Shown here piece by piece: positions 1-64,000 of a stretch of DNA of 64,000 bases. Below the pieces are notes generated by a model. That model ran no database searches. It was not told the origin of the DNA and worked only from the letters and a program-made list of their open reading frames with translations. Where the stretch lies: the NCBI GenBank assembly GCA_049325335.1, contig JBMOMC010000001.1, forward strand, positions 288,001 to 352,000. The letters run 5' to 3'. A program made the translations under genes and the position numbers. Positions within the stretch are counted from its first letter, which is position 1. Every line of letters begins with the position of its first letter. This stretch comes from Nitrospirota bacterium. GTDB taxonomy: Bacteria; Nitrospirota; Nitrospiria; 2-01-FULL-66-17.

Positions 1-24
1 GTTGAAGGGCTCCACGGAGGCGGC

Positions 25-492
25 ATGTTGACCGCGCACCGACTGGCCTGGCTATTCGTCTGCGCCTTGGCGGTTGCGTCCGCGGCACATGCGGCGACCG
101 TGGACGAGTCGGACCTCGACACCCGCACGCGCGAAGTGGCCAAGACCCTGCGTTGCACCGTGTGCCAGACGGAAAACGTGTGGGAGTCGGGCTCGCCATT
201 CGCGGAACAAGTACGCGAGAACGTTCGCGAACGCCTCCGGCAAGGGCAATCACCCGAGGAGATCCGCGCGTATTTTCTGAGCCGCTACGGCGACTACATT
301 TTAATGCAACCTCCGACGCGCGGGGTTAATTGGATCGTGTGGATCGGCCCGTTCGCGCTCTTGGGCGTGGGTGCCCTCCTGCTCTACCGGTCCTTGTCCC
401 GCTGGGTCACGCCTACCACCGCCGCAACGCCTCCGGTCGAACCGCTCGACGCCGCGTCCCGCTCGCGCATCGAACGCGAGCTGCGTTCGTGA
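25..492 (+). CDS. ccmH: Cytochrome c-type biogenesis protein CcmH (CycL/NrfF family)
   Basis: Signal peptide, LRCTVCQ (LRCxxC) motif, 'YFLSRYGDYILMQPP' and a C-terminal TM helix. Confidence 0.92.
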   Translation: MLTAHRLAWLFVCALAVASAAHAATVDESDLDTRTREVAKTLRCTVCQTENVWESGSPFAEQVRENVRERLRQGQSPEEIRAYFLSRYGDYILMQPPTRGVNWIVWIGPFALLGVGALLLYRSLSRWVTPTTAATPPVEPLDAASRSRIERELRS

Positions 493-515
493 TCCGACCC
501 CGGTTCCCGTTCTAA

Positions 516-1436
516 ATGGTCCTTGTCGCGGTCGGGTTGTTGCTCCTTGCCGTGGGCGTTACGTTGGCCGTCCCCTGGTGGCTCCGCGATCCCGAACCCA
601 TTCCGGTCGGATACGCGGCGGACCAGGACCAAGAACAGATTGATTTGGTCATCGAACGCGAATCCCTGGTGCGTTCGCTCAAAGAATTGGAAATCGAACA
701 CGGCCAAGGTCGGCTCATGGACACAGACTATGCGCGACTGAAAGCCACCGACGAGCGGCGGTTGCTGCAGGTCCTGGATCGCATCGAAGCCCTCGCCGTC
801 ACGGCGCCGGGCGGACCCGCAATCGCCGCGTCCGCCCCGGGATCAACAACATCCCGTCGCTGGCTTGCCGCGCTTGGGTCCGTGGTCCTCGTCCTGGTCG
901 CTGCATCGAGCATTTACGCCTATATCCAATGGAAACAGGCCCGCGTATGGGACGCGGTCAGCGCCCAGGCCGGCCCCACCGGTATGCCTGATCCGCGCCA
1001 AATGGTCGCCCGCCTGGAAGAACGGCTTCGCGCCAACCCCAACGACCTGGAAGGCCAGATCATGGCCGGTCGGTCCTATATGGCGCTCGAGCGATTGCCG
1101 GACGCGCAACACGCCTGGACCAAGGTGATCGAACTGGACCCACGCAACCACGAAGCCCACTACAACCTCGGCGTGGTCATGATCAACACCAGGAAATTCG
1201 ACGACCCGGAACTCTTCAAGACCGCGTTGGGCCATTTTGACCGCGCATTGGTTAACGTGCCCATGGAACCCGCGGTCAACTGGTACCGAGGGTTGGCTCT
1301 GTGGTATCTGAAACGGTACCGGGAAACCGAAGACGCCTGGAGCACGGCCGCGCAAAACCTGCCGCCAGGCAGCGAAGACGCCGAATTCGTCAAATCCGCG
1401 TTGGTGAAACTGCGCGCCGGACAAGTCCCATTCTGA
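516..1436 (+). CDS. ccmI: Cytochrome c biogenesis TPR protein CcmI/CycH
   Basis: Two TM segments flanking 'LKELEIEHGQGRLMDTDYARLK', then TPRs starting 'RLEERLRANPNDLEG'; follows ccmH. Confidence 0.8.
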   Translation: MVLVAVGLLLLAVGVTLAVPWWLRDPEPIPVGYAADQDQEQIDLVIERESLVRSLKELEIEHGQGRLMDTDYARLKATDERRLLQVLDRIEALAVTAPGGPAIAASAPGSTTSRRWLAALGSVVLVLVAASSIYAYIQWKQARVWDAVSAQAGPTGMPDPRQMVARLEERLRANPNDLEGQIMAGRSYMALERLPDAQHAWTKVIELDPRNHEAHYNLGVVMINTRKFDDPELFKTALGHFDRALVNVPMEPAVNWYRGLALWYLKRYRETEDAWSTAAQNLPPGSEDAEFVKSALVKLRAGQVPF

Positions 1437-1464
1437 CCCAATAGCCTCCCCTGTGCGGACCGGC

Positions 1465-1494
1465 TTGACTTTGACGGAGCCGGCTTTCTATCAT
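1465..1494 (+). promoter_or_regulatory. Putative sigma-70 promoter of the KGG gene
   Basis: TTGACT-N18-TATCAT; strong RBS TAAGGAGG before ATG 1561. Confidence 0.5.
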
Positions 1495-1560
1495 CACCAG
1501 GCTCCCCCCGTATCGAGGTCTCGGTTCGAGATAGTCCCTATACCGTAAGGAGGGCATCCC

Positions 1561-1932
1561 ATGCCGGAACGCATCAAGAGTCGTCGCGGGTTCGCCGCGA
1601 TGGATCCTGAAAAGCAGCGTCTCATTGCCAGCCGGGGCGGGAAGGCCGCGCATGAAAAAGGCACGGCGCACGAGTTTACGCCCGAGGAAGCGCGCATCGC
1701 CGGGCGCAAGGGCGGGGAAATCGCGCACCAGCGCGGCACCGCGCACGAATTCACCTCCGAGGAAGCGCGCATCGCCGGGCGCAAGGGCGGGGAAACCGCG
1801 CACCGCCGCGGCACCGCGCACGAATTTACCTCCGAGGAAGCCCGTCTCGCGGGCCGCAAAGGCGGCAAATCCCGTCGCGCGGCCGCACGGGCCCACGCGT
1901 CGCGGGAACCCCAGGACGGGCACATCGTCTAG
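1561..1932 (+). CDS. KGG-repeat general stress protein (YciG/GsiB-like)
   Basis: 'RGFAAMDPEKQRLIASRGGK' followed by three 'HEFTxEEARxAGRKGG' repeats; RBS present. Confidence 0.9.
   Translation: MPERIKSRRGFAAMDPEKQRLIASRGGKAAHEKGTAHEFTPEEARIAGRKGGEIAHQRGTAHEFTSEEARIAGRKGGETAHRRGTAHEFTSEEARLAGRKGGKSRRAAARAHASREPQDGHIV
1660..1869 (+). repeat. 75-bp (25-aa) tandem repeat, about 3 copies, inside the KGG gene
   Basis: Units start at 1660, 1735 and 1810 (GGCACnGCGCACGA...). Confidence 0.9.
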
Positions 1933-2030
1933 TTGCGCAGCGTCCGCTGGGTCGCGGCGACACAGACGCCGCTCCAACTGGCTTTACAGTATCCGCCGCC
2001 TTGATAGACTCGGTCTGCGTCTGCAGACCG

Positions 2031-4301
2031 ATGGCACGACACATCTGGATATACGAACGCGTCGCGGGCCTCCTGATCGCCGCCCTGGTCGCCGCCATAT
2101 ACGTGGCCGGGGGATTCGAGCGCCCGGAGCTGATGACGTACGATTGGCGGCTGCGCGCGTTTCCGGGGACACCGCGAAGCGACATCGTGATCGTCGGCAT
2201 CGACAGCCCAAGCCTCAAAGCTCTCGACACCTGGCCGTGGCCGCGGTCCGTGTACGCGGCGCTTGTCGACCGGCTCACGCAAGCCAACGCCCGCGTCATC
2301 GCATTCGACGTGGATTTCAGCACGCCGCGTGATCCGGACGCGGACCAACTCTTCGCACGCGCGGTCGATCGGTCCCAGCGCGTAGTGCTCGCGGCTTTTG
2401 ACGACCACCGCACGCTGGAGGGTGGCGCCGTCGTCGAGTATGCGAGCCTGCCGTATCCCGCGTTGCTCAACGCGGCTGGCGCCATCGGCTCCATTAATTT
2501 CCCGATCGACGCCGACGGCGCGATCCGCCGCGCCCCGATCGCGACGCCTATGCTGGGCGCCGAGGGCTGGAGCTTCTCGGTCCAGACCACGCGCGCCTAT
2601 CTCAACGCGATCGGAACGCCGGTTCGGCGAACGGTCGACGGGGCGTTGGAACTCGGGGACCACCGGGCCAACGTCGGAGAGACGAATGAATTCTTCGTCC
2701 GCTTCACGGGAGGGCCTTGGACGGTTCCCGTCGTGTCATTCGTCGACGTGCTCAACGGCACGGTCCCCGCGTCGCGGTTTTCCGACAAGATCGTCTTGGT
2801 GGGCGCCACGTCGCTCGACTTACAGGATTTCCGCATCACGCCATTTCACGGCGCAATGGCGGGCGTCGAAATCCAGGCTAACGCGATCGCCACCATCTTA
2901 TCGGGCAGGAGCCAACACCGACTGCCGTTGGTCGCGGTGCTCGGTTGGATGCTGGCGATCCTGTTGTGGTGGACGCTCCTGCTCTTGGCGCTTCGCGTGT
3001 GGCGATGGCTTGAGGTCACACGCCGCGCGCTGATCATTTGCCTGGCCGGATCGTTCACGTTGGCGCTGATTGTGGGGTCGGTGATTGTCGCCTATCACTG
3101 GCTCCTCGTCGTCGACGTAGCGCCGTTAATGGCCACCGCCGTCGGCCAGATGGTCACGTCGTTGATCGCTGGCTACGTGTTCGCGGAACGTCGCCTGGAG
3201 TTCCAACGCGAAAATATTGAAGCGCTGTATCGGATGGGCGACGAGACCCGTGAACGCGCCTCCCTCGATCGCCTCACCGATTTGCTGTTCGCACAGGCCC
3301 GCCACCTGCTCGGGGTGGATCGACTGGCGCTGGAATTGTGGACCGCGGACGATGCGCTGACGCGGGAATGGCGGTCGCGTCCGGACGAAGGCGACGTTCC
3401 CCCAATCTCAGCACGCGTATACCAAGAACTCGTCGTTCGGGTCCGCTCCACCGGCATGCCCGTCACCGCAACGAACTTGGAGCGACACGGCCACACATCC
3501 AAGCGAATACGTCCTCTAGGCGCCAGCTTGTTCGTGCCCTTTGTCGCCCACAATCGCGTCATCGGCATCCTCCAGGTGCACCGTGAACGCGCGCTCCCCT
3601 TCCACGAGGGTGAGGCCAGGACCCTGCTCACCTTGGCAACCCAAGCCGCACTGAACATTGAAAATGGCCGCCTCCTCGACGACGTCCGCACCCTGTTCCA
3701 GCGGAGTTTAGAGGCGTTTTCCACGGCGCTCGACTTCAAAGACAACGACACCGGAGGCCATTCCCAGCGCGTATCGCTCTACGCCAGAGAAATTGCATCG
3801 CGGATGGGCATCGACGGACCAGAGCTGGACGCGATCACGCAAGGCGCATTGCTACACGACATCGGAAAGATCGGGGTCCCCGACCGCATTCTGCTGAAAC
3901 CCGGCAAGCTGACCGACGAGGAATGGGTGGCGATGCGCGAACACCCCGAAACAGGTTATCGGATGCTCAAAACGATCCAGATTCCCGACCCCATCGCCAT
4001 CATCGTGCGACAGCACCACGAACGATTCGACGGGACGGGTTACCCGGGACGACTCAAGGGCACATCCATCGACATCGGCGCTAGAATCTTTACCCTCGTG
4101 GACTACTACGATGCGCTAACCAACGACCGCCCATATCGAAAAGCTCAACCGATCGATCTCGTCATGGCCGATATTCGACATCTCACCGGAAGTCATTTTG
4201 ATCCTCACGTTGTCGACACCTTTTTTGCCATTCCGGATGACATGCTCGGTGGCCTACGTGCTCAAGTCGAACAGACCCTTATTGAGAGGCGAGCGGCGTA
4301 A
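2031..4301 (+). CDS. CHASE2-GAF-HD-GYP membrane sensor, putative cyclic-dinucleotide phosphodiesterase
   Basis: CHASE2 motifs (IVIVGID, WPWPR, DADGAIRR, KIVLVG, GVEIQA), three TMs, GAF, HDIGK and HHERFDGTGYP; ATG 2031 preferred over TTG 2001. Confidence 0.9.
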   Translation: MARHIWIYERVAGLLIAALVAAIYVAGGFERPELMTYDWRLRAFPGTPRSDIVIVGIDSPSLKALDTWPWPRSVYAALVDRLTQANARVIAFDVDFSTPRDPDADQLFARAVDRSQRVVLAAFDDHRTLEGGAVVEYASLPYPALLNAAGAIGSINFPIDADGAIRRAPIATPMLGAEGWSFSVQTTRAYLNAIGTPVRRTVDGALELGDHRANVGETNEFFVRFTGGPWTVPVVSFVDVLNGTVPASRFSDKIVLVGATSLDLQDFRITPFHGAMAGVEIQANAIATILSGRSQHRLPLVAVLGWMLAILLWWTLLLLALRVWRWLEVTRRALIICLAGSFTLALIVGSVIVAYHWLLVVDVAPLMATAVGQMVTSLIAGYVFAERRLEFQRENIEALYRMGDETRERASLDRLTDLLFAQARHLLGVDRLALELWTADDALTREWRSRPDEGDVPPISARVYQELVVRVRSTGMPVTATNLERHGHTSKRIRPLGASLFVPFVAHNRVIGILQVHRERALPFHEGEARTLLTLATQAALNIENGRLLDDVRTLFQRSLEAFSTALDFKDNDTGGHSQRVSLYAREIASRMGIDGPELDAITQGALLHDIGKIGVPDRILLKPGKLTDEEWVAMREHPETGYRMLKTIQIPDPIAIIVRQHHERFDGTGYPGRLKGTSIDIGARIFTLVDYYDALTNDRPYRKAQPIDLVMADIRHLTGSHFDPHVVDTFFAIPDDMLGGLRAQVEQTLIERRAA

Positions 4302-4441
4302 CGCGTTATGTCACGGGTTACACACGACGGCAACTCATTACACAGGTTCGTGTCCGTTCACGGACATTCGTCGGCTCGGCCAGTTTTGTGCGCGAAATAT
4401 TTCGAGATCCGTCGTGGTCGGCCTCTCAGGAGGTACTCGCC

Positions 4442-5530
4442 ATGAACGCACAGCAATTGCCACTCCGCAGGGTGATGGGTATTTTGCTGGGGATACTCGT
4501 CCTGTCGGTCTCGGTCGGGACCGCGCAGGCCGGGTCTTCACATGCCCGCATCATCAGGGCAACGGGAACGGTTGAGGTCTCGAACGTGCCATCCGGGCAG
4601 TGGGTCACCGCATCGTCGCAAACGGTTCTTCCACCGGGATCATCGCTCCGAACCGGTTCCAAATCCACCGTGGTCCTCGAACTTGATGGCGCCACGGTCA
4701 CCCTCTACGAGACATCACTAATTCGCATCCCCACCCAGGCAGTCCCGGCGTCCACCGCGACGAGTCCACTGCGCCATCCGTGGCTCGACTCGGGGCGCGG
4801 CCTGTTCGACGTGACGCCGCGTCAAGATCGGTTACCCTTCTCCGTACACACTCCGACGATTGTCGCCGGCGTGAAGGGAACGGTATTTGAAGTGTCATCG
4901 ACCGGAACGGAGGAAGCGGTGTACGTGTGGGACGGACTCGTGGAAGTCACCTCCCGATTGGACGCGTCCGATCTTCAACTTGTGGGCGCCGGCCAATTCA
5001 CAGTCCTCGATGATCTGAAATTAACTCCCGCGAGTCCGATCCCAGCCGATCGGGCCCGGCCCGAGGAAGACGCCTTGAACCGACATCGAATGGAGACAGC
5101 CCTGAGTGTGAATACGACGACCGTTGATCTCATCACGCAATCTTGGCGCGACGCTGACCAGGCCGTCTTCAAGGACGCCCTAGACGGGGCGCTCGATTTT
5201 CAGACCGTCGTCTCGCTCGGGACGGTGCGAGTTTCAACAACGACATTGACGACCTCGACGGACGCAACCATCCAAACTATAAGTGGTGGCTCAAATACGT
5301 TGATGAATCCGCTGACCTCCGGCGTGTCGTCAGGCGTTGACGCAGTAGCCGCCACGGCACTTCCATCTGTCGACTCCGCGACGTCAACGGTGTCCTCATC
5401 CACGGGTATTCTTACGACGACTCTGTCACCGGTCACAGATACCCTGACAACCGCCCTGTCGCCAGTAGTTGATTCAACCACCGCGACAGTCTCTTCGGTC
5501 GTCACCCCGCTGACGACCCTCGGCTTCTGA
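4442..5530 (+). CDS. Exported FecR-domain protein with a Ser/Thr-rich repetitive C-terminus
   Basis: AGGAGG RBS, signal peptide, FecR motifs 'SLRTGSKS' and 'VHTPTIVAGVKGTVF...VWDGLVEV'. Confidence 0.8.
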   Translation: MNAQQLPLRRVMGILLGILVLSVSVGTAQAGSSHARIIRATGTVEVSNVPSGQWVTASSQTVLPPGSSLRTGSKSTVVLELDGATVTLYETSLIRIPTQAVPASTATSPLRHPWLDSGRGLFDVTPRQDRLPFSVHTPTIVAGVKGTVFEVSSTGTEEAVYVWDGLVEVTSRLDASDLQLVGAGQFTVLDDLKLTPASPIPADRARPEEDALNRHRMETALSVNTTTVDLITQSWRDADQAVFKDALDGALDFQTVVSLGTVRVSTTTLTTSTDATIQTISGGSNTLMNPLTSGVSSGVDAVAATALPSVDSATSTVSSSTGILTTTLSPVTDTLTTALSPVVDSTTATVSSVVTPLTTLGF

Positions 5531-5556
5531 GTATCTACCGGACAAGCCCGCGACGC

Positions 5557-6654
5557 GTGGCGCTCACCCTGAGCGCCACGCTCGCGGTGGCTTCTCCGGC
5601 CACCGCAACCGCAGCCTCATTTACCGCCTCGTCCGTCCTCGGTGTCGACTCGAATGTTTTTCTAAGCGATGTGAATCCTTCCACGAACCAACAAGCCCGG
5701 AGTTCGATGTTCACTCAGACGACCCTCGGCGGAGAGCTTGGGACCGACTCATCGCGAGGACACCGGGTCGGATGGTCGTTTCAGGGTGTACAAAAACACT
5801 ACTTCCAGTATGGGGAGGCGGACAAACTGTTTGCAGAGTCCGCACTCGCGTATCGTTACGCCATCGCGTCGTCGCTGCTGGTGGGCGTGGTCCAGACCGT
5901 CTCCTACGCCAGATTGCAATTACTTGACACTGAGGGGAACACGCTGCCGCGAGACCGCTTTATTGCCTACAGCGGTGATGTACGAGGCTACACACAGTGG
6001 CTGGTATCGCAGTCGCGGTTGACGGTCGGCGCCGGATTGCGCAAAAAGGACATCAACGAGGTCCCCAATATCCCACCCACCATCAACCAGTCACTGGACC
6101 ATCAAGGCTATTTCCTCTACGTCGACGGCGCGCATCGACGGGGCTTCGTGGACGCTGGAGCAGGTTACGAATACGGGGTCTTCCATTATGACGAACTGCA
6201 AGCGCGGGCACGGGACAGCTCAGACCCGCCGACATCGAATCCGGCCCTCGCGCTCATTCAGCACACCGCGCGGTCCAAACTGGCTGTCCGACTGGCTCGC
6301 ACCGCTCGACTGTCGCTAGATGGACAGGCACGGTTGACGAACGACCCATTTGACGGCGAGCTGACGTATCGGCAATACGACATACTGCCGCGCGTGGAGA
6401 TCCGCCTTCCGTTGAATTTGTTGTTCGGCGGCGGAGCGGGGTACCGGACCCGAGTATACGCCAAGCGCCAAGTTCCCACCACGACTGACCGACGCCGCGA
6501 GCGGTTCCTCCAGGCCGACGCTTCCCTTCGCCGCCCGTGGAACGATTATTGTTCCGTCTTCGCCCAGGCCCAGTTTATCCGCAAGACCAGCAACGCGCCC
6601 GGAGATGAATTCCGGTCCCAAGTTTACGCGCTCGGAGTTTCTCTAAACTTCTAG
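5557..6654 (+). CDS. Putative outer-membrane beta-barrel protein
   Basis: Signal peptide, 'GVDSNV' start, alternating aromatic beta-strands and C-terminal 'YALGVSLNF' (terminal Phe). Confidence 0.75.
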   Translation: MALTLSATLAVASPATATAASFTASSVLGVDSNVFLSDVNPSTNQQARSSMFTQTTLGGELGTDSSRGHRVGWSFQGVQKHYFQYGEADKLFAESALAYRYAIASSLLVGVVQTVSYARLQLLDTEGNTLPRDRFIAYSGDVRGYTQWLVSQSRLTVGAGLRKKDINEVPNIPPTINQSLDHQGYFLYVDGAHRRGFVDAGAGYEYGVFHYDELQARARDSSDPPTSNPALALIQHTARSKLAVRLARTARLSLDGQARLTNDPFDGELTYRQYDILPRVEIRLPLNLLFGGGAGYRTRVYAKRQVPTTTDRRRERFLQADASLRRPWNDYCSVFAQAQFIRKTSNAPGDEFRSQVYALGVSLNF

Positions 6655-6724
6655 CAGGCCTATCGACCCCGTAACGCGGATGGAGTAACGATCCTCTTCC
6701 GAACGTCCAGTGACCTACCGTACC

Positions 6725-7339
6725 TTACCAAGGTTCCGGCTCCAGACTCGCCCACAGATAACACGTTGCCACCGACCGATACGGTTGCCACGGAGCGGCG
6801 AGGCGCTCGATCCTCTCGGGTGCCGGGGGCGTCCTGAAGCGGTACGCGCGCCGCACGGCGTTGCGAAAGCCCAGGTCGTAGACCGGCAGCACGTCGGGAC
6901 GGCGCAGGCAGAAGATCAGGAACATCTCCACGGTCCAGCGCCCAATGCCTTTGACTTGGGTCAGGGTCGTGGTCACCTGCTCGTCGTCCAGATCGTGGAT
7001 GCCGGTCAGATCGAACAATCTTTCATCCACGTGGCGGGCCAGACCGAGCAAGTACTCGGTCTTCTGGCGGGACAAGCCGACGGCGCGCAATGAGTCCTGG
7101 GGCGTTCCCAACAACTGTTTTGGAGTCAGCCCCCCGGGATATTGATCGAGCAGGCGCTTGAGAACGGCGCGCGCCGCGGCCACCGACACCTGCTGCGCGA
7201 TAATGGCCTCCACCAACGCGAGAAACCGATCATCACGATAGCGGATCTTGTAGACGCCGACCTGTTCGATCACCCCGCGGAGAACGGGATCAACCCGGGT
7301 GAGATGGCGCCGCGCGGTCTGCAACTCGCGGTCGGTCAC
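6725..7339 (-). CDS. alkA: DNA-3-methyladenine glycosylase (AlkA-like, HhH-GPD)
   Basis: IIAQQVS, GLSRQK, 'VKGIGRWTVEMFLIF...RPDVLPVYDLG', WQPYRS. Confidence 0.88.
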   Translation of the reverse strand: MTDRELQTARRHLTRVDPVLRGVIEQVGVYKIRYRDDRFLALVEAIIAQQVSVAAARAVLKRLLDQYPGGLTPKQLLGTPQDSLRAVGLSRQKTEYLLGLARHVDERLFDLTGIHDLDDEQVTTTLTQVKGIGRWTVEMFLIFCLRRPDVLPVYDLGFRNAVRRAYRFRTPPAPERIERLAAPWQPYRSVATCYLWASLEPEPW

Positions 7340-7341
7340 GT

Positions 7342-7902
7342 TTATAACCCGCGCTCGAGATGGAATTTCAGCTCGTTGAGGCTTTCCTCATGGTGGGTCG
7401 TGACGATCGATCCGACCACCGCGGCCATGAGGTTGGCCCAAAGACCGTTCAGCGTGTGGGACTCCGTCCACGCCACGCGCACCGACCGGCCGTCGTTGCT
7501 CGGCGTCAACGCAATCACGGACTGCACCCCGTGTTGCGGTCCGCCCAGCACCTGATACCGCAGCCGCACGTCCGGAACGACCTCGACGAGCTGGAGGCTC
7601 ATCTCCCATCCCTGGAATCCGTTGGACACCAACACGTCGGCCAGACTTCCCACCGTGCGACCGTCACCTCTGACGAGCGCGACCTGCTCGAGTCCCCGAA
7701 CCCAGTCCGTCCACTGGTCAAGGCTCCCGACTTTGGCCCACGTCTTCTCCGGAGCGGCCAGAATAGTGACCTCGGCGGACACCACATACGTCGGCTCCAA
7801 CAGGAGCTTGGCCGCCGCCAAGACGATCACCGCCAGTGCCCCCGTCCAACCCGCGAACCGCAACAAGGCGCGCATCCTACGTGTCCTTCCCGGAATCACC
7901 AT
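7342..7902 (-). CDS. SRPBCC/polyketide cyclase-like protein with an N-terminal membrane anchor
   Basis: 'ILAAPEKTWAKVGSLDQWTDW' and C-terminal 'SLNELKFHLE' helix. Confidence 0.75.
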   Translation of the reverse strand: MVIPGRTRRMRALLRFAGWTGALAVIVLAAAKLLLEPTYVVSAEVTILAAPEKTWAKVGSLDQWTDWVRGLEQVALVRGDGRTVGSLADVLVSNGFQGWEMSLQLVEVVPDVRLRYQVLGGPQHGVQSVIALTPSNDGRSVRVAWTESHTLNGLWANLMAAVVGSIVTTHHEESLNELKFHLERGL

Positions 7903-7945
7903 GCGCCGTCACGCCACGGACCTCCGCGTTTGCTATACTGCGCGC

Positions 7946-8353
7946 ATGGCATCCACCGCCCGCGGCATTCGCCTCCACCACGTGGCCGTGCAAACCGCGG
8001 ATTTGAGGCGCGCGCGGAATTTTTACGAGACCGTGCTGGGGTTCACGGTGCTCAAGACCGAACGAACCGCCAAGGGGCGAGACATCGTGTGGCTCGGATG
8101 CGGGGACTGCCGCATCGAGCTGTACGGCGCCAAGCCGGGTCAGACCCTGACGACCGGCTGGACCGCCGACCACGTGGGTCCGCTCGCCTTGGGGTTGCTG
8201 GTGGAGAACCTCGACGCCGAGGTCGAACGGCTCCGGACGCTACACGTGACCATTGCCAAACCGCCGTACGAGCCCGTGCCCGGGGAGCGCGCCGCCATGA
8301 TCGCGGGACCCGACGGCGAAGAAATCGTCCTGCTCGAACGCCCCGTCGGGTGA
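7946..8353 (+). CDS. VOC/glyoxalase family protein
   Basis: 'LHHVAVQTADLRRARNFYETVLG' and 'GPDGEEIVL'. Confidence 0.88.
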   Translation: MASTARGIRLHHVAVQTADLRRARNFYETVLGFTVLKTERTAKGRDIVWLGCGDCRIELYGAKPGQTLTTGWTADHVGPLALGLLVENLDAEVERLRTLHVTIAKPPYEPVPGERAAMIAGPDGEEIVLLERPVG

Positions 8354-8365
8354 CCGGTTCGCCAT

Positions 8366-10339
8366 CTAACCGTCCACGGCGTTGAGCAATGTTTCGTACT
8401 GCTCCTGCAGTTCTCCCCACTCCGCGGTCAGTTCATCCACGGCCTTTTTCAGGCGCGCGTGATCGTCCATGGCGGCAAAAAATTTCCCCTTATCTTCATA
8501 CGTGGCGGGGTCGGCGAGCATGGCGGTGAGCCGCTCCAAGTCCTTGCCCTTGTCCGCGAGTTCGCGCTCCACCCGGTCAAGCCGAGTTTTAATCGGCTTG
8601 GTCTGCGCGGACCGACGGGCGCGCTCTTCCGCGTCGCGGCGGCGCTGCTCCTTGGACTTAAACCCGGCCCGTTCCGGTTCCGCCGTGTGGGGTTCCTCCT
8701 CCGGAGGCGACAGAGCGGCCTGCGCCGCGATTTCAGCCTGCTGTCGCGCTTTTTTCTCCAGGTAATACTCGTACCCGTCCGGATACACGACCGCGGTTCC
8801 GTCGCGAACGTCCAACACCGTGTTGGCCACCGACTGGATGAAGTGCCGGTCGTGCGTGATGAAACAGATCGTGCCGGCGTACTCCAACAACGCGGACTCC
8901 AGCACGTCGCGCGAGGGAATGTCCAGGTGGTTGGTGGGCTCGTCCAGCAGCAGGAAATTCGCCGGACGCACCAACATCTTGGCTAACGCGAGACGGCTCT
9001 TCTCCCCGCCGGAGAGCACGGCCACGCGTTTTTTCACCTCGTCGCCGGAAAATAAAAACGCGCCGAGGATCCCGCGCAGAAACGGCAACTCCTGATCCGG
9101 CGCCGCCGAAATCATCTCGTCCAGCACAGTGGCTTTGGGGTCGAGCGCTTCAAGCTGGTGTTGCGCGTAGTAGGCTACGGTGACGTTCTGGCCGTATTCC
9201 ACGGTTCCCGCATCCGGGGTAAGGACGCCGGCCAGCATCTTGAGCAATGTGGACTTGCCCGCGCCGTTGGGTCCCACCAGCGCGACCCGCTGACCCCGCG
9301 TCACGATCAGATCCAATCGGTCATAGATCACCCGACCCGGGTAGGCTTTGCGGATGCCTTCCAACACCGCCACCTCCCGGCCGCTCCGCGGCGGCTGGGG
9401 GAATCCGAACCGGACGCGCTTTCGCTCCGGGGAAATTTTGATCCGGTCCATCTTATCGAGCATTTTGACCCGGCTTTGCACCTGACGGGCCTTGGTCGCT
9501 TTGTACCGAAACCGTTCGACGAACTGCTGGATCTCCTGAATGCGTTTTTGCTGGTTGGCGTACGAGGCCATCAAGATCTCGCGCGCCGCAGCGCGGGCTT
9601 CAACGTACTCGTCATAGGTGCCGGGGTACGAGAGCAACTGGCCCTGCTCCACTTCCACCACCCGCGACACCAAGTGGTTCATGAATTCCCGGTCGTGCGA
9701 AATGAGCACCACTGAGCCGGCGTACTCGCGCAAGAAGCCTTCCAGCCAAATGACCGACTCCAGATCCAGGTGATTGGTGGGCTCGTCGAGCAGCAAGAGA
9801 TCGGGATTCTGCAACAGCAATTTGGCCAATGCCACGCGCATCAACCAGCCGCCGGACAGGTGGTCGGTCGGCTTCTCAAACGCCTCCACCCGAAACCCGA
9901 GCCCGCTCAGAATCTCCCGCGCCTGCGTCTCCACGTTGTACCCGCCCACGGCCTCGTACCGGTGCTGCAGTTCGCCGTACTCGGTCAGCAGGGATTCGAG
10001 TTCATCGCCCGACGCTTTGGCCATTTCCTGTTGCAGCACGCGCATCCGGTGTTCCATACTGGTCGCGCCGGCCGCGGCCGAGAGCACTTCCTGGAGAATC
10101 GTTTTACCCTTGAGCTCGATGATCTCCTGCGGCAAATACCCGATCACCACGCCCTTTTGGGTCTGGACCTGCCCGCTGTCGGGCGACAGACGGTCGGCGA
10201 TCATTTCGAACAACGTGGTCTTGCCCGCGCCGTTGGGGCCGACCAACGCCACGCGCTCACGGGCGCCCACCTGCAACGAGGCGCCGTCAAAGAGCACGCG
10301 GCTTCCGTAGGCTTTGCGGATTTCGTGAAGCGTCAGCAT
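8366..10339 (-). CDS. ABC-F family ATPase (YheS/Uup-like)
   Basis: Two ABC cassettes ([24 protein letters not shown]), no TM segments, C-terminal coiled coil; start at ATG 10339. Confidence 0.95.
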
Positions 10340-10385
10340 GGAATAGCAGTATACGGAAGGCGTCAGGAACGCCGCAAGCGCCTGC

Positions 10386-11576
10386 TCATCGCCCGGCAAC
10401 GTACCGGCGGCCCCGCCACACCAGGCCCCCGCCGAGGCGCGCGCGCCAGGTGCTGTTGAGCGCAATGGCCGCGACCACCACCGCACCCAACGGGATGGCC
10501 AGCGCCCACGCCCGTCCAATTCCGAGCCTCCGGCACAGCGAGCCCCACGCAGCGACGAACGCCGCCGACACGCCGTACGTCGCCAGCGCGACCGCCGGAT
10601 GGGGTGGTGTCAGCATGACCCAGAACGGCAGCGCGATCGGAAGGATGAAGGTGGAGACGAGGTAGCCCCACAAGAGCCCCAACACCACCAGGGGCCGATC
10701 GTTCACGATGACCCGTTCCCTCCGTCCCACCCGAATCCGCACGGGCAGGTGCAAACCTGCATACAGGTTCTTGGACCATCCGCGCCACAGCTCTGCGAAC
10801 GAGTGGTACATCCGGATCGACAACAGGTCGCCCCCGTCCGCGAGCCAGAGCGCTCCTCCCGCGCGTTTGACCGAGTCGGCCAGCGCATAATCGTCCACGA
10901 TCCGGTCGCGAATGGTTTGGTGGCCGCCCGCCGCGTCGTACGCTGATCGACGCACCAGCAGGAACGCGCCGACTCCCATGCTCTGCGGATCAGCGGGGTC
11001 GTTTACCCGGGTGAAACTCACGCCGTAAAAGATCACCGCCGCCATCACGGGTTGCACCGCGCGTTCCCAAAAACTCCCCAGTTCCGTGGCCGGGATCAAC
11101 GTCACCAGGTCCACGCCGCGACGTTCAAGCTCCGCAACGGCCGAGACCAGCGCGGCGGGGGCGAACCGGACGTCCGCGTCCGCAAACAGCAGCAGCGGAT
11201 GGGTCGCGTGAGCCGCGCCATACGCTTGAGCGTGGGGTTTACCGCACCAGCCGTCGGGGAGCGTGGGCGCCGCCAACGCGCGCACCCTGGGGTCACCGGC
11301 CGCGTACCGTCGGGCGATCGCCGCGGTCTCATCCACGGAGTGATCGTCCACAATCAGGACCTCCAAAGTCACCCCCCGTTGCCGCTGCAACGATTCGATG
11401 GTCGCGCCCAGATCCCGCGCCTCGTTGCGCGCCGGAATGATGACCGACACGGCGTCGGAGCGGATCGCGGACGCGGTGGCCGCCAGGCGGACGTACCCCT
11501 CGAGACACCGGCGGTAGTGGCCGAGGAGGTGGAGTCCGTGCCCAACCAACAGAACGAACGCAAGGACGACGAGCAC
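10386..11576 (-). CDS. GT2 glycosyltransferase (HpnB/CrtQ-like, membrane-bound)
   Basis: [29 protein letters not shown] and C-terminal WRGR. Confidence 0.85.
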
Positions 11577-11588
11577 GGAGGGACGACG

Positions 11589-12656
11589 CTACGACGCGAG
11601 GCGCTTGCGGATGCGGTCGCGACCGTTCCGAGCGCTTCTGAGCCGCCGCAGCGCGTCGTAATGCTCGCGTTCGGCCTCGGAGGCGTCGGCGGGCGTCACG
11701 ACCTGCAGCTCCCAGTACAGGTCCCCCGCGCCGTTGCCCGCGGATTTCGGCAACCCTTTGCCTTTGAGCCGCAATTTTCGCCCGTTCTGAGAATTGGGCG
11801 GCACACGCAGCATCACCGACCCGGAGGGCGTGGGGACGGACACGTCCGCGCCCAACACGGCTTCGTCGTCCCACACCGGGAGCTGACCGAACAGATCGTA
11901 ACCGTCAGCGCGAAAGGTCGGGTGCGGCTGGAGTTTGACCCGCAAGTACAAGTCGCCAGCCCGCCCGCCGTGCGCGCCCCGTCCGCCTAAACCAGCCAAG
12001 CGGATCTTTGATCCATCTTTGAGACCTTTGGGAATCGTGACCTCGATGGTCTGGGCGCGCGCAACCTGCCCATGGCCGTGACACACGGGGCAGACCGTCG
12101 CGACAGTGCGGCGCCGGCCACCTCCGGTCGCGACCTGCGACACGCGACCAGCCCCGCCGCAGGAGGCGCACGTCTCGCCGACCGACAGCCTGACGCTGCG
12201 CTTACCGCCGGCCACCACGTCGTCGATCGTCAAGGGAAAGTCGGTCTCGGAATCCGCTCCCGGCTGCGCCGCCTCTCGCCCGAATCCCTCGCCCCCGAAC
12301 GGTTGGCCGCCGAAGAACGCGCGAAAGAAGTCGCTGAACCCTTCCGCTCCGGCGGCTTCGGCGCCAAATCCCTCGAACCCCTGGAAATCGGTCGCCCCCT
12401 GTTTTCGTGCATACTCCTGCTCCCGCAGGATCTGCTCCCAATTCGAGCCCAGCTCGTCATATTTCTTGCGCTTGCCCGCGTCGCCCAACACCTCATGGGC
12501 TTCGTTGATCTCTTTGAAACGGTCTTCGGCCTTCTTGTCCCCGGGATTGACATCCGGATGGTATTTGCGAGCGAGCTTTCGGTACGCGGACTTGATGGCG
12601 TCCGCCGAAGCACTGCGGTCAACACCCAACACGCGGTAATAGTCTTTGAAATCCAT
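11589..12656 (-). CDS. DnaJ-family co-chaperone (CbpA-like) with two CxxCxGxG motifs
   Basis: J domain with HPD, G/F region, CASCGGAG and CPVCHGHG, C-terminal 'GDLY' domains. Confidence 0.92.
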
Positions 12657-12770
12657 CGGCAAACAGTCGCGGTAGCCGGATCATACCACACTCGGCTGTT
12701 CGGAAAATGCGCGACGAACCGCGAGAAAAGGCTTTCCGACGCCGCAAATCATGCCGTATAATTTGGTGAT

Positions 12771-13022
12771 ATGAGCGGTTCCACCCCGACCCATTGCGAA
12801 GAACGCGACGTACTGCATATGGACTACCGCTCCGGCCTGGTGCGCGCCATCGGCCGCGTGGTGGAACGCCGACGTCGCGAACGCGGCCGCAACTACCTGG
12901 ACCTGCTCAGAAAGGCGCGGTTGCGGTACGGCCGCCCCCCGCACGATATCGGCGCGATCTTCCTGGGCCCGGTGAGCGCACGGCTTCGCACGCCCCCGCC
13001 GCCGCGGTTTCGACTCGTGTAG
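12771..13022 (+). CDS. Small basic hypothetical protein
   Basis: TATAAT lies 8 nt before the ATG (leaderless pattern); fills the gap between dnaJ and the activator gene; alternative ATG at 12819. Confidence 0.55.
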
Positions 13023-13069
13023 GGCGCATTGCCCGATCACCCGTGTCCGACTTATACTCCGTCGGACGT

Positions 13070-14530
13070 ATGACCTCCGACTCGACACACCCCATCAGGC
13101 GCCCCCTCAGCGGGCTGCTCCCCCTCGAACCGGATCTGGTGGTCACGCGTCGGCCCGGAGAGTCGCCCACGATCGCCCAGGCCGCGCCGTGGGTGGCGGC
13201 TCGTCTGGGGCGGGAAGCGCGCGATCTCGTCGGGCAATCTCTTGCATCGGTAGAGCACGGCCTGCCCGGGCTCTCGTCCGTGGTGGATGCCGTGTTCAGC
13301 CACGGCGGTCCCGCGGTTTCGGGACGGACCACCGGACTTCAAGCACCTGACGCACCGGCATTGGTGGGCGCGTTGATGGAGTCTCCGGATGGAGACGGAC
13401 GCACGGCCGTTTCCATCCAGGTGTTGACGCGAGACGGAGACGCGGGGCTTCGCGCCGCGCACGCGTTTAACGGCCTGATCGGACACGGATCCGCGATGCG
13501 GGACGTGTTCGCCCGCATCGAACGCTACGCCGCGTCGCCGGCCCCTGTCTTGCTCACCGGGGAAAGCGGGACGGGCAAGGAATTGGTCGCCCGCGCCCTC
13601 CATGAAGGCGGCCCTCGCCGACGCGGCCCGTTCGTGCCGGTCAATTGCGCCGCGTTGTCTCACGAGTTGATCGAATCGGAGTTATTCGGCCACGAAAAAG
13701 GCTCGTTCACCGGAGCGGTTTCGGCTCACCGCGGACGGTTCGAACGCGCGCACGGCGGCACACTCTTTCTCGACGAAATCGGCGACATGCCGCGCAAGAG
13801 CCAAACCAAACTGCTCCGCGTGTTGGAAGACGGCGCGGTCGAACGCGTGGGCGCTGAACGCGCCACCCCGGTCGACGTCCGGGTGGTGGTGGCCACCAAT
13901 GTCCCGCTGGAACGCCACGTCACGGAGCGCCGATTCCGCGAAGATCTTTACTTTCGTCTGTCCGTGTTGCGTTTGCACTTGCCGCCGGTGAGGGAACGGC
14001 CGGAAGACCTCCCGCTCCTGATCGCCTACTTTCTGTCGGTGTTCGCCAACCAATACGGCAGACCGCTCCTGCGCCTGACGCCCGGCGCGCTGCACACCCT
14101 CATCTCCTATTCGTGGCCCGGCAACGTGCGGGAGATCAAGAATGTGGTGGAACGGGTGGTGGTGGAAACGGCCGGAGACGCGATCGGGGAACGCGCGTTG
14201 GCCGATTGGATTCGTGAACGCGAGCGCCTGGCGCCCGGCGCGTGGGACGTAGAGGCAGGACGCCGTACCCGACTCGCCTCGACCCCGCTGGTGACCCCGT
14301 ATCGTCCGCCGCTTCTGCCCGCGCCGACGGGGCCCACGATCACCGCGCGATTCACCGACGTGTCCGAGACCACCCCCGCGTTGACCCAGGACACGGCGCT
14401 CGATGCCCTGAGAGCGTCCCGCGGCAACGTGACCCGAGCGGCCCAACGCCTCGGCGTTCATAAGGCCACGCTCTACCGTCGTCTTCGCGCGTGGGGATTG
14501 GGCCGGAAAGACTTCTCCTCCCCAACCTGA
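13070..14530 (+). CDS. Sigma-54-dependent enhancer-binding protein (AAA+, Fis-type HTH)
   Basis: [37 protein letters not shown] and '[21 protein letters not shown]'. Confidence 0.93.
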
Positions 14531-14625
14531 CGCGGGTATCGTCCCCGCGACGTTGCGCGACGTCGCAATCGTGATCGCTCACCGGATTTCAGGCCGTCAT
14601 TCGCGTTCAGAAGGCCGCTTCGCCC

Positions 14626-14641
14626 CGGCCCATGTTTTGCT
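14626..14641 (+). promoter_or_regulatory. Sigma-54 (-24/-12) promoter for the hsp20 pair
   Basis: CGGCCCATGTTTTGCT has GG-N10-GC with TTGCT, directly downstream of a sigma-54 activator gene. Confidence 0.65.
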
Positions 14642-14702
14642 TATCACAAATAACGAATCTGGGCTGCGTCACATACCGATCAACCGGGAAAGGAGCACAC
14701 AC

Positions 14703-15158
14703 ATGTTGGACGTCTTTCGTGAAATGGAAACGTTGCGACGGGAAATGGATCGCCTGTTTGCCGGCGCGACCGCCGTGCCGCGTCGGGCCGCGTTTCTTCC
14801 GGGACGAGCCGCGGGGCAGTATCCCCTCATCAATACCCGCCAGGACCACGACAATTTGTACGTGGAGGCGTTGATGCCGGGAGTTGACCCTAAAACACTG
14901 GACGTTGCGGTGGTCCGCAACACCCTAACCATCTCGGGGGAAAAACCGCGCCGACCAGCAGGCACGCCGGACGTCACGGAAGAGGCCTATCACCGCAGCG
15001 AACGCGCGGCGGGCAGATTCAGCCGGTCCCTCGGACTGCCGGTCGAGGTGGACGACCAACGCGTGGGGGCGCGGTACGAACACGGCGTGCTCCATATCAC
15101 GTTGCCGAAATCCGAATCCGCCAAGCCGCGTCGCATCACCGTCGCGGTGGCGGCATAA
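14703..15158 (+). CDS. Small heat-shock protein (Hsp20)
   Basis: AAGGAG RBS, 'MPGVDP...LTISGEK', 'ERAAGRFSRSLGLP...YEHGVLHITLPK' and IxV tail. Confidence 0.93.
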   Translation: MLDVFREMETLRREMDRLFAGATAVPRRAAFLPGRAAGQYPLINTRQDHDNLYVEALMPGVDPKTLDVAVVRNTLTISGEKPRRPAGTPDVTEEAYHRSERAAGRFSRSLGLPVEVDDQRVGARYEHGVLHITLPKSESAKPRRITVAVAA

Positions 15159-15200
15159 CTAAACCGGATCTCATCACGTCAGCAAGAAAGGAGACTGCCC

Positions 15201-15599
15201 ATGGCGGAACATACGGTTCCGGTCACAACCGAGACTAAGGGGATCACCACACAGGAAGAACTGCGGGCGCCGGAGCGGCACCTCACTCCAGCAGTGGACA
15301 TCTTCGAGACCTCCAACGGGCTCGTGGTGGTCGCGGACCTTCCGGGGGTTCACCAGGACGGACTGGACCTTCGCGTAGACGACGACGTCTTGACCATTCA
15401 AGGGCGCCCGCGCGTGGACTCATCCGGCGAGGACCAGTATCACGAATACACGCTCCATCCGTTCTTCCGTCAGTTCGAACTGACGGAGGCGGTGGACCAA
15501 GGCAACATCGCGGCCCATCTTCAGCACGGCGTGTTGACCCTCACGTTGCCCAAGACGGAAAAGGCCAAACCGCGACGGATTCCGGTACAGTTCGGTTGA
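15201..15599 (+). CDS. Small heat-shock protein (Hsp20), second paralogue
   Basis: 'PAVDIFE...ADLPGV', 'HGVLTLTLPK' and 'RRIPV'. Confidence 0.93.
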   Translation: MAEHTVPVTTETKGITTQEELRAPERHLTPAVDIFETSNGLVVVADLPGVHQDGLDLRVDDDVLTIQGRPRVDSSGEDQYHEYTLHPFFRQFELTEAVDQGNIAAHLQHGVLTLTLPKTEKAKPRRIPVQFG

Positions 15600-15604
15600 C
15601 CGCT

Positions 15605-15645
15605 GCCGGCCCGGCGACCGATGTCGCCGGGCCGGCTTTGAGTTT
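15605..15645 (+). terminator. Intrinsic terminator after the hsp20 pair
   Basis: Perfect 14-bp stem GCCGGCCCGGCGAC/GTCGCCGGGCCGGC, 4-nt loop, then TTTGAGTTT. Confidence 0.75.
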
Positions 15646-15705
15646 CTCCCCGACTTTCTGGTACAGTGTGCGCGGCGCTATCCCTTAAACGCATAGCGCC
15701 CGCGT

Positions 15706-16665
15706 ATGGCCGATACCTTCTACATCCCGATCATCGCGCTCCGCCACCAATGGGCCAAGGAGTTTCAACTCGGCCAAGGGTTCGAACTGGTCCGATTTCC
15801 CTCTGCGGTGGCCGACGGGTATCGAGAGTTCGACCACGGGTTATTTCGAAAGCGCCACGGCGAGACCCTCCTGCGCGAGATTCAGAACTGTTATTGCCTG
15901 AAAATCTCCTGGCCGATCGAGCCGTTCAAAACGACGCGGGAAATGGTGTACCACCTCGAAGATCCGGCCATTACGTTGTTGATCGTGCTCCGGATCATCA
16001 AGCCCACCAGCGCCGGGCTGCGGACAATGTTTCACGTCCCGGCCACGCTGGAACTCGGGATGCCCTTCGACTTCGTGGACTATCGGATGCAGGGCTTCGC
16101 CATGCGACGGGCGGACGATGTCCCGGTGTTTACCGACGAGGACGTCCCCACCATCGTCTACTACTACGCCAAACTCCTCGAGCTGCTCAAGCGCGAATAC
16201 CACCACCGCCGCATCTTCAACGCGCTGCGGTTTTTCGACCTAGGGTTTCGAAGCGAAAACCTGGACTCTCGTCTGATTTATTTCTCCATCGCGTTGGAGG
16301 TACTGTTCAAGCCGCTGCGCGGGAGGATCAGCCGAGGCATGACGGACCGAATCGTGGACTTTCTCGGGACGACCCCGGCGGAACGCGACGCGATTACCCG
16401 CACCGTGCTCGCGTTTATCGACCTGAAAGCGCGTATTACACACGGCGACATGACGTATTTCGACATTACGCGGCCTGAAAACGTCGCGCTGGTCCGGGAG
16501 CAGGAAGACCTGCTCCGCACCGTACTCCAAAAAATTCTCCAAAAGGACAAACTTATTCAAATCTTCTCTCAAGTCCGAGAACGCGACGCGTATTTCGACC
16601 AACGACTGGGGCCGTCTCCTCCAGCGGTGCGGCGCCCGGCCGCGGGGGGGAGCGCCCCGGCCTAA
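15706..16665 (+). CDS. ApeA-like HEPN-domain protein
   Basis: C-terminal 'RLIYFSIALEVLF' helix and 'DLKARITHGD' at the position of the HEPN Rx4H motif. Confidence 0.6.
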   Translation: MADTFYIPIIALRHQWAKEFQLGQGFELVRFPSAVADGYREFDHGLFRKRHGETLLREIQNCYCLKISWPIEPFKTTREMVYHLEDPAITLLIVLRIIKPTSAGLRTMFHVPATLELGMPFDFVDYRMQGFAMRRADDVPVFTDEDVPTIVYYYAKLLELLKREYHHRRIFNALRFFDLGFRSENLDSRLIYFSIALEVLFKPLRGRISRGMTDRIVDFLGTTPAERDAITRTVLAFIDLKARITHGDMTYFDITRPENVALVREQEDLLRTVLQKILQKDKLIQIFSQVRERDAYFDQRLGPSPPAVRRPAAGGSAPA

Positions 16666-18500
16666 CCGCGACGCGTCGGAGCGTCTTGCAGGGCGCGCAG
16701 GACCAGCCGCGCCAACACATCGGTCATCCCCGGCACCGACCGAACGTCTTCTTCCGAGGCTTCGGCCAGCCGTTCCACGCTGCCGAAACGCGCCAGCAGC
16801 GCCCGCTTCCGGGCGGGCCCGATCCCGACCACCGTGTCCAACCGCGACTGCGCGAGACGGCGGTGACGCACCGCGCGGTGATAGGTAATCGCGAAACGGT
16901 GGGCTTCGTCACGAATGCGCTGTAACAGCCGCGTGGACGCCGCGGTCGGGTCCAGCGCCAGCGCGTCGGACGCGCCGGGCAGGAACACCCGCTCGCCCTT
17001 TTCCCCGCGCTCCTTGGCCAGGCCGATCACGGCAAGGCCGTCGTTGCCCACGGGAACACCGAGCGCGCGGAGCGCGTCGAGCGCAGCGGACAGTTGTCCC
17101 CGCCCGCCGTCGATCACCACCACGTCCGGCCACGGCCCGTTCCGTTCTTGCGCGCGGGCATACTGTCGAGTGACCACTTCGTAGAGCATCCCGAAATCAT
17201 TCGCGCCCGCAACGGTCTTGACCGCGAACTTCCGGTAGTCGGCCTTCTTCATCCGGCCGTCCTCCCACACCACCATTGAGCCGACCGCTTGGTCGCCCTG
17301 AAAGTTGGAGATGTCGAACGCCTCGATGCGTCGAGGCGTCGCCGAGAGGGACAACACGCCTTGCAGTTCGCGCGCCTCCGCCTCTCCGGCGCGCTCGCGC
17401 CGTCGGTGGTCCGCCATGGCCGCCTCGGCGTTCTCTCGGGCCAGATCGAGCAGTCGCGCGTCCGGACCGCGGGACGGTGCGGTGAGCTTGACGCGATTGC
17501 CGCGTCGTTCGGACAGCCACGCGGCCAACACGGCCGCGTCGGACACCTCGACGGGCAGAAGGATCTCCGGGGGCACCAGGATCTCCCGATCGTAGAGTTG
17601 TTGCAGCACCGCGGTCACCAGCGCGGCATCATCGGGCTCGGCTCGCGGCCAATAAAAATCCTTCCGCCCGATGAGCATTCCCCCGCGCACAAACAGCACC
17701 TGGACGTCCGCGGACTCGCCGTCACGCGCGAGCGCCACCACGTCGTGGTCCTCCTGACGCGTGGAGGTGATGCGTTGGCGCTCAAGCACCTTGCGAATCC
17801 GGCCGATCTGATCCCGGATCCGCGCGGCCTCTTCAAAACGAAGCGCCTCCGCGGCGGCGGCCATCCGCGATTCCAATGCGCCCATCAATTCGTGGTCGCG
17901 GCCTTCCAGGAACAGCCGGACCTGGCCGATCATCTCTCGATAATCCGACCGGGTCTGTCGGCCGGTGCACGGCGCCAGACACCGGCCGATTTCGTATTCG
18001 ATGCACGCGCGGTCCGCGGTTCCGTCGATCGTGATCGAACAATTGGGCAACGGAAACGCGTACCGCAAAACCCGCAGCGTTTCGCGCAGCGCGTTGGTCG
18101 GGACGTACGGACCGAAATACAGGGCCCCGTCGCGCGCCACCCGCCGAACGATCTCCGGGCGGGGATACGCCTCCTGCATGGCCAGACGGATGAACGGATA
18201 CTGTTTGTCGTCCCGCAGAACCACGTTGTACTTGGGACGGTGTTTTTTGATCAGGTTGTTTTCAAGAATGAGGGCTTCCAGCTCGGAGCCGGTGATGAGA
18301 TACTCGATATCCTGCACGTGCGCGACCAATGCGGCGGTTTTCGGGGCCAGGCGCCCGGCGGGCTGGCCATACGAGCGCACGCGGTCCCGGAGGGATTTGG
18401 CCTTGCCCACGTACAAGATCCGTCCCCCGGCGCCGCGCATCACGTACACGCCGGGCCCGGAGGGCGCCTCGGCCGCCCGTTTCAACGCATCGACCGCCAT
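16662..18500 (-). CDS. uvrC: Excinuclease ABC subunit C
   Basis: GIY-YIG 'PGVY...YVGKAKSLR', FEEAARIRD, RIEAFDIS, IDGGRGQL, RDEAHRFA and HhH. Confidence 0.97.
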   Translation of the reverse strand: MAVDALKRAAEAPSGPGVYVMRGAGGRILYVGKAKSLRDRVRSYGQPAGRLAPKTAALVAHVQDIEYLITGSELEALILENNLIKKHRPKYNVVLRDDKQYPFIRLAMQEAYPRPEIVRRVARDGALYFGPYVPTNALRETLRVLRYAFPLPNCSITIDGTADRACIEYEIGRCLAPCTGRQTRSDYREMIGQVRLFLEGRDHELMGALESRMAAAAEALRFEEAARIRDQIGRIRKVLERQRITSTRQEDHDVVALARDGESADVQVLFVRGGMLIGRKDFYWPRAEPDDAALVTAVLQQLYDREILVPPEILLPVEVSDAAVLAAWLSERRGNRVKLTAPSRGPDARLLDLARENAEAAMADHRRRERAGEAEARELQGVLSLSATPRRIEAFDISNFQGDQAVGSMVVWEDGRMKKADYRKFAVKTVAGANDFGMLYEVVTRQYARAQERNGPWPDVVVIDGGRGQLSAALDALRALGVPVGNDGLAVIGLAKERGEKGERVFLPGASDALALDPTAASTRLLQRIRDEAHRFAITYHRAVRHRRLAQSRLDTVVGIGPARKRALLARFGSVERLAEASEEDVRSVPGMTDVLARLVLRALQDAPTRRG

Positions 18501-18557
18501 GGACCCGATTCTACGTCCGGGCGCGGCCTCGATCAATCGCCCCGGACCCCGGCGGCG

Positions 18558-20051
18558 TCACTGACGCGTCGGAGCGTCCGCCGACACGGGCCCCGCGGTG
18601 TCCTCGAAGAGCCGGGTGATCTCGGGTTGGTCGCGCTTGCGGACGAGCACGAACACGTGGTCCGCGACCTCCAGGCACGTGTGCCCACGGGGCGCCAGGA
18701 CCTGACCGGCGCGAACCACCATGGCGATGAACGTCTCGGGGGGGAACGAGAGATCCTTGATCAACCGACCCACGGCCGGACTCCGTTGATCGAGGTAATA
18801 GTCCACGATACGACGGTCGGTCTGCTCGATCGAGGTGATATGGAGGCGATGACGCGGTTCAGGACGACGATGGCTGTGCAGCCCCAACGCCCGGGCCGCC
18901 CACGAAATGGTGGTGCCCTGCAGGAGCACCGAGGTCACCACCACGAAGAAAATCAGATCGAAAAACGCCGGGCCGTTAGGAAGACCGGCCAACACCGGAA
19001 ACGTGGCCAGAATGATCGGCACCGCGCCGCGCAACCCCACCCACGAGATCAACAGCCGCTCACGGACCGTGAAGCGGGTCACCACCAACGAGAGGAACAC
19101 GGCGGCCGGACGGGCCACCAGGATCAGAAACGCGGAGAGCATCAATCCCTGGTCCGCGACCGCCCAAAGTCGGCTGGGAAACGAGAGCAGCCCGAGCGCG
19201 ACGAACATGACGATTTGCATGAGCCACGCCAAGCCGTCATGAAAGTCGAGGATCAACCGCTGGGACACGGTGACCCGCTGACCAATGGTCAGGCCCGCCA
19301 GATACACCGCCATAAACCCGCTCCCGCCCACCGCGTTGGTAAAGCTGAACGTCCCCAGCCCGATCGCCAAGGTCATGACCGGATAGAGGCCCGAGGATTC
19401 CAAACGAATTCGGTTGATCGCCCAGGCTCCGGCCATGCCGAAGGTGAGTCCGATGACCGTCCCCGAAACCGCCTGATACCCGAGTTCCGCCAGAATGTCG
19501 GCCAGCGACAGGCCTCGCCCGGTCGTCAACACCTCCGTCACGGCGATGGTCATGAACACCGCCATCGGGTCGTTCATGCCGGACTCCACCTCCAACGCGG
19601 ACTCCACGGGCCGCGGCAGCTTCGTGTTCTGGCTACGGAGAACCAGGAACACGGCGGCAACGTCCGTGGACCCCACGATACTTCCCAGCAGGATCCCTTC
19701 GAGCAGGGACCACCCCATCCACCATGCGGCGAACGCGCCGAGCGCCACCGCGGTGAACAACACTCCCAACGTGGCGAGGCTCGTCGCAGGACGGACCCCG
19801 AGACTGAACGCGCGCGGCCCGGTATCCAACCCACCGGCAAAGAGGATCAACGCGAGTGCCACCAACCCCACGTCCTGGGTGAGTTGATAATTTTCGAACG
19901 CAATACCTCCCAACCCCTCGGAACCGGCTACCATCCCGACCACCATAAAAAACAACAGGGCGGGGACGTTGAGACGGCGGGACAGTTTGGTCAGGACGAC
20001 CCCCAGCAACAGCAGCCACGGGCCGATCGTGAGCACGGCGTGAATCGTCAT
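18558..20051 (-). CDS. cvrA: K+/H+ antiporter (CPA1, NhaP2/CvrA) with TrkA-C domain
   Basis: STDVAAVF, ESGMNDP, WVGLRGAVPIILA and many TM helices. Confidence 0.9.
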   Translation of the reverse strand: MTIHAVLTIGPWLLLLGVVLTKLSRRLNVPALLFFMVVGMVAGSEGLGGIAFENYQLTQDVGLVALALILFAGGLDTGPRAFSLGVRPATSLATLGVLFTAVALGAFAAWWMGWSLLEGILLGSIVGSTDVAAVFLVLRSQNTKLPRPVESALEVESGMNDPMAVFMTIAVTEVLTTGRGLSLADILAELGYQAVSGTVIGLTFGMAGAWAINRIRLESSGLYPVMTLAIGLGTFSFTNAVGGSGFMAVYLAGLTIGQRVTVSQRLILDFHDGLAWLMQIVMFVALGLLSFPSRLWAVADQGLMLSAFLILVARPAAVFLSLVVTRFTVRERLLISWVGLRGAVPIILATFPVLAGLPNGPAFFDLIFFVVVTSVLLQGTTISWAARALGLHSHRRPEPRHRLHITSIEQTDRRIVDYYLDQRSPAVGRLIKDLSFPPETFIAMVVRAGQVLAPRGHTCLEVADHVFVLVRKRDQPEITRLFEDTAGPVSADAPTRQ

Positions 20052-20155
20052 GATCGCAAGCGCGACACGCAGGCACTGTATCAGAGCGGGTAAAGACCCC
20101 GCAAGAATCACGACGTTTTGACGCGTCCGTCTCCTCGATGGTATAGTCCGCGACC

Positions 20156-20614
20156 GTGCCGTCCTACCTCGTCATGTGGGCGCATCTCGTGGCGCTCGTG
20201 GTCTTTATCGGCAGTCACGTGTTCCTGGGACTGGTGGTCCGCCCGCTCGCCGCCGGAACCCCGGAGCACGCGGACCTGCTCCGCCGCATCGGCCGTCGCG
20301 CCAAAACGTTCGCGTGGAGCGGCCTGGTGCTACTGCTCATCACCGGATTCTTCAACCTGTTGAACGAAGGCGGCTCCGCGCGCATCGAATCCGCGTGGGG
20401 CGGCGTGTTGATGCTCAAGCTGCTGTTGGTGTTCGCGCTGATCGGTTTATCCGTGGTCCACGACTTTATTCTCGACCCGTACGGACCGGGCGCGGAGCGC
20501 GGGCCGGCCGCCCGCGTGGCCGCGCGCGCGCGAACTGCGGCACGCGTGCAATCGGGTATTATTGTACTTTCGGTCGTGGTGTTATTGGTCGCCGCGTATT
20601 TGGCGAAAACGTAA
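20156..20614 (+). CDS. CopD/DUF4149-like 4-TM membrane protein
   Basis: 'HLVALVVFIG', 'LLITG' and 'KLLLV...HDF'. Confidence 0.6.
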   Translation: MPSYLVMWAHLVALVVFIGSHVFLGLVVRPLAAGTPEHADLLRRIGRRAKTFAWSGLVLLLITGFFNLLNEGGSARIESAWGGVLMLKLLLVFALIGLSVVHDFILDPYGPGAERGPAARVAARARTAARVQSGIIVLSVVVLLVAAYLAKT

Positions 20615-20647
20615 TGTTCGGGATTTCCTACGGACTGGAGCCACGCG

Positions 20648-21133
20648 ATGTCGCGCGTCACTACACGGCAAGCCTCGGTCGCTTTGATGGAACGGCTCGA
20701 AACCTACGGGTACGTCTCCGTGGGCGTGAGCTTCCTGGTGCTCGGCATGGCGGTTTTCGCGTACGGATGGTACGACTTCATCCAGTCCGTGCAGAACCAC
20801 GTGCCCCGAGCGGTGCTGGTGCTGCTCAACGACCTGTTGTTGGTGGTCATCTTGCTCGAGCTATTTCACACCATCGTCAATTTTCTCAGTACACGCGAAA
20901 TCAGCCTTGAACCGTTTCTACATGTCGGGATCATCGCCGCGGTACGAAAGATCTTAACCGTGGGCGCCGAGATGGTGATCGTGGAACCCATCGACCACGA
21001 CCGATTCAACCAGTACCTGCTGGACATCGGCGTTCACGGGCTGGTGGTCTTGGCGCTGGTGATCGGACTGCACTTTTACCGCGCCGGCCGGAGATCCGGC
21101 GCACCCGCTGTGTCGCCCTCACCCGCGCCGTGA
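20648..21133 (+). CDS. PsiE-family membrane protein
   Basis: 'LLLVVILLELFHT' and 'EPFLHVGIIAAVRKIL'. Confidence 0.8.
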   Translation: MSRVTTRQASVALMERLETYGYVSVGVSFLVLGMAVFAYGWYDFIQSVQNHVPRAVLVLLNDLLLVVILLELFHTIVNFLSTREISLEPFLHVGIIAAVRKILTVGAEMVIVEPIDHDRFNQYLLDIGVHGLVVLALVIGLHFYRAGRRSGAPAVSPSPAP

Positions 21134-21450
21134 CGTCATCCGACGCGCGATGGGGGGCGCGCATGAGCATCGATCAAACCGTCCGGGTCCGCACCCGAGA
21201 CGGGGAACGTTCGGCCCGCATGCAAGACCTCAGTCTCACCGGCTGTTTTCTCGAAACCGGATTCAGTTACACCGTCGGGACCATGGTCTCACTGACGTTT
21301 CATCTGCAAAACGACTCCGAGCAGTCCCTCACCATTGAAGCGCGCGTGGCGCGTCGCACCGCCCGCGGCGTGGGCATTCGATTCGTTTTCACCGACGCGC
21401 ACGCGCCCGCAGCGATCAAGCGCTGGGTGGCGTCCCAAGGGACGGAATAG
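21130..21450 (+). CDS. Stand-alone PilZ-domain protein
   Basis: RWGAR (RxxxR) and DLSLTG (DxSxxG) c-di-GMP-binding motifs, GVGIRF; GTG overlaps the upstream stop. Confidence 0.85.
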   Translation: MTSSDARWGARMSIDQTVRVRTRDGERSARMQDLSLTGCFLETGFSYTVGTMVSLTFHLQNDSEQSLTIEARVARRTARGVGIRFVFTDAHAPAAIKRWVASQGTE

Positions 21451-21468
21451 CCGGATCGTCACGCGTCA

Positions 21469-22533
21469 TCAGTACCCGCCCAACGGCGAATAGATGACGG
21501 ACAGGCCGACCAGCCCTTCGAGCCAGGCCTCGGTGTCGCCTTTGGACAAGGGCAGTCGGTTGAGCCGCATTTCGAGCGTAAACCCGTCATGAGCCCCGAC
21601 CGCGCCGAGCACGGTGTACGCGTCATGGCCGCCAGGAAGCAGCGACGCGGTCGGAAATTCTCCCAGCGTCGCCACCACCCGCCCGCGCGGCGACACCGCA
21701 TCGGCGATCGCCGGCAGGTCGTTGAGGCTCGCGTGCACGAACCCGCGGTGCAGCAACTTGGTCGCGGGCTGCAACGCGTGAAACGCGGAGAGCGCGTCCG
21801 TCGGCCATCCCGACAGGTACGTTCGCAACACCGCGGGCTGCACGCCGAGTCGTTCCACCAGCCGCGCCGTCGGCACCAACAGCGCATACCGATCCTCGAT
21901 CACGTATTCGAACTGGCACGGACCGAACGCGTCGGGCCATGACCCGGAGATGCGGCACCCGGGTTCCGCCGACCCCACCATGGGCGCGCCCTCGGACCAG
22001 TCCACGAACAACGGGAGGTCCAACGCTTCGAGCGCCGCGGCCAGGGCCTCGGCCCGCTCGGTCACCCAGCGCTCGCGCCTCGCGTCCTGTCCGCCCTCCC
22101 CCGGCGTCAGAATCTCCGTCGGCACCAGCCGGATCCTGATGAACCCGTGCGTGTCGCGAAACCCGACCCAAAACATCGCTTCGCGATGGTGCGCCGACAG
22201 GTCGCCCACGATGGGAATCCGCCACGGATGGCTGATCGAAAGATACGCTTCCATGGACGCGCGTTCCCGATACAGCTCGTGGTGCCGACCCGCCAGCACG
22301 AACAAATCGCCGGACCACGCCTCGTCGATCTCGATCAACGTGACTTCATCGATCGGCCACGGATCAAGACGCCGCAGGTCCTCCAGGCGATCGACCCAAA
22401 ACTCCTCGAAGTAACACGCGCCCACCTGGTCGGGTGCCCGCACCGGCACCCCCGCGTTCCGCAGCCGGCCGCACAGCCGGAGTAGGTCGTCGAACCCCAC
22501 CGGCTCGCGCGTCTCCCAGCGATGTTCACGCAT
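21469..22533 (-). CDS. Hypothetical protein
   Basis: 354-aa ORF with normal composition directly downstream of mlaD; no recognisable motif. Confidence 0.7.
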   Translation of the reverse strand: MREHRWETREPVGFDDLLRLCGRLRNAGVPVRAPDQVGACYFEEFWVDRLEDLRRLDPWPIDEVTLIEIDEAWSGDLFVLAGRHHELYRERASMEAYLSISHPWRIPIVGDLSAHHREAMFWVGFRDTHGFIRIRLVPTEILTPGEGGQDARRERWVTERAEALAAALEALDLPLFVDWSEGAPMVGSAEPGCRISGSWPDAFGPCQFEYVIEDRYALLVPTARLVERLGVQPAVLRTYLSGWPTDALSAFHALQPATKLLHRGFVHASLNDLPAIADAVSPRGRVVATLGEFPTASLLPGGHDAYTVLGAVGAHDGFTLEMRLNRLPLSKGDTEAWLEGLVGLSVIYSPLGGY

Positions 22534-22560
22534 GAGACGTGAGGTATTTTCGCGGCAGGA

Positions 22561-24000
22561 TTACCGCCGCAACAGGCCGCTGCCGACCAGGTACTTGAGG
22601 TCCTCGTCGTCAAAGGTCAGGCCGCCGCCCACGAACGCGGTGTCGAGTTCGCGATTAAACGGATTGTCGTAGCCGGCTTGCAGGTAGAGGTAGTTGAGGA
22701 AGCGGTACCGGGCGGTGGCTTTGGCGTGGACGTTTTCGGTGAGCGGGTCGTCGCTGGAAAAGTCCCACAGGTCCACGCTGAGCTGCAGGCCGGGCTCGTC
22801 CAGAAAATAGTCCGCGCCCACGCCGAAACTGTTCTCCATCAAACCGCCGCGCAGACCGAGATCGCCGAACCGACGGAAATATTCAATGGAAAATTTGATC
22901 TTGCGTTCGGTTTTGAGTTGTTCCGTCAACGTCGGCGCGCCGTTGTTGACGCTGACGCTGGTAGTGGTCTTGGTGACCCGGCCGAGGGGATCGTCGACCA
23001 CTTCAATGATGTAGCTCTTGTTTTCTCGCGGGGTAATGTGCAAGCCGAAATACCCCTTGTTCTCGCCCTCCGAAAGTTGATACTCGTTGCGCGCGTCGAG
23101 CGTGAGTCGGATTTGGTCGATCTTGTTGAGCGTGCCGCTCAGACCGGTGAGCGCGGTGTTGAGCTTCTCGTAGGCCTGATCGTCGTTGATCAACTTGCCG
23201 AGCGTGCCCTTGCCGGTTTCCAGGTTCTTGGACACGGTGTTGAGGCTCGCCAACGCCTCGTCCAACTTGTTATACGCGGCTTCGTCGGTCAACAATTTGC
23301 CGAGCGTACCGTCTCCGCGCTCAAGGCGATCCGCGATCCGATTGAGCGTGGCCACCAACTTCGGACCCTCGTCGCGCAACGCGCGCATGAACTCCTCGGC
23401 GTGCGCCACCGTGTCTTTCACGCCCTCTCGGTTCTCGGCGACGATGTGATCCAGGTTTTCCGCCACGTTGCGAAAGTGCGTGACGATCTCTTTGAGCGAC
23501 CGCTCGCCCTCGCCCGTGCCCAGCGCGCCGCGCAAGGACGCGGTCACGGCCTTCACGTCATCCGCGATCGCGCCGAACCGGTTGATCAACGTATCCAGAT
23601 CCGCGGTCACTTCCGCCTGGGGAAGTTCGGCGCCGTCACCCACGAATCCGGGCTCTCGGCCCGGGAGGATCTCCACGTATTTGTCGCCCAACAATCCCGC
23701 GGCTTTGACCACGGCTCGGCTGCCGTTGGGGACTCGGAACCCCGGCCGAATCCGCATCAACACCTTGGCGCGGGAGTCTTCCAGCGACATGGCCTCGACT
23801 TCCCCGATCGGCACGCCAGCCATTTTGACCGGCGCGTTTTTATCCAAACCCGCCGCGGAATCGAACAGCGTGGACATCCGCGAGCCTTCCACCTGACGGA
23901 ACGCGAAGTCCTTGAGTTGGAACGACCCCCACAACAACGCCCCCAGCGCCAGCGCCACCACGGCGCCCACGCGCGCTTCCACGCCGAATGCCTTCATCAT
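22561..24000 (-). CDS. mlaD: Long MCE/MlaD protein with a helical region and a C-terminal beta-rich domain
   Basis: N-terminal TM, 'AAGLDKNAPVKMAGVPIGEV', 'GLLGDKYVEI' and GTLGKL repeats. Confidence 0.88.
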   Translation of the reverse strand: MMKAFGVEARVGAVVALALGALLWGSFQLKDFAFRQVEGSRMSTLFDSAAGLDKNAPVKMAGVPIGEVEAMSLEDSRAKVLMRIRPGFRVPNGSRAVVKAAGLLGDKYVEILPGREPGFVGDGAELPQAEVTADLDTLINRFGAIADDVKAVTASLRGALGTGEGERSLKEIVTHFRNVAENLDHIVAENREGVKDTVAHAEEFMRALRDEGPKLVATLNRIADRLERGDGTLGKLLTDEAAYNKLDEALASLNTVSKNLETGKGTLGKLINDDQAYEKLNTALTGLSGTLNKIDQIRLTLDARNEYQLSEGENKGYFGLHITPRENKSYIIEVVDDPLGRVTKTTTSVSVNNGAPTLTEQLKTERKIKFSIEYFRRFGDLGLRGGLMENSFGVGADYFLDEPGLQLSVDLWDFSSDDPLTENVHAKATARYRFLNYLYLQAGYDNPFNRELDTAFVGGGLTFDDEDLKYLVGSGLLRR

Positions 24001-24052
24001 CCTCGGAACTCCACTGGTTGAGTCCTGGAGGCCCGTCCGAATATCGGGGACT

Positions 24053-24178
24053 GGAGCCTGTTCAGGAAGGCGTCAGATGCAAGGCGAAGCGAGGAATCCC
24101 CCCGGAGCGTACTGGTTCGTACGTGAGGAGGGATTCCGAAGCGACAACGCCGCAGATGACCCTTCCTGGACAGGCTCC
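24053..24178. mobile_element. MITE/REP-like palindromic element between mlaF and mlaD
   Basis: 18-bp terminal inverted repeats (GGAGCCTGTTCAGGAAGG / CCTTCCTGGACAGGCTCC, one mismatch) with nested GGAATCCC/GGGATTCC and CGTAC/GTACG arms. Confidence 0.65.
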
Positions 24179-24921
24179 TAGACGGCAATGGGTCCCTCCG
24201 CACTGCCCGTGATAAACTGTCGCACGATCGGGTTGCGGCTCGCCCGGATCTCCTCCGGCGTGCCGACCTCCAGAATTTGGCCTTGGTACAACATCGCGAT
24301 CCGGTCGGCGATTTTGTACGCGCTGGTCATGTCGTGGGTGATGGCGATCGACGTCATTTTCAGTTGCCGCTTGAGACGAATGATCAACTCATTGATCACG
24401 TCGGCCATGATCGGATCCAGCCCCGTGGTGGGCTCGTCGTACAACATGATCTGCGGGTCGTGCGCGATCGCGCGCGCCAACCCCACCCGTTTTTTCATCC
24501 CGCCGGACAAATCCGCGGGCATCATGTCTTCCACGCCCTTGAGCCCCACCAACGCCAGTTTCTCCCGCGCGATCTCTCGAATCTCGCGCGGCGGGCGTTT
24601 GGCGTGCTGGGTGAGCCAGAACCCCACGTTCTCCCACACCGAGAGCGAATCGAACAACGCCGCGCCCTGAAACAACATGCCGAACTTCTTGCGCAGGTCG
24701 GTCAACTGCGTTTCATCCAGACCACCCACTGCCTGGCCGTCCACCACGACCCGGCCCTGATCCGGCGCCATCAGCCCGATCACGTGTTTGAGCAACACGC
24801 TTTTGCCGGTTCCGCTCCCCCCGATGACGACCATGGTTTCTCCGCGCTCAATGGTCAACGTTAACCCCGCGAGCACCACTTTGCTGCCGAATCGCTTGTG
24901 CAAGTCCTGGATCTGGATCAT
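24178..24921 (-). CDS. mlaF: ABC transporter ATP-binding protein MlaF
   Basis: GGSGTGKS, FQGAALFDS, LSGGMKKRVGLARA and YDEPTTGLDP. Confidence 0.93.
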   Translation of the reverse strand: MIQIQDLHKRFGSKVVLAGLTLTIERGETMVVIGGSGTGKSVLLKHVIGLMAPDQGRVVVDGQAVGGLDETQLTDLRKKFGMLFQGAALFDSLSVWENVGFWLTQHAKRPPREIREIAREKLALVGLKGVEDMMPADLSGGMKKRVGLARAIAHDPQIMLYDEPTTGLDPIMADVINELIIRLKRQLKMTSIAITHDMTSAYKIADRIAMLYQGQILEVGTPEEIRASRNPIVRQFITGSAEGPIAV

Positions 24922-25691
24922 CAATACAAGAGCGCCGTCATAATATAGTCCGAGATCAAGATCAACACACACGACACCACCACCGCCCCCGTGGTGGCTT
25001 GCCCCACGCCCTCCGCGCCGCCTTGGGCGTGAAACCCGCGTTGACAACTGATCAGGGCGATGATGCCGCCGAACACCACGGCTTTGAGCAGGCCGCCGTA
25101 CACGTCGGCGACTTCCAGAAAGTCGAACGTACGTTTCATATACACGGTGGGGTTCACGTCCAGGACGAACACCGAGACGCCGAATCCGCCCGCGATCCCG
25201 ATGATGTCGGAAAATACCGTCAAGACCGGCAGCATCAAGACCCCCGCGAGAAATCGCGGCACCACCAGGTATTTGATCGGATTGACGCCCATCGACGCCA
25301 GCGCGTCGATCTGTTCGGTCACGCGCATGGTGCCGAGTTCCGCGGCCATGGCCGCCCCGGCACGCCCCGCGACCATCAACCCCGTGAGCACCGGACCCAG
25401 TTCGCGGGTCATCGACAACGCGACCACCGTGCCCACCAGGCTTTCGGCTTGAAAGCGTTGAAACCCATTGTAGCTTTGCAGCGCCAGCACCATACCCGTG
25501 GACAAACCCGTAATGGCGACCACGGGAATCGACTTGGTTCCCACCTCTTCCATCTGTTTGACGTGCAACCGGAAATCCAACGGCCTGACCAACGCGCCCC
25601 GCAACACCCCCCACCACAACAGCCACAGGCTGCCGATCTCATGGAGCACGGTCAGCGCGATCCGGCCGAGCCCTTCGAGCCAGGACGTCAC
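24921..25691 (-). CDS. mlaE: MlaE permease
   Basis: RELGPV, 'AELGTMRVTEQIDAL' and 'GAEGVGQATT'. Confidence 0.95.
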   Translation of the reverse strand: MTSWLEGLGRIALTVLHEIGSLWLLWWGVLRGALVRPLDFRLHVKQMEEVGTKSIPVVAITGLSTGMVLALQSYNGFQRFQAESLVGTVVALSMTRELGPVLTGLMVAGRAGAAMAAELGTMRVTEQIDALASMGVNPIKYLVVPRFLAGVLMLPVLTVFSDIIGIAGGFGVSVFVLDVNPTVYMKRTFDFLEVADVYGGLLKAVVFGGIIALISCQRGFHAQGGAEGVGQATTGAVVVSCVLILISDYIMTALLY

Positions 25692-26863
25692 GCCGCCATC
25701 CCCGGCCCGCCGTGGTATCGACGCGGCACGCGCGGTCCGATTCCACAGAGCAGTTCATAGGCGATCGTGCCCGCGGCCTCGGCCACGTCTTCAGCGGGCA
25801 GGGACTCCGCGCCCTGCGAGCCGATGAGGACCGCCTCGTCGCCCTCGGCCACGCCCGGCACGTCGGTGGCGTCGACCATGGTCAAATCCATGCACACGCG
25901 GCCGACGACCGGCGCCTTCCGGCCGCGGATCAACACCGCGCCGCGATTCGAGAGGGCGCGGGGGTAGCCGTCCGCGTACCCGATCGGGAGCACGGCGATC
26001 ACGCTCTCACGACTCGTGATAAACGTGCGACCGTAACTGATCGGCGTGTTGGGCGGCACGCGCTTGAGCAAGAGGATCTCCGTGGTCAACGACAAGACGG
26101 GGTTGAGCGTGGTCCCGTCCACCGCCGGTCCCGGGCGACACCCGTACAACATGATCCCCGGACGCACCGCTTCGTACAACGGGCCGTCGCTGGAGCGATC
26201 TCCCGTCGCTCCGAGCGCGCGAGGCCCCTTGATCAAGGCGGCGCTGTTGGCCGCATGCCGGATCGGAATCTTGATTCCGACGCGCGCCAGCGTCTCCGCG
26301 ACCGCGTCGAACCGCGCGATCTGCTCGCGCGCGTACGCCGGGTCCGCCAGGTCGGCGTCGGCAAAATGCGTCATCAACCCGTCAAGGCGCAGACCGGGAT
26401 AGCGGGCCACGCGTGCCGCGGCCTGCGCCGCGGTCTCGACCGGAAACCCCAAACGGCCCATCCCGGTGTCCACCTTGACGTGAACCGACGCGAGACGGCC
26501 CGCGCGCACGGCCGCCGCGTCCAGCGCGGCCGCGTGCTCCAGGTGGAAGATCGCGGCCGACAAGTCCAGTGCTACCACGTCGGACGCCTGCTCGGACGCG
26601 AATCCGCCGAGCACGAGGATCTCGCCCCGCAACCCGGCCTCGCGCAGAATGCGCCCCTCTTCCACCAGGGCCACGCCGAATCGGCGCACGCCGTCGGCCT
26701 CGAGCGCACGGGCCACCGCAACCGCGCCGTGGCCGTAAGCGTCGGCTTTCACCACCGCGATCACGTCGCGACCGCCCGCCAACCGCCGGGCCTGCCCCAG
26801 GTTGACGCGAAGCGCGCCGAGGTCAACGCGGGCGACGGTCGGTCGTCGGGAACACTCGGTCAC
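25688..26863 (-). CDS. alr: Alanine racemase
   Basis: AVVKADAYGHG, VDTGMGRLG, GYADG and GRVCMD. Confidence 0.97.
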   Translation of the reverse strand: MTECSRRPTVARVDLGALRVNLGQARRLAGGRDVIAVVKADAYGHGAVAVARALEADGVRRFGVALVEEGRILREAGLRGEILVLGGFASEQASDVVALDLSAAIFHLEHAAALDAAAVRAGRLASVHVKVDTGMGRLGFPVETAAQAAARVARYPGLRLDGLMTHFADADLADPAYAREQIARFDAVAETLARVGIKIPIRHAANSAALIKGPRALGATGDRSSDGPLYEAVRPGIMLYGCRPGPAVDGTTLNPVLSLTTEILLLKRVPPNTPISYGRTFITSRESVIAVLPIGYADGYPRALSNRGAVLIRGRKAPVVGRVCMDLTMVDATDVPGVAEGDEAVLIGSQGAESLPAEDVAEAAGTIAYELLCGIGPRVPRRYHGGPGMAA

Positions 26864-28029
26864 GGGGGGGCAGCCGCCTTTCGGATGGATTCGGCCTGTT
26901 GCGCCGCGGCTTTGGCCTCGGCGGCCAGGCCCTTGGAGGCGAACAGTTCCGCCTTACGGTCAAAGAGCCGCGCGCGCAGTTCGGGGTCTCCCACCGGAAC
27001 CAAGGCCTCGGCTTCGTCGATGACCCTCCCCGCTTCGTAGGGTTTGTCTTGCGCGATCAACACCTGCGCCAACGTGTCCAGGTAATACGGGGCGCGCGAC
27101 GGGTCCCAGCGCAGCGCGCCGCGCACCAACAACTCGGCCGGATTTAGCGCGCCCTCCTGAAACAACAATCGGCTCTTGCCGTGAGCGCTGCGCGCAAAGT
27201 CCGAGGCTTTCGCCGCAAAATCCGCGGGGGACGCCGACTGCGCTTCGTCGATCAGCCGCACCGCTTCCTCCGGCCGCGCGGTCTCCAGCATCACGTGAAC
27301 CAACACGAACAACGAGTCGGCGGCACGATCGCGATCCCGCCGCACGGCTTCGCGCGCCAACCGTTCGGCGTCGTCGTATTTGCGAGCCGCCAACCGCGCC
27401 TTGCCCTGTTCTAAGGCCAACGACGCGAGCTGCGGGAGATCATCCGCCAGGGTCTCGCGGAGTTTGCTCAAGTTGGGGGCGTCATCCTTCCACTGCGCCG
27501 ACGCGTCATCGATCGCACGACCGGCCTCGAGCGGTTTACCCAGCTTGATCAACACCGCCACCAAGGTGTCCGCGTATTCCGGCCTTGGATCCCACGCCAT
27601 GGCCTTACGCGCCAACGACTCGGCGGACGCAACGCGTTTGCCTTGCGAGAGGTACACCCACGCCAGGTTATTGGCACCGGGTGCGGCCGATGGTCCGCCG
27701 ACGCGTACCGCGCGCCCGTACCAGCCCTCCGCAGCCACGGAATCGCCAGCGGCCGCGGCCAGGTTGCCGAGATTGACCAGCGCCTGCGCATGATTCGGTT
27801 CGGTGCGCAGCGCGGCTTTATATTCCCCGGCGGCGCGTTCGGGGTTGCCGTCGCGCTCATACGCAACACCAAGCGCCACGTGTTCATCGGCGCTGAGGGG
27901 ATCGTGAAACGCCACCACGCGCAACGAGCCGAACACGCCGCACCCGGACGCCGCCAGCGCCCAGGCAACGACCAGGGCCAGCGCGACGCGCGAACGGGGG
28001 ACGATCCCCGGTGATCCCGGCGCGCTCAC
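26860..28029 (-). CDS. TPR-repeat lipoprotein
   Basis: Lipobox-like 'AASGC' and multiple TPRs ('ANNLAWVY', 'YLDTLAQV'). Confidence 0.8.
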   Translation of the reverse strand: MSAPGSPGIVPRSRVALALVVAWALAASGCGVFGSLRVVAFHDPLSADEHVALGVAYERDGNPERAAGEYKAALRTEPNHAQALVNLGNLAAAAGDSVAAEGWYGRAVRVGGPSAAPGANNLAWVYLSQGKRVASAESLARKAMAWDPRPEYADTLVAVLIKLGKPLEAGRAIDDASAQWKDDAPNLSKLRETLADDLPQLASLALEQGKARLAARKYDDAERLAREAVRRDRDRAADSLFVLVHVMLETARPEEAVRLIDEAQSASPADFAAKASDFARSAHGKSRLLFQEGALNPAELLVRGALRWDPSRAPYYLDTLAQVLIAQDKPYEAGRVIDEAEALVPVGDPELRARLFDRKAELFASKGLAAEAKAAAQQAESIRKAAAPP

Positions 28030-28664
28030 GATCGCGGCGCGCCCTCGACGTGTCGGCGCCCGTCAAGCGCCAACGCCCACCATCCGGCGCGTTTCCAGGA
28101 CGCCGTAAACCGGTGATACGACATCGACGCCTCGGGATCACGCCCGGAGTACAACAGAACCCGCTCGGCGACGTCATCGTACCCGACCACGACCACGAAG
28201 TGTCCTTGGCGAACAGGCCCGAAACCGAGATCGAGAAACACCACGAGGGGCTGGTCCTCGGCCACGCGCGAGCGCAGCCATCCCACGGTTGCGGCGGCCG
28301 GAATCACCGCGGCGTCGGCCGCCCGACGCGCCGCGAATCGCGCCAGGTCCAGGGGCAACACGCCCGCGAGCGAGGGCGCGGCCACGGCATCCACAATCTC
28401 CTGAACGGTGACGGCATCGCCCCAGTAGGCGAGTACGCTCGCCAATGCGGCCGGTCCACACGCGCCGGGATCACCCGGCACAAACGGCACACCGACGATC
28501 CGATGGGTGGAGGGAAGAAGGGTGTCGGCCGCGGAACGCATCGCGTTCGGAGCCAGGTCACCGACACACCCGAGGGAAACACTCAATCCGAACACGGCGC
28601 CGAAGCCACGAAGCAGCCCACGCGGCATGGCATCAAGGCCCCCCAGACCGCGGAGTCGGCTCAT
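28026..28664 (-). CDS. C39-like cysteine peptidase (PA2778-type), probable lipoprotein
   Basis: 'VPF....CGPAALASVL' and 'GHFVVVVGYD...LYSG'; lipobox-like SLGC. Confidence 0.8.
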   Translation of the reverse strand: MSRLRGLGGLDAMPRGLLRGFGAVFGLSVSLGCVGDLAPNAMRSAADTLLPSTHRIVGVPFVPGDPGACGPAALASVLAYWGDAVTVQEIVDAVAAPSLAGVLPLDLARFAARRAADAAVIPAAATVGWLRSRVAEDQPLVVFLDLGFGPVRQGHFVVVVGYDDVAERVLLYSGRDPEASMSYHRFTASWKRAGWWALALDGRRHVEGAPRS

Positions 28665-28690
28665 CCCTAAACGCCAGTCGGCGACCTCCG

Positions 28691-29110
28691 TTACTTGGTA
28701 ATGACGACCCGGTGACCGGTCAATTGCAGCAACACCACCACCAGGATCGCGATCACCAATAATCCGATGATCACGCCAAGCCCGCTGTCCCCGCCGGGCT
28801 GCACGCTGTCCAATTGCGCGACGGTTTGGTGAAGCTGCGCGTCGCTCATCTGCGCCACGCGCGCGGACACGTCTTGCGGGCTCATTCCCCAGTCCGCAAG
28901 GCGTTGCGCCACCACTTTCCGTTCAAGATGCGACCGCAGGCGATCGAGATCTGCGGCCCGGTTGTACGAGGCCGCCGCGACCGCGGCTTCCGACCCCACA
29001 AACGATGCCCAGCCCGCCGCCGGAAACGCCGCCATGCCGCCCATCACGACCAACGCGGCGCAAAGGTAGAGAATCAGTGAAGTATTGAACAGTCGCCTGC
29101 GTCCCTGCAT
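28691..29110 (-). CDS. PA2779-family exported protein with a Gly-Gly motif before a C-terminal TM
   Basis: Signal peptide, 'RVAQMSDAQL' and 'QPGGDSGLGVIIGLLVIAILVVVLL'; adjacent to the C39 peptidase. Confidence 0.8.
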   Translation of the reverse strand: MQGRRRLFNTSLILYLCAALVVMGGMAAFPAAGWASFVGSEAAVAAASYNRAADLDRLRSHLERKVVAQRLADWGMSPQDVSARVAQMSDAQLHQTVAQLDSVQPGGDSGLGVIIGLLVIAILVVVLLQLTGHRVVITK

Positions 29111-29132
29111 GAATACCCCTTTCACGAACGGG

Positions 29133-29684
29133 TTAGACCTCCAAGATTTCCGCTTCTTTTTTGGCCAGGATGTCGTCCACTTTGGCCACGTACTGATCGG
29201 TCAGCCGCTGAATGTCCTCTTGCGCGACCCGCTGCGCGTCCTCGGACACGTCCCCGCCCTTCTGCGCCTTCTTGATCTCGTCGTTGACGTCGCGGCGCAC
29301 GTTGCGGACCGACACCTTGGCCTCCTCCCCCATGCGCCGCGCAAGTTTGACGTACTCCTTGCGCCGCTCTTCGGTGAGCGGCGGGATATTCAACCGGATG
29401 AGTTTCCCGTCGTTGGACGGCTGTAAGCCAAGGTTCGCGGACTGGATGGCTTTCTCGATCTCCGGGATCCGGCTGGGTTCCCACGGCTGAATCACGATGG
29501 TCCGGCTCTCGGGGATCGACAGACTTGCCACCTGCTTGAGCGGCATGAGGGTGCCGTAGTAATCGACCTGTACGCTGTCCAAGAGCGAGAGGGACGCGCG
29601 CCCGGTCCGGATGGAGGCCAATTCGCGGCGCAAGTGTTCGATCACCTGCTCCATGCGCTCGCCGCCCTTTTTCTTTACGTCCAC
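29133..29684 (-). CDS. frr: Ribosome recycling factor
   Basis: IRTGRAS, PPLTEERRKE and RNVRRD; GGAGG RBS before GTG 29684. Confidence 0.97.
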   Translation of the reverse strand: MDVKKKGGERMEQVIEHLRRELASIRTGRASLSLLDSVQVDYYGTLMPLKQVASLSIPESRTIVIQPWEPSRIPEIEKAIQSANLGLQPSNDGKLIRLNIPPLTEERRKEYVKLARRMGEEAKVSVRNVRRDVNDEIKKAQKGGDVSEDAQRVAQEDIQRLTDQYVAKVDDILAKKEAEILEV

Positions 29685-29710
29685 GACTCGCCCTCCATCC
29701 GTCGCGATCG

Positions 29711-30454
29711 TCACACGCGCACGCGATCGCCTTCGACCACCGTCCCCAACGCTTCCCCCGACACGATCCGTTTGATATTGTCCTTGTCCTTGAGATTGAA
29801 CACGATGATGGGTAGACGGTTCTCCATGCACAACGTCACCGCCGTGGTATCCATCACCGCCAGACCTTTTTCAATCACCTCGAAGAAGGTGAGGCGCGAG
29901 AACATGGTCGCGCTCCGATCCTTCATGGGGTCGCGATCGTACACCCCGTCCACCTTGGTGCCTTTGAGGATGACTTCGGCGCCGATTTCCATGGCCCGCA
30001 ACGCGGCCGCGGTGTCGGTCGAGAAATACGGATTGCCGGTGCCGCAGGCGAGGATGACCACGCGTTTTTTTTCCAAATGGCGGATCGCCTTGCGACGGAT
30101 ATAGGGCTCGGCCAATTGCCGCATCTCGATGGCGGACTGCACCCGCGTGAGCACGCCCTTGCGCTCCAGCACGCTTTGCAGGGCCAGCGCGTTCATCACG
30201 GTGGCGAGCATACCCATGTAGTCGGCCGAGGAGCGCTCGATCCCGGTGGCCGCGGCCGCCAGCCCTCGGAAAATATTGCCGCCGCCGATCACGATGGCCA
30301 GTTCCACGCCGAGGGCGTTGACCTCTTGAAGTTGGTCCGCGATTTCCCCGACCACCACGGGGTCGATGCCGTAGCCGCGTTCACCGGCCAACACCTCGCC
30401 GCTGAGCTTCAAGAGCACTCGACGGTATTTCAGATCGGCCACGGAGTGTTCCAC
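29711..30454 (-). CDS. pyrH: UMP kinase
   Basis: [23 protein letters not shown] and GNPYFSTD; start may be GTG 30442. Confidence 0.97.
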
Positions 30455-30536
30455 GGACGCGCCCGCAGATCACGGATCACGGCCGATGCGAAGACACGCG
30501 ACTCTCGCGTGCGGCCGTGACCGATAACCTGTAGGC

Positions 30537-31145
30537 CTATATCTCTTCCCCCAGCTTGTACCGAATGAACCGGCGCACGGAGATCCGCTCCCCGATTTTG
30601 GCGACTTTTTCCGTGATCAACGCGTCGATCGTGACGGTCGGGTCTTTGATGAACGGCTGATCCAGCAACGAGATCTCGGCGCTGAACTTGTCGATGCGGC
30701 CTTGGACGATCTGCGCGACGATCTTGTCGGGTTTGCCGGACTGTTTAGCTTCGTCGGTGAATCGCGCACGGGCTTCGGTCAGGGCGCTTTCCGGGATGTC
30801 CTTGCGACTGAGATACTGCGGCGTGGTCGGGGTCCCGGCGATGTGCATGGCCAAATCCTTGACCAATGTCTGGAATTCGGGATTGCGCGCCACGAAGTCG
30901 GTCTCGCAGTTGACCTCCACCAAGACGCCGATCTTGCCGCCCGCGTGGATGTAGGACCCGATCAATCCGTCTCCGACCTCGCGGCCGGCTTTCTTGGCGG
31001 CCACCGCCGCGCCTTGCTCGCGCAACCAGTCCGCGGCCTTTTCCAGATCGCCGCCGTGCCGTTCAAGCGCCTTCTTGCAATCCATCATGCCGGCGCCGGT
31101 GCGCTCGCGAAGTTGCTTCACGAGCTCGGGGGAAACCGTCGCCAT
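30537..31145 (-). CDS. tsf: Elongation factor Ts (short form)
   Basis: LRERTGAGMMDCKKAL and EVNCETDFVA. Confidence 0.97.
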   Translation of the reverse strand: MATVSPELVKQLRERTGAGMMDCKKALERHGGDLEKAADWLREQGAAVAAKKAGREVGDGLIGSYIHAGGKIGVLVEVNCETDFVARNPEFQTLVKDLAMHIAGTPTTPQYLSRKDIPESALTEARARFTDEAKQSGKPDKIVAQIVQGRIDKFSAEISLLDQPFIKDPTVTIDALITEKVAKIGERISVRRFIRYKLGEEI

Positions 31146-31147
31146 TG

Positions 31148-31918
31148 TTACCGGCCCTCCGCGGCGGCCAACTCCGCCATCGCGTGCCCGGCAGACACCG
31201 CGCTGGCCTTGGCCTGTTCCTCGATTCGCGCCGAGTGCAGCCGGCGGCCATCGATCACCGCGTCCGCGATGCGACCGGTGATCAGTCGGAGGCCACGAAT
31301 GGCGTCATCATTCCCGGGGATCACGTAGTCGATTTCGTCGGGATCACAATTGGTGTCCACGATCGCCACCACCGGAATGCCGAGGCGATTGGCCTCGTGC
31401 ACCGCGATATTTTCTTTCTTGCAGTCGATCAAAAAAATGATCCCCGGCAACGCGGTCATGGTTTTGATACCGCCCAGGATTCTTTCCAGTTGGGCCCGTT
31501 CCTTTTCCATGCCCGAGGCTTCCTTCTTGGTCCGCCGTTCCAAACTGCCGTCGGTCTTGGCCAGGTCGAGCTTTTTGAGCTTGTCCGCGCTCTTGCGCAA
31601 CGTCTGGAAGTTGGTGAGCATCCCGCCCAACCACCGCTGGTTCACGTAGTACATGCCGCAGCGTTTGGCCTCCGATTCCACGATCGCCTGCGCCTGACGT
31701 TTCGTCCCCACGAACAGGACGGTCGCGCCGTCGGCCACCGTGTTCTGCACGAATGCGAAGGCCTCGCCGAATTTCTTGACGGTTTTTTGCAGGTCGATGA
31801 TGTAGACGCCGTTGCGTTCCCCGAAGATGTACTTCTTCATCTTGGGGTTCCACCGCTTGGTTTGGTGGCCGAAATGCACGCCGGCCTCCAGCAGATCTTT
31901 GAGCGCAATGTCCGACAT
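31148..31918 (-). CDS. rpsB: 30S ribosomal protein S2
   Basis: [28 protein letters not shown] and [17 protein letters not shown]. Confidence 0.98.
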
Positions 31919-31934
31919 ACCCGACTCCTCCTCG

Positions 31935-32015
31935 TGAAGTTGATCCGCCGCGCGCCTCACCGGACGCCGGACCCGGCCATGCGGGACTTCCGACGCCCTC
32001 CGCGCGCGTGTGAAA
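31935..32015 (-). ncRNA. Structured rpsB 5' leader (t44/S2-autoregulatory-like)
   Basis: Minus strand CACACGCGCGC...GGGCGUCGGA/UCCGGCGUCC...GCGCGCGG nested stems upstream of rpsB. Confidence 0.5.
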
Positions 32016-32099
32016 TAGGGGCGATCGCCGCCCCGATGAACGGCCTGTCTTACCATAGACGGGGGCCTTTTGCAAGGCGTATACTCGCGTCGAACGCTG

Positions 32100-32897
32100 A
32101 TGGAGAGCGCCCCCGACATACTGAACGGAGATGCCGTCGCGGTGCGCCCTCCGGAGGACGTCACGACCTGGAAGACGCGCGTCCGAATCGTGCTGGTGCG
32201 GCCGGAACACGCGGGCAACATCGGCGCCGCGGCGCGCGCGCTCAAGAACTTCGGGCTCTCTCGATTGGACCTGGTCGCGCCCGAGTGTGGACACCTCACG
32301 TCCGATTCGCTGAAGATGGCCTACGGCGCGCGCAATGTGATCGAAGGCGCCCGCATCCACGCGACTCTGCGCGAGGCGCTCGCGGACGCGCGATGGGCCG
32401 CGGCCTTCGGCATGGCGCGACCCGACCGGCCCGACGCCCGCTGGCTGGCCGACGCCGCCCCCGCGCTCGCCGAGCAGGCGCACGCTCACGACACCGCGTT
32501 GGTGTTCGGCCCCGAGCGCTCCGGTCTGTCCAACGACGAGCTCGCCCTGTGCCATCAACTTGTGGCCGTGCCCACCGACCCGGCGCAGCCCTCGCTCAAC
32601 CTCGCCCAGGCCGTGTTGCTGGGCTGTTACGAACTCACCCGCGCCGCGAGTCCGCCGCCCGCGTCACCACGAGCGTTGGCCACCGGGGAGGAAATCGACG
32701 GTCTCACCGATCACCTGGACACAACGTTGCACGCCATCGGCTTTCTCCAGCCGCCGCAGGGGCGTCGCCTGTTGCACGAACTGCGCGGATTCATCAGCCG
32801 CGCGCAACCCTCCCCGCGTGAAGTCCGCGTGCTCCGCGGCATCCTTCGTCAGATCGGCTGGGCCATGAAGGGTGGGCGCGGGATGGACCACTCGTGA
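32100..32897 (+). CDS. trmJ: TrmJ/LasT-family SPOUT RNA methyltransferase
   Basis: '[14 protein letters not shown]', '[15 protein letters not shown]' and 'SLNLAQAV'. Confidence 0.9.
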
Positions 32898-32915
32898 GGG
32901 AATTACCTCGCACGC

Positions 32916-33668
32916 TCACTCCGGCCTGACCGCGAGCCCATACCGAGCCTGAATCTCCGCGATGCGCGTTCGACAACGCGTCACGAGTTCTGGATCCCGC
33001 TTCGCTTCGTAGACCGCCACCAGCCCCCGCAGCGCCTCAGCCTCGCCCGTGGGGTCGCCCAGGCTGATGAAGTGGCTGGAAGAGAAATTAAAGCACGTCT
33101 CGGCCTGATCGAGCGTCCCGATCTGGAGGAACGCCCGTCCGAGTTGCCCCCAGGTTCCGGCCAACCCTTCTTCAAATCCCGAGCGTTTGTGAAAGTCGAT
33201 CGCGGTCTTGAGCGCAATAATCGCGTCCTCGAGCTTTCCGGCGTCCAGTTCCAGCAATCCCACGTTGCTGTGCAGGACGCCGAGCGACCGAGCATCGGCC
33301 AACGGCGTCAGCAGGTCCAGCGCCTCCAAGTAGTAGGCCCGCGCCCGCTCGCGCGCTCCGGACTCGCGCGCGAGATTGCCCAGGTTCACCAACGCCTGCC
33401 CCGCCACCCGCGCGTCCGGCGCTTCGCGTTGCAGCGCGAGCACCTCCTGAAAACACGCCCGCGCCGCGTCCCGATTTCCCAGCGCGGCCTGGACGCTGCC
33501 GACGTTCAACAAGACCGGCATCACCCGCTCCGGCTGCCCCCGCCGCCGTTCCTCGGCCAACGCCTCCTCAAAACACCGCCGCGCCGCCTCCAGTTGCCCG
33601 CGATGCCAGAAAATCTCGCCGCGACGAAACGCGGGAGAATGGTTGTCAACCGGGTCATCGTCCGCCAT
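32916..33668 (-). CDS. TPR-repeat protein
   Basis: Serial TPR-like repeats ('ALVNLGNL', 'HSNVGLL'). Confidence 0.8.
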   Translation of the reverse strand: MADDDPVDNHSPAFRRGEIFWHRGQLEAARRCFEEALAEERRRGQPERVMPVLLNVGSVQAALGNRDAARACFQEVLALQREAPDARVAGQALVNLGNLARESGARERARAYYLEALDLLTPLADARSLGVLHSNVGLLELDAGKLEDAIIALKTAIDFHKRSGFEEGLAGTWGQLGRAFLQIGTLDQAETCFNFSSSHFISLGDPTGEAEALRGLVAVYEAKRDPELVTRCRTRIAEIQARYGLAVRPE

Positions 33669-33727
33669 ACCCAGCCTGTAACACCCACGTGGAATGCCTG
33701 TCAGACCTGGAAGTGAACATGGCGTAT

Positions 33728-35404
33728 TCACCCCAGCTCGCCGAGCGTGAAATACATGGTGGCGCCTTTCCCCACCGCGCCCTCGGCCCAGACGCGCCCG
33801 CCGTGGCGCCGAACGATGCGCTGCACGATCGCGAGCCCGATCCCGGTGCCCGGGAATTCGGCAACGGGGTGCAGGCGCTGGAACGCTGTAAAGAGTCGTT
33901 CGGCATATGCGTTGTCGAACCCGGCGCCGTTGTCGCGCACCCAGTACACCGCCTCGGGGTCACGGCGCACCCCGAGTTCGATGCGGGGATGCTCGGTCCG
34001 CCCGGTAAATTTCCACGCATTGCCCAGCAAATTCTCCAGCACGATCCGCAGCAACCCTAAGTCCCCTCGCGCCGTCACGTCCGTTTCGATGACCACCTCG
34101 ACCGCCCGGCCCGGATCACTTGCGCGCAGCGCCGAGGCCACCCCCTGCGCAAGGGCGCTCAGGTCCACCGGATCCCGGCGCAGGGTCGCCCGGCTGACGC
34201 GGGCCAGCGCCAGCAGATCGTCAATGAGCACGCCCATCCGCTGGGCCGCCGCTCGGACGCGCCGCAAATGATCCTGTGCCGTCGCATCGAGCCGTTCGCA
34301 GTGCTCGTCGAGCAGCAGTTTGCTGAACCCGTCGATCACCCGCAGCGGGGCGCGCAAATCATGCGACACGGAGGAGCTGAAACTCTCCAATTCCTGGTTG
34401 GCCGTTTCGAGCTGGGCGGTCCGCTCCGCGACCCGTTGCTCCAGGTGTTGGTTCAGCCGCTGGATCTCCTCCTCCGCCCGCTTGCGGTCGGCAATCTCCC
34501 GCTCCAGTTCGGCCGTTCGCGTCTTCACTTTTTCTTCGAGCAATGCGTTGGCCGCCTTCAACTCCGCCTGGAGTCGCACGTTCTGGTGATCGAGGTGAAA
34601 CCGCGCCACCGCATGTTCAACCGCGGAGGGAAGCTGCATCAGATAATTCTCGCGCTTGACGATATAGTCGTACGCTCCCAGACGGAGCGCGGCCACCGCG
34701 GCGTTTTCATCGCCCTGTCCGGTCACCACGATGCAGGGCACTGCACGTTCCCACCGGCGCAGCTCGGATAAGAAATCCAGCGCATTGACGCCGGGCATGC
34801 GCAGATCGATGACGACCACATCGTACGGCGTCCCGCCTCGGATGAGCTCAAGCGCTTCCTCGCTGCTGCGCGAGACGTTCAGCACACAGCGGGGCGCGTG
34901 GTCCGAAAGATACCGCGTCGTCAAATCGACGTCCGTCTCAATATGCTCGACCAACAGCATCCGGATCGCGGCGGGCCGCCGCATGGTTGCCCGCTTCTGA
35001 TGCTCCTGATAGACCGACTTGAGAAGGACCGGGAGGCCGGGAAGATAGTCGCCGCGCTTTGGAACGTACTGCGCTGCGCCCAGCCGAAGCGCCTGAACCA
35101 CGAGGTCCTCGTCGCCCCGGCCGGTCACCATCACGATGGGCTGATCGATGCCGAGTCGTATCGCCGCCGTTAACACATCCAGCCCATCCATGTCGTGCAA
35201 ATGATGATCGAGCAGGAGCAGGTCGAATTCGCCGCCGCGAATCCGGCGCAGACACTCCTCGCCGGTGGCCACGACCTGAAGGACGACGTCCGGCGCTTCG
35301 CGAGCGAAGGCGGCCTTGGTCAGGTCCGCGTCCACGGGATTATCTTCGGCGTAGAGCACGCGCATCGGATTCGCTGCCCCGCCGGCACTGGCCTGCGGCG
35401 TCAT
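33728..35404 (-). CDS. REC-REC-histidine kinase
   Basis: Two receiver domains, SHDLRAPL H-box, NAWKF, DNGAGF and GTGIGLAIV. Confidence 0.92.
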
Positions 35405-35898
35405 TGCATGGCGTCCCGTTCCTCCCCTAACCTATTGCTGGAATTCGGCGCCTCATTGGTCAGCACCCAATACAGTTTGAGCATCTTGGTCAGCTCGGAG
35501 AATTGGGGGAAATCCACCGGCTTGACGATGTAGGAATTCACCCCCAAGTCGTACGCGCGGTTGATGTCGGTGTTTTCGCGGGAGGTCGTCAACACGATGA
35601 ACGGGATCCGCTTCCAGATCGGATGCTCACGGGCCTGCCGCAGCACCTCGATCCCGTCCACCTTGGGAAGCCGCAGATCCAGCAGCACGATCAGCGGCAG
35701 ATCGGGATCATCCGGCGCGTGGTGCCGTTCGATGAATTCCAGCGCCTCCTCGCCGTCGCGGCAGATCAGGATCGGATTGGTAATCCCCTGCTCCTTCATC
35801 GCCTTCACGGTGAGGTCCAGGTCCATCGGGTTGTCGTCGACCAACAAAATGGGTTGCAGGCGCCCCATGTGCTCGGTCGTTCCGGATTGCCGCTCCAT
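35401..35898 (-). CDS. Single-domain response regulator (Rcp1-like)
   Basis: [21 protein letters not shown] and [12 protein letters not shown]. Confidence 0.92.
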
Positions 35899-35926
35899 CC
35901 ATACCCTCCTGAGGCGCCGGTGACGA

Positions 35927-38893
35927 TTACCCGTTTGGGTTCACCGAACTCTTCTTTGGCCATTCCGCGAAAAACGTGGCGCCCTGGCCTTTCGCCGACT
36001 CGGCCCACACCCGGCCGCCCATCTTGTCGATCACCTTCTTGACGATCGCCAGGCCCGCGCCGGTCCCCTCGAACTCGTCCTGACGCACCAACCGATTGAA
36101 CAGGCCGAAGATCCGGTCGTGATACTTCATGTCGAACCCGATCCCATTGTCCGTGACCGTGATCCGGTACCAGTCCGGCGATTCCTTCCCCTGTATCTCG
36201 ACGCGAGGCGAGGCGGCCTTGCGGCTGTACTTGAGGGCGTTGTCAATGAGGTTGGCCAAAACCTGTCGCATGCCCTGCTCCCAGCCTCGGACCCGGGTCA
36301 GAGGCATCGCGACCGACAGGTCGGTCTGTTGCTCGGCGATGATCGGTTCACGGTCCTTGAGAATCGCCGAGACCATTTCATTCAGATCGAGGTCCGTGAT
36401 CGTGGGCGTCTCCCGGTCCAACTGGGAATAATGCAGGAGATCTTCGATCAGGTGGCTCAGATTGTTCGAAGCCGTCACGATCTGGTCCAGGCAAAACATC
36501 GCGCGATCGGCCAGCCCGGTGTTGTGTTCCCGAATCAACTCCTGGGCATAGCCGGTGATCCCGCGCAGCGGGGCCTTGAGATCGTGCGAAACCGTGTAGG
36601 AAAAGGCCTTGAGCTCGTCGTTGCGGGCCCGTAACAGGGACTCCAACGCTTTCCGTTCGGTGATATCTCGAGCAACGGCGTAAATGGTCTCGGTCTCAAC
36701 GTGGGTCGTCGCGGCCCAGAGAAACCAACGGTAGGTCCCGTCTTTCCGGCGGTACCGATTTTCGAACGCGACCGTGACACCCCCTTGGGCCAACTTCGCC
36801 GCCTCGGCGGCGGTCGCCGGCCGATCCTCGGGATGGACGAAGTCCAGGAACGGCCGGGACAACAGTTCGTCGGTGGAATATCCCAAGACGTGTTCCCAGG
36901 CGGGGTTCAGCTTCTTGAAGGTGCCGTCAAACCCGGCCAGACAGATAATATCTAACGCGAGGGTGAAAAAACGATCCACTTGCGCGTGGGCGGCGGCCGC
37001 CTCGGCGGTCCGCTCCAGGACGCGTCGTTCCAATTCGTCGTGCGACCGCTTAAGCGCCGCCTCGGTCCGACGCTGCTCGATGGCGATGCCCGCCAGCCGC
37101 GCCGCCCGCTCGATGAGAAACAGCTCCCATGCGCCGGGCGCCTTGGGCTCGCGGTAATAGATCGCGAAACTGCCCAACACATGACGACCGGCCGAAAGAA
37201 TCGGCTCCGACCAACAGGCCCGCAAATCGTGCTGGAGCGCCACGTCCTTATAGTCCGCCCAGAGGGGATCGGTGGCGATGTCCGTCACGATCACCCGCTC
37301 GCCCCGATACGCGGCCGTCCCGCAGGAGCCAACCGACGGCCCGATCGCCACGCCGTCGATCGCCCGATTGTAGGCCTCCGGCAGATGCGGCGCCGCCCCC
37401 TGGAGAAGGTGCTGCCCGTCTTCATCCAACAGCAGGACGGAACAGACCATGGCCGTGTTCTGCTCCTCGATGCCGAGCGCCAGCGTGCGGAGAATCTCCG
37501 GGAGCGCCCCGCCGGTGACGATCAGCTCCTGAACCTGGTGCTGCGTGGCCTGGAACCGTTCCATCCGCTTGCGTTCGGTGATATCGCGGATGGAACTCAT
37601 CACCAGGAGGCCTTCCGCGGTCGGCAACGGGGCGAGACTGATCTCGACCGGAAACTCGCTCCCATCGTTTCGCCGCCCGGAGAGCGTCCTCCCGTTTCCC
37701 ATCGGGCGGGTCGTCGGATCGGCCGCAAACTGTGACCGGTGGCCGATATGGTCCTCCCGAACGCGCTCCGGCAGCAGCATCTCGACCGACCGGCCGATCA
37801 TCTCCTCCCGCCGGTACCCGAACAACGCTTCGGTCTGCCCGTTGACCACCAGAATTTTCCCACCGGCATCGGCCACCACGATGCCGTCCGGCGCGTGCTC
37901 GATCACGCCGCGAACACGTGCCTCGCTCTCGAGCAACGCCGCGTTGGCGCCGGCCAACTGGCTGGTCCGTTCCCGCACCAGTTCCTCCAACCGTTCCTGC
38001 GCGGTGGTGAGCGCCTCATCAGCCCGCGTGCGTTCGGTGATATCCCGAAAGATGCTCTGGGTGACGCAGACGCCGTCGGGCCCCACCCGGCCATTGGCGT
38101 TGCCCTGAACCCGGATCGTTCGACCGGCCTTGGTGACGAAGGTGGCCTCAACGTTCGCCACCGCCTGGCCCGAAAGGACGCGCTGAAAAGCCTCCATGCA
38201 GTGCGCGCGGCTCTCCGGATGGATCACGTCGAAGAGACTGAGCGCGCCGACCTCCTCCTCGCGATAGCCCAATGCCTCGCGCCAGGCCCGATTCACAAAG
38301 GTAAACCGGCCGTCGGGCGTCACGCTCTGGATCAAGTCATGGGCATCCTCAAGGAATCGTTTCAGATCCTCTTCGCGCCGCCCCAGCCGAGCGTTGGTGC
38401 GATTGAGGCTGATCTGAGCCATCTCGTCGCCGGCGATCCGACTCAAGTCGAGCAACGTCCGCCGTTCCGCCTCGCTGAGCGTGCGGGGCCGGCGATCGAT
38501 GAGACAGAGCGTGCCGAGGCGATGGTCGTTCGCATCGAGCAGGGGCTGGCCGGCGTAGAAGCGGATGTAGGGCTCGCCCGTCACCAGCGGGTTGTCGGCA
38601 AAGCGGGCATCCTGTGCGGCGTCCGGCACGATGAAGACGTCGTCGCTGAGGACGGCATGGCCGCAAAAGGAGATCGACCGCGGCGTCTCCTTCGCGGAGA
38701 GTCCCACGCAGGATTTGAACCACTGGCGGTCCGAGTCCACCAGGCTCACCAGCGCGATTGGCACATCGAAGATCCGCGCCGCAAGCCGGGTGATCCGGTC
38801 GAACCGCTCCTCCGGCGGCGTGTCCAGAACCGACAGGCTCTGCAAGGCCCGCAGCCGCTGGTCTTCGTTGAGGGGGCGGGGCGGCGCGATCAT
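35927..38893 (-). CDS. Cytoplasmic GAF-PAS-PAS-GAF-PAS sensor histidine kinase
   Basis: N-terminal GAF ('LDTPPEERFDRITRLA', 'SFCGHA'), PAS domains ending DITER, SHDLKAPL and DNGIGF; start ATG 38893. Confidence 0.92.
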   Translation of the reverse strand: MIAPPRPLNEDQRLRALQSLSVLDTPPEERFDRITRLAARIFDVPIALVSLVDSDRQWFKSCVGLSAKETPRSISFCGHAVLSDDVFIVPDAAQDARFADNPLVTGEPYIRFYAGQPLLDANDHRLGTLCLIDRRPRTLSEAERRTLLDLSRIAGDEMAQISLNRTNARLGRREEDLKRFLEDAHDLIQSVTPDGRFTFVNRAWREALGYREEEVGALSLFDVIHPESRAHCMEAFQRVLSGQAVANVEATFVTKAGRTIRVQGNANGRVGPDGVCVTQSIFRDITERTRADEALTTAQERLEELVRERTSQLAGANAALLESEARVRGVIEHAPDGIVVADAGGKILVVNGQTEALFGYRREEMIGRSVEMLLPERVREDHIGHRSQFAADPTTRPMGNGRTLSGRRNDGSEFPVEISLAPLPTAEGLLVMSSIRDITERKRMERFQATQHQVQELIVTGGALPEILRTLALGIEEQNTAMVCSVLLLDEDGQHLLQGAAPHLPEAYNRAIDGVAIGPSVGSCGTAAYRGERVIVTDIATDPLWADYKDVALQHDLRACWSEPILSAGRHVLGSFAIYYREPKAPGAWELFLIERAARLAGIAIEQRRTEAALKRSHDELERRVLERTAEAAAAHAQVDRFFTLALDIICLAGFDGTFKKLNPAWEHVLGYSTDELLSRPFLDFVHPEDRPATAAEAAKLAQGGVTVAFENRYRRKDGTYRWFLWAATTHVETETIYAVARDITERKALESLLRARNDELKAFSYTVSHDLKAPLRGITGYAQELIREHNTGLADRAMFCLDQIVTASNNLSHLIEDLLHYSQLDRETPTITDLDLNEMVSAILKDREPIIAEQQTDLSVAMPLTRVRGWEQGMRQVLANLIDNALKYSRKAASPRVEIQGKESPDWYRITVTDNGIGFDMKYHDRIFGLFNRLVRQDEFEGTGAGLAIVKKVIDKMGGRVWAESAKGQGATFFAEWPKKSSVNPNG

Positions 38894-39202
38894 CACATGC
38901 TCATGACGGAGAGGGACTGTCTCGCTCCAAAGACTGGAGGCGCGATGAGGGAGCCTCGTTCGGTGGAACCGACCGACAACCCATTCGTCCCCCCTCCCGA
39001 CCGGGAGATGGTGACGGAACCAGCAGACCTTCTTTGGAGAGGCGAAGACTATAACACAACGTCTCGTCCAGCGGCTACGGACTCGGACGTTCCCGCACCG
39101 GGGGGGGCGTGTCCTGGAACGGGTCCGCCTGTTATACCGGGACTGTCCGCCAGGGCCGCCTCGCCTTGCGCCTCGGCGCGCCGGTTTGGTATGATGCGCG
39201 GC

Positions 39203-40630
39203 GTGATTGACACTCCGTCTGTTCCCGAGGCCGAGTCGGCCCCGGGTGAGTCCGGCGAACCGGCCGTTCCCCGCCTCACGACCTCGACCACGTTTCATTC
39301 GCTGCCGATCGCGCCCGAGGTCCTGCAAGGGCTCGACCAACTGGGGTACACCCACTGCACCCCGATCCAGGAGCGTACGCTGCCGATCACGCTTTCGGGT
39401 AAAGACGTGGCGGGACAAGCGCAGACCGGCACCGGCAAAACCGCCGCGTTCCTGGTGAGCGTGTTTACCCGGCTCTTGCGCACGCCGCCCTCACCCAAGG
39501 GCCCGCGGTCCAGTCCGCGGGCATTGGTGATCGCTCCCACGCGCGAACTCGCCGTGCAAATCGAGCAGGAAGCCCGTGTGGTCGGCGCCTTCACCGGCCT
39601 GTCCATGATGGCGGTGTTCGGCGGGGTGGACTACACCAAGCAGCGCGACGACCTCGCCGCGGGCGTGGATCTCTTGGTCGGGACGCCGGGCCGGCTCATC
39701 GACTATTTCAAACAAAAGGTGTACGACCTGCGGCGCACCGAAATCATCGTCATCGACGAGGCCGATCGCATGTTCGACATGGGATTCATCGCGGACATTC
39801 GTTATCTGCTCCGGCGCATGCCGCCGTATGACAAGCGCCAGTCCATGTTGTTCTCTGCCACCCTGTCCATGCGGGTGATGGAACTCTGTTACGAGCACAT
39901 GAACAACCCCGAAAAAGTGTCCATCACGCCACGGCGGCTCACCGCGGATAAAATTCAGGAAGCCTTGTACCACGTGGAACGCTCCCGCAAGTTCTCCTTA
40001 TTGGCCGGATTGCTCAATCGCGAACCCTGGGAACGCGTCCTTATTTTCGTGAACACCAAACACGTTGGCGAGCGCCTCGCGGACCAGATCAATCACCACG
40101 GGTACACGGCGCGGGCGATCACCGGCGACATCCCTCAACCCAAGCGCCTCAAATATCTTGAGCGATTCAAGAAGGGGGAGATCAAGGTCCTCGTGGCCAC
40201 CGACGTGGCCTCGCGCGGGTTACACATCGAGGGCGTCTCGATCGTGGTCAATTACGACATTCCCCAGGACCCGGAAGACTACGTCCACCGTATCGGGCGC
40301 ACCGCGCGCGCCGGCGCCGCGGGCAAGGCCATCTCCCTGGCATGCGAAGAGTACGTCATGGCGCTGGAGGCCATCGAGGAGTATATCGGGCACAAGATTC
40401 CGGTGGAGTGGGCGGAAGACGAGTGGTTCGCCAAGGTCACCGCCGTGCCGCGCCGTCCCCGCCGTCCGGAGGGCGAGGGCCTGCGCCGCGCAAGCCACGG
40501 CCCCGCTGCCCGCCAAGGCGGACGGCCAGCCGCGGCTTCCGGGGCCGGTTCAACGTCGGCTTCATCCGGTCGCCCGCGCCGCCGACGTCGTGGTTCCAAG
40601 TCCGGCACGCCGCCGCCCGCGGCGTCTTGA
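39203..40630 (+). CDS. rhlB: DEAD-box RNA helicase (RhlB-like)
   Basis: TPIQ, AQTGTGKT, PTRELA, DEADRMFDMGF, SAT and HRIGRTAR; basic C-terminal tail. Confidence 0.9.
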   Translation: MIDTPSVPEAESAPGESGEPAVPRLTTSTTFHSLPIAPEVLQGLDQLGYTHCTPIQERTLPITLSGKDVAGQAQTGTGKTAAFLVSVFTRLLRTPPSPKGPRSSPRALVIAPTRELAVQIEQEARVVGAFTGLSMMAVFGGVDYTKQRDDLAAGVDLLVGTPGRLIDYFKQKVYDLRRTEIIVIDEADRMFDMGFIADIRYLLRRMPPYDKRQSMLFSATLSMRVMELCYEHMNNPEKVSITPRRLTADKIQEALYHVERSRKFSLLAGLLNREPWERVLIFVNTKHVGERLADQINHHGYTARAITGDIPQPKRLKYLERFKKGEIKVLVATDVASRGLHIEGVSIVVNYDIPQDPEDYVHRIGRTARAGAAGKAISLACEEYVMALEAIEEYIGHKIPVEWAEDEWFAKVTAVPRRPRRPEGEGLRRASHGPAARQGGRPAAASGAGSTSASSGRPRRRRRGSKSGTPPPAAS

Positions 40631-40680
40631 CCCCCCCCTCCCTCGTTGTTTAAGATGCAACCCTGTCGCGGAGTGCTCCG

Positions 40681-40941
40681 ATGGCCGTGGTGAAATTTGA
40701 AGACGCGCTGGGACGCCTGGAAACCATTGTCCAGACCCTTGAGCGCGGGGACCTCTCCCTCGACGAATCCCTCAAGGCGTTCGAAGAAGGGGTCAAACTT
40801 TCCAAGAACTGCTTGAAACTCCTCGACGACGCCGAGCGGCGCGTGGAGATGTTGGTAGGCGAGCGGGGACGCAAGAAGACGCAGCCCTTTCCCACGGACG
40901 ATGCCGACGCAGAGACCGCCGATGCCGGTGACCAGCGCTAA
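40681..40941 (+). CDS. xseB: Exodeoxyribonuclease VII small subunit
   Basis: 'FEDALGRLETIVQTLERGDLSLDESLKAFEEG'. Confidence 0.95.
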   Translation: MAVVKFEDALGRLETIVQTLERGDLSLDESLKAFEEGVKLSKNCLKLLDDAERRVEMLVGERGRKKTQPFPTDDADAETADAGDQR

Positions 40942-41863
40942 CGCGCCGATCGCAACGTATCTGGACGACCAACGTGCGGTGGTGGATCACGCGTTGCGCA
41001 ACGCCTTACCCGGCTCCGAGACGCCCTCCATCCTTCGCGAGGCAGTGGCCTATAGCGTCCTGGCCGGCGGCAAGCGGATTCGCCCGATCCTGGCGCTCGC
41101 CGCGTGCGAGGCGGTCGGAGCGGACAGTCATCGCATCGTGCCGTTGGTCGTGTCCCTGGAATTCGTGCACACGTATTCGTTGATCCACGACGACCTTCCG
41201 GCCATGGACGACGATGATTTGCGTCGGGGGTGCCCCACGAACCACCGCGTGTTCGGGGAAGACATGGCGATCCTAGCCGGAGACGCGTTACAGGCCCTGG
41301 CCTTTGCCGCGCTCACGGACAGCCGGCACGGCGGCGACCTCCCGGCCGCGGTGCGGCTAGCGGCCGTCGCGGAATTGGCCGCGGCCGCGGGAGCGGCGGG
41401 ATTGGTGGGCGGACAAGCTTTGGACCTGCGCGCCGCGGCGCCGCCCTCCGTGGCGCCTGGCGATCAGGCGGCCCGCGCGGCCGCGCTCGCAACCTTGGAC
41501 GACATTCACGCGCGCAAGACCGGCGCGCTGATCCGCGCCGCGGTGCGCATGGGCGCGATCCTGGGTCGCGCGACCGAGGCCCAGCTTCCGGCGCTCACGC
41601 GCTACGGCGAGGCCGTCGGCCTGCTGTTTCAGATCGCGGACGACGTGCTGGACGTGGAAGCCACGGCCGAAGAAATGGGCAAAGCCACGGGAAAGGATCG
41701 AGACCGACGCAAGTGGGCGTATCCCGCAGTGGTCGGCGTAGCCGCGTCCCGCGAGATCGCGGACACGTGCCTGCACGACGCGCTGGACGCCCTGTCCGGT
41801 TTTCCCGAGGCCGCAGACCCGCTGCGGGGCATCGCGCGCTACATCTTGGATCGCCGGTCATGA
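40922..41863 (+). CDS. ispA: Geranyl/farnesyl diphosphate synthase
   Basis: [31 protein letters not shown] and GKATGKD. Confidence 0.93.
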
Positions 41864-43770
41864 GACTGCTCGACCACATCAATGCGCCGGAGGACCTCCG
41901 TCGCCTGTCCCCGGAACAGCTCCCCCAAGTCGCGGCTGAACTGCGCGAGACGATTATCGCCACGCTCGCGGCCAACGGCGGGCATTTTGCCGGGCCCTTA
42001 GGCGCGGTGGATTTGAACGTGGCGCTGCACTACGTGTTCGACACCCCGCGCGACCGGCTGGTCTGGGACGTGGGCTACCAAGCGTACGCGCACAAATTGC
42101 TCACCGGCCGACGCGAGCAGTTCCACACCTTGCGCCAACTGGACGGCATCAGCGGCTTCCCGCGTCGCGCCGAAAGCTCATACGACACGTTCGGCACGGG
42201 CCACGCGGCCACGTCGATCTCGGCCGCGCTCGGCATGGCCGAAGGCCGCGACCAGCTCTCGGCAGACAGCGAGGCCGCGCCGCGCAAGGTCGTCGCCATC
42301 ATCGGCGACGGCTCGATGACCGCCGGAATGGCGTTCGAGGGCCTCAACCAGGCCGGCGCGCTCAAGACCGATCTGATCGTGGTCTTAAACGACAACTCGA
42401 TGGCCATCTCCGAAAACGTCGGCGCGTTGTCGAGTTACTTGACTCGGATCATCACCGGCAAGCTATACACCAAGGTCAAGGAAGAGACCGAAGCCATCCT
42501 GCGGCACATCCCCAAGATCGGCCCGCCCATGCTCAAGATGGCCAAAAAGGCGGAAGAGTCGATGAAGGGCCTGTTCGTCCCGGGATTGCTGTTCGAGGAG
42601 ATGGGCTTTCGGTACATCGGCCCCATCGACGGCCACCGGTTGGACCACCTGGTCACCACGTTCGAGAACGTGAAACGCCTGTCGGGCCCGTTGCTGGTCC
42701 ACGTCATCACACACAAGGGCAAAGGGTATGAACCCGCCGAACGCAACCCCGTCGCGTTTCACGGCGTCACCCCGTTTGACCCCGTCACCGGCGCGTCCAA
42801 GAAAAAAGCGGGGCGGCCGTCGTACACCGCAGTGTTCGCCAACACCTTGATCGACCTGGCCCGCACGCGGCCGGAAGTCGTGGCCATCACCGCGGCCATG
42901 CCAGAGGGCACGGGCCTGAACCTGTTCGCGAAAGAATTCCCGGACCGCTACTACGACGTGGGCATCGCGGAACAACACGCGGTGACGTTCGCCGCGGGCT
43001 TGGCCACCGAGGGGATTCGGCCGGTGGTCGCGATCTATTCCACGTTCCTGCAACGCGCGTACGATCAAGTGGTCCACGACGTGTGTCTGCAAAATCTCCC
43101 GGTCCTCTTCTGCCTGGACCGCGGTGGCCTGGTGGGCGAAGACGGCGCCACCCACCACGGAGTGCTCGACTTGGCCTATCTGCGTCACATCCCCAACATG
43201 GTCGTCATGGCGCCCAAGGATGAAAACGAATTGCGTCACATGTTGCTCACCGGCTTGTTGCACGAAGGCCCGTGCGCGATCCGTTATCCGCGCGGCGAAT
43301 CCGAGGGCGTCTCGCCCGACCCCACCATCGTTCCCCTACCCATCGGCCGCGGGGAAATCGTCCGCGAGGGCGACGACGTGGCGTTGGTGGCGATCGGCGC
43401 CATGGTGCCGGTGGCGCTCAAAGCCGCGGAACTGCTGCGGGATCGCGGCGTGGCCGCCACCGTGGTCAACGCCCGTTTCGTCAAACCCCTGGACCGTGAA
43501 CTGCTGCTGGACGTGGCCGATCGCGTGCGTCGGATCGTGACCATTGAAGACCACGCATTGATGGGAGGGTTCGGGAGCGCGGTGCTGGAGCTGTTCGAAG
43601 AGGCGGACGCGCGTGGCGTGGAGGTACGTCGGATCGGTTTGCCGGACGCGTTCATCGAACATGGCGCGCAGAAGCTCTTGCGACAGCAGCACCGGCTGGA
43701 CCCCGAAGGCGTCGCGAACCGCGTGGCGGCGTTCCTGAAGTCGCCGCTCGAAGTCTCGGAGCCGGTCTAG
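41860..43770 (+). CDS. dxs: 1-deoxy-D-xylulose-5-phosphate synthase
   Basis: GDGSMTAG...[24 protein letters not shown] and IRYPRG; ATGA overlap with ispA. Confidence 0.97.
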
Positions 43771-43884
43771 CGGGGCGCGTTGATGAAGGGGCATCCGACG
43801 CCTTCCTGACCGCGCTCCGACGCCGCACACTGCGCGACGCCGGGAACCATACTGCTGAACGATCTCTCCGGCCGCGAGAACCAT

Positions 43885-44880
43885 ATGGCCGCCGACTTCA
43901 TGACTGAACTCATTCAAATTTCCCGGGGACCGACGCGGCGCGGCAAGCGGCCGTCTCACCTCACGGCGTCCGTCGAGCGACCGCCGCTGCCGCCTTGGAT
44001 TCGCGTGCGGTTACGCCAAGGGACGGAGCTCGCCCGTCTGCGAAAAACCTTTCGGGACGCGACCCTGCACACGGTGTGCGAAGAAGCGCGGTGTCCCAAT
44101 CTCTGGGAATGTTGGAATCGCGGCACGGCAACATTCATGATCCTCGGTGATATTTGCACGCGCTCGTGCGGATTCTGCGCGGTCAAGACCGGACGGCCCT
44201 CCGAGGTGGATGCGGACGAGCCGCGACGCGTGGCCGACGCGGTTGCGGCCATGCGCCTACGACATGCGGTCGTCACCTCGGTCAACCGCGACGAGTTGGA
44301 AGACGGCGGTGCGTCCATCTTTGCGGAGACCATCCGGGCGATCCGTCGCGTCAAACCGGACTGCGCGGTCGAGGTCCTGATCCCTGATTTTCAGGGCTCC
44401 GAGTCCGCGTTGATGACGGTGTTGGCCGCTCGGCCCGATGTCCTCACCCACAATACCGAGACCGTCCCGCGTCTCTACGCCGCGGTGCGGCCGCAAGCGC
44501 GTTACGAGCGTTCGCTGGACGTGCTGCATCGCGCCAAGGCCGCGGGAGCGGCGACCAAAACCGGCCTGATGGTGGGACTGGGCGAGACGACCGACGAACT
44601 GTTCGCGGTGTTTGCGGATCTTCGCGGCGCAGGCTGCGACATCCTCACCGTCGGCCAATATTTGCAGCCCACGCGCGAGCATGTGCCGGTTGTGCGGTAC
44701 TACGACCCTCGGGAGTTTGACGCGTTACGCGAGAGAGCGCGCGCCATCGGGTTTGCGCACGTCGAAGCCGGTCCGCTGGTGCGCAGTTCCTACCACGCGG
44801 ATAAGCAGGCCACGGCGGCGGACGGCGGGGCGCCCCCCCGTTCGCCCCGCCCCACGCTGAACGAGGCCCCGCGTGGCTGA
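43885..44880 (+). CDS. lipA: Lipoyl synthase
   Basis: CEEARCPNLWEC, CTRSCGFC and VRSSYHA. Confidence 0.97.
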   Translation: MAADFMTELIQISRGPTRRGKRPSHLTASVERPPLPPWIRVRLRQGTELARLRKTFRDATLHTVCEEARCPNLWECWNRGTATFMILGDICTRSCGFCAVKTGRPSEVDADEPRRVADAVAAMRLRHAVVTSVNRDELEDGGASIFAETIRAIRRVKPDCAVEVLIPDFQGSESALMTVLAARPDVLTHNTETVPRLYAAVRPQARYERSLDVLHRAKAAGAATKTGLMVGLGETTDELFAVFADLRGAGCDILTVGQYLQPTREHVPVVRYYDPREFDALRERARAIGFAHVEAGPLVRSSYHADKQATAADGGAPPRSPRPTLNEAPRG

Positions 44881-46342
44881 TCCATTGCGCGTTCTCTTCG
44901 CGGTGTCCGAAATCACGCCGTTTTCAAAAACCGGAGGACTGGGCGACGTGGCTGCGGCGCTCCCGCGGGCGCTCGCCGCGCTGGGACATGACGTACGGGT
45001 GGTAACGCCGCGGTATCGGTCGTTTGCGGGCTCGGCGGAACGGATCGCGGCCGTCCAAGTCCACATGGGGCGACGCGTCGTGACCGCCGCGATCGGCCGG
45101 ACGACCCTCCCCGACAGCGCGGTCCCGGTATACACCGTGGACGACGATCAGGGGTGGTTCGACCGCGACGGCCTGTACCAGTCGCGCACCGGCGAGTATT
45201 CCGATAATGTGGAGCGGTTCGCCTTTTTCTCGCGCGCCGCGCTGCAACTGACTGAGGCGCTGGACTGGTCCCCGCAGATCATCCACTGCCACGACTGGCA
45301 AACCGCGTTGATCCCGGTGTACCTGGCCGCCGGCAGCCGGCAGCCGACCGTGCGCACCGTGCTGACGATCCACAACATGGGCTTTCAGGGCTCGTTCCCC
45401 GGTGATCGTTTTCCCGCAACGGACCTGCCGTCCGCGTGGTTTTCCATGAACGGCGTCGAATTTTTCGGCCGCGTCAATCTACTCAAGGGCGGATTACTCG
45501 CCGCAGATCTGCTCACCACGGTCAGCCCCACCTACGCCCAAGAAATCCAGACCGAAGCCTTGAGCTGCGGGCTGCACGGCGTGTTGGCGACCAGACGGCG
45601 CGACGTGGTGGGCATCCTGAACGGCATTGATCGCGAGGTCTGGAATCCCGCGACCGATTCGCTGCTCGCGGCCCGATTCTCCGCCTCGCGCCTCGCGGGC
45701 AAAACCGCGTGTCGCGACGACCTCCTGCGCCGCGTGCGTCTTGACCCGGGCCCCACGCCGGTCGTGGCCATGGTCAGCCGCCTGACCGAACAAAAAGGCG
45801 TGGATCTATTGATCGACCTCCTCCCGGACTTGCTGCTGCTGGACCTTCGGCTGGTCGTGCTCGGAACCGGCGACGGTCCCTATGAAGCCGCGTTACGCAA
45901 CTGGGCCGCCAAACGCCCGGATCGGATCGCGGCGATGATGGCGTTCGACGAGACCTTGGCCCACCGCATCATGGCGGGCGCGGATCTCTTTTTGATGCCG
46001 TCTCGGTATGAACCCTGCGGCCTCAGCCAACTGTACGCGATGCGCTACGGCGCGGTACCGGTCGCGCACCACACCGGCGGGTTGGCCGACACGATCGTCG
46101 ACCTCACCCCGCGGTCGGCTCAGGACGGGAGAGCCACCGGATTTTTATTCCGGCCGTGTACGGCCGAACATTTCCTGCGCGCGATCCAGTTTGCGCTCGC
46201 CGCGCGGCGTGAGCGCGCCGCGTGGAAGCGGATTATGATCGCCGGCATGCGCGCGGATTTCGGGTGGGATCAGTCCGCCGCCCACTACGTGTCGGCGTAT
46301 CGTCGCGCGCTCAGTCAACCCCCAAGGAGACCCCTTGCCTAG
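44873..46342 (+). CDS. glgA: Glycogen synthase
   Basis: KTGGLGDV, HCHDWQT and PSRYEPCGLSQ. Confidence 0.95.
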   Translation: MADPLRVLFAVSEITPFSKTGGLGDVAAALPRALAALGHDVRVVTPRYRSFAGSAERIAAVQVHMGRRVVTAAIGRTTLPDSAVPVYTVDDDQGWFDRDGLYQSRTGEYSDNVERFAFFSRAALQLTEALDWSPQIIHCHDWQTALIPVYLAAGSRQPTVRTVLTIHNMGFQGSFPGDRFPATDLPSAWFSMNGVEFFGRVNLLKGGLLAADLLTTVSPTYAQEIQTEALSCGLHGVLATRRRDVVGILNGIDREVWNPATDSLLAARFSASRLAGKTACRDDLLRRVRLDPGPTPVVAMVSRLTEQKGVDLLIDLLPDLLLLDLRLVVLGTGDGPYEAALRNWAAKRPDRIAAMMAFDETLAHRIMAGADLFLMPSRYEPCGLSQLYAMRYGAVPVAHHTGGLADTIVDLTPRSAQDGRATGFLFRPCTAEHFLRAIQFALAARRERAAWKRIMIAGMRADFGWDQSAAHYVSAYRRALSQPPRRPLA

Positions 46343-47249
46343 TAAACGATCTCGAACAACGGCTCCGTCGTCCCGACCGAAAACCGCAGCCCGCGCACCC
46401 AAGAAGGCCCCGACGACCCGCGGGGTCCGTGGCGGCTCGACGAGCAAACCATCCGCGGCGCCGCCCGCGCGCAAGCCAGCGACACCCGCTCCCGCGGTCA
46501 AGACCTCGTCACGCGCCGTCGGCCCGCGGCGCGCGGACCTGATGGCCCAAGCCAAAGCCGCGGGAATCACGGGGCGCCAGCGAATGACCGTGGCGCAACT
46601 GCAGGCCGCGCTGGCGCGCGTGGCGACGCGTCCGACGCCCGCTCCGACCCCGGACGCCCAGATCCGCCCCGTGGTCGTGGCCACGCCGTCCCCGGTCGCC
46701 GGGCTTCCGTGGCGCTTCGGCGTCACCGAAGTGGTCGCCCTCCCCGTTGATCCGCTGTTGGTCTACGTGTACTGGGAGCTGCTGCCCGATGACGTCGCGG
46801 CCGTCCGCGCCGCGCTGGGCTCCTCGTGGGACGGCGCGCAGCAGGTGCTCCGGGCCTACGAAGTGTCCCCCGCGTTCGCGCCCACCGGGGACGGGATCGG
46901 GCTGGCGGCCCGCGCGCGGCATCATTTTGACTCGGACGTGGGCGGCGACGTGGGCAGCTACTATGTGCACCTGTGGAGCCCGGATCAGACGCTGGTGTTT
47001 GAACTCGGGTGGCGCGGCCGGACGGGTCGCTTCGTGGCCGCCGCCCGCTCCAACCTGGTCCGTACGCCCCGCAACGCGCCCTGCGGCGGGGAGGAACGGT
47101 GGATGACCGTGCGAAACGGCCGGATCGTGACCACGCCGGCCGGGGCGGTTCCGGGCGGCGACGCCGCGGACCGCGGACCCGAGTCGGTCGAACCCGCGCC
47201 TTGGTCCGCGACCTTTCCCACGCACCGCGGATGGGGAGGACGGCGATGA
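46335..47249 (+). CDS. DUF4912-domain protein with a basic N-terminus and Rho-N-like segment
   Basis: 'LPVDPLLVYVYWE' and 'ARSNLVRTPR'; sits directly before GH57. Confidence 0.8.
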   Translation: MPSKRSRTTAPSSRPKTAARAPKKAPTTRGVRGGSTSKPSAAPPARKPATPAPAVKTSSRAVGPRRADLMAQAKAAGITGRQRMTVAQLQAALARVATRPTPAPTPDAQIRPVVVATPSPVAGLPWRFGVTEVVALPVDPLLVYVYWELLPDDVAAVRAALGSSWDGAQQVLRAYEVSPAFAPTGDGIGLAARARHHFDSDVGGDVGSYYVHLWSPDQTLVFELGWRGRTGRFVAAARSNLVRTPRNAPCGGEERWMTVRNGRIVTTPAGAVPGGDAADRGPESVEPAPWSATFPTHRGWGGRR

Positions 47250-48871
47250 GCCTACGCCGAGGCTACTTGTGCCTGTTGCTGCACGCGCACCTGCCGTTCG
47301 TACGTCATCCGGAACACGAACATTTCCTGGAGGAAAACTGGTATTACGAAGCCGTCTCCGACACGTATTTACCCGTGCTGGACGCGCTTGAACGGCTGAC
47401 GGACGACGGGGTGCGCGTTCGGCTCACCATGACCTTGTCCCCGTCGCTGACCGCCATGTTCGACGACGGGCTCTTGCGCGAGCGCATGGTCCGATACTTC
47501 GACCAACGTATTTCGCTGGCGCGCGCGGAAGGGCACCGGTTGGCGGACGACGCCGCGTTCGGCCCGCTCGCCGCGTATTATCGCGATCGGTTCGAACGCA
47601 GCCGCGACGCGTTCGTCAACCGGTATCACCGGGATCTGACCGCCGCCTTCCGCGGGTTCCAAGATCAGGGCAGTCTGGAGATCATCACCTGCGGAGCCAC
47701 GCACGGGTTTCTTCCCTTGTTGAACGCGGTGCCGAGCGCCGCGCGCGCGCAAGTGCGCGTGGCCGCGGACTCGTACCGCCGCGCGTTCGGCCGCGACCCG
47801 CGCGGCATCTGGCTTCCCGAGTGCGCGTATACCCCCGGCTTCGACGAGGTGTTGCGCGACGAGGGCATTCGGTTCTTCATGATGGAGAGCCACGGCCTGG
47901 CGCACGCCAAGCCGCGGCCGCGCTTCGGGCTGCACGCGCCCGTGTACTGCGCGTCCGGCGTGGCCGCGTTCGCGCGCGACGTAGAGTCGTCCAAACAGGT
48001 CTGGAGCGCGAACGAAGGGTACCCCGGCGATTTCGCCTACCGTGAGTACTACCGCGACGTGGGGTTCGACCTGCCCGTGGAACGGCTGCGCGAGCACCTG
48101 CCGCATCTCGGTCCGCGGTACAACACCGGCATCAAGTACTACCGGATCACGGGTCGCACCGATCATAAGGAGCCGTATGTCCCGGCGCAGGCCCGGGAAC
48201 GCGCGGCCGAACACGCGGGGAATTTCCTGTTCAACCGAGGACAACAGATCGACTACCTCTCGGGCGGCATGGATCGACCGCCTTTGGTGGTGGCGCCCTA
48301 CGACGCCGAATTGTTCGGACACTGGTGGTTCGAGGGCCCGATCTGGATCGAACTGCTCGCGCGCAAACTCCACTTCGACCAGGACCAGATCGAACCCATC
48401 ACCCCGTCGGAATACCTGGACCGCCATCCGACCAACCAAGTGGTGGAACCGTGCGCGTCGAGTTGGGGGCACAACGGGTATTACGAGGTGTGGCTCAACG
48501 GCGCCAACGACTGGATCTACCGCTACCTACACCACGCCGCCACGCGCATGGAAACGCTCGCGGCGCGTCGGCCCACGCCCGGCAGCATGGAGCACCGAGC
48601 CGTCACGCAGGCGCTGCGCGAGTTGCTGTTGGCCCAGGCATCGGACTGGGCCTTCATCATGAAAACCGGCACCATGGTGCCGTACGCGAACAAACGCACC
48701 ACCGATCATCTGCTGCGCTTTTTCCGGCTGGCGGATCAACTCGACGCGGGCGCCGTCGACGCCGCGTGGCTCGCGGAGATCGAAGCCCGCGACACGTGTT
48801 TTCCCCACCTCGATGTCGCGGCCGCGTACCGCGACGCGCACGAGCCCGCCGCGCAGGCCGTGGGCCGGTGA
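47246..48871 (+). CDS. GH57 / DUF1957 1,4-alpha-glucan branching enzyme
   Basis: LHAHLPFV, GIWLPEC, YDAELFGHWWFEG and AQASDWAF. Confidence 0.93.
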   Translation: MSLRRGYLCLLLHAHLPFVRHPEHEHFLEENWYYEAVSDTYLPVLDALERLTDDGVRVRLTMTLSPSLTAMFDDGLLRERMVRYFDQRISLARAEGHRLADDAAFGPLAAYYRDRFERSRDAFVNRYHRDLTAAFRGFQDQGSLEIITCGATHGFLPLLNAVPSAARAQVRVAADSYRRAFGRDPRGIWLPECAYTPGFDEVLRDEGIRFFMMESHGLAHAKPRPRFGLHAPVYCASGVAAFARDVESSKQVWSANEGYPGDFAYREYYRDVGFDLPVERLREHLPHLGPRYNTGIKYYRITGRTDHKEPYVPAQARERAAEHAGNFLFNRGQQIDYLSGGMDRPPLVVAPYDAELFGHWWFEGPIWIELLARKLHFDQDQIEPITPSEYLDRHPTNQVVEPCASSWGHNGYYEVWLNGANDWIYRYLHHAATRMETLAARRPTPGSMEHRAVTQALRELLLAQASDWAFIMKTGTMVPYANKRTTDHLLRFFRLADQLDAGAVDAAWLAEIEARDTCFPHLDVAAAYRDAHEPAAQAVGR

Positions 48872-50940
48872 GGGCTCGGCGCCGCGTTCAGGATCGTCCG
48901 CGCCCGCGCGGGAATCACCTCATCACCGGCCTGCTGCAAGGGCATCCCGACGGGTACGGGTTCGTGATCCCGGACGAAGACCCGGCGCTGGGGAGACGCG
49001 ACGTGTACATCCCGGCGCGCGACATGGGCGCGGCCATGCACGGGGACCGCGTGGAGGCGCTGGTCGAGACGCGGCCCGCTCCCCGCGGCCGCGCGCGGCC
49101 GCGGACCGAGGAGCGGCGCCAGGGACGGATCGTGCGCGTGGTGGAGCGCGCGCGGCGCGAGGTGGTCGGGCGTCTCGCGCGCGGACCGTCGTTTCTGTTC
49201 GTGGTGCCCACGGACCCGCGAATCAGCCGCGACGTGGCGATCCCGACGGCCGAGTTGCACGGCGCGCGCGAAGGCGATCTCGTGGTCGCCGAGATCACCG
49301 CCTGCCCCGAGGCCCGGCAGGGATTTCTCGGCCGCGTCGTTCGCGTGCTCGGGCAATCCGGCGATCCCGCGTTGGACACCGACATGGTCGTCGCGGAATT
49401 CGATCTGCCCCGCGAATTCCCCTCGGAGGTGGAGCGCGAGGCCGCCGCGATCCCGGACCGGCTCACGCCCGGCCTGTTGGCGGGCCGTCGCGACCTGCGC
49501 GCGTTGACCACGGTGACGATCGACGGAGAACACGCCAAGGATTTCGACGACGCGGTGTCGATCGACCCGCTGCCGGACGGGGGCTTCCGTCTCTGGGTGC
49601 ACATCGCCGACGTGTCCGCCTATGTCGCGTGGGACAGCCCGCTGGACCAAGAAGCCAGGCGCCGCGGGACCAGCGTGTATTTTCCGGACCGCGTGGTGCC
49701 CATGTTTCCGGAGCGGCTGTCCAACGGATTGTGCAGCTTGAACCCCGGCGAAGACCGCCTGACCCTCACCTGCGAGATGACGTTTGACGCCGACGGGCAT
49801 CGCGCGGCGTATACGTTGTATCCCAGCGTGATCATCAGCGACGAACGCATGACCTACACCACGGTCGGACGGATCCTGGAACAGGACGACCCGGAGTTGA
49901 GCCGCCGTTATGCCTCCCTGCTGCCGATGTTCCGAACCATGCGCGCGTTGTGCGAACGGCTGTCCCGGCGCCGTCGCGAACGCGGGAGCATTGACTTCGA
50001 TCTGCCGGAACCGGAAATTTTATTGGACGTGCTGGGCGAGACCACGGCGATCGTCAAACACGACCGCACCATCGCGCACCGCATCATCGAAGAATTCATG
50101 CTGGCGGCGAACGAAACCGTGGCGCACCACCTGGATCGTCTCCGGATTCCCTCCGTCTACCGGGTGCACGAGCGACCGGACCCGGACAAGCTCCTGAACT
50201 TCGCCCAGGTCGCGTCGGGGTTCGGTCACCGGGTCGCGCTGGGCGACCCGGTGCATCCCAAACCCCTGGCGCGCGCGGTGGAAGCGGTTCGCGGGCGACC
50301 CGAGGAAGCCTTGTTGAACACGCTCCTGTTGCGCTCGATGAAACAGGCTCGATACGCGGTGGAGAACACCGGTCACTTCGGGCTGGCGGCGACGCATTAC
50401 ACGCACTTTACCTCGCCGATCCGACGGTACCCGGATCTAGTGATCCATCGCCTGGTGCGTGCCGCGTTGGCCGGCGGCGGGCTGTCGACCGAACGGCTCG
50501 AAGCGCTGTTGCCGGAGATCGCGCTCTGGTCTTCCACCCGCGAGCGCCTGGCCATGGAAGCTGAGCGGGAAGTCGTGGATCTCAAGAAGGCCCGCTTCAT
50601 GGCCAATAAGGTGGGCGAAGAATTCGCGGGCATCATTTCCGGCGTCACCGCATACGGGTTCTTCGTCCAACTCGCCGACGTGTTCGTGGAAGGCCTGGTA
50701 CGCGCCGAAACCATCGGCGGCGACTTTTACGTCCACGACGATGCGCGCCACGCGCTGGTGGGTCGGAAAACGCGCCGGGTGTTTCGATTAGGGGATCCCG
50801 TGCGTATCACGGTTGATCGCGTGGATCTGATCCGCCGACAGGTGGATTTCCGTCTGGCCGACCCGCCCGACGACGCACCAACGCCCGGTCCGCACGCCCG
50901 GCAAAAGCCCGCCCGGAAGCCTCGCCGAACCCGCTCATAG
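48868..50940 (+). CDS. rnr: Ribonuclease R
   Basis: HPDGYGFV, TIDGEHAKDFDDA, EEFMLAAN, HFTSPIRRYPD and S1 domain; GTGA overlap. Confidence 0.95.
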   Translation: MRARRRVQDRPRPRGNHLITGLLQGHPDGYGFVIPDEDPALGRRDVYIPARDMGAAMHGDRVEALVETRPAPRGRARPRTEERRQGRIVRVVERARREVVGRLARGPSFLFVVPTDPRISRDVAIPTAELHGAREGDLVVAEITACPEARQGFLGRVVRVLGQSGDPALDTDMVVAEFDLPREFPSEVEREAAAIPDRLTPGLLAGRRDLRALTTVTIDGEHAKDFDDAVSIDPLPDGGFRLWVHIADVSAYVAWDSPLDQEARRRGTSVYFPDRVVPMFPERLSNGLCSLNPGEDRLTLTCEMTFDADGHRAAYTLYPSVIISDERMTYTTVGRILEQDDPELSRRYASLLPMFRTMRALCERLSRRRRERGSIDFDLPEPEILLDVLGETTAIVKHDRTIAHRIIEEFMLAANETVAHHLDRLRIPSVYRVHERPDPDKLLNFAQVASGFGHRVALGDPVHPKPLARAVEAVRGRPEEALLNTLLLRSMKQARYAVENTGHFGLAATHYTHFTSPIRRYPDLVIHRLVRAALAGGGLSTERLEALLPEIALWSSTRERLAMEAEREVVDLKKARFMANKVGEEFAGIISGVTAYGFFVQLADVFVEGLVRAETIGGDFYVHDDARHALVGRKTRRVFRLGDPVRITVDRVDLIRRQVDFRLADPPDDAPTPGPHARQKPARKPRRTRS

Positions 50941-51029
50941 GATCTCCCTCCCCTCCGTACGGATGAGTCCGGCAACGCCCCTGAACAGTTGACAGCCCTC
51001 GGATCAGCGGTACCGTTCTCCCGTCCCGT

Positions 51030-53183
51030 TTGGGGTTTCTCCTGGTGGACGACCCGATTCCGAAGCCATCGCCGGTTGATCCGCGCGAGTTAACGCGCCT
51101 CTTGACCGATTTTCAAGTGGGTATCCGCAAGGTGTCCATGTATTCGGCCTCGCACCGCGTTGTCCCGGGGATCGTGGCCTCGCTGACCGCGCAATTTCAC
51201 GCGCTCACCCGATCACACGGCACGCTCCACATCGCGAGCACCAAAGACGAGATCCTTTATGCCGGCACCCCCATCGCGAGCAGCAACCCGGTTATTCGCG
51301 AATTGGCCCGGCTGTTGAACGGCCTCAACATCGCGGGTATCGATGTGTGCCCCGAGGTGACCGACGCGCATATCAGCAGTTTTCTTCGGTTGCTCGCCGG
51401 GTCCCGCGGGACGGCCTCGTCCGTTGACAGCGACCGCGCGCTCGATGAATTCGGCCGCGCCACCCCCACCATCGTGTTGCAGTTCATCAGTTTCCAGGGA
51501 GCGGTCAAGGACCGGACCGACTCGGACGGCGGGGAAGGGATCACCGCCTCGCACCTGTGGCGCGGCTTGGTGAGCCGCCTCACCGCCGAAGGAACGCCCG
51601 CGGCCGTGCAGACCGCGCTCGATGCGGCCGCCGCCGACCCGGCCAACGCGCAGCGGGTCGCCGCAGCCATCAGTTTGATCGTCCAACACCAACAGGCGAG
51701 TGAACGCTCCTACGAACGCACGATCGTGAAGTACCTGCGGGAACAAGCCGCCGCCCTCCCGGAAGAGGGGCCCGCGCGCGCGGAGCTCGGGCAGGAAATC
51801 AGCCGGATGTTCGGCGGTCTGACCTCCGACGTGCGTCAACACCTTCTTCGCACATCGATCGAAGCAAGCGAGGAGGATGCCGCGCCCGCCGACGCGCTCA
51901 TCGAGACCCTCCCCATGCCCATGATGATGGAAGTCCTGGACCAGATCCGCGGCGCCGGGAAAGACGTGTCCCTCCCGGGACTGACTTTGTTGAAAAAACT
52001 GGTGACCTTGAGCGGCACCGATCCCACCCTCGCCGCAACCCTTCAGGAAAAGCTGCCCGAACACCACGATCTGCTGCAAGACCTCCTCACCAAACGGGCG
52101 GAGCGGACGTATTATCCGACCCAGTACCGCGCCCTGCTCGATCAGGAATTCGCGGACCAAGCCGTGCCGACCAGCGCCGTCGCGCGCCCGGAGGCGATTA
52201 CCCTCGATGAGCACGCCATCGATCAGCATCTAGCCCTGATCCTTCTCGAGACCCTGGAGGCGCCGATCCGGTCGGAGGAACAATACCGGCAGACCGTCAT
52301 CGCGCTGAAGGAGTTGCTGATCCACAGCCTTGCCGAGCGCGCCGCCGGGGTTTTCAACGACGCGATCGCGATTCTCGCGGCCAGATACGGGTCGGCCGCG
52401 GACGCCCAACGTCCGTTCCTGCAAGACTGCATTCGCGAGCTGCTGCAGCGAGAGTTTCTGCCCCATCTCCTGGCCGCGGCGGATCCCGCTGACGAACAAC
52501 GGCAACGGGACGCGCTGGCGCAGATGATCCACATCGTGGGTCCGAGCGTGATTCCGTTGCTCCTGGACAAACTCGAGGACGAACAAAATTTGAAAATGCG
52601 CAAGCGGCTCTTGACGATCCTCCGCGATTGCGGAGACGCGGTCGTGCCGTTGGCGATCGGGCGGCTTGCGCACGCGCAATGGTACGTGGTGCGGAACATG
52701 CTCTCGTTGCTTCGGGATCTGCGGGCGGTGCCCGCGGTCCCCGCGATCGCGAAGTGTCTCGCCCATACCTCGTCACAGGTGCGGCTGGCCGCCTTCCAGA
52801 CCCTTGGCGCGTTGGCCCCGCAGGCGGCCGAATTCATCGGCGCGCTCAAACGGGCATTGGACGACGACGACCCCAAAGTGTTTCGGGCCGCGCTCACGCA
52901 CCTGGTGTCCAGTCACGACACCGCGTCATTACAGTTGGCGGCCCGGCTCCTGCTAGACGATGCGGGTGCGCGCCGCGAGCGTCAGGTCGCGGCGATCAAC
53001 GCCATCGGACAGGCCGGGAACACCGCGTTGGTCCCGCTCCTGCTGGCCGTGCAGCGCCGCCATCTCTTGCGCTTTTGGACGTGGCGGACCACCAGCGCAG
53101 TGCGGACGGCCGTCAATCGCGCATTGATCACCATTAGGGCCCGAGGAGGAGCGCCGGATGTCGGACACCAAGACGCCGCCTGA
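51030..53183 (+). CDS. HEAT-repeat protein
   Basis: C-terminal HEAT repeats ('WYVVRNML', 'QVRLAAFQTLG'); start may be GTG 51045. Confidence 0.8.
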   Translation: MGFLLVDDPIPKPSPVDPRELTRLLTDFQVGIRKVSMYSASHRVVPGIVASLTAQFHALTRSHGTLHIASTKDEILYAGTPIASSNPVIRELARLLNGLNIAGIDVCPEVTDAHISSFLRLLAGSRGTASSVDSDRALDEFGRATPTIVLQFISFQGAVKDRTDSDGGEGITASHLWRGLVSRLTAEGTPAAVQTALDAAAADPANAQRVAAAISLIVQHQQASERSYERTIVKYLREQAAALPEEGPARAELGQEISRMFGGLTSDVRQHLLRTSIEASEEDAAPADALIETLPMPMMMEVLDQIRGAGKDVSLPGLTLLKKLVTLSGTDPTLAATLQEKLPEHHDLLQDLLTKRAERTYYPTQYRALLDQEFADQAVPTSAVARPEAITLDEHAIDQHLALILLETLEAPIRSEEQYRQTVIALKELLIHSLAERAAGVFNDAIAILAARYGSAADAQRPFLQDCIRELLQREFLPHLLAAADPADEQRQRDALAQMIHIVGPSVIPLLLDKLEDEQNLKMRKRLLTILRDCGDAVVPLAIGRLAHAQWYVVRNMLSLLRDLRAVPAVPAIAKCLAHTSSQVRLAAFQTLGALAPQAAEFIGALKRALDDDDPKVFRAALTHLVSSHDTASLQLAARLLLDDAGARRERQVAAINAIGQAGNTALVPLLLAVQRRHLLRFWTWRTTSAVRTAVNRALITIRARGGAPDVGHQDAA

Positions 53184-54381
53184 GCGACCCGACGCGCCCG
53201 GCCCGGACGCGCCGACCGGTCCCGCGACTGCCAACCGCGTGGACGCCGCCGAGCGTTTCCTGCGCGCGCTCGCCAAGGTGCTGCACGATCGCACCCTCTA
53301 CCCTGCGCACCACCCCCAATCACTCGTGGGAATGCGCGCGTTGGGCGATGTCATCCCCGAACTGTTTCGGGAACGCAACGCGCGGATGCTCGTGGTCATC
53401 GACGATCAGATTTTCGCGGACGATCGGTTGCTCGGCGCGAGGGGCGCCGGCATCGCGGACCTGGCCGCCTCGTTCCGGGAACGAGGGGTGGAGGTCCTTT
53501 CGCTCAAGAGCGGGCTCACCGCCGACGAACTCAAGCCGCTGGTGGATCTGTTGGCCGCGCCGCGCGCCAAAGACGCCGACAAACCCCGCTTCCGTTCGCC
53601 TCACGTGGTGCTGGGCGATGTCGCGATCGACGATGACGCGGCCGCCGTGCCCGAGGCGGTCCGGGACCTCGGATTCGCGATCAACTCGTCGAAGCAGCAG
53701 CCGGGGCTCGATGACGCGGCCAAGATTTTACGCGACACCTATCTGGACTGGACCACGATTCAAGACGCGCTGGTCAACCAGGTGGAACGCATCATGGCGA
53801 ATCTCCAACGCAGCTTGTTCGCGAACATTCGCTCGTTGATTCCGCTCGCGGAATTAAAGGCCTACGACGAATACACCCATGTGCACGCCATCAACCTGTC
53901 GATTCTCACCATGGCGCAAGCTGAATCACTCGGCTACTCCAAGGAGGCCATCCACGCGTTCGGCATGGGCGCGCTGCTGCACGACGTGGGAAAAACCCAA
54001 GTGTCGGTGGACGTGCTCCACAAGGCCGGGAAACTCACCCCCGAAGAACAAGAGGAGATGAAGACCCACCCGGTGCACGGCGCGGCCCAACTGCTCCGCC
54101 ACCCCGAGATCCCCAAGGTCGCGGTGATCGTGGCCTACGAACACCACCTCAAATACGATCGCTCCGGGTACCCCAAGTTGACCCGCGATCGACCGCAACA
54201 CGTGGCCAGCCGGCTCGCCGCGGTCGCGGACCACTACGACGCCATGCGCAGCAACCGTCCGTATCGCGATGCCATGGAACCCGCGCAGATTTTCGAGATC
54301 ATGGGAAAAAACAAGGGCACGGAACTGGACCCGACCCTGGTGGATCATTTCTTCGCCATGATGAAGTCCCGCGCCGCGTAG
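53158..54381 (+). CDS. HD-GYP-domain protein
   Basis: YTHVH, LLHDVGK, EHH...SGYP and DAMRSNRPYR; GAGGAGG RBS. Confidence 0.9.
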   Translation: MSDTKTPPERPDAPGPDAPTGPATANRVDAAERFLRALAKVLHDRTLYPAHHPQSLVGMRALGDVIPELFRERNARMLVVIDDQIFADDRLLGARGAGIADLAASFRERGVEVLSLKSGLTADELKPLVDLLAAPRAKDADKPRFRSPHVVLGDVAIDDDAAAVPEAVRDLGFAINSSKQQPGLDDAAKILRDTYLDWTTIQDALVNQVERIMANLQRSLFANIRSLIPLAELKAYDEYTHVHAINLSILTMAQAESLGYSKEAIHAFGMGALLHDVGKTQVSVDVLHKAGKLTPEEQEEMKTHPVHGAAQLLRHPEIPKVAVIVAYEHHLKYDRSGYPKLTRDRPQHVASRLAAVADHYDAMRSNRPYRDAMEPAQIFEIMGKNKGTELDPTLVDHFFAMMKSRAA

Positions 54382-54468
54382 CGCCCCCATAGAACGGCGC
54401 ACGACGCAACCGCGCGAAGGGTTCAGGGTCCGGCCGGTCGCACGCCGAACAGTTCAGACAGCCCCGCG

Positions 54469-55218
54469 TTACCGCAGCAATCCCTTGAGCGTATCCATCG
54501 TGGCCCCCGCGTTGCCCTTCAACGACTCAACCGCTCCGCCCAGGCTCTGCTTGGCGACCTCGCGGGTCACGTTCCTGGTCAACGCGCCCACGATCTGCTT
54601 GACCACGTCGCCCGCGGTCGCGCCGCCGGAGCGTTTGCCGATGTCGCGCAGGTGCACGTCGGGAATCGGCACCGCCACGGTGGAGGTCCGAACGACCGAC
54701 GTGCCGACCGTGGCTTTGGCGCCGCGGATGGATAGATCCTCGATCACGAACTTTGTGCCGTTGTCCGGTCCGGTTGTTTGCTTCGGTCCGCCGGCGCGTC
54801 CGCCCACGTAGCGGTCCACGTTGTGCTGAATCGCATCGAGGTTGCTGCCGCCGGGACCGAGTTCGTAGGTGACCTCCGGCTGTTCGATCGCGATCCGTTT
54901 GATAAGGATCACGTCGTGGCCGAGGGAGTCCAGGGCGAGCGTCAAACTGACTTCGCCCACGGAGAACGCCTGGTCGGTCTTAAATCCCTCGGGATTACCC
55001 ACCACGAGGCCGTGCAGCGTGGCACGGCCCTCCCGAACCGCGATCGTCACGCCCTCCAAGTCAACCGACACGCCGGTAATCCGCGGCCCCATGGTGCGGA
55101 TCGCCGACGCCACAATCGCATCGAGCGAGTGCGCGAGCCACCACATCCCCCCGGCGCCCGCAACAACCGCTGTGATCACCGCACCGATCAATACTTTCTT
55201 GGTTCGCGTGGTCACCAC
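54469..55218 (-). CDS. AsmA/DUF748-like membrane-anchored protein
   Basis: N-terminal TM, 'GNPEGF', 'GGSNLDAI' and 'PDVHLRDIG'. Confidence 0.65.
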   Translation of the reverse strand: MVTTRTKKVLIGAVITAVVAGAGGMWWLAHSLDAIVASAIRTMGPRITGVSVDLEGVTIAVREGRATLHGLVVGNPEGFKTDQAFSVGEVSLTLALDSLGHDVILIKRIAIEQPEVTYELGPGGSNLDAIQHNVDRYVGGRAGGPKQTTGPDNGTKFVIEDLSIRGAKATVGTSVVRTSTVAVPIPDVHLRDIGKRSGGATAGDVVKQIVGALTRNVTREVAKQSLGGAVESLKGNAGATMDTLKGLLR

Positions 55219-55324
55219 TCTCTCCAGGTTGGCCGCAGGTCGGACCTACGGTACCCAATCGAGGTCAAGCGCGCAAGCCGCGTGCGGGCTGATGCCGCAA
55301 CCGGTGAATGGCCGGCCCGTGGAC

Positions 55325-55642
55325 TTACGCGCGGGCGTACCCGTACAGCCAGCGCGTAATCCCGGCATGAACGTTCGTCACCGAGTGCATGGCGCGCCCG
55401 GGGATGAACAGTTCATCTCCCGGCTCCAGCTCCAGGGTCCGACCGCCCACGCTCACGCGCAAACGTCCCTCGATCACCGTGACCAGCTCGTCGGTCTCGT
55501 GCACGAAGTCGTTCCACTCGCGGCCCGGCGGGTCGCGGAACTCGTCGCACGAGTAGCCGCGGCGGGCCCAATCTTGGGCCACCTCGGCCCGGGCTACAAG
55601 GACGGCGAATTTATGCGTGGTGAGGAGAGGAGGATCACCCAT
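55325..55642 (-). CDS. Small cupin-domain protein
   Basis: 'FVHETDELVTVIEG' and 'PGDELFIPGRAMHSV'; start uncertain. Confidence 0.8.
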   Translation of the reverse strand: MGDPPLLTTHKFAVLVARAEVAQDWARRGYSCDEFRDPPGREWNDFVHETDELVTVIEGRLRVSVGGRTLELEPGDELFIPGRAMHSVTNVHAGITRWLYGYARA

Positions 55643-55819
55643 GTCGATCAAGCCCTGGCGCGGATGAACTGCGGCTGGCGAGGCATCGGTAATGCGTGTG
55701 GTTCGGTCAACTCTAAATCTTTAAACTACGCCCCAACAACGCCCACACGAGATCACAACGCCCCGGTCACACATGCTTAAATCTGTCGGTGGAGGATTCT
55801 ACGGCGCGACGCAGCACGT

Positions 55820-57724
55820 TTAGATCTTCGTGCTTGCGACAATACGCGCACGCGCCTCGGCTTCCTCGACCTCTCGCTGCAATCGGCGGCGCTCTTCCGC
55901 CTCTTTTTTCGCCGCGACGTTCTTGACTTCCGCCTGTAGCCCGCGCGTGGCCATGTCGCTAAACTTTTTAAACTCAACAACAGCATGCTGGGCAAGGCGC
56001 TCCTGCACAGAAATTGTCGCGGTATTCCCCTGAAACTTGAATAGATGGGGATCAAGCCCCACGGTGGAACTATACGTTCCCCGTGGCTTCTGAAAGTAGT
56101 CGACCCACATGTATTCCGGCTCGCGATCGAGTTGAAGGATGAGCGCCCCACTCCTCCAATCGAGCCCTAGTACGTTCACCGGCGCAATTACGTCTGGCGA
56201 GTGGGCGGGGACCACCTCCCCGCGCTTCGCATCGAGCTCTTGGCGCGCTACGAATTCGGATCGACGCCCGATGAGTTGCTTTTTGATCTCATCAAGTGAG
56301 GCCAGTCGATTCTCTGGTGCATGTTGGCGCATGTGCTCAACTAAACCGTCCAGGTAGGCATACGCTGAAGCCACGGATGCGATTGTCGGGAAACCTGTTC
56401 CCTGCGGCACGGTCCGTGTATACATTTCGTTGAGTATGAGACCAAGCGCGAAGATGTCGGCGCGATGGTCGACCGTCTGCCCTCTGCTCCGTTGCTCGGG
56501 GGCGGCGTAGAAAAAGTTCGCCAGTCGCTCGTTGTCACGGGTTTCGACCGCTGTATATAGTTCTTCCTCTTCGAAGTGGGCGATTCCGAAATCCGCCACA
56601 ATAAGGGTGTCGCGCGGCGCGTCATAGAGAATGTTCTCGGGCTTCAAGTCGCGGTGGTAAACCCCTTTCAGATTCGCTGCTTCCACCCCAGCCATGACCT
56701 GAGAGAACAGGGGCAACACCCGGTCGTGTGCAATCCCGGCTTCCATTAGCGAACGCAGGGTGGTTGGTTGGAGCGGCTTATCCTGATGCGACGCGACATA
56801 CAACGGCATAACATAGAAGGGGACGTTGATCCGGTCCCACTTCGCCACACCTGAATCTACGACTTTGATGACGTTTGCGTGGTTGAACTTCGCGCAGAAT
56901 GCGACCTCATTCTTGAACCGCTTCCGGCGCAGGGTCGTAACCCGATCGGGGAACAGACACTTGAGAGCGAACGGTTGGCCTCCCGAATCCTTCACCGCGA
57001 ATACCCGCCCAGTCCCTCCCTCTCCGACGACAGCGGTGACCGAATACGTGTCGAACGCGGTTTCGAACTCGGTCGGAGATCCGGTCCGGTTTGACGTTGC
57101 AACAAGCTGAGGGGGTTCCTGACCTACAGCGGATGCCGCAGTCACGAAGGACCCCGTGGCCGTCGAAAAAAACATATCCGTGTAACGCTGGTTGTCTCCC
57201 TTTAGCTTTTCGAGGATGGCCGGAACCTGCTGCTCAATACTCTGAAACTCAAGAAGTTCTCGCACTGAATCTGCGTCAAGGGTTACCTGGGAATAGCTGC
57301 CGTCCGCTACGCCGCCATGACCCGAACCCCAGAATCGGCCAGCGCTCCCGACAGTTCCGAGGAGCTCCTCGATGCGCCGGGGTTCGAGCCGAAGGCGTTC
57401 GGCAAGTTGATCGGCGCTGATTTTTCCGATATCGGGCTGTGAGATCACTAGGCTTTTCATCGCGAGGATTACCTGCTCCACATCCCGCAGTAGATCGGCT
57501 TCGGGATCGAGTACCAACAAACCCAAGACGCCAAGCTGGGCGCCATAGACGAAACCTCGACGGAGCCTATCGGGTTTAAACCCCTTCGGCAATTTATCGC
57601 GGAGTGCGACCCGGATGTGGTTATCACCAACCGGCTCCTTCGCTCGATAACGCCGGTAAAACTCCTCTAACCACAGACGTTCGTCTCCAGTCAAGAACTC
57701 GGTGATGGCTCTTGGAGGTTTCAT
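55820..57724 (-). CDS. Hanks-type Ser/Thr protein kinase with unknown N- and C-terminal domains
   Basis: GEGGTGRV, FALK, HRDLKPEN, DFG, APE and DIFALG; visibly more AT-rich than its neighbours. Confidence 0.92.
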   Translation of the reverse strand: MKPPRAITEFLTGDERLWLEEFYRRYRAKEPVGDNHIRVALRDKLPKGFKPDRLRRGFVYGAQLGVLGLLVLDPEADLLRDVEQVILAMKSLVISQPDIGKISADQLAERLRLEPRRIEELLGTVGSAGRFWGSGHGGVADGSYSQVTLDADSVRELLEFQSIEQQVPAILEKLKGDNQRYTDMFFSTATGSFVTAASAVGQEPPQLVATSNRTGSPTEFETAFDTYSVTAVVGEGGTGRVFAVKDSGGQPFALKCLFPDRVTTLRRKRFKNEVAFCAKFNHANVIKVVDSGVAKWDRINVPFYVMPLYVASHQDKPLQPTTLRSLMEAGIAHDRVLPLFSQVMAGVEAANLKGVYHRDLKPENILYDAPRDTLIVADFGIAHFEEEELYTAVETRDNERLANFFYAAPEQRSRGQTVDHRADIFALGLILNEMYTRTVPQGTGFPTIASVASAYAYLDGLVEHMRQHAPENRLASLDEIKKQLIGRRSEFVARQELDAKRGEVVPAHSPDVIAPVNVLGLDWRSGALILQLDREPEYMWVDYFQKPRGTYSSTVGLDPHLFKFQGNTATISVQERLAQHAVVEFKKFSDMATRGLQAEVKNVAAKKEAEERRRLQREVEEAEARARIVASTKI

Positions 57725-57816
57725 TGTCCGGCGGCGCCCCTTTTGGGGAGGACGGCTAAAGGGTTCATTCTGCTCTGACGCCTACACGGCCTATTACGTG
57801 ATCTGAGAAGACCCAA

Positions 57817-57888
57817 TGGCGGCGGAGGGATTCGAACCCCCGGCCGAGTGATTATGATTCACCTGCTCTACCACTGAGCTACGCCGCC
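57817..57888 (-). tRNA. tRNA-Met(CAT), elongator type; CCA not encoded
   Basis: GGCGGCG-TA-GCTC-AGTGGTA-GAGC-A-GGTGA-ATCATAA-TCACT-CGGCC-GGGGG-TTCGAAT-CCCTC-CGCCGCC-A; paired G1:C72, with G2:C71 and C3:G70. Confidence 0.93.
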
Positions 57889-57951
57889 GATGTGGTCTGC
57901 GAAGGGATGTTGCGAGGAGCGTGACCTTCTATCACGTTTGATCCGCGGGGG

Positions 57952-58818
57952 TCAAGGCGACCGCGCGCACCGCACGCCCGCGTCCGCAAAACTCATCTCC
58001 GGCTCGATTCTGAAGCGGTGCGCGCTACGGTAGAAATAATTGAGCGCGTAGTGGCCGGTGCCGCCCCAGCTCGATCCGCGCAGGACTTTGTGCTGTTGAC
58101 CGAAATCCTTACTCTCGTAGGTGCTCCCCGGATACGGCTGGTACCAGTCCGCGGTCCACTCCCACACGTTGCCCGCCATATCCTCCACGCCGTACGGGCT
58201 CTTGCCTTGTGGGAAACTGCCGACCGGCGCGAGGTCGTTTACCCCCGAACTCCCGGTGTTGGCTTTCTTGGCATCAAACTCGTTGCCCCACGGGTACTCG
58301 CGCGCATCCGTGCCGCGCGCGGCCTTTTCCCACTCGGCCTCGGTCGGCAACCGCTTGCCCGCCCACCCGCAGTACTGCTGCGCCTCGTACCAATTGATGT
58401 GCGTCACCGGATGGCGCTCCCGGCCCTTCGGGATCTCGCCGTTGGGCCACCCGCGCGGAGGCCTCGCTTTAGTCGCCTCAACGTACCTCTGGTACTGCGC
58501 GTTGGTGGTTTCGTACCGGTCGATATAGTAGGTCGGCAAGTCCACCGCATGTTGCGGGTGTTCGTCCAAATACAACGGTTTGGCCATGCCGAACTCCGAC
58601 CCCTTGCCCTCGGGGTCTTCCTTGTTGCTGCCCATCTGGAACGGGCCGGCCGGAATCTTGATCATGTCGCCGCCGGCGGGTCCTTTGGCGCAGGCGGTGA
58701 GCACGGCAAGGACCAAGACCGAGTGGGCGAGGGGGTGATGGGGGGAGGGGGTGAAAGGACGCAAAGATCGGATCTTTTTCGCCCATTCGCCCACTCTCCC
58801 CCTCGCCCCCTCGATCAT
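57952..58818 (-). CDS. FGE-sulfatase (SUMF1/NirV/PvdO-fold) lipoprotein lacking the CX4C motif
   Basis: Lipobox LTAC, RLPTEAEWEKAARG, DMAGNVWEW and GVRC. Confidence 0.88.
   Translation of the reverse strand: MIEGARGRVGEWAKKIRSLRPFTPSPHHPLAHSVLVLAVLTACAKGPAGGDMIKIPAGPFQMGSNKEDPEGKGSEFGMAKPLYLDEHPQHAVDLPTYYIDRYETTNAQYQRYVEATKARPPRGWPNGEIPKGRERHPVTHINWYEAQQYCGWAGKRLPTEAEWEKAARGTDAREYPWGNEFDAKKANTGSSGVNDLAPVGSFPQGKSPYGVEDMAGNVWEWTADWYQPYPGSTYESKDFGQQHKVLRGSSWGGTGHYALNYFYRSAHRFRIEPEMSFADAGVRCARSP
58721..58812. repeat. Inverted arrays of degenerate octamers (GAnKGGGn) around a central palindrome
   Basis: gagtgggc-gagggggt-gatggggg-gagggggt ... AAAGATC-G-GATCTTT ... ttcgccca-ttcgccca-ctctcccc-ctcgcccc. 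Confidence 0.7.
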
Positions 58819-58826
58819 TTCATCCC

Positions 58827-59768
58827 TCACTTCGCGCATCGGAACCCAAATCCGCTGTTTTTGGTTTCGCGTTTAAAAAACCCGCGATTAAACGTGGGCG
58901 CGGAGAGTCCGCAGCGGTAAAACGAGCAGTCCACGTACGACCCGCCCCGCACCACTTTGTATTGCGCGCCGAAATTGGGCGACGGGTGCGTGTTGCCGGG
59001 GTAGGCTTCGTACCAACTCTCGGTCCACTCCCACACGTTCCCGGCCACGTCGTAGAGACCATACGGACTCTTGCCCTTGGGGAAGCTGCCCACCGGCATC
59101 AGCCGTCCGATCCCGGCTTGCGGGGAATTCGATTTTTTGGCGTCGAACGTGTCCCCGTACGGGAACAGGCGGCCGTCGGTCCCCCGTGCGGCTTTCTCCC
59201 ACTCGGGTTCGGTGGGCAACCGCTTGCCGGCCCACGCGCAGTAGTCGTGCGCGTCGTACCACGTCACGTAGACCACCGGCAACCGCTCATCCCCCGGCGC
59301 AAACGCGCCGTTGCGCCAATGGTCCGGCGCCGGGCGGCCGGTGGCCGCGACGAATTTCGCGTACGCATCGTTGGTCACCTCATGGAGGTCGATCCAGTAC
59401 GGATGGTCGATCGCTTCGGTGTGCATGGGTCCTTCATCCGGGTGACGTTTGTCGTAGCCCATGATAAACGGACCCTCGGGAATCCGCGCCATGTCGTCAC
59501 GCACGGCCAGGGGCTTGTCCACGGACTTGTCCGCGCGCGGGCGCGCGTCGATGGGTGGCAACACGCGCGTATCCTCGCTGGCGCGCCGGCCGCCGTGGCA
59601 TCCGCCGCACGTCTGGGGATCGAACGCCAAAACATCCGCCGGGTGAGTCGGGACATGGCACGCCCGGCACGCTTCCTGTTCCCAGAACGGGTTCATGCCG
59701 TCATGCGGATCCGCCGACGCGCTCCCCGCGCTCAGCGCCAGCATCATCACCGCCCACGCCCACCGCAT
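58827..59768 (-). CDS. Exported diheme cytochrome c fused to an FGE-sulfatase domain
   Basis: Signal peptide, CRACH and CGGCH heme motifs, RLPTEPEWEKAARG, RGGSYVDCSFYRC and GFRC. Confidence 0.88.
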   Translation of the reverse strand: MRWAWAVMMLALSAGSASADPHDGMNPFWEQEACRACHVPTHPADVLAFDPQTCGGCHGGRRASEDTRVLPPIDARPRADKSVDKPLAVRDDMARIPEGPFIMGYDKRHPDEGPMHTEAIDHPYWIDLHEVTNDAYAKFVAATGRPAPDHWRNGAFAPGDERLPVVYVTWYDAHDYCAWAGKRLPTEPEWEKAARGTDGRLFPYGDTFDAKKSNSPQAGIGRLMPVGSFPKGKSPYGLYDVAGNVWEWTESWYEAYPGNTHPSPNFGAQYKVVRGGSYVDCSFYRCGLSAPTFNRGFFKRETKNSGFGFRCAK

Positions 59769-59845
59769 GCGGGGCAGAATACCGAGGCGCGGCCGCAAGG
59801 TCAAGACGACTTGCGGCGGTTGGCCGCGCTCGCTACAATCCGCGC

Positions 59846-60688
59846 GTGTCCGACACCTCGCTCCCGATCGCGCCCGCCCCGCCCGTCACCGACTGGAACG
59901 CGTTGGCCGCAACGTTCGACCGGTGGGTTCCCCACCTCCAACCCTTGGGCGATCACTTGATCAACCTCCTGGAGATGGAAGCGGGGTTGCGCGTGCTCGA
60001 CGTGGCGTGCGGAACCGGCGAGCCGTCGTTGAGTATTGCGCGGCGCTTCGGACCGAGCGTCACCGTCACCGGCGTGGACAATGCCGAAGCCATGATCGCG
60101 CGCGCGCGGGCCAAAGCCGCTTCGGAAGCATTACCGAGCGCCACGTACCGCGTGATGCCCGCGGAACGCCTCGACGTGCCGGATGCCGCGTTCGACCGTG
60201 TGGTGTGCCGGTTCGGCCTAATGTTGTTCGACGATCCCGTGGCCGGCGCGCGGGAAATGTGGCGCGCGTTGGCCCCCGGCGGCCGGGTGGCGATCGCGGT
60301 GTGGGGTCCCCTGCCCTTACTCGCGTCGGTCCACACGCTCTGGCGCCTGCTCCCGGACTACCTCCCCCCGGAACACGTCCCGCCCACGCCCAAGATGACC
60401 TCGCTGGGCGCGCCTGGCGCGTTGCAGCACGTGTTGGCCGCGGCCGGGTGGGCCGAGCCCCGCGTGCGGCCGTATCGCGTGATCTATCGGTTCGCCACGC
60501 CCCGCGAGTATTGGGACCTGGCCGTGGAGTCGGGCGTGTTCAAGGATCTCCTCGCCAAACTGTCCTGCCACGCGCAGGTGGCGTTCAAGGCCCGGGCATT
60601 GGCCGATATCGCCGCGTTCACCCGCGGCGACGCCGTTGAACTGCCGAACGACGCCCTGGTGGCGGTCGCGGACAAGCCCGCAAATTGA
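59846..60688 (+). CDS. Class I SAM-dependent methyltransferase (UbiE-like)
   Basis: VLDVACGTG, FDRVVCRFG and LAPGGR; GTG start 6 nt after TACAAT. Confidence 0.88.
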   Translation: MSDTSLPIAPAPPVTDWNALAATFDRWVPHLQPLGDHLINLLEMEAGLRVLDVACGTGEPSLSIARRFGPSVTVTGVDNAEAMIARARAKAASEALPSATYRVMPAERLDVPDAAFDRVVCRFGLMLFDDPVAGAREMWRALAPGGRVAIAVWGPLPLLASVHTLWRLLPDYLPPEHVPPTPKMTSLGAPGALQHVLAAAGWAEPRVRPYRVIYRFATPREYWDLAVESGVFKDLLAKLSCHAQVAFKARALADIAAFTRGDAVELPNDALVAVADKPAN

Positions 60689-60711
60689 CTGGCCAAAACA
60701 GCCCGTGGTAG

Positions 60712-62007
<1,296 letters not shown>

Positions 62008-62027
62008 TCTCATCGGAGGAACACAGC

Positions 62028-62444
62028 GTGTTCAAATGGCTCAGGGACTGGATGGCGGCCTTTCAAAACGAACCCGGCGAGACGCAGGCCTCGACCGCGT
62101 TCGGCGCCACGCGGCGCACGCTCAAAGAGCCGGCAAAAAAATTGGTCAAATCCGACCGCACACCCGAACAAGCCCAAACGCAGAAGGCCCAAGCCCTGAC
62201 CAAACTCGACGAGGCGAAAGCCTTGGGCTTACTGGACTCCTGGACGATCGAGGACGACGTCCCGATGCTCTATGTGGGCCCCGCCTGGAACAACGCCGAC
62301 CCGAAAGCCAAGAAGGCCTTTCTCCAACAGGCCAACTCCTACTTCTTGGACGGCCAAGAAGGCTTCATCGCCTTCGACATCTTCGACGGCCGCACCAAGA
62401 AGAAAATCGCGCGCTGGGGCAATTTCGAGCCGTACGTGGACTGA
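62028..62444 (+). CDS. Hypothetical protein
   Basis: GGAGG RBS before GTG 62028; host-like codon usage. Confidence 0.65.
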   Translation: MFKWLRDWMAAFQNEPGETQASTAFGATRRTLKEPAKKLVKSDRTPEQAQTQKAQALTKLDEAKALGLLDSWTIEDDVPMLYVGPAWNNADPKAKKAFLQQANSYFLDGQEGFIAFDIFDGRTKKKIARWGNFEPYVD

Positions 62445-62542
62445 CGGTTCGATCACCCCCAGTCATGGCCGGACGGGAACCGATACGACCCGCAACTCGT
62501 CTGGACGCGTACAACCGAGGACGCCTCTCGAACCGGTGAGTA

Positions 62543-64000
62543 ATGGCGCTCCATCCTGATTTCCCGAAATCGCCGTACGCCGCTCTGGTGCCGGACCAAC
62601 GATGGTTCCCCGCCGCGGAGGAGCTTCGCACCACGGCGTATGAGCGGCTCATCCCGCCTCTGGTTGCCAAGATTCGTCATGAAGTCGCTGCATGGCGAGA
62701 TGGCGGCTATGCCGGTGCCTCGGACACCTCGCGCGCGCTCCTGCAATGGTGGTTTGAGACCGAGCATCTGATCGAGCAGGCGGATGGCACGCTGTCGCCG
62801 TTCCGCTATTACTTCGCGCAGCGCGAAGCCGTGGAGACGGTCATCTGGCTGCATGACGTGCGCAAAGTCAGGGACAAGTTCGACCTCCTACGCTATTCGT
62901 CGCTGAACGAGATATCTCCAGGTGATTTTGACGAGGACTGGCCGCGGTACGTCGTTAAAATGGCGACCGGCGCGGGTAAAACCAAGGTCATCTCGTTGCT
63001 GATTGCCTGGAGCTACTTTCACAAACTGTACGAACCCGACTCGGCGCTCGCGCGAAATTTCCTGCTCATCGCGCCGAACATCATCGTGCTGGATCGGCTG
63101 CGCGCGGATTTCGATGGCCTTCGAATCTTCTTCAACGACCCGATTCTCCCGGACAGCGGGCACGCGGGCCGCAATTGGCGCGACGACTTCCAACTCACAC
63201 TGCACATCCAGGACGACGTTCGCGTCGTGCGCGAGACGGGCAACCTCTTTCTCACCAACATCCACCGCGTCTATCTCGGGGATGTGCGCGAGCCCTCGTT
63301 GGAAGACGACGACTTGCGCGATTATTTTCTGGCCCCCTTCGGTCCCAAACCGGTCGGCAGGACGACCGACAGCAAGGCAGACCTGGGAGAGATGATTCGC
63401 GAGATCGATGAACTGGCCGTGTTCAATGACGAGGCCCACCACATCCACGACCCTAAGATGGCGTGGTTCAAGAGCATTCAGGACATCCACCATCGGATGC
63501 TGCAAAAGGACGGCCGCTTGGCCTTGCAAGTGGACGTGACCGCCACACCCCGGCACAACAACGGCAGCATCTTCGTGCAAACCGTCTCGGACTATCCGTT
63601 GGTCGAGGCCATTCATCAGAACGTCGTGAAGCACCCGGTGCTGCCGGATGCCGCCAGCCGAGCCCGGCTGCAGGAGCACACGAGCGCGATCTTCAGCGAG
63701 CGGTATGCCGATTACCTGCAACTGGGCATCGAAGAATGGCGCAAGAGCTATCCCGAGCACGAGCAGCTTGGGAAGAAAGCGGTGTTGTTCGTGATGGTGG
63801 ACGACACCAAAAACTGCGACGAGGTCGGCGCCTATCTGGAGAAGACCTGTCCGGAGCTGCAAGGGGCCGTACTGGTCATCCACACCAATCGGTCGGGCGA
63901 TATCTCCGAGTCCGCCTCCGGCAAGGCCAACAAGGACGAACTGGTGCGGCTGCGCGAACAGGCCAACAAGATCGACACCTGGGCCAGCCCGTATAAAGCC
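62543..64000 (+). CDS. Type III restriction enzyme Res-subunit-like helicase (3' truncated by the window)
   Basis: Open frame from ATG 62543 (MALHPDFPKSPY...) with YFAQREAVET, KMATGAGKT, NDEAHH and TATP; absent from the ORF track because it has no stop in the window. Confidence 0.85.
   Translation, partial: MALHPDFPKSPYAALVPDQRWFPAAEELRTTAYERLIPPLVAKIRHEVAAWRDGGYAGASDTSRALLQWWFETEHLIEQADGTLSPFRYYFAQREAVETVIWLHDVRKVRDKFDLLRYSSLNEISPGDFDEDWPRYVVKMATGAGKTKVISLLIAWSYFHKLYEPDSALARNFLLIAPNIIVLDRLRADFDGLRIFFNDPILPDSGHAGRNWRDDFQLTLHIQDDVRVVRETGNLFLTNIHRVYLGDVREPSLEDDDLRDYFLAPFGPKPVGRTTDSKADLGEMIREIDELAVFNDEAHHIHDPKMAWFKSIQDIHHRMLQKDGRLALQVDVTATPRHNNGSIFVQTVSDYPLVEAIHQNVVKHPVLPDAASRARLQEHTSAIFSERYADYLQLGIEEWRKSYPEHEQLGKKAVLFVMVDDTKNCDEVGAYLEKTCPELQGAVLVIHTNRSGDISESASGKANKDELVRLREQANKIDTWASPYKA

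Follow-up and report, generated by a model that had tools for sequence, protein, structure and literature searches.

Among Cu(I) oxidases with a two-cysteine site, the formylglycine-generating enzyme (FGE) is the textbook case. It relies on a reductant from outside, and the majority of domains with its fold are not copper enzymes. The window analysed here, a stretch of 64,000 nucleotides from a Nitrospirota bacterium, contains two adjacent FGE-fold genes: gene A, which has two c-type haem motifs and a cysteine pair, and gene B, which encodes a predicted lipoprotein. Do they form a copper enzyme with an electron supply of its own, as a preliminary description of this DNA had proposed, or does the fold serve some other purpose here? 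The features on which the answer depends are as follows (positions in the window).

58827..59768, minus strand: gene A (P0001), predicted exported protein of 313 amino acids with two haem motifs and an FGE fold (open reading frame and PF03781 profile)
59655..59669, minus strand: haem motif 1 of gene A, C34-x-x-C37-H38 (CRACH; residues 34–38)
59595..59609, minus strand: haem motif 2 of gene A, C54-x-x-C57-H58 (CGGCH; residues 54–58)
58830..59498, minus strand: FGE-fold (PF03781) domain of gene A, residues 91–313, short form without the substrate-binding insert (Pfam, MAFFT)
58911..58949, minus strand: active-site loop of gene A, RGGSYVD-C281-SFYR-C286, candidate copper or redox dithiol site (sequence and homologue alignment)
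57952..58818, minus strand: gene B (P0002), predicted FGE-fold lipoprotein of 288 amino acids without the Cys pair (open reading frame and PF03781 profile)
58690..58701, minus strand: lipobox of gene B, LTA-C43, residues 40–43 (by eye)
58048..58080, minus strand: loop of gene B, RGSSWGGTG-H256-Y, residues 247–257, with a near-invariant His (homologue alignment)

Both open reading frames proved real and co-oriented, with PF03781 matches of 188 bits for gene A and 207 bits for gene B against a cut-off of 23. Gene B begins 8 bases past the stop codon of gene A; its start ATG is preceded by a GAGG site, and an alternative in-frame ATG at 58839 would add 7 amino acids. On the 5′ side of gene A, sigma-70-like sites occurred at chance level (1 found, 0.5 expected).

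Gene A reads as a hydrophobic N terminus, two CxxCH motifs, a linker of about 30 residues and the PF03781 domain, which agrees with the earlier account of two such motifs behind an export signal (the signal peptide of gene A and the lipobox of gene B were both assigned by eye). When the protein was shuffled 100,000 times, two CxxCH motifs appeared in 2 cases, and from the sequence we infer that the product is exported and has haem attached. Pfam returns c7/c3 matches in the haem region that are weak and below the cut-off, and no further invariant His or Met is present there among 120 homologues or in a 45-row alignment of members with two motifs, so that no distal haem ligand comes out as conserved. 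The CxxCH motifs are kept elsewhere: among the 120 gene A homologues listed, 88 have two, most commonly 15 residues apart (64 of the 88), 3 have one and 29 have none. Many of those without CxxCH are truncated at the start; about 14 of the homologues without two motifs appear complete with a signal peptide (by eye), and the A-type genes of two loci (L017 and L128) have no haem motif anywhere in their open frames. The haems are thus usual and not obligatory, and the proposed built-in electron supply fits most of the family but not these complete, secreted members.

The cysteine loop is more uniform. All 120 homologues listed match GGS[WYF]x[DN]Cx4CG and hence have the Cys pair, and the surrounding residues (D-C-x-x-Y-x-C-G-x-S-x4-N-R) are invariant or nearly so across phyla in the homologue alignments. 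The invariant cysteines of alignment A2 (120 rows, leaving out P0091, an unrelated fusion) are C281, C286, C177 and C311, the last two of which we take to correspond to the structural disulfide of the FGE fold. The pair had been placed directly after RGGSY; it is present as CX4C, but two residues intervene (RGGSY-VD-CSFYRC), one more than in sulfatase-linked FGEs.

Gene B encodes, as first described, a predicted lipoprotein with RGSSWGGTGHY and no Cys pair. Its PF03781 domain spans residues 51–286, and its cysteines are the lipobox residue and two fold cysteines, C150 and C284, with no others. A lipobox-like motif, by a loose pattern, occurs in 58 of the 73 gene B homologues with a long enough N terminus. 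His256 lies in the loop that holds the cysteines in gene A and is present in 107 of the 108 rows of alignment A3, which leaves out 13 matches of 456–503 amino acids. Gene B had been likened to pFGE/SUMF2 (PDB 1Y4J), an FGE-fold paralogue that also lacks the Cys pair; pFGE/SUMF2 is in addition the best single-sequence PDB match of gene A, with a loop of equal length. The absence of the pair stands, but gene B is more than a copy that has lost its cysteines: unlike pFGE/SUMF2 it is a bacterial lipoprotein of the short form, and its His is nearly invariant. Because it is 52% identical to the gene A domain, the likeness of the two genes to SUMF1 and SUMF2 is an analogy. The region before the lipobox cysteine is unusually long (42 amino acids) because a palindromic element sits inside it. 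This imperfect, G+C-rich palindrome (58716–58820) runs in frame within the signal peptide and is predicted at −57 kcal/mol as RNA; pieces related to it occur at several other sites in the genome, some of them at the ends of other FGE genes.

The pairing is not peculiar to this genome. We gathered 39 A-type loci and dropped one that ends at a contig edge. A B-type gene lies beside the A-type gene in 32 of the remaining 38, directly downstream in 30, so the two genes do co-occur elsewhere, and neither this check nor that of CxxCH conservation refutes the preliminary description; a B-type gene was present in 7 of 67 other FGE-domain loci. In nine further proteobacterial loci, one of which repeats L020, the next FGE-fold gene was B-type every time. 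Six of the 38 loci have no adjacent partner, and for three neighbour-less A loci B-type genes were found elsewhere in the genome in all three cases. B-type genes also stand without A in L014, L031, L033 and L070. The first of these has two tandem B-type genes and no A-type gene nearby (G000:C43:361168-363072, or L014:9172-11061); they adjoin a Reg_prop propeller gene and converge on an operon for a 2-haem and a 5-haem cytochrome. A third A subtype (DCSxYRCG...RIxL), which forms one clade, has no adjacent partner (L027:7767-8900, L028:7950-8996, L112:377-1363). No A–B fusion was found among 150 plus 101 long proteins.

Pairwise identities among A proteins track those among B proteins (r = 0.79 for 31 pairs, equalled in 0 of 2,000 permutations), a correlation that is inflated by kin. 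Eight genomes, the host included, have two modules, and B identity within the same module type is 0.70 and 0.61 as against 0.51 across types. B therefore follows the paralogue type of its A rather than the genome, and duplication seems to have copied the whole module at once. The second pair of the host, of the other paralogue type, again combines a dihaem-Cys protein with a His-lipoprotein (G000:C44:101345-103446, or L013:9346-11444); it has the motifs DCLSYGCG and SSWSGVGHF, and its proteins are 54% and 50% identical to those of gene A and gene B.

Members occur in Nitrospirota, Pseudomonadota, Thermodesulfobacteriota and Myxococcota. In a sample of the phylum, in which at most nine candidates were scored per genome, 17 of 301 genomes match at E 1e-70, and entire families come out at 0/50, 0/24 and 0/64. 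When the profile was searched against 1.84 billion representatives, multi-domain FGE repeats crowded the result; of the best 150 matches, 8 are clear members, and no new architecture appeared. The ESM Atlas yielded PF03781 clusters with automatic names and nothing else.

How far does gene A resemble a canonical FGE? The fold is common to both: against SUMF1 and the Thermomonospora curvata (T. curvata) and S. coelicolor enzymes (PDB 1Y1E, 6S07 and 6MUJ), the comparison gives Z 25–26 and an rmsd of 2.6–2.9 Å over about 213 residues. Its domain model scores within about one Z unit against FGE, CalU17, EgtB and pFGE (Z 25.1–26.4). That AlphaFold model has a mean pLDDT of 89.7, and the haem region of the full-length model lies below 50. 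Confidence in the loop is low, with a block mean of 40 in the full-length model and 55 in the domain model, of which it is the least confident part. In a MAFFT alignment with four sulfatase-linked FGEs, our controls, C281 and C286 coincide with the copper cysteines, each side gaining one residue, which makes the gene A loop two residues longer; the HMMER register differs and sets them on human C341 and C346, not C336 and C341. In human FGE, C346 presumably pairs with C235 in a disulfide. The cysteine partner of C346 is replaced by Ala in gene A (A194; HMMER alignment), which leaves the pair without an obvious disulfide partner outside the loop.

Gene A has lost the peptide-binding parts of FGE. 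Canonical enzymes continue from the second Cys as C-x-R-Y-R (Arg276 in T. curvata), with RYR in all four controls, whereas the gene A family has C-G-[LIVM]-S, here GLS. They also have a 46-residue substrate-binding insert, where gene A shows a gap of 46 columns against all four controls; the substrate contacts and WW motif of T. curvata FGE lie at residues 84–109 (excerpts of PMC6676471), which map onto the missing insert by numbering and motif. A Trp and a Ser line the O2 pocket of FGE (same excerpts); their counterparts in gene A, W246 and S277, are invariant in alignment A1. Both are kept in the Cys-less gene B as well (MAFFT), so these residues are no marker of catalysis. A canonical FGE has a sulfatase client with C/SxPxR, and all four controls sit beside a sulfatase gene; gene A has no linked sulfatase, and neither of the two PF00884 genes of the host genome has the motif. 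Together with the missing RYR and insert, this supports the earlier suggestion of a substrate other than a sulfatase. Gene A, in turn, has an N-terminal dihaem module and a fixed partner gene, and canonical FGE has neither. Two quick trees, with and without the loop (28 of their generic rows a random pick), put A-type, B-type and canonical FGE sequences on separate branches, and in an AU test the union of A with canonical FGE is not rejected (p 0.54); the Cys pair may be inherited from FGE or convergent.

Other relatives are no closer. EgtB/SenA/OvoA sulfoxide synthases, PorK/GldK, Tsi3 immunity proteins, CalU17 and ToxD all have an FGE-like domain in common with the pair. Among NCBIfam equivalog models (PvdO, EgtB, SenA, OvoA, GldK/PorK), the best scores of the two proteins are 114 and 120 bits where the cut-off is 360, and the rest are lower; PvdO itself, whose cut-off is 500, gives 58 and 65 bits. 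Neither gene has a DinB iron domain according to Pfam.

Do neighbouring genes point to a substrate? Downstream of gene B lies a tRNA-Met gene (57888–57817), and divergently upstream of gene A are a methyltransferase gene and serS. Directly downstream of the tRNA-Met gene is a 634-aa Ser/Thr kinase-domain gene (55820–57724) with a G+C content of about 57%, compared with 62–69%, which suggests a small insertion. We rejected the methyltransferase as a part of the module, its linkage being confined to the genus, and also as MpqE, since it scores 50 against 335 and the true MpqE lies elsewhere in the genome. Across lineages the flanks change (serS, mfd/secA, rho, lepA, tilS/panB, ABC-F), and with them no substrate emerges. 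Scanned neighbours yielded no sulfatase and no pyoverdine, T9SS or T6SS context, and the 121 neighbour sequences scanned (a few of them twice) held no copper chaperone or common substrate gene. With no substrate gene common to the loci, the A/B pair looks self-contained.

Cytochromes are nevertheless close by in several loci. The pair lies inside multihaem-cytochrome clusters in L133 and L136; a monohaem cytochrome gene is upstream of A in L021, L022, L025, L133, L134 and L136; and in P0429 a monohaem cytochrome is fused to A. In L037:7824-8864, which follows a monohaem cytochrome gene, it is a His-type (B) domain, not a Cys-type one, that bears the fused dihaem module. At L025:685-6809, A, B and a third FGE-fold gene come after two monohaem cytochromes in one run, preceded by haem O synthase and a divergent COX1-family gene. 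We also considered whether the module has a constant tie to quinone synthesis, to OmcE-type clusters or to oxidase genes and rejected all three, since each association holds in one lineage only.

The host genome has no haem-copper oxidase match; it has a bd-like oxidase, MpqE above the cut-off and several multicopper oxidases, and the presence of O2 and periplasmic copper in this organism is plausible. Eight of ten genomes (those of nine A carriers and of L037) have a COX1-family match over the cut-off. The COX1 family also includes NO reductases.

Of the 12 PF03781 genes in the host, 10 lack the Cys pair. Three FGE-fold genes with neither Cys pair nor His directly follow an 11-haem cytochrome gene in a porin-cytochrome cluster (G000:C1:246901-250008; L015), and an 801-codon frame at G000:C7:46636-49041 combines an FGE-fold domain with one CxxCH and beta-propeller-like repeats. 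Contigs C7 and C44 of the same genome also contain several multicopper-oxidase frames of 1,600–1,800 amino acids.

What, then, could the pair do? Since the cysteine loop of A is invariant and the corresponding loop of B keeps a near-invariant His, a two-subunit copper-thiolate enzyme is the most economical explanation. Our preferred reading, to which we give slightly less than an even chance, is accordingly worded as a candidate: a periplasmic redox enzyme of two subunits that combines a Cu-thiolate site with a haem relay, encoded by a conserved, self-contained module. Gene A would bind Cu(I) through C281 and C286, its two predicted c-type haems would act as the electron relay, and gene B, in putative contact with A, would tether the complex to the membrane and contribute His256 to the site. 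Electrons would most likely move from the haems to the Cys site and keep it reduced in the periplasm, because FGE turnover consumes two substrate electrons and a further two from an outside reductant (excerpts of PMC5324649). FGE cysteines that lack a reductant form a disulfide and bind no copper (same excerpts), a hazard that would give a tethered haem relay its purpose. A periplasmic enzyme of this kind would need a local reductant, be it tethered haems or a neighbouring cytochrome. The substrate is probably no sulfatase and more likely a small molecule or a redox protein of the envelope. A precedent by analogy is PvdO (PDB 5HHA), a periplasmic FGE-fold oxidoreductase in dihydropyoverdine oxidation, for which excerpts of PMC6206403 give the electron route as unknown. 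Doubtful, in our judgement, is the further step of seeing here a so far undescribed class of copper oxygenases or oxidases in the periplasm, a self-reducing FGE relative with a Cys2-Cu(I) site, a His from the partner subunit, a dihaem wire and a new envelope substrate, in metal-oxidizing and other chemolithotrophic hosts, the cultivated Candidatus Manganitrophus with its likely homologues among them.

The same cysteines could work without a metal. C281 and C286 would then alternate between dithiol and disulfide and exchange electrons with the haems, and with its anchored partner gene A would act as a thiol–disulfide relay or assembly factor that matures or charges envelope cytochromes and oxidases. 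The cysteine pair of FGE itself readily goes to the disulfide in air (excerpts of PMC5324649), the counterpart of Arg276 and the substrate insert are absent, and the cytochrome clusters of L133 and L136 and the COX1-family gene, haem O synthase and two cytochromes ahead of the pair in L025 would supply suitable clients. Most loci, however, lie amid housekeeping genes, where no cytochrome is close enough to be a client. Haem carries one electron at a time and so suits a metal better than a disulfide, which takes two. CX4C in this loop is, moreover, the known Cu(I) site of the fold (excerpts of PMC6676471 and PMC5324649), and we regard a metal-free relay as rather unlikely.

Nor does the fold demand chemistry. 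The Cys pair might be a structural disulfide that fixes a binding loop, with A and B as scaffold or ligand-binding subunits in the manner of PorK/GldK and Tsi3 and the haems an optional addition for electron transfer or sensing. Binding is the role of FGE-fold proteins that lack the catalytic cysteines (bioRxiv 2021.05.21.445229, in part); 10 of the 12 PF03781 genes of the host lack the pair; some members of the family are haem-less, and structural scores do not separate FGE, CalU17, EgtB and pFGE. Against such a docking module, the D, Y, G, S, N and R around the pair are invariant or nearly so across phyla, beyond what is expected of a variable loop, a His stands at the corresponding position of the partner, and most members have redox cofactor motifs. 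We consider it unlikely.

Electrons might also flow the other way, from a periplasmic or membrane small molecule oxidized as by PvdO, out through the haems to the respiratory chain, and in some lineages in the service of quinone (methyl-plastoquinone) synthesis. A paralogous trio lies directly after ubiA-ubiD in L137–L142, six related genomes, and the cultivated Candidatus Manganitrophus noduliformans Mn1 has the order chorismate lyase, FGE, ubiA, ubiD, dihaem FGE (Ga0306812_103330), FGE (PMC9040806, Table S6). In the same table, that gene and Ga0306812_10529, which has no FGE gene among its listed neighbours, are annotated with PF03781 and a haem count of 2, occur in 8 of 8 genomes and are transcribed at the 75th and 61st percentiles; judged by annotation and gene order, both are probably homologues of the gene A family. 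The C1 hydroxylation step of the methyl-plastoquinone pathway is without an assigned enzyme in excerpts of PMC11874023. Against this dehydrogenase, the quinone link belongs to the other paralogue type, the FAD monooxygenase gene in L137–L142 is a simpler candidate for the C1 step, the ubiA/ubiD genes of the host lie on contig C6, which has no PF03781 gene, and proteobacterial carriers do not show the link. Quinone ring synthesis is, besides, cytoplasmic. An electron-exporting dehydrogenase thus seems quite improbable to us. Most improbable by far is a genuine FGE, a periplasmic enzyme that matures sulfatases, for which the common fold, the CX4C in the same loop and the AU test speak, and against which stand the missing RYR and insert, the two host PF00884 genes without C/SxPxR, and scanned neighbours without a sulfatase where all four canonical controls sit beside one.

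Homologues of the pair are mislabelled throughout as 'required for sulfatase activity'. Our literature search found no paper describing the gene A/gene B family, and other supplements may still list such genes: the main text of PMC9040806 makes no mention of its dihaem FGE genes, which appear only in the supplementary table, and the main texts of PMC13712944, PMC11874023, bioRxiv 2023.01.26.525709, bioRxiv 2025.05.29.656830 and PMC11492766 do not mention FGE. The family is widespread and apparently an undescribed variant of the FGE-fold superfamily. Its two small soluble domains make a tractable system. If the cysteines are only structural, the pair would be a conserved but modest envelope module. 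If the copper-thiolate reading is true, the FGE fold would do copper chemistry beyond sulfatases, and the pair would show how a two-Cys Cu(I) site can be wired to the respiratory chain.
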